Positions 1 through 30,147 of a stretch of DNA of 30,147 nt are shown here, one piece after another. The notes under the pieces were generated by a model, which saw only the letters and a list, made by a program, of their open reading frames with translations, ran no database searches and was not told the origin of the DNA. Position 1 is the first letter of the stretch. Every line of letters begins with the position of its first letter. A program made the translations under genes and the position numbers. The DNA is from Candidatus Magasanikbacteria bacterium RIFCSPHIGHO2_02_FULL_50_9b (GTDB lineage Bacteria; Patescibacteriota; Patescibacteriia; Magasanikbacterales; 2-02-FULL-50-9b). The DNA lies in the NCBI GenBank assembly GCA_001782975.1, contig MFQD01000018.1:9658-39804 (forward strand), in the 5' to 3' direction.

Positions 1-7
1 TTTTGCC

Positions 8-1840
8 ATGTTTTTGTCCCTTGTTTTGAAGTTCTCCCAGTTTTTAGTTGTATGGGTTGCGTTTTTGGCCATCGCCGCATGGACCGGCGCGCCGCTTGCA
101 GCCGCGGCAGAACATTTCGCCGGCCGGCCGCTTTCGTATGAAGTCGTGGTGCGACTGTATTTGTTGTGGACGTTGCTGTTGGTGTGTGGCACGTATGTTG
201 CGTTTGGGATGGTGCGCAGTCGACCACTCCTTTCGCGCCGTACCGCCGTGGCGGCATGCGCGGTTTTTGCCGCGCTAATTTTTGTCTCTGCATTCGACAC
301 CACGTGGTCCATAACCGAAGAAGCTTCGTGGATTAAATACCCAACGGCGCTGGCATTAATTTTAACTGGCGCACTATTTTGGTTTGGTGCGATGCGTGTG
401 CACGAACGCTTCACGCGCATAATATTTTTGGTACTTGGCGCGGGTAGTATTTTTGCGGCGCTTGATGAATTATTTATGATTCACGAACGAATCGGCGCCG
501 GTGGGAATGGTGATGCAGTGACGTTTATCTACGGGATCATCGGTGTTGGCGTGTTGGCATTCGTGTGGCGCAGCGTTCGCCATTTAATTGCGCGGCCGCA
601 TTGGCAACGGGGATTGTGGATTATTTTTTTCGGTATGCTGTTATTTGTACTCGCCACAATTTTTGATACGTTTGATTTTGCCGCGCATGCTTTGGTGCGG
701 CGTGCGGCGTTGTGGTGGTTGGAACATAATTATGAATTTGGCCACGCGTGGGAAATGATTTGGTCGCCGAAATTTTTTCTCAACGCGTGGGAAGAATTTT
801 TTGAATTTATAGCGTCGGCATTTTTTGCGTATGGCGCCGCAGTAATTGTTGCGGGTGAATTTCGCAGTCGCGTAGTGAACGCTGCGGCGGCGCACCGCGC
901 ATATCCGCGCTGCAGTGTTGCGCTCGTGAGCACGATGACTACTCTGTGTCTTATGCTCGTGGCCACCACCATCGTCACGCAACCACCGGGTCTACTTGCA
1001 AACAACGCGTACGCTGCAACACGTATCGCCGATGAGCGCGATGGTTTATTTCACACGGATGATTTGGATTTTCATCCGTTGCACGGCGTTGCTGTTGCAA
1101 ATGAATCTGCGGCGTGGCAGCACAAAACGCCGCGTGCGTCCGGTGCATTTTTAATTGATGTGCGTGACGCTATACAGCGTGTGCCTGATAGCACACAATT
1201 GTTGCGCGATGCAGATAGTGTTGCGTTTACCACGAGTACGCTGTACGTTTCTGATAGTAGCCAAGGCCGTATATTTGCACGCGATATGAAAAGTGGCGAA
1301 TGGCGCACTGTGCCGGTTGGCGAAAATTTTCCGCGCCATCCGGAAGGTTTGAGTGTGAGCGCGAGCGGCATCATTACGGTGTTAGACGAAAGCGCGCGTT
1401 CCATTTCACACATCACACCAAGCGGCCGTGTTACCGTTGAAAAACCAACGCACAAAAAATTTGTGGCGCCCGAAGGAATTGTGTGGCATCCGCAACTCAA
1501 AAAATTTGTGATTACGGATGACGTAAGTGGCACGATTTTTTTGTACGAACCCAACAAACCGCTCATGGTGTGCGCGGATAATTCAAGCGGTTTGCGCGCG
1601 CCAGAAGATGTGGCCGTAACGCCAAGCGGGAATATCATTGTCTCCGACAATGGCAGTCGCAGTATTTTTATTTTCGATACAGCGTGTCACAAGATTCGCA
1701 CGCTGCAATTTAATCCGTTGTATCGCGATGTGCAAGGTGTTGCTGTGAATGCGGCTGGCGATATTTACATCGTCACGGCGAATGGTTTCGACAACAAAAG
1801 TTTTATGCCAAGCATGGTGTGGAAGATCGTGAATCCGTGA
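8..1840 (+). CDS. Polytopic membrane protein with C-terminal NHL/SMP-30-like beta-propeller
   Basis: About 330 aa of repeated hydrophobic helices (incl. ALDELFMIHE), then blade-like repeats HPEGLSV, APEGIVW, APEDVAV, DVQGVAV. Confidence 0.75.
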   Translation: MFLSLVLKFSQFLVVWVAFLAIAAWTGAPLAAAAEHFAGRPLSYEVVVRLYLLWTLLLVCGTYVAFGMVRSRPLLSRRTAVAACAVFAALIFVSAFDTTWSITEEASWIKYPTALALILTGALFWFGAMRVHERFTRIIFLVLGAGSIFAALDELFMIHERIGAGGNGDAVTFIYGIIGVGVLAFVWRSVRHLIARPHWQRGLWIIFFGMLLFVLATIFDTFDFAAHALVRRAALWWLEHNYEFGHAWEMIWSPKFFLNAWEEFFEFIASAFFAYGAAVIVAGEFRSRVVNAAAAHRAYPRCSVALVSTMTTLCLMLVATTIVTQPPGLLANNAYAATRIADERDGLFHTDDLDFHPLHGVAVANESAAWQHKTPRASGAFLIDVRDAIQRVPDSTQLLRDADSVAFTTSTLYVSDSSQGRIFARDMKSGEWRTVPVGENFPRHPEGLSVSASGIITVLDESARSISHITPSGRVTVEKPTHKKFVAPEGIVWHPQLKKFVITDDVSGTIFLYEPNKPLMVCADNSSGLRAPEDVAVTPSGNIIVSDNGSRSIFIFDTACHKIRTLQFNPLYRDVQGVAVNAAGDIYIVTANGFDNKSFMPSMVWKIVNP

Positions 1841-1883
1841 TTGAAAAATATTTCAAGAGATGATAGAGTTTGTTCGCTGACGC

Positions 1884-1957
1884 GGGCCCGTAGCTTAGTT
1901 GGTTAAAGCACAGTGCTTATAACGCTGGGATCGATGGTTCGAATCCATCCGGGCCTA
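1884..1957 (+). tRNA. tRNA-Ile(UAU)
   Basis: Cloverleaf: acceptor GGGCCCG/CGGGCCT, D arm GCTT..AAGC, anticodon stem CAGTG/CGCTG with loop CT-TAT-AA (TAT at 1918-1920), T arm GATGG-TTCGAAT-CCATC, discriminator A; CCA not encoded. Confidence 0.92.
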
Positions 1958-1996
1958 TATAAAAATTCCTGACAATCATGTCAGGAATTTTTATAT
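1957..1996 (+). terminator. Perfect 18-bp inverted repeat directly after the tRNA (probable bidirectional terminator)
   Basis: ATATAAAAATTCCTGACA (1957-1974), loop ATCA, TGTCAGGAATTTTTATAT (1979-1996). Confidence 0.75.
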
Positions 1997-2005
1997 TTGT
2001 GCGGA

Positions 2006-2147
2006 GGATGGATTCGAAGACAGCGCGCGCGTCCGAGCAAGTGCAGGACGCGTGGCGCGCTGGCCGGATTTTGACGCGAGATGCTTCGCGTCAAAATCGA
2101 ATCCATCCGGGCCTGCGAGCGTCCATGGCGAGCAGGCGAATCCATCC
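2006..2147. repeat. Structured element carrying copies of the tRNA T-arm/3' end
   Basis: TCGAATCCATCCGGGCCT at 2097-2114 is identical to tRNA 1939-1956; reverse complement GGATGGATTCGA at 2006-2017; third partial copy CGAATCCATCC at 2137-2147; internal hairpins. Confidence 0.8.
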
Positions 2148-2239
2148 ATGCTACTTGTTTTTTAAAACACCACGCGCTATCATGTTCGCGGTCTGTGCAA
2201 CAACAAACACAACATTTTGTACAACACCAAAGGAGCGGT

Positions 2240-2722
2240 ATGATCACATTCGGGACAGAAGCGGGGACGGGAGTGACGGCAGTTCAAGAGCCGGTGCATC
2301 GAATCGAAGCGCATTGGGACGCGAAGAATTTCAAGGTTTCCATCACCCGTTCGCATGTGGTGGTGATCAAGAGCAATACCACCGGTGCAACGCTCGCGAT
2401 TTGCAGGCAGTCGCGTGGCTGGTGGAAGTTGCGCTACACGTTGAAGTGGAAGCGTGAACATGGATTCGGTGGCGGGCGCGTCAGCGGCGAGGTAGTGCTT
2501 TCCACGGCACAGCTCGTGCGGGCGTTCGACTTACAGGATTATTATGATCCGCTGTTTGAACCAAATGCCTTGTGTCGGCGCATCGACGATCATCTCACGG
2601 TTCCTGCGTGGCGCGGTCAGGTTGCGAACGGCGTGCCCTGCATCTCGATCCGATTGTCGCCTCGTCTGCGCGATCCAGTACGCGAGCTCATCAATCGAAA
2701 CGCAGCACTCGTGCGCGCGTGA
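2240..2722 (+). CDS. Hypothetical protein (160 aa)
   Basis: AAGGAG SD before ATG at 2240; the upstream extension in the ORF track runs through the structured repeat. Confidence 0.65.
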   Translation: MITFGTEAGTGVTAVQEPVHRIEAHWDAKNFKVSITRSHVVVIKSNTTGATLAICRQSRGWWKLRYTLKWKREHGFGGGRVSGEVVLSTAQLVRAFDLQDYYDPLFEPNALCRRIDDHLTVPAWRGQVANGVPCISIRLSPRLRDPVRELINRNAALVRA

Positions 2723-2799
2723 GCACAACTGGTTCGGCCTCTCGTCTGCACACACACCTGATGTGCACGAGCGGCCGGCCGTTTTTTTAACAAAATTAA

Positions 2800-3933
2800 T
2801 TACCCGCGCATTTTTGCACGCAGCACATTGACCACGCGTGCAGTCGCATCCGCGAGCGCAAAGCCACCAAGCGTTGACGTCGTGCGCCCAACGCCACCAG
2901 TTGTTTCTGAAAAACCACTGACGAGCGCAGACGCCGAATACGGTTTTTGTGCGTCAACGATAACAGAAATGTCGTCGCCTTTTTCAAAAATTAATGCAAA
3001 CACTTTAACGCCCGGCGCCGTGTAAATTAATTCGTCGATAAAATCATGCAAGTCGCGTTCAGTCGCACCGGCGCGCACAAAGTCGTCGCGCGTGAGCGAA
3101 CTCCACATGAGCGGCTGTTGCGGATCAGATTGCAAATGCGACAGCACCGCACCCCACAATTTGAGCGCAGCGATCGATCGTTGTCGATACAAATGGTGCA
3201 CGACGAGCTCGCGATCTGCGCCAAGTGAAATGAGTGCGCTTGCGGTTTGCAAGGTGCGCGCGTTGACGGCGTTAAATTTGAAACTGCGCGTCGCGGCAAT
3301 GACGCCGGTGAGCAGTAGTTGTGCCGTTGGTTGCGTGATGTCCGCATGCGTGTCGCGAAAAATCGCATACACAACTTCAGCAACGCTCGTGCAAGTGATG
3401 TCAACCAGATTGAGGTGGCCAAACTGTTCGTTCGCCGCAGCACAATCAATGTTGATGATTGGTACTGCATTAAACAGCGCGGTGTTTTGCGTGTATGCGT
3501 CGCCGAGCGATGCAAGATCGGGCGCGCCAATCGCAATGATCGCATCGAAACGAAATTCAGACGTGTGTGTCACAACATTCGCCGCAGTCACCACACCGAT
3601 GTTTGGTGTCAGATGAAAGGTGAGTGTGCCGTCAACTAATTCGTGGCGAACATTTTGAACGCCGGTCGAACCCACTGCAACTGAAATTGAAAAATCATGC
3701 AGCTGCCCCGCAGACGCATCGATGCTCGATGTTGCGGGGATAAATTTCAGCGCGCTTGGTTGCGCGTAGTTCGAGGAAACGATTGTCGCCTGCGCGCTGC
3801 GGTGCTTCACCCATTCGGCAATTGCGCACGCAGACACGATTTCGTCATGATTTGGCTGCGGACGCACAACAACGAGCACGTTGTGTGCCGATTTAAGTGC
3901 CTGCTCAAATTGTTGGATGTCTGTTAGTGCCAT
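2800..3933 (-). CDS. DHH/DHHA1-family (NrnA-like) protein with degenerate catalytic motifs
   Basis: Family layout retained: PNHDEIVSA, IINIDCAAANEQFGHLNLVD, TSVAEVV, LLTGVIAATRSFK. Confidence 0.85.
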   Translation of the reverse strand: MALTDIQQFEQALKSAHNVLVVVRPQPNHDEIVSACAIAEWVKHRSAQATIVSSNYAQPSALKFIPATSSIDASAGQLHDFSISVAVGSTGVQNVRHELVDGTLTFHLTPNIGVVTAANVVTHTSEFRFDAIIAIGAPDLASLGDAYTQNTALFNAVPIINIDCAAANEQFGHLNLVDITCTSVAEVVYAIFRDTHADITQPTAQLLLTGVIAATRSFKFNAVNARTLQTASALISLGADRELVVHHLYRQRSIAALKLWGAVLSHLQSDPQQPLMWSSLTRDDFVRAGATERDLHDFIDELIYTAPGVKVFALIFEKGDDISVIVDAQKPYSASALVSGFSETTGGVGRTTSTLGGFALADATARVVNVLRAKMRG

Positions 3934-4144
3934 GTTTTTTGGCTAAAATTAGCCTGAAATAGGATTTGTTATCATACGAGATTTTGTTGTTTTGGTCAAG
4001 TGTTTTGTTGTACAGGCGCAGACTTACACTATTATTTTCGTTAATGTAGCAAAAAAAGAGCGGTTTTGGCGAGTATTTGTTAAGTTTGTATGGCTGGACT
4101 TGACAGATTAAAACAATTTGCGTGCAATGAGTGATGGAGTCGCA

Positions 4145-4215
4145 AGGGTGGTGTGCGCACTTTCTGAAGCGCGTTGCTGGCCTCTCGCGCGGGAAGAAAG
4201 TGCGCACACCACCCT
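4145..4215. repeat. 21-bp perfect inverted repeat in the DHH/valS divergent intergenic region
   Basis: AGGGTGGTGTGCGCACTTTCT (4145-4165) / AGAAAGTGCGCACACCACCCT (4195-4215), inner GCGCG/CGCGC stem. Confidence 0.85.
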
Positions 4216-4274
4216 CCCACTTGATTGCCCCTTGTCGCAAACTATTTTTTCCGTTACCATATCCATACCTTTAT

Positions 4275-6977
4275 ATGCACGAAATGCCAAAGGCCTACGA
4301 GCCGCAGCAATTTGAAGACGACACCTATGCGCGATGGGAGCAGAGCGGCGCATTTATTCCGGAGAATTTGTCTGATTTTGAAACACGTGAACCGTATACG
4401 ATTGTGGTGCCGCCGCCAAACGCAACTGGCACGCTGCACATTGGTCATGCAACCATGCTCGCGATCGAAGACTCGCTCATTCGCTATCAGCGCATGAACG
4501 GCAAGCGCGCGCTCTGGGTTCCGGGAACAGATCACGCCGCACTTGCGACGCAAAATAAAGTTGAAAAAGATATTTTTAAAGCAGAGGGCGTGACGCGTCA
4601 CGATTTGGGTCGCGATGAATTGCTCCGTCGCATCGATGCGTTTGTCGAAAGCAAACGCGATCGTATCAAATTTCAGTTTCGCAAAATGGGCGCGTCGCTT
4701 GATTGGTCGCGCGAAGCGTTCACGCTTGACGCGCCGCGGTCGCTCGCTGTGCGTACCGTGTTTAAAAAAATGTACGACGATGGTTTGATCTATCGCGGCA
4801 ATCGGGTGATCAATTGGTGTTCGCGGTGCGCATCAACATTGTCAGACGATGAAGTGGAATCAAAAACGCGAACCGCGACACTCTATTTTTTTAAGTACGA
4901 TCGCGCGTTTCCAATTACCATTGCATCAACGCAACCAGAAACTAAATTGGGTGACACAGCGGTTGCGGTGCATCCGAGCGATGAACGATACGCGGCGTTT
5001 GTTAACAAAAACTTTACCGTCGCATTTGGTGGCGTTGGTGGTGCTGCATTGACACTGCGCGTGATAGCCGATCACGCTGTTGAAAAAGAATTTGGCACCG
5101 GCGCGCTGGGCGTGACGCCGGCGCACAGCATGGTTGATTATCAAATGTCGTTGCAACACGATTTGCCGCTCGCACATATCATCGGTGAAGATGGGCGCAT
5201 GACTGAAGCGGCGGGTCACGAGTACGCGGGTTTGACGACGAATGAGGCGCGCGAAAAAGTGGTGGCATGGTTGCGCGCGGAACGGTTGATTGAAAAAGAG
5301 GAAGAGATTGAGCAAAATGTGCCGATCTGTTCGCGATGTGACACAGAAATAATTCCATTGCCAAAGTTGCAGTGGTTTGTGGCGGTGAATAAAAAATTTA
5401 AATTTCAGCAATCGTCGCGCCACGCGGTTGTAGGTATTGCGGCTGGTGCAGAAGTGACGCTCAAAGAAACGATGCGTCATGTGGTTGCGACTGATCAAAT
5501 TTCAATCATTCCTGAGCGGTTTGGAAAAACATATTTTCATTGGATTGAAAATTTGCGCGACTGGTGCATTTCGCGTCAGATTTGGTACGGCCATCGGATT
5601 CCAGTTTGGTATTGCGCGTCGTGTCCGGATCCGATCGTGTCGACCGACGAGGTGGTCGTGTGTCCGACGTGCAGCGGTGCGGTTGCGCAAGATCCGGACG
5701 TGCTCGACACATGGTTTTCATCCGGCACATGGACATTTTCAACGCTTGGGTGGCCGAATGATAACGGCGATCTCGCGACATATCATCCGACTGACGTGCT
5801 TGAAACTGGCTATGATATTTTGGCGTGTTGGGTCTCGCGTATGATTTTGTTAACCACATACGCGCTTGGTGAAGTTCCGTTTCGCACCGTTTATTTGCAT
5901 GGACTGGTGCGTGATGCCGATGGACGCAAAATGTCAAAATCAATTGGAAACGTGATTGATCCGTTGGACGTTGCGCCGAAATATGGAACTGACGCCGTGC
6001 GTTTGGCGCTGCTTCTCGGACAGACGCCGGGAAATGATTCACGCATGTCTGAAGAAAAAATCGCGGGCTTCAGAAATTTCACGAACAAGTTGTGGAATAT
6101 TTCGCGATATATTTTTTCACAGGTTGTCGGCAGTGGCACTTATCAGCGCTTAATTACTGAAAGTGATTTAACCAACGCCGAATTAACGACGCTCGACAAA
6201 TGGATTCTGTCGCGATTTGCCGCGGTTGCGCGCGCGTTCAGCGAGGCGATTGAGAAATTTGAATTTTCGCGTGCCGGCGAAGTTTTGCGCGACTTCACCT
6301 GGAATGAATTTGCGGATTGGTATCTTGAGGGAGCAAAAGTTGAGGGCGGCAAACACGACGTGCTCCATTATGTGCTGCAAAATTTGTTAAAACTGTGGCA
6401 TCCATATATGCCGTTTGTGACTGAAGTGATTTGGCAGTCAGCGTACGCGCGCGGTGCTGACGATTTTTTGATGGTCGCGTCGTGGCCGGACTATGGCGCG
6501 ATGGCATTGTATCCAGAAGCAGAACGTGAGTTCGAGCGGGCGCAGCGGGTGATCACGGCCGTGCGCGCGATGCGGAGTGATTTTGGTGTGCCTGCGAGCG
6601 CCGTTGTTCCGGTTACGGTTGTGTCGCCGAAATACGCACCGGTCTTGGCCGAGCAGAAATTGGTGATCGAGCGGCTGGGGCGATGCACGCTGCTGTTTGC
6701 TGATGCGGCGCCTGACGGGCAGCTCGCGAGCGTGATTGAAGAGGGTGTTGTTGCGATTCCGCGCATTGAGGCCGCCGGGTCGCCAGATGCGGCGATTCGG
6801 CTTGCGACAGAACGCGACGAGGTGGCGCATTATATTGAAGCGGTGCGCGCGAAATTGTCGAACGATGAATTTGTGGGGCGTGCGCCGGCAGCGGTGGTCG
6901 AGCGCGAGCGTGCAAAATTGGACGAGGCTGTGGAACGGTTGGGGATTATTGATGCGCGGCTTGGGCGGGGTGGTTGA
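4275..6977 (+). CDS. valS: Valine--tRNA ligase
   Basis: PPPNATGTLHIGHA (HIGH), PGTDHA, DWCISRQIWYGH, DVLDTWFSS, GRKMSKS, C-terminal coiled coil; start set at MHEMPKAYEP. Confidence 0.97.
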   Translation: MHEMPKAYEPQQFEDDTYARWEQSGAFIPENLSDFETREPYTIVVPPPNATGTLHIGHATMLAIEDSLIRYQRMNGKRALWVPGTDHAALATQNKVEKDIFKAEGVTRHDLGRDELLRRIDAFVESKRDRIKFQFRKMGASLDWSREAFTLDAPRSLAVRTVFKKMYDDGLIYRGNRVINWCSRCASTLSDDEVESKTRTATLYFFKYDRAFPITIASTQPETKLGDTAVAVHPSDERYAAFVNKNFTVAFGGVGGAALTLRVIADHAVEKEFGTGALGVTPAHSMVDYQMSLQHDLPLAHIIGEDGRMTEAAGHEYAGLTTNEAREKVVAWLRAERLIEKEEEIEQNVPICSRCDTEIIPLPKLQWFVAVNKKFKFQQSSRHAVVGIAAGAEVTLKETMRHVVATDQISIIPERFGKTYFHWIENLRDWCISRQIWYGHRIPVWYCASCPDPIVSTDEVVVCPTCSGAVAQDPDVLDTWFSSGTWTFSTLGWPNDNGDLATYHPTDVLETGYDILACWVSRMILLTTYALGEVPFRTVYLHGLVRDADGRKMSKSIGNVIDPLDVAPKYGTDAVRLALLLGQTPGNDSRMSEEKIAGFRNFTNKLWNISRYIFSQVVGSGTYQRLITESDLTNAELTTLDKWILSRFAAVARAFSEAIEKFEFSRAGEVLRDFTWNEFADWYLEGAKVEGGKHDVLHYVLQNLLKLWHPYMPFVTEVIWQSAYARGADDFLMVASWPDYGAMALYPEAEREFERAQRVITAVRAMRSDFGVPASAVVPVTVVSPKYAPVLAEQKLVIERLGRCTLLFADAAPDGQLASVIEEGVVAIPRIEAAGSPDAAIRLATERDEVAHYIEAVRAKLSNDEFVGRAPAAVVERERAKLDEAVERLGIIDARLGRGG

Positions 6978-6992
6978 TGTTTTTAGCATGGT

Positions 6993-7025
6993 TGTAAATT
7001 GTATTACATTGTAATACAATTTACA
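6993..7025. promoter_or_regulatory. 33-bp near-perfect AT-rich palindrome (operator-like)
   Basis: TGTAAATTGTATTACA-T-TGTAATACAATTTACA, 16-bp perfect arms, 49 nt upstream of the ATG at 7075. Confidence 0.6.
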
Positions 7026-7074
7026 GGGTAGAAAAAAAGACTCACGCACCGCGTGCCCGCAACATTAATCTTCT

Positions 7075-8046
7075 ATGAAACATTTCATCTTTTCGGCATT
7101 TGTATTTGCATTATTTATTGCAGCGCCAGTATTTGCTGCGGGCGGCGGAGGTGGCGGCGGCTCCGGAACGGTGAGTACGCCAATTATTTGTACAAAAGAC
7201 ACGTGGACGTGCGGCGAGTGGGGGCCATGTCTCCTGAGTGGCGTTCGGCAGCGCGCGTGCATGCTCGCAGATGACTGTCCGAGCGTAGTTGCGCCAAAGC
7301 CTGAAACAACAGAGGCGTGTATTTTGCCGATGACAGCGCCTACCCCCGCACCTGCACCAAAACCAGCCCCAGCTCCAGTTCCGGCTGCCGCGGCGCAATG
7401 GAAATTAAAATGCTTTCATTTAAAAACATTGCGCGCACGCATTGATTGCCGGCTCGCACTTCCGCACGATCAATTGGAAAAAGAAATCGCGGCAAAATAT
7501 CTGCCCGAAGAATGTCGATCAAAACCAGTTAAGCAACAAGCGGCGTGTGTGCAGCTGTATAAAAATTTTGGTCCGTGCTGGGACAGGGAAGGCGTCAGCC
7601 CGCGCATGGAATGCGCACGCGAGGTGATCGGGATGTCGAGTGAGAACATCGTCGACCTGTATCGCGAATGCAAAGATTTAAAAAGCAAAGAAAAAACAGC
7701 GTGCCTCGCCACGCAGCGCGAGAAACTGTTTGTCTACGCGAAATTTAAATTTTATGATCTGTCCGAATACGCCGAAGAATATCTGGAGGACGGAATCGTC
7801 ACGCGTAAAGCAGCCGTTGATTTCGTGACACAGATGGAAACAAAAAAACAACAGTTTAACAAAGCGGGAAATAATTTTGCCCGCCGCCTTGCCATTGCGA
7901 AAGAAGTGCGTGCAACGTGGGGCGCGTTTATGAAAAAAGTGAACTTAGGCGCGGTTGCCGGCGACCCGGTCGCGCGCGCGGAGCTGTATCAGGCAATGGA
8001 TGTGGAGATGGGGCAGACCCTTGCACAGTTGCTGGATTTGAAGTAG
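7075..8046 (+). CDS. Exported Cys-rich protein with thrombospondin-type-1-like motif and Pro/Ala linker
   Basis: Signal peptide MKHFIFSAFVFALFIAAPVFA, poly-Gly, CTKDTWTCGEWGPC...RQRAC, PTPAPAPKPAPAPVP linker, Cys-spaced helical domain. Confidence 0.75.
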   Translation: MKHFIFSAFVFALFIAAPVFAAGGGGGGGSGTVSTPIICTKDTWTCGEWGPCLLSGVRQRACMLADDCPSVVAPKPETTEACILPMTAPTPAPAPKPAPAPVPAAAAQWKLKCFHLKTLRARIDCRLALPHDQLEKEIAAKYLPEECRSKPVKQQAACVQLYKNFGPCWDREGVSPRMECAREVIGMSSENIVDLYRECKDLKSKEKTACLATQREKLFVYAKFKFYDLSEYAEEYLEDGIVTRKAAVDFVTQMETKKQQFNKAGNNFARRLAIAKEVRATWGAFMKKVNLGAVAGDPVARAELYQAMDVEMGQTLAQLLDLK

Positions 8047-8085
8047 GCTGCTAAATAGCAGGGCAAAACTCCTGCGGAGTTCAAA

Positions 8086-8733
8086 ATGAACACGTGGCAA
8101 GAGTGGCTTCAGGAGCGTCGTGCAGCGAGCAACATGAAGGTGACGGAGATTCCGTTGCAGGCGGCGGCGCCTTGGTGTGTGATGAATGCGAAGAATGTTG
8201 CGGGCGGAATCCCGCACCATGTCGGCCGCGAAGACGGCAAGTTCTTCACGGTTAATGCGATCCGTGTCGGTGAGGCGAACCGCGAGGTTGAGGGCTGGCC
8301 GCAGGTCGTCATCAAGGAGGCGGCAAAGCCGGGCGAGGAAGGGGTGGTGGTGCTGGTCTGCGATGTCCAAGGCAACTGCCTCGTTCAGGCAAAGGCAGAG
8401 CCGGGCAACGACACGCCGGGTTGCGTGCTGTTGGCTCCGACGCTGCAGGTCTCGCGTGCAAACCTCGGGCAGGCGCATGGCGGCAAGCGTCCGTGGCGCG
8501 CCGAACTCGTCGGAGACGAAGCTCTGGATGGCGCAATTCTCATCCACGCGGACGGCGCTCGGTTCCTCGGGAAGCACGCCTCGTTCATCGTGATCACGGT
8601 GGAAGCTTCGACGATCGAGTGTGCTCCGAACGAGCGGTGGTTCAGCGAGCAGGAGTTGCGCGAAGCGCTGCGCGCTGGCGACGTCAACGAGCACCTCGCG
8701 CACGCGTGGCTCGTGAAGATGGTCGGCGGCTGA
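8086..8733 (+). CDS. NDP-hexose 2,3-dehydratase-family protein (single domain)
   Basis: GKFFTV, VQAKAEPGN, LAPTLQVSRAN, DGARFLGKH resemble EvaA/OleV-family motifs; GGAG SD. Confidence 0.75.
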   Translation: MNTWQEWLQERRAASNMKVTEIPLQAAAPWCVMNAKNVAGGIPHHVGREDGKFFTVNAIRVGEANREVEGWPQVVIKEAAKPGEEGVVVLVCDVQGNCLVQAKAEPGNDTPGCVLLAPTLQVSRANLGQAHGGKRPWRAELVGDEALDGAILIHADGARFLGKHASFIVITVEASTIECAPNERWFSEQELREALRAGDVNEHLAHAWLVKMVGG

Positions 8734-8760
8734 CCTGACGGTTCGGTTCGGCACCCAACG

Positions 8761-8806
8761 GGCGGTGGCTGGGGTTCTACGGGATCCTGGCTGCCACCCT
8801 TTTTTA
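8761..8806 (+). terminator. Intrinsic terminator of the dehydratase-like gene
   Basis: GGTGGC/GCCACC stem with inner GU-rich stem capped by cUACGg, followed by T-run. Confidence 0.75.
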
Positions 8807-8808
8807 AT

Positions 8809-8837
8809 TTGACAGCATGTGTGATTTTATTTAATAT
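8809..8837 (+). promoter_or_regulatory. sigma70 promoter of toxin-like gene 8866
   Basis: TTGACA-17-TAATAT. Confidence 0.7.
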
Positions 8838-8865
8838 CGCCGCATAACAAAACATAAAAGGGGGT

Positions 8866-9282
8866 ATGTTTGGTGCATACAAAACAAAAGCAAATAAGAT
8901 TACCGGCATCACATGGGCTGAAATTGGAAAAAAAGCGATGATGCATTTTAAAATTATTGCGGCGCGAACCAAGCGACGGCCGTATGTGCGGTCTGCATAT
9001 TTTCGTAAGGAGAAAATTTTTCTTGAATTATTCTGGCATCATTTGTACGAAAAGCAAAACGTACGAGATAAAGCGCGTCGCGCAAAATATTTTTTGTGCG
9101 CGATAGAACTGATCGAACATTCGCGAATTGCGCCAACGGTAAAGGAAAATCCAAACCGGCACGGCGAGATGTTATATCGATTTTTTGGTACGGCGGCAAA
9201 CGGTGATGCATTCGTGGTGCAAATAAAAGAGGTGAAGCGTACGGGCGAAAAATGGTTGATGTCTGTGTTTCCGAAAGAATAA
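8866..9282 (+). CDS. Small basic hypothetical protein, possible BECR/RelE-like RNase toxin
   Basis: 138 aa, very basic, C-terminal beta pattern LYRFFG..FVVQIKE..WLMSVFP; fold assignment is inference. Confidence 0.55.
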   Translation: MFGAYKTKANKITGITWAEIGKKAMMHFKIIAARTKRRPYVRSAYFRKEKIFLELFWHHLYEKQNVRDKARRAKYFLCAIELIEHSRIAPTVKENPNRHGEMLYRFFGTAANGDAFVVQIKEVKRTGEKWLMSVFPKE

Positions 9283-9299
9283 GCGAACGTTTGGTGGCT

Positions 9300-9361
9300 T
9301 TAAAACAGAAAAAGGCATCCGCCAAGTTGTGGTGTATAAACCACGGAGGAAACCTTTCTCT
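9300..9361 (-). ncRNA. Predicted convergent small RNA 1 (candidate antitoxin)
   Basis: Minus-strand TTGACA (9392-9397)-18-TGcTATTCT (9368-9373); hairpin AAAGG/CCTTT with inner GTGGT/ACCAC; U-rich tail on the minus strand. Confidence 0.55.
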
Positions 9362-9397
9362 ATTTAGAGAATAGCACGGCACGCAAAATGTTGTCAA

Positions 9398-9446
9398 ATA
9401 AAAATCAGCCACCCGATCCGCGTGTTGAAGCGCGGGAAGGGTGGCT
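9398..9446 (-). terminator. Terminator of the yerC-astE-GNAT operon
   Basis: AGCCACCC (9407-9414)/GGGTGGCT (9439-9446), inner CCGCG/CGCGG, minus-strand U-tract. Confidence 0.75.
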
Positions 9447-9451
9447 TTGTG

Positions 9452-9955
9452 CTACAGTTTTCCAGCCATGATAATCCGGCGGCCAGACTGCTCTGCAACA
9501 ATCTGCATGCCACGCTTGTCCACGCACAAGTGCTGAATGATCGGTTGATCAATGGACGTGCGGACAACAGCCGTGGTGAAGTGGTGATCGAGTGCCGTGG
9601 CAAAGATCGCATCCATCAACTGGTTTGCAATGCCAGACAACCGCGCGCCACGCGACACAAACACTTCGCTCAAGTAGAATGCGTCGCGCCACTCGGGATT
9701 GATGAGCGCATACACATCCTGTTGCTCGCGCACGTGGTAGCCCAGACAGCCGCCAACCACAACGCCGTTGTGGTGCGCCGCAAGAAAGTGTGAGTCAGCG
9801 CTGTGCGCATGTGCAGCGAATTTGTCACGCAGCGTCGTCGCATCGTATTCTTCAAACCACGGCGGTTCGGCGAAACACGCGCGGTACAGCGCAACAAGCG
9901 AATCAATATCAGTGGATTGAACAGAGTGAATGTCGAGGTGATTTTGATTGTTCAC
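9452..9955 (-). CDS. GNAT family N-acetyltransferase
   Basis: FAEPPWFE, YLSEVFVSRGARLSGIANQL (motif A); AGGAG SD before a GTG that overlaps the upstream TGA. Confidence 0.85.
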   Translation of the reverse strand: MNNQNHLDIHSVQSTDIDSLVALYRACFAEPPWFEEYDATTLRDKFAAHAHSADSHFLAAHHNGVVVGGCLGYHVREQQDVYALINPEWRDAFYLSEVFVSRGARLSGIANQLMDAIFATALDHHFTTAVVRTSIDQPIIQHLCVDKRGMQIVAEQSGRRIIMAGKL

Positions 9956-10668
9956 GAGAAATCTCCTGTGTAGCGGCGCAGTTTGTAGCAAACGACGCCG
10001 GTTGTTGGTTGGTAGGTGCCGACAAACAAGGACACAAACGATTCATTATTTATAGTCACCGAACCAAATTCAGTGAGCTGTTGTTGTGGTGTGTCGCGCA
10101 GCGAGCCATGCACTTCATAAATTTCGCGCGTTGCAAGTGTTGTGCGCCAATCAATAGGCGCGGACACATCACTCGCTAAAAATTCTGTGAGAATTTTGGT
10201 GAGCGCTTGCTCTGTTTCTGGCGCATTTTTATTTCCACATTCAATTTCTAATCCACATGGCACAAACTCACTTAAGGGTCCTTTCAACTCTGCGCTGAAA
10301 CTTGGCCATACTACAATTCGTTGCACATTGAGCCGTGCGGCAAGTGCAAAGTTTTCTGCACACGGGTTGGTAATGATCAAGAAGATGCCCGTTGGCTCTG
10401 TAGCACCATGCAGATCGATCGTATATTGATAGTCCTGTGCGCGCGTGATTATTTCTGCAGCGCGGCGGCTGGCATACTGTGGTGAATTTACGTCTCCGGG
10501 CGCACTACGGTTAAGATCACCTTCAAATTCTCTGGTGCCTTGCTCAAACGCGCGGGGGTTTCCGATAAGCCAATCGAATGTGTCGTGAGTGTTTGAGAGG
10601 CGGAGCAAGACATTGACGCCAATTGGTTCGTTTCCATGCGTGCCGCCGATGAATAATATTTTTTTCAT
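9952..10668 (-). CDS. Succinylglutamate desuccinylase/aspartoacylase (AstE/AspA) family
   Basis: IGGTHGNEPIG, DLNRSAPG, TIDLHG, LEIECG zinc-carboxypeptidase motifs; start at MKKILF. Confidence 0.88.
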   Translation of the reverse strand: MKKILFIGGTHGNEPIGVNVLLRLSNTHDTFDWLIGNPRAFEQGTREFEGDLNRSAPGDVNSPQYASRRAAEIITRAQDYQYTIDLHGATEPTGIFLIITNPCAENFALAARLNVQRIVVWPSFSAELKGPLSEFVPCGLEIECGNKNAPETEQALTKILTEFLASDVSAPIDWRTTLATREIYEVHGSLRDTPQQQLTEFGSVTINNESFVSLFVGTYQPTTGVVCYKLRRYTGDFS

Positions 10669-10751
10669 AGTTGGGAAGTTGAATAATGAATGAATAATAA
10701 AGTACCCTCTCTGCGGAGAGGGTTTTGCACGGATTGATGTCCAGCAAAAAT

Positions 10752-11066
10752 CTACTCTACAGAGAGGCGTGTATGGTGGTGCGTATGATGTTGTGCTGTT
10801 TTGATTGCAGTACGATAACCGCCGGTACCGCGCGTCAGCCATTTTGAAATACGAGCAATGGTAGTGGAACTCAAACCAGTTTTTTTCTGGATTGTTTCAT
10901 ACGTTTCCTGCGCGGCCAGAAGTTGTGCAGTACGCCAGCGCCGAGAAAATTCAGTAATTTCTTCAGCTGTCAATAAATCGCGCAAAAAGAATCCCATTTG
11001 TTTTGGATTTTTGATGCGCGTGAGCGCACGAAAGAGATCTTGTGATTGAGGAGTGTCCCAGCGCAT
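10752..11066 (-). CDS. YerC/YecD TrpR-like transcriptional regulator
   Basis: FLRDLLTAEEI..FSRRW..AQLL..ETYETIQKKTGLSSTTIARISKWL..GTGGY; His-rich C-terminus. Confidence 0.9.
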   Translation of the reverse strand: MRWDTPQSQDLFRALTRIKNPKQMGFFLRDLLTAEEITEFSRRWRTAQLLAAQETYETIQKKTGLSSTTIARISKWLTRGTGGYRTAIKTAQHHTHHHTRLSVE

Positions 11067-11073
11067 ATGAGGG

Positions 11074-11110
11074 AGCATACCAGAGGATAATACTTTAGTC
11101 AAGTAAAGTA
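11074..11110 (-). promoter_or_regulatory. Promoter with overlapping palindromic operator for the YerC-like gene
   Basis: TTGACT (11097-11102)-17-TATGCT (11074-11079); palindrome TACTTTA-N6-TAAAGTA at 11091-11110 covers the -35; ATG follows the -10 after a 7-nt gap. Confidence 0.75.
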
Positions 11111-11126
11111 TTCCACAGCCAATTTT

Positions 11127-11555
11127 TTATGTGGCGAATGGCGAAGTTTTGAGAAGAATTTTTGATTCCGTTGGAGTGACAATTTTTTTTCGCTCGAGCG
11201 TAACGACGACATCGTCGGTACGGCCATCACATTTTTTGAGCAGTGATCTGATTTCATCGCGAAACTCGCTGAACATTTTGGTGGTATGAGCTTTTACGTC
11301 TTCACCAATTTCGACGCGGAGCTCTGTAGTGAGTTCAGTTTTGAGTTCTGTTTTGAGCTCTTGCTTGAATACACCGAGCCGTTCTTCAAGCACATCGTGA
11401 AGTTCATCGTGCGTGACCACGACACTGACTAAATATTGCTGTGTTTCGATGAGATCTTCGACATTGCGCATCAAACAAGTGAGCGCATTGATAACAAATG
11501 CCTCAAAAGGATTTTGCGGCGCGGGAATGACTGCTGCTGTTGCCCCCTGCAACAT
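11127..11555 (-). CDS. Hypothetical coiled-coil protein with ELKT repeats
   Basis: KQELKTELKTELTTELRVE heptad-like run. Confidence 0.65.
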   Translation of the reverse strand: MLQGATAAVIPAPQNPFEAFVINALTCLMRNVEDLIETQQYLVSVVVTHDELHDVLEERLGVFKQELKTELKTELTTELRVEIGEDVKAHTTKMFSEFRDEIRSLLKKCDGRTDDVVVTLERKKIVTPTESKILLKTSPFAT

Positions 11556-11736
11556 ACGAAAAAAAGTTAGTGACTGATGAAGTTGAGTATAGCAGGGAAT
11601 GGTTGTGCGTCATGGTGTGTATGATGTGGGAAAAGTGTGAGTACTGTGTGGATTGATTGACATTTTTTCTATCTGCTGCTACTCTTTTCACATTCGCCAC
11701 TACACAAATAACTTCGGCGAAATAAGGGAGGGCGCA

Positions 11737-12669
11737 ATGCCCACACTGCAACATGAAATTTCTGGGGCTTCGAGCAGTGACCACGTCAGCTATTGGGGGC
11801 CCGGCGCCCTCGGCCTCACGGTTACCGAACCGTTTGACGCCATGAACGGCATTCAGTGCGAGCGTGCGTTGCATGAGGCAGAGGCGGCGGACGGACCGGT
11901 GAACGTGCTCAAGGTCGGGTTCTGGGATCCGAGGAATCCGGAAGGCGCTGACCCCAACGAGGTGGTCGTGGACTTCACGGATGCGCAGATCCAAGATCCG
12001 GCGTTCGAGACGGTTGGCGGTCTTTCGTTCCGCGCGCGGCAGAAGTCCAACATCGGCGTTGTGCGCAATCCGCGCGCCGCTCGCACGAATTTCGGGTTCC
12101 GCGTTGCAGATTCTCACTGGGGCGTGCTGCTCGTGTACTCTTCGGATAGCACGGAAATCGCCGCCATGTTCTTCTTCCACCTCGGCCTCAAGTGCGTCAT
12201 GCCGGAGCGGCCGGGCGGCAAGAGCGTGTTCGAAACGGCTCTGGCGTGGTGCGATGAGCAGGGGATCAAGATCTCGGACGCTGACCTCTTCACCGACGGT
12301 GGCGTGCAGCAGTGCTGCTACGCACACCCGAACGTGGACACGCTGCGTCAGCAGGTTGCGGCGCGGTACGGCGATGGACTCGCCAACGGGGGTGAGCTTT
12401 TTCCGCCGGAAGTTGTCGTGAATCCGCCACACACTGGCCATTTTTCGATCAGCTTGCCGGAGCTGATCCGCGGTGAGTTTCGGCGCACATGGTGCGCGCG
12501 CGAAGACAACGCCTATAGCCAATCCTACGGTGACACGTGCACGGCGTGCTACGGCTTCTACGCCGCGCAAGATCCGAGCCGGCGCCTGCTCTACTCGCAC
12601 GCGCGTGGCGACGGACTGAAGCGCAACCTGTGCGTCGTGTCGTTCGATACTTCGCCCGACGGTGATTAG
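11737..12669 (+). CDS. Divergent YfiH/PgeF (laccase-domain / purine nucleoside phosphorylase) family protein
   Basis: VADS, FHLG, GGVQQCCY, DTCTAC, YSHAR..RNL match family order; GGAGG SD; promoter TTGACA-17-TACTCT upstream. Confidence 0.7.
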   Translation: MPTLQHEISGASSSDHVSYWGPGALGLTVTEPFDAMNGIQCERALHEAEAADGPVNVLKVGFWDPRNPEGADPNEVVVDFTDAQIQDPAFETVGGLSFRARQKSNIGVVRNPRAARTNFGFRVADSHWGVLLVYSSDSTEIAAMFFFHLGLKCVMPERPGGKSVFETALAWCDEQGIKISDADLFTDGGVQQCCYAHPNVDTLRQQVAARYGDGLANGGELFPPEVVVNPPHTGHFSISLPELIRGEFRRTWCAREDNAYSQSYGDTCTACYGFYAAQDPSRRLLYSHARGDGLKRNLCVVSFDTSPDGD

Positions 12670-12701
12670 TCGCTGAATCAGCGTCTCGGCGCGCACAACA
12701 A

Positions 12702-12746
12702 CACCCCAACTTGAACGGAAACGTTTGGCTGGGGTGCAATTTTTTT
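12702..12746 (+). terminator. Intrinsic terminator
   Basis: CACCCCA/TGGGGTG stem with inner AACG-GAAA-CGTT, followed by T-run. Confidence 0.75.
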
Positions 12747-12792
12747 CAAGTTTGACGGCAACGGAATAATTTTGTAATATCTCTCCAACTAT

Positions 12793-13179
12793 ATGGAGGG
12801 GAAATTATTCGGTGAATGGAATTTTTTGAAACAACGATTGAGCGCTGAAGCGATTGCGCATTTTTGTCGTGAGCGAGAGATCTGGGTATGTTCGATTGGA
12901 AAAAATGTTGGCCGCGAACAAAACGGAAAGCGCGAAATGTTTCAGCGGCCGGTTTTGGTGGTGCGGAAATTCGGGAGCGGCATATTTTTTGCAATTCCAT
13001 TGACGAGTACCGTGAGATGCAACGATTTATTTCTGCAAATTAGCGGTGGATCATTTTTGGTTTTAAATCAACTTAAAGTTTTTGATATGCGGCGACTCAT
13101 TCGAAAAATGAGACGGCTGGATGAATGTGAGTTTGAGTATGTGATGTCACAAGTGAGACGCGTAGTGTTCGGAAAATAA
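12793..13179 (+). CDS. PemK/MazF-like endoribonuclease toxin (orphan)
   Basis: REIWVCSIGKNVGREQNGK..FQRPVLVVRKF..FFAIPLTS..LNQLKVFDMRRL; promoter TTGACG (12752)-17-TAATAT. Confidence 0.85.
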   Translation: MEGKLFGEWNFLKQRLSAEAIAHFCREREIWVCSIGKNVGREQNGKREMFQRPVLVVRKFGSGIFFAIPLTSTVRCNDLFLQISGGSFLVLNQLKVFDMRRLIRKMRRLDECEFEYVMSQVRRVVFGK

Positions 13180-13223
13180 TACGGCCGCCCGTGAAGGCGG
13201 CCTCGAACCCGATTGGGTAGTGT
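13172..13223 (-). ncRNA. Predicted convergent small RNA 2 (candidate antitoxin)
   Basis: Minus-strand TTGACT (13253-13258)-17-TATACT (13230-13235); ACCC/GGGT hairpin then GGCCGCC/GGCGGCC terminator (13183-13202) with minus-strand U-rich tail. Confidence 0.6.
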
Positions 13224-13323
13224 GAGTAGAGTATATGTGGAGTTGAGTTGGTAGTCAAATAGAAAATCAGCCACCCGACCCGCGCCTTGTCAAAAAATCA
13301 ATCATTCGTTACACTCGTTGCAT

Positions 13324-13662
13324 ATGATTCACGAACTGAAGCTTCAGCCAGCGCCATTCAATGCCATCACGGCCGGTACCAAGGGAATCGAATGTCGTTT
13401 GTATGATGAAAAACGTCAGCAAATTCAACTGGGCGATACGTTAATTTTTAAACGCAATCCGGAATTGGAGCAAACGATTTCGGCGGAAGTTATCGGCCTT
13501 TTACGTTACCCAACTTTTTCAGCATTATTTGCCGATTTTTCGCCGCAAATGTTTGGTGGCGAAAGCGTGGAGGCGCTCGAGAAATTAATTTACAGCTTTT
13601 ATTCAAAAGAAGATGAGGCAAAATTCGGGGTGTTGGGGATTCGGATTCGGTTGGTGGACTAG
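13324..13662 (+). CDS. ASCH domain protein
   Basis: HELKL..PFNAI..GTKGIECRLYDEKRQQIQLGD..F. Confidence 0.9.
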   Translation: MIHELKLQPAPFNAITAGTKGIECRLYDEKRQQIQLGDTLIFKRNPELEQTISAEVIGLLRYPTFSALFADFSPQMFGGESVEALEKLIYSFYSKEDEAKFGVLGIRIRLVD

Positions 13663-13781
13663 TTGACTCAGATCAATAAAAGTGTTAGGCTTTGGATAAT
13701 CAAGCTCGGAAAGTCCGTGATTGATTATTAGTTCCACACACAAGGTGCGCAGTGCATTCTTGGTGGAACTCGGAGGCCATC

Positions 13782-15149
13782 ATGGCTGACAGTGTCGTGG
13801 TTGTGCAAAAGCACGTCGTCATCCGGGAAGCCCGGGAGGGTGATTTCAATTTCGTCGCACGCATCATGGAGGAGGCGCTGCCCGAGTGGTACAACGGTGA
13901 CCACGGAGCGCATGCAACCCGCATCTACGACGCGCACATGGCCGGCGGCACGGATAACGTCGGGCACTTTTCTGCCGAGCAGCACATGTTCATCATCGAG
14001 GTGAATGGTTGGCGGGCGGGAATGGTGCATCTCGTGGTCAAGAAGCAGAGGACGACCAAGATCAGCCCGCTTATCGTCGCAAAGGAGTTTCAGGGCGTCG
14101 GCGGTCTCGGGTCAAAGTTGCTCGCGCACGCGGAAGCGTTTGCGCGCGAACATGGCTCGCGGCAGATCTACGCAACCGTTGCCGAAAGCAACGGCAAGGC
14201 GTACGGTTTCTTCCGTCACATGGGTTATTCCGTGGCTGGCAAGTCGCCAAGCCACTACAAGCCCGGTAGCACGGAAGTCATGATCTATAAGCCGCTCGAC
14301 GACGTGAAGGCCATCGAAGAGCGTGATCGTCAGCACATTTCGGTCCGCGAATTCGATGAGGAGCAGCACGGCGAACAGGTTCGTGCGCTGATTCTCGAAA
14401 AGCTCGCGCCACAGTTTGATGGCGTGGACGATTCGTGGATCGACGCATTGTACGCCGGCTACCGGCGGCGGCACACGCGCGAGGTGAATGCGAAGTTCAA
14501 GCTCGTGTACGTTGCCGTTGACAGCGATGGAGTGGTGCTGGGCGTTGTTGGTTGCACCCCCAAGAAGGGTGAGCCGATCAAGCTCATGCCCTGCGTTGCA
14601 AAGACGCCGGAAGCGTTTGCTGCGCTGCTCATCGACATTCCGTACATGCTGCGCGCGTTCGGTCGCAAGCTGTATGTGCACTGTGTCCCTTCGGTTCCGG
14701 AGGTCATGGTGCTGCAGCGGCTGGGCTGGCTGCAGAACGCGCAGATGCCAGCTGCGTACCACATTAAATTCTCCACCCAGCAGTGGAGCAACGACTTGGA
14801 GATCACTATGAATCGGAACATTCGCGTCAAGGGACATTTGCTTCGTCAGATCAAGCGGGGGGACAAGACCCTTGAAGTGCGCGCCGGCTACCCCAACATC
14901 AAGGAAATTAAGCAGGGCGACACCATCCACTTCATGTCCTCGGACGAAGAGTGCGATGTGCGCGTCAAGGGCGTGCGCGTGTTCCCGAACATCGACGCGA
15001 TGATGGGCAAAGAAGATCACACGCGGATCGCTGCGGACATGTCGCGTCAGGGCGTCGTCGATTTGCTGCACAGCATTTACCCGCCGGCAAAGGAACGGCT
15101 GGGTATCTACGTGTTCGAGATCGAAGTCGTGCGGGGCGCGCGCGGCTAG
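13782..15149 (+). CDS. GNAT-GNAT-ASCH fusion protein
   Basis: KISPLIVAKEFQGVGGLGSKLL (GNAT 1), second GNAT-like half from about ISVREF, C-terminal IKRGDKTLEVRAGYPNIKEIKQGD (ASCH); GGAGG SD. Confidence 0.82.
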   Translation: MADSVVVVQKHVVIREAREGDFNFVARIMEEALPEWYNGDHGAHATRIYDAHMAGGTDNVGHFSAEQHMFIIEVNGWRAGMVHLVVKKQRTTKISPLIVAKEFQGVGGLGSKLLAHAEAFAREHGSRQIYATVAESNGKAYGFFRHMGYSVAGKSPSHYKPGSTEVMIYKPLDDVKAIEERDRQHISVREFDEEQHGEQVRALILEKLAPQFDGVDDSWIDALYAGYRRRHTREVNAKFKLVYVAVDSDGVVLGVVGCTPKKGEPIKLMPCVAKTPEAFAALLIDIPYMLRAFGRKLYVHCVPSVPEVMVLQRLGWLQNAQMPAAYHIKFSTQQWSNDLEITMNRNIRVKGHLLRQIKRGDKTLEVRAGYPNIKEIKQGDTIHFMSSDEECDVRVKGVRVFPNIDAMMGKEDHTRIAADMSRQGVVDLLHSIYPPAKERLGIYVFEIEVVRGARG

Positions 15150-15182
15150 TCAACAACAAGTGAGGTGGTGTACTACCACGTG

Positions 15183-15221
15183 AGCCGTTACATCTTTGGG
15201 GGAGTGTGACGGCTTCATTTT
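15183..15221 (+). terminator. Intrinsic terminator
   Basis: AGCCGTTAC/GTGACGGCT stem followed by T-rich tract. Confidence 0.7.
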
Positions 15222-15281
15222 AATTTGACAGCGTGATTGATTTTGTTTAACATCGCACCATAACAAAACATAAGGGGAGGT

Positions 15282-15683
15282 ATGTTTGAAATCATCGAAA
15301 TTTTTTGTTCATGGTGTCGCCAGAAAATTGCGCTGCATATTGCCGAACACCAGCCGCTGTTGTTTAAGCAGGGCGAGGTGTGGTGGTGCAGTTTTGGCAT
15401 GAACATTGGCGACGAGTTATATGGCAAGGGCGAAAAATTCGCGCGGCCGGTGTTGGTGTTGAAAAAATTTAGCCGGAATATTTTTTTGGCGCTGCCACTG
15501 ACTTCGGTTGAACGATGCGGCTCGTGGTATGTGGAAATGGAATTGCGCGGCACGCGGCGATGGATTATTTTAAATCAATCGCGAACGTTGGATGCACGCC
15601 GGTTGCTCGAAAACGTCGGCACGGTTGATTTACAGACGCTGAATAATGTTCGCGAGCAGTTTATAAAATTACTGACCTCATAA
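15282..15683 (+). CDS. PemK/MazF-like endoribonuclease toxin (orphan)
   Basis: FKQGEVWWCSFGMNIGDELYGKGEKFARPVLVLKKF..LALPLTS..LNQSRTLDARRL; promoter TTGACA (15225)-17-TAACAT. Confidence 0.87.
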   Translation: MFEIIEIFCSWCRQKIALHIAEHQPLLFKQGEVWWCSFGMNIGDELYGKGEKFARPVLVLKKFSRNIFLALPLTSVERCGSWYVEMELRGTRRWIILNQSRTLDARRLLENVGTVDLQTLNNVREQFIKLLTS

Positions 15684-15756
15684 AATCCAATCGCGGCCAT
15701 TGCTGGCCGCGATTATTGGGTTTCCCCGAAGATGGGATCTCCGAATCGGAGATCGT
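15682..15756 (-). ncRNA. Predicted convergent small RNA 3 (candidate antitoxin)
   Basis: Minus-strand TTGACA (15786-15791)-17-TATATT (15763-15768); GATCTCCG/CGGAGATC hairpin and 11-bp AATCGCGGCCA/TGGCCGCGATT terminator. Confidence 0.62.
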
Positions 15757-15833
15757 GCGTTGAATATACTGCGGGCAAAAGAAGTTGTCAAGCACGCTGT
15801 TTTCCGCTACCATACCACTATAATTTCCAATCT

Positions 15834-17048
15834 ATGGCCAAGCCCCACACCGCGAAAATCTCCACCGACCCCGCAAAAATCTCCCAAATCCTAGACCGTG
15901 GCGTGGCCGAATGTATTGTACGCGAAGATTTGGAGGCCAAGCTAAAAGCCGGCGCGCCATTACGAATCAAATTGGGCATTGACCCAACGTCACCCAACCT
16001 GCATCTCGGCCGCTCAATCCCGCTGCTAAAATTGCGTGACTTCCAAGAACTCGGCCATCAAGTAGTATTCATCGTCGGCGACTTCACGGGCATCATCGGC
16101 GACACGTCGGACAAGGAAGCAGAGCGCCCGATGCTGACAGAGGCGGACATTGCGGCCAACCTCAAAACATACGTCGCGCAGGCGGGCAAAATTATTGACC
16201 TTGACCGCGCGGAAATTCATTTTAATTCGACGTGGCTCGGCAAACTGGGCTTCAAGGAAATTGGCGAGATGGCGAATCATTTTAGCGTGGCGGAATTTAT
16301 CGCGCGCGAAAACATTGCAAAGCGTCTCGACGGCGGCAAGCGCGTGAGTTTGCGCGAGGTGCTGTATCCCTTGATGCAGGCGTACGATTCGGTGGCGATC
16401 ACGGCCGACGTCGAACTCGGCGGCACTGACCAGCGTTTCAATGTGCTCGCCGGCCGTTCGCTGCAACCATTCTATGGCCAGCCCGCGCAAAACATCATTG
16501 TGAATCCGCTCATCGCCGGTCTCGACGGCCGCAAAATGTCGTCGTCGTGGGGCAACACCATCAATTTATTGGACGAGCCCGCGGACATGTATGGCAAGGT
16601 GATGTCGCTCTTGGACGAACTGGTTTTGGAATATTTTATGAACGCAACGCGCATTGATCTCGCCGAAATTGTCGAGATGCGTTCTGCGTTGGCTGCGGGC
16701 ACGAATCCGCGCGATTTAAAAATGCGTTTGGGCCGCGAGATTGTTGGGATGTACTGGGGCGCTGCGGCGGCGGGCGCGGCAGAGGAACATTTTCGGACGG
16801 TGCATCAGCAGGGTGGCGTGCCGGAGGATATGCCGGTGGTGAAAGTTGATTGGGTGCAGGCGGCGTTGGTTGATGTGTTGGTTGAGGTTGGTTTTTGTTC
16901 TTCGAAAAGTGAGGCGCGGCGGCAGATTGAGGAGGGCGGTGTTAAGGTTGATGGGGTTGTGGTTGAGGATGTTGCGGCGATGGTTGAAGCGAAGAAAGAG
17001 GGGGTTGTGGTGCAGAAAGGGAAGAGGTTTTTTGTGAGGATTGTTTGA
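15834..17048 (+). CDS. tyrS: Tyrosine--tRNA ligase
   Basis: KLGIDPTSPNLHLGR, YPLMQAYD, ELGGTDQRFN, GRKMSSS, C-terminal S4 domain (SKSEARRQIEEGGVKVDG). Confidence 0.97.
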   Translation: MAKPHTAKISTDPAKISQILDRGVAECIVREDLEAKLKAGAPLRIKLGIDPTSPNLHLGRSIPLLKLRDFQELGHQVVFIVGDFTGIIGDTSDKEAERPMLTEADIAANLKTYVAQAGKIIDLDRAEIHFNSTWLGKLGFKEIGEMANHFSVAEFIARENIAKRLDGGKRVSLREVLYPLMQAYDSVAITADVELGGTDQRFNVLAGRSLQPFYGQPAQNIIVNPLIAGLDGRKMSSSWGNTINLLDEPADMYGKVMSLLDELVLEYFMNATRIDLAEIVEMRSALAAGTNPRDLKMRLGREIVGMYWGAAAAGAAEEHFRTVHQQGGVPEDMPVVKVDWVQAALVDVLVEVGFCSSKSEARRQIEEGGVKVDGVVVEDVAAMVEAKKEGVVVQKGKRFFVRIV

Positions 17049-17095
17049 TAGTAAGGAATGTATTATGAGGAAGCGTTTTACTATATGATCAAATT

Positions 17096-17557
17096 ATGAA
17101 TTTTGAAGAATTAGTTAAATTTCTTAACTCCACATTTTTTAACACAATTGCTGTTGGAATTGTAGGTGCTTTCGCGTATTGGATAGGAAAAACACAAGCA
17201 AAAATTCAAGACAGTGTGGAATTATATGCATCCTTGGGTATCATGAAGGATATTGCAACTCAAAACGAGAGTAAAATTATTTATATTCAAAATGTTGGAA
17301 CTCGCGTACTTTATTTCGATTCATATGAATTTAATGGAAAGCCTTATGAATTAAATGGTCAGGTGCAAGCACCAACATGCTCTGGAGCAATAAATAGTTT
17401 TTATCGAATTAGTCTGCCTATTAACGGTGAGTGCCATGTCAGCCTGTTTGTTTATTTTCATGATGCAGAAAATAGAAAATGGAAATCAAAAATAATCTGT
17501 GATTTTCAAAATCAGTGGTGGGATATCAAAACCTATCCGAGAGAGTTTTTAAAATGA
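17096..17557 (+). CDS. Hypothetical protein with N-terminal TM helix (AT-rich islet)
   Basis: FFNTIAVGIVGAFAYWIG anchor; low GC versus tyrS. Confidence 0.65.
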   Translation: MNFEELVKFLNSTFFNTIAVGIVGAFAYWIGKTQAKIQDSVELYASLGIMKDIATQNESKIIYIQNVGTRVLYFDSYEFNGKPYELNGQVQAPTCSGAINSFYRISLPINGECHVSLFVYFHDAENRKWKSKIICDFQNQWWDIKTYPREFLK

Positions 17558-17647
17558 TAAGTTTGTTCGGGCATATTTTGATTAAATAAAAAGCATGAGC
17601 GAACGAGGGTCGCCATACCCTCTTCGCCAGTTTTAAAAAAATAATGC

Positions 17648-18349
17648 ATGAAAGAAGTAAGGATGATAAAAGATTTTAAAAAACTGCTTAAGGATTTTGA
17701 ACCGATGGTTAAGGATCCTGATTTTTTGCGCACCGGCCGGTCGATCACAAATTTTTCGTTAAGACCGAGAGAAGCATGGGCTAATTGGTTATTGTGCGCT
17801 GTTTTTCGAAAATTAAATGGAGATGAGGTAACTTTTTCTGATGATGATAAATGTGATGGAATAATAATAGATCGAAAAACTGGGCAGTGCGTCGAAACGG
17901 AGCATGTGGTTGCAATGAATTTTCCTGATCGAAAAAAACAGCTACCAAAGGGAGAGGCGCGTATCATTGAAGCGATTAATCAGAAAATACAGAGAGGGGT
18001 AGATTATGCTGAAGGTAAGTTTTTGGTTGTATTTTTTGACGGCACTGATTTATGGTATAGAAATAAAGTTAGAGAGGCGATAAATGGAAGACATAATTTT
18101 AGGGCTATCTATCTTGTTGGACACGCCACTTCTGGTCAAGACGGATATGTATATACCGTTACTGAGTTACATGAAACCTTCTCGGTTTCCTATAAAGTTG
18201 AGATAAGCGATGATTTTACAGATTTTCGTGTTTCAGAGATTAGAGATAATCCGATGGCGAAATATAAATTCATCAAATATTTGATAAACACCATGCGGTG
18301 GATTGCAGCAAAGCTGATTTGTTTCGGTCGGAGAAATCGCGGCAGCTGA
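17648..18349 (+). CDS. Hypothetical protein, possible PD-(D/E)xK-like nuclease fold
   Basis: 233-aa AT-rich ORF; DDKCDGIIIDR..VETEHV acidic pattern; fold call is weak inference. Confidence 0.55.
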   Translation: MKEVRMIKDFKKLLKDFEPMVKDPDFLRTGRSITNFSLRPREAWANWLLCAVFRKLNGDEVTFSDDDKCDGIIIDRKTGQCVETEHVVAMNFPDRKKQLPKGEARIIEAINQKIQRGVDYAEGKFLVVFFDGTDLWYRNKVREAINGRHNFRAIYLVGHATSGQDGYVYTVTELHETFSVSYKVEISDDFTDFRVSEIRDNPMAKYKFIKYLINTMRWIAAKLICFGRRNRGS

Positions 18350-18511
18350 CAAGGGGGACGGCGGATTTATTTTGCGAAGATTTTTTATCATGCGCGCGGG
18401 TGCTCTCATGTTTTTGATAGTACCATCGACACCCCTTCAAATCTCCCGTACACTTCCTTGCTAAGCGAACTCATTCGCTAGCAAACTACGGGGGTCACTC
18501 GATATGTGAAT

Positions 18512-18540
18512 TTGACCCTCGAAACATTTTCTGCTATAAT
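18512..18540 (+). promoter_or_regulatory. Strong sigma70 promoter
   Basis: TTGACC-17-TGcTATAAT. Confidence 0.85.
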
Positions 18541-18546
18541 GCATTT

Positions 18547-18753
18547 GTAAGAGTCACAACTTAATCCTTAGTGCCGGGACAATGGCACCGCTTAGATCCT
18601 GCCCGAATGGGCAAGGCAACCGGGGAAATCTGTCGGGAGCCAGATGGACTATAGCGACTAACTACAAAGTGGTTGGGAGATTTCATTCACAGCTGTGCGC
18701 CGAGTGGTGCGCGCGGCATGGTGGATTTAATTTCCGAGCCACCTTTATTTTTT
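18547..18753 (+). ncRNA. ssrS: Probable 6S RNA (about 200 nt)
   Basis: Own promoter and GGTGG/CCACC + T-run terminator; long-range rod pairing ATCC/GGAT, GTGCCG/CGGCAT, GCACCGCTT/GAGTGGTGC; CGGGAGCC and 3' GCGGCAT motifs resemble known 6S RNAs as I recall them. Confidence 0.55.
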
Positions 18754-18760
18754 GCGGCAT

Positions 18761-19543
18761 ATGTATACTGTAAATGTAGATGATTATTTCCACACACCTC
18801 TTATATCACCTGAAGATGTTGCGGAGCACCGACAAACTGCTGGGACGTTTGAGAGTTATGATGACGCGCTTGCGTATGCGCAAGGCATTGTGGAATCTGT
18901 GTATCGCGGGGCGTTGATTGCGGCTGAAGGCGATGATCAGATGATGGGGGTGTATTGGGCACATCATGGCGAGGATGCATGGATTTCTCCAGCCCTTGAT
19001 GGGCGTGAACGCTTTTCTGCGAGCGATTACTTCACACAATTGTGTGAGACGCCAGAACACCGTGCGAGTGTGCTCGTCCTTACGCGCATCCCGGGCATGC
19101 GCAAGGGCACGACGGACAAGCCCGCATACACGCATTCGTTTCATGTGCGGGATTTGCTCGAGGAACATGGATACGGTTTCGACGTTTGTCTGGCGGGGCT
19201 CCTGCATGACATTGTCGAGGATGGCGGCGTGTCTTTGGCGGAGTTGCGCGCGGCAGGGTTTAGCGAGCGCGTCGTTGGGCTCGTGGATTTGTGTTCGCAT
19301 GACGCGTCGATTGAGGGCAACGATGCGCGTTGGGTTGTTATGATTGCGCGATTGGTGCAGGCTGACGACTCCGATGCCTGGGCAATTAAGGTTGCGGATT
19401 TGCTGGATAATTTAAGGGATTCGGGGACGATGGAGGTGGAGTGGAGGGAGTGGATGATGGGAGTTAAGAGGGCGTTGATGGGGAGGGTGGCGAGGGGAGT
19501 GGAAGAATTTCTTGTAAAAAGCTTATCGAAGCTCCCTAATTGA
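18761..19543 (+). CDS. HD-domain protein, RelA/SpoT-type small alarmone hydrolase-like, with N-terminal extra domain
   Basis: PAYTHSFHV, AGLLHDIVED, IKVADLLDNL in the C-terminal 160 aa; about 100-aa unrelated N-terminal domain. Confidence 0.8.
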   Translation: MYTVNVDDYFHTPLISPEDVAEHRQTAGTFESYDDALAYAQGIVESVYRGALIAAEGDDQMMGVYWAHHGEDAWISPALDGRERFSASDYFTQLCETPEHRASVLVLTRIPGMRKGTTDKPAYTHSFHVRDLLEEHGYGFDVCLAGLLHDIVEDGGVSLAELRAAGFSERVVGLVDLCSHDASIEGNDARWVVMIARLVQADDSDAWAIKVADLLDNLRDSGTMEVEWREWMMGVKRALMGRVARGVEEFLVKSLSKLPN

Positions 19544-19550
19544 TAATGAC

Positions 19551-19826
19551 TTATTTGTTGTGTTTTTTATCGATGTAGTCCATTAGTTCATGTTTAGATT
19601 TTGATATTTCTGATTTTAATTCGGTTTTAAGAGACAGGATTAAATCAGCAGTCTCCTTTCGAAGCATAAGATTATATCTCAGGAATTCCATGATCTCATG
19701 ATGACCCTCTTTAAGGGCGTTCAGGCTTCTTTCAATCACGCAAAATTTAGTCGTAGCATTTGTAATGAATTGCTGTAAGACTATCCGTAAATTCAAAGAT
19801 CGTGACGAAACATCTGGGTTGTTCAT
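19551..19826 (-). CDS. Hypothetical coiled-coil protein
   Basis: LKTELKSEISKSKHELMDYIDKK, same style as 11127-11555. Confidence 0.55.
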   Translation of the reverse strand: MNNPDVSSRSLNLRIVLQQFITNATTKFCVIERSLNALKEGHHEIMEFLRYNLMLRKETADLILSLKTELKSEISKSKHELMDYIDKKHNK

Positions 19827-20322
19827 AAGACTAAAAAGATAAATTAAGCACCTTACTACTGGGTGCCATAATTATGGTATCTTGTCAATAGCAAGGGCTG
19901 TGGAAAACTAGGCATGCGATTTCAGACTTTGCTTTCTGCACTGGTTGGATAATTTTTTTGAGGTTTAAGAAGAGTAAACTTAGTGGACTTGACACAGATA
20001 TTGCAGTTTGATCTAAGCAAGCGCATACTATCAGAGTTCGTTGCACATCCCAATTTATTCTCTGTTTAGAGCCAGAGAAAGCGTCATTCAATCCTAATGC
20101 ACACAGGGGATTGACCATCAAAAGTGCTACCTTGCCGAAACGAGAGTTTCGTCGGGTGCTCTAACACTGCCGACGGACTGTTTAGACAGCGTGGGCAGGG
20201 TAGACGCTTTTGGTGGTTTTTCATTTTTCGCTTGACGATTCCCGACGGGTTTAGGAAGTATTTGACCGTCGGGAGCACTTAAGCTCCGAGTGACTGCCTT
20301 CGCAGTTGAAAATTACTGGTTT

Positions 20323-20463
20323 ATGCCATACATTTTCCGGAAGTGCACCACCATCAATGGCGTGTATCGCTGTAAGCGCAAAGGCGTATTTCGCTTTTGG
20401 GTGGATAGTGAAAAGCCAAACGATGGGAAACTAAAAGAGACCGACGAAAACGTCAGTCTCTAG
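20323..20463 (+). CDS. 46-aa small basic protein missed by the ORF track
   Basis: MPYIFRKCTTINGVYRCKRKGVFRFWVDSEKPNDGKLKETDENVSL; followed by a plus-strand terminator at 20473-20518. Confidence 0.5.
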   Translation: MPYIFRKCTTINGVYRCKRKGVFRFWVDSEKPNDGKLKETDENVSL

Positions 20464-20521
20464 TAGTTTCGCAATCAAAGCCGCCGTTGTTCTTAGCGGG
20501 ACGCGGCGGTTTTTGATTTGT
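20428..20521 (-). ncRNA. Predicted antisense RNA overlapping the 3' end of the 46-aa ORF
   Basis: Minus-strand TTGACA (20551-20556)-17-CACAAT (20528-20533); terminator hairpin 20436-20461 whose single C/A mismatch becomes G-U only on the minus strand, followed by UUUAGUUU. Confidence 0.5.
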
Positions 20522-20891
20522 TCGGGCATTGTGTATTAAAAGCGGTTTTTTGTCAAGTATGAAGTCGCCCGACTCCCAATGTATTGTTAGTATAACACAA
20601 GTTCTCTGGGGATAACACTATTGCCACATTTTATAACAAATCAGGATTAATGTTACTAAAATAGCTCCTAATAAGTATCCAATTTGTTTGAAATAGTGCG
20701 CAAGATCCCCTCGCACAAGATTGAGTAAACCTTTTGTTTCGTAGACTGATTGAAAAATAGCTTCTTGTGTTGTGTCTTGATTTTTTTCCATAGTACTTTC
20801 ACTATATCACACACGTATGTCTCTATAGGATAAGTGTTGAAAACTCTGTCACTATGGCATTTGTTTGCATTTTCAACTAATATTAGTCAGT

Positions 20892-21239
20892 ATGAATACT
20901 CTTGAAGATTTGACCGCCAAAATTACTACATTTCGAGATGCACGCGATTGGAAGCAATTTCATAATCCAAAAGATTTAGCATTATCACTAGTATTGGAGG
21001 CAGCTGAGGTCATGGAGCATTTTCAGTGGAAAAATGAAGATGAGATTAAAAAATATTTGGTTTCAAATAAAGCAGCTATTAGCGAGGAGCTTGCAGATGT
21101 CTTATATTGGGTGCTTTTGATGGCGTATGATTTAAATATCGATATTGGCACCGCAGTTGAAAATAAAATGCAGAAGAATGAAGAAAAATATCCAGTAGAA
21201 AAAGCAAAGGGGAAGCATACAAAATATACTGATCTTTAA
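20892..21239 (+). CDS. MazG-like nucleotide pyrophosphohydrolase
   Basis: FRDARDWKQFHNPKDLALSLVLEAAEVMEHFQW..EELADV..KYPVEKAKG. Confidence 0.92.
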   Translation: MNTLEDLTAKITTFRDARDWKQFHNPKDLALSLVLEAAEVMEHFQWKNEDEIKKYLVSNKAAISEELADVLYWVLLMAYDLNIDIGTAVENKMQKNEEKYPVEKAKGKHTKYTDL

Positions 21240-21242
21240 GAT

Positions 21243-23108
21243 ATGATCGTTTACCAGTCAACAAAGTTAGGGTTTTTAGAGGATGCTTCAAACGGAATTG
21301 AAGATGTAATAAGAGATCAAGTAAAAGAAAAATTGAATATTAATGTTCAGGTCGGTAGCAGTGAATATAATTCATGGAAAAACTCATTAGGAGATGCCAT
21401 GTATAAAGTGATGCAGACCAGTACAATTCCAGATGATTCAGGAGTTGCGATTGAATATTCAATTCCACGCACAAAAAATCGCATCGATTTTTTAATTACA
21501 GGACAAGACGACCATGGACATGAAAAGGTAGTTGTGATTGAATTGAAACAATGGACGAACACGCGCCTCACTGATAAAGATGCAATGGTAGAAGCGACTT
21601 TTAGGTATGGTCATATAAGTGAAGAGCTACACCCGTCTTATCAAGCGTGGTCCTATACAACTTTGCTTAATGGATTTAATGCAACAGTTTATAATGAAGG
21701 AATTCAATTAGAATCGTGTTCATACCTACATAATGAGATTGATGACAGTGTTATCAATCATGATTTTTATAAAAGCTACACAGATCAGTCTCCTGCGTTT
21801 TGTAAGGGTGATAAGGAAAAATTGCAAAAATTTATTGCTCAATACATTAAGTATGGAGATAATAAAAAAACATTATTTCGAATTGATAATAGTGCGATTA
21901 GACCATCAAAAGCATTAGCAGATAGTATTGCATCGATGCTTAAGGGTAACGATGAATTCATAATGATCGATGATCAGAAAATTGTTTATGAAACAGCTTT
22001 GTCCTTGGCTCGAAGTTCAAGTCATGAAAATAAAAATGTACTTATTGTAAATGGAGGTCCTGGAACCGGTAAATCTGTAGTCGCTATTAATTTATTGTCG
22101 GCTACCAAAAAAGGATTAAATGCACGCTATGTTACACGAAATTCTGCACCACGCTTAGTGTTTGAGTCAATGTTAACAAAAACTTTTAGGAGAACAGAGT
22201 TTTCAAACTTATTTTCTGGTACCGGATCTTTTGTTGATGCTGATGCTAATGATTTTGACATTCTAATAGTTGATGAGGCGCATAGATTAACAGAAAAATC
22301 TAATTTTTTTGGTAAGGGCGATAATCAGATTAAGGAAATAATAAATGCAAGTAAGTTTAGCATTTTTTTCATTGATGAAGATCAGAAAGTGACGCTTAAT
22401 GATATTGGTGAAAAAGGTGAAATTCGTAAATTTGCTGAGCAGCAAGGTGCGAAGGTTACAGAAATGTCATTAGAATCGCAGTTTCGTTGTAACGGTTCTG
22501 ATGGGTATCTTTCATGGTTAGATAATACTTTACAAATTCGTGAGACCGCCAATATTATACTGGATGATAGTGACTACGAGTTTTGTATTTTTGATGATCC
22601 TCAAAAATTGCATGATTTTATCATTGAAAAAAACAAAGAAAAAAATAAAGCTCGAATGGTGGCGGGATATTGTTGGAAATGGATTAGTAAAAAACAGCCA
22701 TCGTTAAAAGATATTGTAATAGGCGATTATGCAGCAACTTGGAATCTGAATTCGCATGGTCAAACATGGATCGCACAGCCAGACTCAGTAACTGAGGTGG
22801 GGTGCATTCATACGGCACAAGGTCTTGAGGTTGATTATGTCGGGGTTATTGTCGGGCATGATCTTACTGTACGAAATGGTAAAGTAATTACCGATGTCAG
22901 CAAAAGAAGCGGAGGAGATAAATCAGTGCATGGTTGGAAAGGATTAATGAAAGAGGATCCTATTGGAACAAAAGCTCGTCTAGATGCAATTATAAAAAAT
23001 ACATACAGGACCTTGATGACTCGAGGAATGAAGGGGTGTTATGTGTATTTTACAGACAAGGAGACGGAGGAATTTTTTAGGAAGAATTTAGGTTTGAATA
23101 AAATATAA
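21243..23108 (+). CDS. DUF2075 (Schlafen group 3-like) nuclease-helicase
   Basis: N-terminal RIDFLITG..VIELKQW nuclease motif; Walker A GGPGTGKS; IVDEAHRL; QFRCNGS; GCIHTAQGLE; YRTLMTRGMKG. Confidence 0.9.
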   Translation: MIVYQSTKLGFLEDASNGIEDVIRDQVKEKLNINVQVGSSEYNSWKNSLGDAMYKVMQTSTIPDDSGVAIEYSIPRTKNRIDFLITGQDDHGHEKVVVIELKQWTNTRLTDKDAMVEATFRYGHISEELHPSYQAWSYTTLLNGFNATVYNEGIQLESCSYLHNEIDDSVINHDFYKSYTDQSPAFCKGDKEKLQKFIAQYIKYGDNKKTLFRIDNSAIRPSKALADSIASMLKGNDEFIMIDDQKIVYETALSLARSSSHENKNVLIVNGGPGTGKSVVAINLLSATKKGLNARYVTRNSAPRLVFESMLTKTFRRTEFSNLFSGTGSFVDADANDFDILIVDEAHRLTEKSNFFGKGDNQIKEIINASKFSIFFIDEDQKVTLNDIGEKGEIRKFAEQQGAKVTEMSLESQFRCNGSDGYLSWLDNTLQIRETANIILDDSDYEFCIFDDPQKLHDFIIEKNKEKNKARMVAGYCWKWISKKQPSLKDIVIGDYAATWNLNSHGQTWIAQPDSVTEVGCIHTAQGLEVDYVGVIVGHDLTVRNGKVITDVSKRSGGDKSVHGWKGLMKEDPIGTKARLDAIIKNTYRTLMTRGMKGCYVYFTDKETEEFFRKNLGLNKI

Positions 23109-23230
23109 AATGGAGGATGGTGGCGGAGATGCTAAGGCTATTTTAGTCCTATTGGCCCTCATCGATTCTAGGGCATCCTAAAAGTACTCACTGCACATAT
23201 AAAACTAATTCTGGCGAACCATTTTAGATA

Positions 23231-24481
23231 TTACTTTTCACGTCTCTGCTGGTATCTTTCTTTGGAGTTTTTTTTCTGAAGACTTACATGATATTGATGA
23301 AAATCATCGGCATCGCGTTCCGGTTCCAAGGACATAGCGGGCATACATCTCCCTCTGCGATAGGGTCCGACTAGATTTGCAAATTCTCCTTTGAACCATT
23401 GTAGTGTGTCATGCTCAGTACGATTTTTTGTCTCTTTGCTATAGTCAGGATCTCCAGGCAATCGGCCATATTCATCCATCGCTCCACCAGTTCCATCTTT
23501 ATTTCCCCAAAATACTTCACCTCCCCAATTAATAGGCCGTGGATCAGGCATTAATAAATAACCATGACCATATCTATTCCAATCTGATTTAGAGATGAAT
23601 TTTTCTGGATATAACCATTCTTTTCGAGCTGCAGCAATATATCTGTGTGCTCGACTTTTAATAATGAAATTTATTTCGCGCACTTCTTGTTCGTTAAGAT
23701 GTCTCAAAATTTGCACTTCAGTAAAATTAAAAATGGCGTTGCGTAATGGATTCGGATTTGGCCGCAAATTAGTTGCACATTGATATGGATTTCGCATCCA
23801 AGAAAGATTAGTCAGGATAAGTACCTTATTCATAGAGAGTGGAAAAATTGTATGTGTGCCCTGTAGCCAAATTTCTGGATCATTATATTCTTTGCATCGC
23901 CATGAGCGAGGCCCACACTCTCTGTTATAAACAGTAACTGGGTGATCAGAAATAATAAATTTTGTATCGGACTGTGATGCATCAGCAATAAGCCACACAC
24001 ATTCCGTCCAAATGGCACAATGCAACTGTCTTAATCTCATCATCTGTCTAAGAATAGTATGTTTATCGCGCGTACCGAATTTACTTCCCAAAAATGAAAG
24101 TCCTTTTGGGGTTCGAAGTTTCTGGGCACTCATGTACAATAAAATGTCCTGGAGAGATGTGCCCCAATATCTTGCCGGATGTTCATATTGCTCAAAGTAT
24201 TCAACCGCTGGCCCACCCTTTGCATCAATGGCACCAAAAAAATATTTTTCGATATCCCTTGTTTCAATTCCGCGAATCGTAGTTGTGTACAAATCATCAG
24301 CTGTAAAGCATTTTCTTACACCCTGCCACTTTAAAGGCTCTACAATATGCGATACGCCGCGAGGATCCACAAACGTATCAGGTTTCATGTCTAATTGAAA
24401 CAGATGATGCTCTCCTGGCAACAGGAACCGTTTTTGGTACCATTGTGGCACATAATGATGGTTTCGATACTCGTCTGACAT
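23231..24481 (-). CDS. DUF4238 domain protein
   Basis: NHHYVPQWYQKRF N-terminus, FIISDHPV, FPLSMNKVLIL. Confidence 0.85.
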   Translation of the reverse strand: MSDEYRNHHYVPQWYQKRFLLPGEHHLFQLDMKPDTFVDPRGVSHIVEPLKWQGVRKCFTADDLYTTTIRGIETRDIEKYFFGAIDAKGGPAVEYFEQYEHPARYWGTSLQDILLYMSAQKLRTPKGLSFLGSKFGTRDKHTILRQMMRLRQLHCAIWTECVWLIADASQSDTKFIISDHPVTVYNRECGPRSWRCKEYNDPEIWLQGTHTIFPLSMNKVLILTNLSWMRNPYQCATNLRPNPNPLRNAIFNFTEVQILRHLNEQEVREINFIIKSRAHRYIAAARKEWLYPEKFISKSDWNRYGHGYLLMPDPRPINWGGEVFWGNKDGTGGAMDEYGRLPGDPDYSKETKNRTEHDTLQWFKGEFANLVGPYRRGRCMPAMSLEPERDADDFHQYHVSLQKKNSKERYQQRREK

Positions 24482-24490
24482 GCAACTAAG

Positions 24491-24823
24491 TTAAAAATTT
24501 TCTTCAACATCTTGAATCATTTTCTCTTTAGTTGTAAAAGCATTTTTTCCATCAAACCGAATAAAGTGATCATTAATTTGTGCTCTCAAAGATTCTTTAG
24601 TTAAATTAGGACATTGACTTTTTACATCCTTGATCTCGTATTTACCTACAATATAAGATCCGCTACATGAATCAACAGTTGTAAGTGATCCATCGGTGAA
24701 CCAACTGTATACATACATTCCTAAAATTATTGCGACAACAATTAAGATATTTCCTAATTGTACAAATAGAGCCTTCAACTTTGGTGACATATATATAAAT
24801 ATACAGTATTTGTATTTTAACAC
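24491..24823 (-). CDS. Hypothetical single-pass membrane protein
   Basis: LGNILIVVAIILGMYVYSWF helix then small Cys-containing domain; true start possibly MSPKL. Confidence 0.55.
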   Translation of the reverse strand: MLKYKYCIFIYMSPKLKALFVQLGNILIVVAIILGMYVYSWFTDGSLTTVDSCSGSYIVGKYEIKDVKSQCPNLTKESLRAQINDHFIRFDGKNAFTTKEKMIQDVEENF

Positions 24824-24879
24824 AAATAAGCGTTTTTTAGTGTTTATTTAGTTCTATCAATTTTCATCGATTATCTAGC

Positions 24880-25413
24880 ACGCCCGTCGACATTAAATCC
24901 TCAAGCAAGCTCGATAAGAAACACAAATTGCAGCTGACACTCTACGCGAACATCCTGGAACACATGCAGGGAGTGTATCCGAGCGAAACCGCAATCATCA
25001 ATCGCGATCACGAGCGCATTCCGTTCACCATCACACCAAAAGACCGCGCGGAAACGCAGAAACAAATCACCAACATTCTTGCAGTGATGCATGGCGAAAA
25101 GCCGCCGCTGCGGCTCACATCGAGTTGCAAAAATAGTCCGTGGTATCACGAGTGCGTGCAGGAGGCGCAGGCGGCCGATGACATTGCGCTCATCTACAAT
25201 CTCGACGCGCGGTCACATGATGCGCTTCGGGGCGCAGGGGTGCACACGATACATGACGCAGCGCGCATGGACGTTGCTGGTTTGCCGAAAATTCCGTTTG
25301 CGAGCGCCGCGAAACTCGAACGTGCGCGCGAGCACGCACACACGGGCCACGTGCGCTTTGATCCTGACTCGACCCGCAATCCTTTCCCACAATTTTTTTG
25401 GATCCAACCTTAA
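24880..25413 (+). pseudogene. Internal fragment of a TM0106-like RecB-family nuclease
   Basis: In-frame PVDIKSSSKLDKKHKLQLTLYA (from 24883) with no upstream ATG before the stop at 24838; C..SPWYHEC, HhH-like LRGAGVHTIHDAA; ends before the expected RNase H-like domain. Confidence 0.75.
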
Positions 25414-25416
25414 TTT

Positions 25417-25695
25417 CTACGCCGCGCAGGCGCCATCCGTGTCACTACATGTTGCCACCGACACACTCGCCGCAACCGCCGCATCAAAACACGCGAGCGA
25501 GCACGCTCGATACTCGCCATATTGCTGCGCCGCCAACAGCGCCGAGCACTTCGCGTCCCAGCACATCCAAAATTGTTGTTTCTGATAGTAATTCAAATCG
25601 TTGTAGCTTGCGGCGTACGCAATAGACGCGGTCGTGCCAGCGGCAAGCAGAATGCCAACAAATAAACCGGCCACAAGTGGAAAGCGGGTGCGCAT
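25417..25695 (-). CDS. Secreted Cys-rich protein, probably 3'-truncated
   Basis: Signal peptide MRTRFPLVAGLFVGILLAAG..AYA; ends four residues after CSDTDG; promoter TTGACA (25741-25746)-17-CATACT. Confidence 0.6.
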   Translation of the reverse strand: MRTRFPLVAGLFVGILLAAGTTASIAYAASYNDLNYYQKQQFWMCWDAKCSALLAAQQYGEYRACSLACFDAAVAASVSVATCSDTDGACAA

Positions 25696-25833
25696 AGATG
25701 TGGAAGTAAGTAAGGGGAGTATGGCAAGGGGGCGGGGGGTTGTCAATCAGTTGACATCCTCGCGCCCCTGTTTTAAAATCCCCGCATTAATCACTCGCGC
25801 ATCACGCGTGCGGTAACTTACAAAGGGAGGGGT

Positions 25834-26235
25834 ATGTTTGGAATCATAGAAATTTTTTGTGCATGGTGCAGACAGAAAATTGCATTACACGTGGACGAAC
25901 GGCCGGCAAAATTTTTTAAGCAGGGCGAAGTGTGGTGGTGCCGTGTTGGCAAGAACGTTGGCGATGAAATATATGGCAAGGGAGAAAAGTTTGCGCGTCC
26001 TGTACTGATTTTTAAAAAATTAACACGCACCACATTTTTGGCGCTGCCAATCACGTCCTTGCCAAAAATTGGTACGTGGTATGTATCCTTTGAGCTCTCT
26101 GGCATTTTTCGATCCGTCTTATTAAATCAGGCACGCACGCTGGACTCACATCGCCTGCTGGGCAGAATTGGAACACTCACAGACGACGATGCCAAAAAAA
26201 TTCGCACAAGTTTTTTGGAATTTTATGCCACTTAA
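25834..26235 (+). CDS. PemK/MazF-like endoribonuclease toxin (orphan), paralog of 15282
   Basis: Colinear 133 aa, 76/133 identical to 15282-15683 by hand count; promoter TTGACA (25751)-17-TAAAAT. Confidence 0.87.
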   Translation: MFGIIEIFCAWCRQKIALHVDERPAKFFKQGEVWWCRVGKNVGDEIYGKGEKFARPVLIFKKLTRTTFLALPITSLPKIGTWYVSFELSGIFRSVLLNQARTLDSHRLLGRIGTLTDDDAKKIRTSFLEFYAT

Positions 26236-26286
26236 AAAAATCTGCCTCCGCTGGAGAGCGGAGGTCGGTGGGTAACCCCAAATTAT
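26234..26286 (-). ncRNA. Predicted convergent small RNA 4 (candidate antitoxin)
   Basis: Minus-strand TTGACA (26316-26321)-17-TATAGT (26293-26298); CCTCCGCT/AGCGGAGG terminator (26245-26264) followed by CAGAUUUUUUU on the minus strand. Confidence 0.65.

Positions 26287-30147: not shown

Follow-up and report, generated by a model that had tools for sequence, protein, structure and literature searches.

Small RNAs encoded tail to tail with a toxin gene are known from type I toxin-antitoxin (TA) systems, the 3'-convergent precedents being txpA/RatA and bsrG/SR4 of B. subtilis and, in E. faecalis, fst/RNA II of pAD1. MazF/PemK proteins, which are among the best-studied bacterial toxins, are according to reviews restrained by proteins, namely by MazE-type antitoxins or, for the MazF of M. 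xanthus, by the regulator MrpC. Type III systems (ToxIN, AbiQ/antiQ, CptIN, TenpIN) have endoribonuclease toxins that share the MazF/Kid fold (PMC5086642), and their known antitoxin RNAs are tandem repeats that lie upstream on the same strand, are separated from the toxin gene by a terminator, are cut by the toxin and are pseudoknotted.

The locus described here resembles each of these systems in part. With type III it shares a toxin that is an endoribonuclease of the MazF/Kid/CcdB fold class, a structured small RNA, specific to the toxin family, as the sole candidate antidote, the lack of a protein antitoxin and defence-type gene surroundings; it differs in that the RNA is single-copy, has its own promoter, converges on the toxin gene at its 3' end and consists of two plain hairpins without repeats, and in that the toxin is by sequence PemK/MazF (PF02452) rather than ToxN, CptN or TenpN. 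With the 3'-overlapping antisense RNAs of type I (txpA/RatA, bsrG/SR4, pAD1 par) it has in common that the genes stand tail to tail, that a strong promoter drives a short RNA, that the terminator is shared or abutting, and that the genome encodes RNase III. Where type I toxins are peptides of less than 60 aa acting on the membrane, however, the toxin is here a 133-aa soluble RNase; the overlap may be no longer than the terminator, the RNA has a conserved primary sequence, and the pairing to the translation start region seen in pAD1 par is absent. MazEF/PemIK (Kis-Kid) of type II has the same toxin family, fold and catalytic motif, but here no mazE/pemI lies upstream or was found in the genome, and the toxin carries an additional N-terminal helix, with an invariant Trp (Trp11) and Lys (Lys15), that MazE-partnered relatives lack.

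Toxin genes and the search for a partner

The toxin genes of the PemK/MazF family in the window (the whole stretch of 30,147 nucleotides analysed) are all encoded on the plus strand. T1 (15282..15683, 133 aa; PF02452 E 9e-13) has its own promoter at 15225-15253, T2 (25834..26235, 133 aa) at 25751-25779, and T3 (12793..13179, 128 aa; PF02452 match in the genome search, no antitoxin ORF) at 12752-12780. T2 is 57% identical to T1, with the 76/133 identities counted by hand in the earlier note recovered by BLASTP, and T3 about 35% identical to T1 (tblastn). PF02452 scores were 48.8 and 43.4 bits, with a curated cut-off of 23.1, and the 780-kb CPR genome contains four matches to this family. An AF2 model of T1 (pLDDT 82) has the SH3-like MazF fold plus the N-terminal helix; its best PDB matches were the MazF proteins of B. 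subtilis and S. aureus at probability 1.0, the nearest being B. subtilis EndoA. The helix is specific to the subfamily, and MazE-partnered relatives align with the toxin from residue 26 on only. R55-P56, the Arg-Pro motif, is invariant and the PLTS motif is kept; to judge from these sequences, the toxins retain the residues that MazF needs for catalysis, the Arg and the Thr/Ser. The toxins, of 127-133 aa, are soluble MazF-fold proteins, not small hydrophobic peptides.

No gene for a protein antitoxin (mazE/pemI) was found upstream of the toxins or elsewhere in the genome, with PF04014, the MazE family, likewise undetected in this 88%-complete assembly. The transcription units contain no further ORF, neither between promoter and toxin start nor downstream, and no tandem repeats or arrays adjoin any of the toxins. 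NCBIfam and PADLOC searches gave no result. Rfam at the gathering score returned a tRNA as its sole hit, and nothing over the RNA units at E values up to 10. Each of these partner-less toxin genes is faced by its own two-hairpin RNA gene.

Small RNAs at the toxin 3' ends

The RNA units are 45-75 nt long and follow one plan: a near-consensus promoter, an A/U leader of 5-8 nt, a first hairpin (P1), a junction of 1-5 nt that usually includes CGA, a terminator hairpin (P2) and a U-run that extends to the toxin stop codon and is the complement of that codon and an A-run. All are encoded on the minus strand. The unit of sRNA1 (15680..15791) has its promoter at 15791..15763 and a likely start at about 15756; an extra 5' hairpin (15754-15736) and P1 (GGG-GAAA-CCC, 15727-15718) are predicted by folding, P2 (15715-15688) is a predicted two-way terminator, scoring on the plus strand as well, and the tail covers the T1 stop codon. 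For sRNA2 (26235..26321; promoter 26321..26293, likely start about 26286), P1 is UGGG-GUUA-CCCA at 26280-26269, followed by the junction CCGA and the predicted P2 terminator at 26264-26245, with the U-run covering the T2 stop codon. In the unit of sRNA3 (13174..13258; promoter 13258..13230, likely start about 13223), P1 is an ACCC/GGGU helix at 13218-13207, followed by UCGA and the predicted P2 terminator at 13202-13183, and the U-rich tail covers the T3 stop codon. The three sigma-70 promoters, with 10-11 of 12 matches, rank among the best promoter matches of the region. Fold z-scores of the predicted sRNA1, sRNA2 and sRNA3 were -5.3, -3.4 and -3.7, and in their minimum-energy folds the RNAs form two or three plain hairpins closed by tetraloops. 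The folds give no hint of a pseudoknot, a structure that the programs used do not predict. The predicted small RNAs are very probably real.

The motif TTYGGGGWWACCCA has exactly two matches in the window, at 15717-15730 (-) and 26269-26282 (-), with 0.01 expected by chance and two matches in none of 100 shuffles, and the corresponding stretch of sRNA3 reads ACCCAAUCGGGU (13207-13218, -); all three sit 2-4 nt 5' of the intrinsic terminators. The earlier note had claimed a motif common to the RNAs of the two toxins, in the form of a GGGG/ACCC element within RNAs that otherwise diverge. This description holds: the element is P1 of the small RNA facing each toxin gene, a genuine structural element, and outside the coding region the T1 and T2 modules show no DNA similarity. 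The extension to the RNA of the more distant PemK, sRNA3, stands for the position of the helix, and not for its sequence, which is ACCC/GGGU in place of GGG/CCC. A chance likeness of two terminator-proximal GC-rich stretches could appeal to the shortness of the common element, merely 14 nt with 11 identical; given the expectation of 0.01 matches and the recurrence of the same element in the same place at 12 loci that are homologous and belong to several genomes and classes, this explanation is already refuted and deserves practically no weight.

Spread and sequence constraint

The unit is present at 4 of 4 PemK paralogs of the genome. Among 71 homologs from 47 genomes of the order, 65 have a convergent promoter (at least 10/12 matches) followed by P1, junction and P2, and so do 20 of 29 homologs from other classes of the phylum. 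In the reverse direction, typical two-hairpin RNAs were found solely beside these toxins or toxin remnants; one genome (G119) has a typical unit without an adjoining intact toxin ORF (L109). The position of the stop codon relative to the RNA differs among lineages. In several, the stop codon lies inside the RNA, with P2 and the junction antisense to the last codons, so that the earlier statement that these RNAs are not antisense to coding sequence is correct for this window and fails for those lineages. At three loci (L035, L038, L054) a separate two-way terminator stands between the toxin stop codon and P2, and the P1-junction-P2 module is retained; from its position, the module would there fall outside the toxin transcript. 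P1 loops are for the most part closed tetraloops (UUCG in 20/69).

Alignment of 25 RNAs with MAFFT gave no RNAalifold structure because hairpin lengths vary; the family model (R2) was instead built in two search rounds from a seed of 7 sequences whose structure was written by hand. In the resulting alignment of 66 RNAs, which is fitted to its own model and contains related, non-independent sequences, 92.6% of cells pair, versus 67.1% in shuffles (0/500 reach 92.6%), with 240 two-sided changes versus 63 and a covariation score of 0.43 versus at most 0.07 in slid controls. This supports both helices, P1 and P2. Within the window, sRNA2 is the best match of R2 (21.9 bits, E 0.0035); sRNA1 (12.9 bits) and sRNA3 (10.1 bits) match weakly, with the same architecture. 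The sRNA strand is the more stable one in 37 of 56 loci, by 1.5 kcal/mol, a weak preference.

Across the 12 loci of the T1/T2 branch, identity is 94% in the P1 arms (UGGG/CCCA), 31% in the promoter spacer and 38% in the P2 region, and the P1 sequence is held far above the neutral level of the spacer. Since a cis-encoded antisense RNA needs no such constraint, the element argues against plain antisense pairing; conservation of P1 within the clade could partly stem from constraint acting on the opposite strand or on the DNA itself. The element also tracks the toxin branch, with UGGG/CCCA in 8 of 8 toxins of the T1/T2 clade and in most related toxins of other classes; as the regular expression over-called this element outside the T1/T2 group in the toxin tree, the clade-level statement alone is used. 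The check for GGG/CCC covariation proposed in the earlier note gave a divided answer: the helix is nearly invariant in the T1/T2 clade, with one compensatory GAG/CUC (L006), and the covariation belongs to the wider family, where the junction CGA/CCGAG is kept throughout.

An RNA of similar architecture has been detected outside the phylum. CJpv3, a 77-nt convergent RNA detected by Northern blot, adjoins CJJ81176_pVir0047 on plasmid pVir of C. jejuni 81-176 (Dugar et al. 2013, PMC3656092 supplements), with about 16000 start-site reads versus 28 for the toxin gene; the paper gives no function for the RNA and draws no link to a toxin. CJpv3 ends 5 nt from the stop codon of pVir0047, which is 33% identical to the toxin described here (E 9e-11), and its fold consists of hairpins in which P1 precedes P2, as in the units described here. 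Because R2 gave no match to CJpv3 at E values up to 1, the likeness of the RNAs is architectural only. No paper that our literature search turned up deals with an RNA antitoxin for MazF or with the function of the unit, and in the papers so covered the pairing of a MazF toxin with an RNA antidote is not described.

A probable RNA antidote and its alternatives

Taken from sequence comparison, the RNA is probably the missing antidote of the MazF toxin. We infer this antitoxin role, the binding of protein and the part of P1 as specificity setter within the following scheme. The toxin gene would be read from its own promoter, and a strong promoter facing its 3' end would make the 45-75 nt RNA. The RNA would neutralise the toxin protein by direct binding, in the manner of type III antitoxins, with P1 and the junction as a recognition element matched to the toxin branch. 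Steady, strong transcription of the RNA would silence the RNase, and loss of transcription would free it. We tentatively favour direct binding of the toxin by the RNA, as the antitoxin of a MazF/PemK subfamily without protein antitoxin, while giving it less than an even chance. The short hairpin that one toxin branch keeps, in an RNA that otherwise drifts, is a candidate specificity element that can be mutated, which makes cross-neutralisation between the paralogs directly testable. The locus may even represent a new TA class, though we think this less likely than not, in which a canonical MazF-fold RNase is kept inactive by a directly bound, single-copy, self-promoted two-hairpin RNA encoded tail to tail with it. 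P1 and junction would be an identity code by which the several paralogous toxin-RNA pairs of one very small genome stay matched, and the system would extend through Patescibacteria as far as Campylobacterota plasmids. If true, the control of an entire MazF subfamily by RNA would make the boundaries between TA types I, II and III less sharp, explain hundreds of apparent 'orphan' MazF genes in unculturable ultra-small bacteria and supply a function for an RNA known from a Campylobacter plasmid.

The layout of the locus counts against protein binding in pure form: the RNA gene is always convergent, abutting or overlapping the toxin 3' end, and a protein-binding RNA needs no such arrangement, which is that of the 3'-overlapping type I systems. 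The RNA also lacks the tandem repeats and, as far as the folds show, the pseudoknot common to all known type III antitoxins. A cis-antisense RNA of this kind would act on a toxin mRNA that reads through, forming a 45-70 bp duplex at its 3' end; RNase III and 3' exonucleases would destroy the message, or convergent transcription would interfere, and P1 would merely serve folding or stability. Besides the universal convergent position, the complementarity of the terminator U-run to the stop codon and A-run, the coverage of the last toxin codons in several lineages and the RNase III gene of the genome fit this mechanism, and at most loci the toxin strand lacks both a terminator of its own ahead of the RNA gene and a U-tract after P2; as far as the gene order tells, a perfect complement of the RNA is probably part of the toxin mRNA. 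It does not account for the conservation of the P1 arms and junction. The closed tetraloops of P1 fit loop-loop antisense contacts poorly and, together with the short A/U leader, are poor sites for nucleation; P2 of T1, as a plus-strand terminator, would end the toxin mRNA before P1; and the loci with an insulating two-way terminator retain the module outside the likely overlap, which counts for the favoured reading. The nature of the toxin, a 133-aa soluble RNase in place of a small membrane peptide, and the absence of par-like pairing to the 5' region speak against it further. Antisense control at the 3' end is a possible but rather doubtful explanation, direct toxin binding being somewhat likelier.

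Were the RNA to bind the toxin protein and also pair with the 3' end of its mRNA, holding down synthesis and activity together, both the invariably convergent layout and the conserved sequence of P1 and junction would be covered; requiring more assumptions than either single mechanism, this combination is improbable. We consider it still less probable that the RNA is no antitoxin at all and acts as substrate, cofactor or regulator of a MazF-like protein, or that the promoter-terminator unit shields downstream genes from toxin read-through. The unit that persists in G119 without an intact toxin ORF would suit such a role. Against it stand the kept catalytic residues, the failure to find another candidate antitoxin in the genome or the units, and the restriction of the RNA to this toxin subfamily, and an insulator would need neither a strong promoter nor a covarying P1.

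Further candidate functions were rejected or weakened. A peptide encoded in the RNA was rejected, as many lineages lack the leader AUG and the frame in which the conserved junction lies differs. For a par-like pairing with the ribosome-binding region of the toxin, cognate and non-cognate duplex energies were equal, and no cognate pairing of the RNA with the toxin 5' region was seen (mean z 0.04; median rank 36.5 of 72). The reading of the conserved CUCC as an exposed anti-Shine-Dalgarno sequence is weakened, these bases mostly closing P1 and P2 in the folds; behind other promoters, the same heptamer is part of leaders that are unrelated to the unit.

Another toxin family of the window, unrelated to PemK/MazF, has a conserved convergent RNA of its own, different from the unit described here, which we count in favour of the antitoxin reading.

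Toxin genes and convergent small RNAs

Three genes of the PemK/MazF family are encoded on the plus strand of the window, T3 (12793-13179), T1 (15282-15683) and T2 (25834-26235). T1 and T2 far exceed the PF02452 cut-off in profile matching and are identical at 76 of 133 residues, confirming an earlier count, while T3 shares about 35% identity with them. A search of the whole host genome (780 kb, 47 contigs, 88% complete) yielded a fourth paralog, T4, on a separate contig (locus L004), and no MazE-type gene. The closest named toxin relatives are from Candidatus Magasanikbacteria and Nomurabacteria; the host belongs to the CPR/Patescibacteria. Every toxin gene is served by a promoter of its own, and the toxin transcription units leave no space for a second ORF. 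The AF2 model of the toxin (pLDDT 82) predicts a canonical MazF fold, with B. subtilis EndoA and S. aureus MazF as the nearest structures. The catalytic Arg-Pro is invariant and the PLTS motif is retained; a subfamily-specific N-terminal helix (residues 2-20) carries an invariant Trp and Lys, and the alignment of solved MazF structures and of MazE-partnered Leptospira plasmid relatives starts only at residue 26. Neither NCBIfam nor PADLOC has a specific model for the toxin, and no Rfam family covers the RNA.

Directly 3' of each toxin stop codon, a sigma-70 promoter that is among the best matches of the region is located on the opposite strand (TTGACA, 17-nt spacer and TATATT or TATAGT facing T1 and T2; TTGACT, 17-nt spacer and TATACT facing T3), followed after ~45-75 nt by an intrinsic terminator with a U-run complementary to the toxin stop codon and the adjoining A-run. 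The layout at T4 is identical. The resulting RNAs (sRNA1 to sRNA4, facing T1 to T4) probably start at a conserved pyrimidine-A step 6-7 nt past the -10 box, and consist of an A/U-rich leader of 5-8 nt, a small hairpin (P1), a junction of 1-5 nt, the terminator hairpin (P2) and a U-tail, with an additional 5' hairpin in sRNA1. All four fold much better than shuffled controls (z -3.4 to -5.3). P1 reads GGG-GAAA-CCC in sRNA1 and UGGG-GUUA-CCCA in sRNA2; its position is occupied by ACCC-AAUC-GGGU in sRNA3 and GCC-UUCG-GGC in sRNA4. ACCCAAUCGGGU maps to the minus strand at 13207-13218.

Recurrence of the RNA and conservation of P1

Of 201 genomes sampled from the same order, 47 encode homologs of T1. 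Among 71 homologs from this order whose 3' flanks were inspected, 65 had a convergent promoter matching the consensus at 10 or more of 12 positions, and the leader-P1-junction-P2-U-run plan almost always came next; phylum-wide, the toxin was present in 53 of 401 genomes and the RNA unit at 20 of 29 loci. Across the family, P1 is 3-13 bp long, its loops are mainly tetraloops (UUCG in 20 of 69), and the junction is C-rich, usually with CGA and often as CUCCGAGA. A covariance model seeded with 7 sequences and a structure written by hand gathered 66 RNAs after one iteration. In the alignment of these, 92.6% of cells were paired as compared to 67.1% in shuffles (reached by 0 of 500), two-sided changes occurred at all 20 pairs (240 cells vs 63), and the covariation score was 0.43 as compared to at most 0.07 with slid partners; these figures are generous, given the relatedness of the sequences and an alignment fitted to the model itself. 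The P1 and P2 helices plainly outlast complete replacement of their sequences. In an unfiltered search with this family model, sRNA2 was the top match of the window (21.9 bits, E 0.0035), and sRNA1 and sRNA3 matched only weakly.

The earlier note had pointed out a 14-nt GGGG/ACCC element in the RNAs opposite T1 and T2, proposing a protein-binding structure. The element is located at 15717-15730 and 26269-26282 on the minus strand, and a degenerate pattern covering both strings has 2 sites only, against 0.01 expected. The RNAs do diverge around it, BLAST similarity between the T1 and T2 modules being confined to the coding region, and it constitutes a real structural element, the branch-specific P1 of a conserved RNA. 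Among 12 loci with toxins within or neighbouring the T1/T2 branch, pairwise identity was 94% for the P1 arms (UGGG/CCCA), 38% for the P2 region and 31% for the 17-nt promoter spacer, which served as a built-in neutral yardstick. In the toxin tree, T1 and T2 belong to an eight-member clade (local support 99), all with a UGGG/CCCA P1, which is mostly retained in neighbouring lineages from other classes. As to covariation of GGG/CCC itself, L006 alone has changed this helix within the branch, compensatorily (GAG/CUC); it is family-wide that the helices covary. Taken together, P1 is thus kept as sequence within the branch and as structure across the family, as expected for a recognition element; a cis-encoded antisense RNA does not require such conservation, because its complementarity is automatic. 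Judged by these alignments, P1 looks like a candidate recognition site. The initial observation was correct and far from chance, and its interpretation is partly supported.

For the reverse association, 201 genomes were searched for a consensus promoter followed by CTCCGAG within 15-45 nt. About 26 of the 49 matches were typical two-hairpin RNAs adjoining a PemK homolog or remnant, and most of 20 others inspected were unrelated promoters or leaders (e.g. RNase P RNA, infA). Three typical-looking RNAs lacked an intact adjacent toxin ORF, at L109, L110 (near a contig end) and L111 (a degenerate copy); the RNA was thus encountered solely with members or remnants of this toxin subfamily. The L109 RNA (G119:C9, ~236-303 of the locus) has two typical hairpins, a consensus promoter and no intact toxin ORF opposite, and could be an antidote left behind after toxin loss.

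Mode of action and relation to known systems

Whatever its mechanism, the RNA is probably the antitoxin. The layout is compatible with two readings. The RNA may act in a type III-like manner, in which the RNase toxin would be inhibited through direct binding of the RNA. A type I-like action, with the RNA pairing to the 3' end of the toxin mRNA, is only somewhat less likely: without exception the RNA gene is convergent and abuts or overlaps the toxin 3' end, a toxin-strand terminator ahead of the RNA gene is missing from most loci, and the genome encodes RNase III. A distinct two-way terminator does lie between toxin stop and P2 at L035, L038 and L054, and the retention of P1-junction-P2 behind it counts for direct binding, as does the T1-facing P2, which also scores as a plus-strand terminator, so that the toxin mRNA would stop before P1. 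Direct binding is further favoured by the sequence constraint on P1 and junction, by the closed tetraloops and very short leader, which are poor sites for antisense nucleation, and by the absence of any cognate pairing seen between RNA and the translation start region of the toxin. The position of the toxin stop codon depends on the lineage, from downstream of P2 to within the P1 loop; this variability argues in the same direction, and the earlier note's description of the RNAs as not antisense to coding sequence consequently does not extend to the family as a whole. Also counting for direct binding are the MazF/Kid fold, which is common to type III toxins (PMC5086642), and an unrelated 138-aa toxin family with its own, different and highly conserved convergent RNA. 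A dual mode, combining protein binding and antisense pairing, appears improbable.

In contrast to type III families, the RNA is not located upstream and has neither tandem repeats nor an evident pseudoknot, and the toxin is PemK by sequence; the system is thus not a type III family member. With a 133-aa RNase as toxin it is not typical of type I, and for want of a protein antitoxin it is not type II. Searches of full-text papers turned up no account of a MazF toxin with an RNA antitoxin. Overall, the toxin-RNA pairs would form a new variation on TA systems in which RNA is the antitoxin. A toxin homolog (33% identity, E 9e-11) is pVir0047 on plasmid pVir of C. jejuni 81-176 (30634-31038). On the opposite strand, Dugar et al. 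(2013; PMC3656092, supplementary tables) report CJpv3, a 77-nt RNA from 31119 to 31043, visible on Northern blot, with ~16000 start-site reads vs 28 for the toxin gene, and entered there without any assigned function. CJpv3 folds into three hairpins, ending 5 nt from the pVir0047 stop codon. It was not matched by the family model, so its likeness to the CPR RNAs is architectural. The toxin/convergent-RNA layout recurs on plasmids of Helicobacter and Nitratiruptor.

The 138-aa toxin module and neighbouring features

The 138-aa toxin-like gene (8866-9282, plus strand), termed 'BECR-like' in the earlier note, is unrelated to PemK and is faced by a convergent promoter and an RNA of ~70 nt (~9300-9400, minus strand). 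Found at 20 of the 25 homologous loci in the order, this RNA shows high sequence conservation and a fold unlike that of the PemK-associated RNA. Two short cassettes are shared between modules of different toxin families: 13254-13284 and 9393-9422 (31 nt, 94% identity), which takes in the -35 box with its flank at two RNA promoters, and 15218-15288 and 8802-8872 (71 nt, 86%), which takes in the promoter-leader stretch of both T1 and the 138-aa toxin gene. This suggests that parts were exchanged among toxin-RNA modules.

The RNA model also detected second RNA copies near some toxin loci, at L039 (884-977 and 984-1047, a tandem pair), L030 (2556-2629), L053 (356-420) and L028 (1893-1957), which may be additional toxin-RNA modules or duplicated RNA genes.

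The modules are squeezed tightly against the ends of other genes. Terminators of neighbouring minus-strand genes, at 26324-26352 and 9399-9450, end directly upstream of the promoters of sRNA2 and of the RNA facing the 138-aa toxin gene, respectively. At 15763-15813, the -35 box of the minus-strand sRNA1 promoter shares a near-palindromic TTGTCAA with the -35-like box of a plus-strand promoter-like site (9/12 matches) just upstream of a tyrS-like gene, so that the two are placed back to back. A tRNA-Ile gene at 1884-1957 (plus strand) has the anticodon UAU, an uncommon means of AUA decoding in bacteria.

Follow-up and report, generated by a model that had tools for sequence, protein, structure and literature searches.

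The locus considered here raises the question of what is encoded in an approximately 1-kb gene-free stretch of a Patescibacteria genome (780 kb, 88% complete) in which the initial annotation had placed a type I toxin-antitoxin-like locus. Within the window, by which is meant the whole 30,147-nucleotide stretch of DNA that was analysed, this site is occupied by a cassette of about 570 bases (~19990-20560) that comprises a leader RNA (R1), a spacer hairpin, a 46-aa ORF and a predicted convergent antisense RNA. The type I description holds for the layout, with its 3' overlap, conserved promoter and terminator and covarying stems, but not for the protein, which lacks the hydrophobic segment typical of type I toxins. 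The explanation favored here, tentatively and somewhat short of even confidence, is that the cassette is a type I-like, RNA-gated locus of the 3'-overlap kind and that the copy in the window has been disarmed. At the level of sequence, the parts of the cassette, their conservation, their strand and their linkage are demonstrated.

The distribution of the cassette is revealing of its history. Comparison with other genomes places the same cassette in at least nine lineages, and R1 lies directly 5' of an ORF of one small-protein family in the window and at loci L002, L003, L009, L013, L029, L030 and L033. A covariance model search found R1 in 3 of the 151 genomes of the order, and a second covariance model gave no match in 150 further genomes of the phylum. 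Additional copies occur in metagenome and IMG/VR contigs, each 35-95 nt upstream of a small ORF, and one copy of the cassette is on an IMG/VR contig. The genes that flank the cassette are unrelated from locus to locus. R1 is rare in these genome sets, yet 85-88% identical across three families, and this combination counts in favor of mobility, as does the frequency of ImmA/IrrE peptidases, integrases and transposases beside members of the family. The cassette is, as far as sequence comparison can establish, a stand-alone, horizontally spread unit of variable or mobile DNA in CPR/Patescibacteria.

In the window, the cassette is bordered on one side by an HD-domain gene of high GC content (18752-19543) together with a small ORF on the minus strand, and on the other by a MazG-like gene, after which comes a Schlafen-type helicase gene. 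The HD_4-domain gene (plus strand) has a GC content of 0.52-0.60 compared with 0.31-0.39 in its flanks and is probably foreign cargo. A tRNA-Ile with the anticodon TAT, an uncommon isoacceptor among bacteria, is located at 1884-1957 (+) and is followed by island-like genes; a tRNA suspected by eye beside the L003 cassette was not confirmed by ARAGORN. Across the cassette, ten contigs of this strain recovered from other samples show 100% identity, and strain variation is therefore uninformative on selection upon the window ORF. On the 189-kb contig L004, labelled Candidatus Udaeobacter, an R1 copy (2090-2280, -) exactly matches the one in the Patescibacteria genome G044 (L003); L004 is either the G044 MAG under a second name or mis-binned.

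The initial annotation had described a structured leader. Its stems are present, among them CGAAAC paired with GTTTCG around a GAGA loop (20136-20151), but the leader is more than a set of stems: R1 (20050..20227, +) is a discrete conserved RNA of about 175 nt, delineated by a covariance model, covariation and the MFE fold, and it starts some 50 nt upstream of the leader as first reported. When the region was compared by BLASTN with 60 relatives, the matched part was restricted to 20080-20221, at 85-88% identity, in two genomes from the same order but other families. The aligned conserved block extends from about 20050 to 20226 with a U-run at its end, and the covariance model scores are 197 bits (model R1) and 179 bits (model R2).

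All elements of R1 lie on the plus strand. Two hairpins, H1 (20058-20079) and H2 (20089-20113), precede a 24-bp closing stem, P1 (20114-20136 with 20195-20217), which closes a four-way junction with hairpins Ha (20137-20150, whose GAGA loop is a stable tetraloop), Hb (20151-20174) and Hc (20178-20189); a U-run at 20217-20221 gives the RNA a terminator-like end. Seven bases in the loop of H1 (20066-20072) pair with the loop of Hb (20158-20164) as a kissing loop, an interaction that is outside the covariance model. In an alignment of seven sequences, 93.8% of cells at the R1 pairs are paired, versus 38-54% in slid controls, and compensatory changes are found at 20 of 44 pairs. The kissing loop is 100% paired with compensatory changes at three of its six pairs, and an eighth sequence left out of model building (L029) also keeps a complementary pair of loops. 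Relative to L002, the window copy itself carries compensatory kissing-loop changes, which suggests continued selection on R1. The sequence of H2 differs in each lineage, and the stem bases of R1 include invariant ones. The MFE fold reproduces the architecture (z = -4.65), as do single-sequence folds in eight of eight cases, with the given strand the more stable in seven of eight. R1 is a discrete, conserved and complex-folded RNA with what appears to be its own promoter as well as its terminator-like end.

The promoter of R1 was assigned by homology to 20001..20031 (+), with a -35 TTGCAG (20001-20006), a 19-nt spacer and a -10 TACTAT (20026-20031). A promoter-like site is found just upstream of every R1 copy, and counterparts at equal distance from the RNA read TTGCAA-18-TACAAT in L002, TTGGCG-18-TATAAT in L003 and TTGACA-17-TAAAAT in L030 and L033. 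The site in the window is a weak match to the consensus, which counts against the favored explanation. A perfect TTGACA at 19989-19994 (+) lies 6 nt upstream of the assigned -35, occurs in the same place in L002 and mirrors the minus-strand TTGACA at 20556-20551.

R1 obtained no match in Rfam 15 at gathering score, and at E up to 10 the search returned three chance-level matches to unrelated eukaryotic or CRISPR models. A housekeeping RNA (6S, SRP, RNase P, tmRNA) was rejected on the absence of Rfam and ARAGORN matches and the presence of R1 in only three of the 151 genomes of the order. Coding frames across R1 (20124-20282 on the plus strand, 20084-20278 on the minus strand and P0008) were rejected on the paired-RNA pattern of substitutions and the absence of a Pfam match. 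P0008, a public gene call of 112 aa, starts within R1 and continues into the small ORF, and has an N-terminal stretch similar to the spurious frame 20124-20282; the call is an artefact of annotation to which the R1 RNA gave rise. No tandem repeats were found in 19900-20650, there is no direct-repeat array, and no alternative antiterminator pairing was found in R1. Searches with strict DNA patterns for R1 recovered duplicates of known loci from genome contigs and, from viral contigs, one chance match in a high-GC coding region that had no model match. Complementarity between R1 and the tail of the ORF (9 nt in the window and, by eye, 8 nt in L002) was taken as chance, L030 showing none.

Between R1 and the ORF lies a spacer hairpin, H5 (20230..20284, +), with an outer stem (20230-20235 with 20279-20284) and an inner stem (20239-20248 with 20266-20275) that fold with z = -2.8. 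The inner stem includes the TCCCGACGG/CCGTCGGGA pairing at 20240-20274, so that the second upstream stem noted in the initial annotation is real as well. A long hairpin is found at the equivalent place in L002, L009, L030, L033 and L029, and in the module loci no Shine-Dalgarno sequence precedes the AUG.

The elements that had been proposed for the 3' end of the cassette were all recovered. The plus transcript has an intrinsic terminator at 20471..20521 (+), an inverted repeat followed by a U-run, with a folding energy of -25 kcal/mol on the plus strand versus -15 on the minus strand. The convergent promoter (20528..20556, -) consists of a -35 TTGACA (20556-20551), a 17-nt spacer and a -10 CACAAT (20533-20528). 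It is predicted to start an antisense RNA of about 95 nt (20426..20521, -) that ends within the last codons of the ORF, with a terminator stem at 20461..20436 and a U-rich tail at 20435..20426. This hairpin of 11 pairs is favored on the minus strand (-17.2 kcal/mol versus -12.7 on the plus strand), its G.U pairs are available to the antisense RNA only, and the predicted 96-nt antisense RNA folds with z = -7.3 relative to shuffles.

Consensus scans of this region gave chance numbers of such elements (5 promoter-like sites versus 3.9 expected; 1 terminator versus 0.9 expected), and the observation rises above chance because unrelated loci carry these parts in matching positions. More specifically, a script scanned both strands around the stop codons of 48 distinct family ORFs. 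In most module loci, some of which were read by eye, the minus strand carries a -35 of the TTGACA type, with a spacer of 17-18 nt, at a distance of 43-81 nt beyond the stop codon. The clade that carries R1 shares a C-terminal tail, ..KKEP....TDS.., encoded by DNA that on the minus strand forms a hairpin with six or seven T after it; the sequence of this terminator is conserved within the clade. The antisense terminator is in the equivalent place in L002, L003, L013, L026-L030 and L033; in L009 the hairpin is present but its U-run is poor, and in the window and L003 the equivalent place is occupied by a terminator of different sequence. The stem positions covary between loci, and the antisense strand is favored by 2-7 kcal/mol in nine of ten module loci, being the more stable because its G.U pairs would be C.A mismatches in the mRNA. 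Across some nine or ten loci the antisense promoter and terminator are conserved while the convergent genes are unrelated. Conservation thus demonstrates support for both of these predicted elements.

In the window, the convergent reading frame is a 57-aa ORF at 20618-20791 (-), called by gene callers, that has a strongly hydrophobic C-terminal segment (15-residue hydropathy 2.68) and no terminator of its own before the minus-strand terminators of the cassette. The minus-strand terminator could also serve this ORF. A conserved convergent hydrophobic ORF as the real toxin was considered and rejected: the convergent ORFs are unrelated at other loci, and for that of the window no homologue was found among 150 genomes of the order or a set of 5.8 billion proteins.

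These elements may be assembled into an arrangement in which a tiny protein gene would be held down by RNA at three levels. Transcription from the cassette's own promoter would produce R1 first, and its 24-bp closing stem and U-run would stop most polymerases, such that the ORF would be reached by read-through only. The read-through mRNA, with its long spacer hairpin and without a Shine-Dalgarno sequence, would then initiate translation poorly. Finally, the convergent promoter would supply the ~95-nt antisense RNA, whose sequence is complementary to the end of the ORF (its last codons) and to the terminator that follows; pairing over approximately 90 nt may lead to cleavage of the duplex or to a blocked 3' end.

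What this arrangement would restrain is a member of a large family of small proteins. A profile search of 1.84 billion representative proteins yielded 423 family clusters at E <=0.001, counted at 50% identity; nearly all are 40-60 residues long, and those linked to R1 are 46-51 aa. The ORFs that follow R1 in L002 and elsewhere share the core RPWITL..NGKRLYA. At the family level the substitution pattern is that of a protein-coding gene: over a 24-codon core, pN/pS is 0.35 for 46 family sequences and 0.26 for the module clade, versus 1.26-1.56 in the other two frames, which indicates that the family is translated. Pfam and NCBIfam gave no match to any of these clusters, and no cluster is informatively named. 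The AlphaFold (AF2) model of the family is a confident small beta-rich soluble core (pLDDT 83), with nothing in the PDB at E <=0.001 (Foldseek), nothing at Z >=2 in VIA-align wide, only unnamed clusters below 0.9 in an ESM Atlas feature search and only weak matches in PHROGs (E about 0.006). Against PDB sequences, the family profile A5 has a 21-residue local match (E 0.011) to the wing of MarR-type SlyA (1lj9), which is too short to count as homology. The small protein probably binds nucleic acids rather than acting on membranes.

In most members of the family the ribosome-binding site is ordinary and both R1 and the antisense terminator are absent, and the family as a whole therefore need not be toxic. 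Together with the solubility of the peptide, this counts against a plain toxin. One alternative is that the protein is not toxic but regulates by binding DNA or RNA, in the manner of an excisionase or anti-repressor, and acts as the switch of a mobile element, its dose set by the 3'-overlapping antisense RNA as in OOP/cII, with R1 as an attenuating leader. Although unlikely, it has points in its favor: the unguarded majority of the family, the small, basic, beta-rich predicted fold, the weak local similarity to the wing with which a MarR-type regulator contacts DNA and the company that the family keeps. Among 82 flanking ORFs, Peptidase_M78 occurs seven times and phage integrase three times, alongside HTH_3 and transposases, and family members occur on IMG/VR contigs. 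However, the cassette stands alone in the window, L003 and L002, with neither integrase nor repressor adjoining, three layers of repression would be unusual for a harmless regulator, and no fold match supports DNA binding. At loci L009-L070 the commonest neighbour, accounting for the seven Peptidase_M78 genes, is of the ImmA/IrrE type, a hint that the family belongs to the regulatory regions of prophages or integrative elements. At L010 (2800-2900, 3100-3135) a family member without R1 lies beside a phage integrase, with another terminator-ended structured stretch upstream and an antisense hairpin and U-run at the stop codon.

The ORF of the window (20323..20463, +; ATG at 20323, stop at 20461-20463) was correctly described at first as encoding a basic, non-hydrophobic peptide of 46 aa. 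Its pI is 9.4, its GRAVY is -0.78 and its best 15-residue hydropathy is 0.17, with no hydrophobic or transmembrane segment by hydropathy. It is not an orphan, however, but a diverged and probably decayed member of the RPWITL..NGKRLYA family. Against a profile of 37 family sequences it aligns with a probability of 88% and E 2.9e-6 (hhalign), its score of 27.8 compares with a maximum of 17.7 among 200 shuffles, and it is placed relative to R1 as canonical members are. The best-conserved residues of the family are P, T, G, R, Y, A and G (alignment A5); as read from the alignment, the window peptide retains T, G and Y only, with K in place of P, R in place of A, and deletion of both the R and the second G. 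The peptide of L003 is eroded in a similar way, and both decayed copies have kept the ATG start, a similar length and the basic charge. The conservation of R1 is far above that of the peptide. The 85-88% identity of R1 among the window, L002 and L003, together with the paired kissing-loop changes in the window, indicates that the RNA is constrained more strongly than the peptide, and an RNA function of its own fits this better than a mere brake on the ORF. That R1 outlives the peptide also counts against a plain leader.

Decay of this kind invites a second alternative, that in the window the RNAs alone matter: the 46-codon frame would be a dead remnant open by chance, R1 would be trans-acting or ligand-sensing, and the minus-strand hairpin would be the terminator of the convergent 57-aa gene. 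Besides the loss of four of the seven conserved residues and the compensatory kissing-loop changes relative to L002, it draws on the failure of the family HMM to detect the peptide in a genome-wide hmmsearch, on the absence of a close homologue among 5.8 billion proteins, on gene callers having skipped the ORF on ten other contigs of the same strain and on the chance of such an open frame, which by our own estimate is about 1 in 10. This alternative is nevertheless rather unlikely, given that the start, length and charge are kept in both decayed copies, that the peptide still scores far above shuffles and that the antisense promoter and terminator are conserved where the convergent genes are unrelated. 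Quite improbable, finally, is a ribonucleoprotein or type III-like pair in which R1, as the principal product, would bind the small basic protein or sequester it, in a ToxI-terminator-ToxN layout, with the antisense RNA as a second brake, since the gene order (promoter, structured RNA, terminator, protein gene), the restriction of R1 to this protein clade and its conserved complex fold with invariant stem bases are offset by the lack of tandem repeats, by a protein of 46-51 aa that is not a ToxN-type RNase and by the retention of R1 beside decayed peptides in the window and L003, which argues against an obligate pair.

Thus, the RNA-gated, type I-like locus remains the favored explanation, and the window copy, its peptide having lost key residues while the RNA parts are intact, is most likely a relic that has been disarmed but retains its RNAs; judged from its alignment to the family, the peptide is probably degenerate. 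With the window copy probably a relic, its local biological impact is small, and the significance of the cassette lies elsewhere. R1 represents a new RNA fold, with a four-way junction, a kissing loop, unusually clean covariation from only eight sequences and a fixed genetic partner, and is a good candidate for structure probing and for a ligand or protein partner. The cassette also provides the first genomic context for a family of 423 clusters that gene finders routinely miss or mis-call. If the canonical protein is toxic, the type I class widens to a soluble basic mini-protein and to CPR bacteria, in which type I systems are, to our knowledge, essentially undescribed. A bolder proposal, and a doubtful one, is that R1 defines a new kind of functional RNA, whether a riboregulator that senses a ligand or a protein or an RNA antitoxin that binds the tiny basic protein; with the antisense RNA it would form a type I/type III chimera guarding a non-membrane mini-toxin and spread by mobile DNA among CPR bacteria.

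Several known systems resemble the cassette in part. In txpA/RatA and bsrG/SR4 of Bacillus subtilis, a stand-alone ORF of fewer than 60 codons with a structured 5' UTR is overlapped at the mRNA 3' end by about 90 nt of a short convergent antisense RNA, in islands or mobile DNA. The cassette likewise has a stand-alone small ORF, a convergent promoter, a predicted 3' overlap of approximately 90 nt, a structured 5' region and a location in islands or mobile DNA. As in type I systems, there is a very small product (46 aa), a promoter and terminator of its own and, in silico, a cis antisense RNA, whereas the hydrophobic or transmembrane toxin of the common class is lacking. Unlike the Bacillus toxins, the peptide is basic and without a transmembrane segment, and what precedes the ORF is a complex, conserved RNA that has a terminator of its own and is more than an occluding fold. 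SymE/SymR and RalR/RalA of E. coli involve small basic proteins that act on nucleic acids under antisense RNA control, and such non-membrane toxins are the only type I class that the peptide could resemble in kind. No similarity to SymE/RalR-type toxins was found in sequence or fold (Pfam, NCBIfam, HMM scans, PDB), and SymR and RalA overlap the 5' end or coding start, whereas the antisense RNA of the cassette overlaps the 3' end.

Beyond type I systems, R1 is similar to kissing-loop leaders and riboswitches (cobalamin, lysine) in having a multi-helix junction and a loop-loop contact upstream of a gene, with a terminator-like stem at the end. It differs in that it belongs to no Rfam family, its 24-bp closing stem forms without a ligand, no antiterminator pairing was found and the following gene encodes a tiny protein. 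The lambda OOP RNA is a short convergent antisense RNA that overlaps the 3' end of cII, a small regulator gene in a mobile element; the antisense RNA of the cassette is likewise short, convergent and 3'-overlapping, but there is no homology, and the cassette is often outside a recognisable prophage. With type III systems (ToxIN, CptIN), in which the terminator sets an excess of RNA over protein, the likeness is one of layout. R1 is not an array of tandem repeats such as forms the type III antitoxin RNA, and the protein is of about 46-51 aa rather than an endoribonuclease of about 170 aa. The order of promoter, RNA, intrinsic terminator and protein gene is nonetheless the same, with RNA, terminator and protein gene in one operon and the closing stem and U-run of R1 located 60-95 nt ahead of the ORF at all module loci, and by this analogy R1 sits where the antitoxin RNA sits in type III systems.
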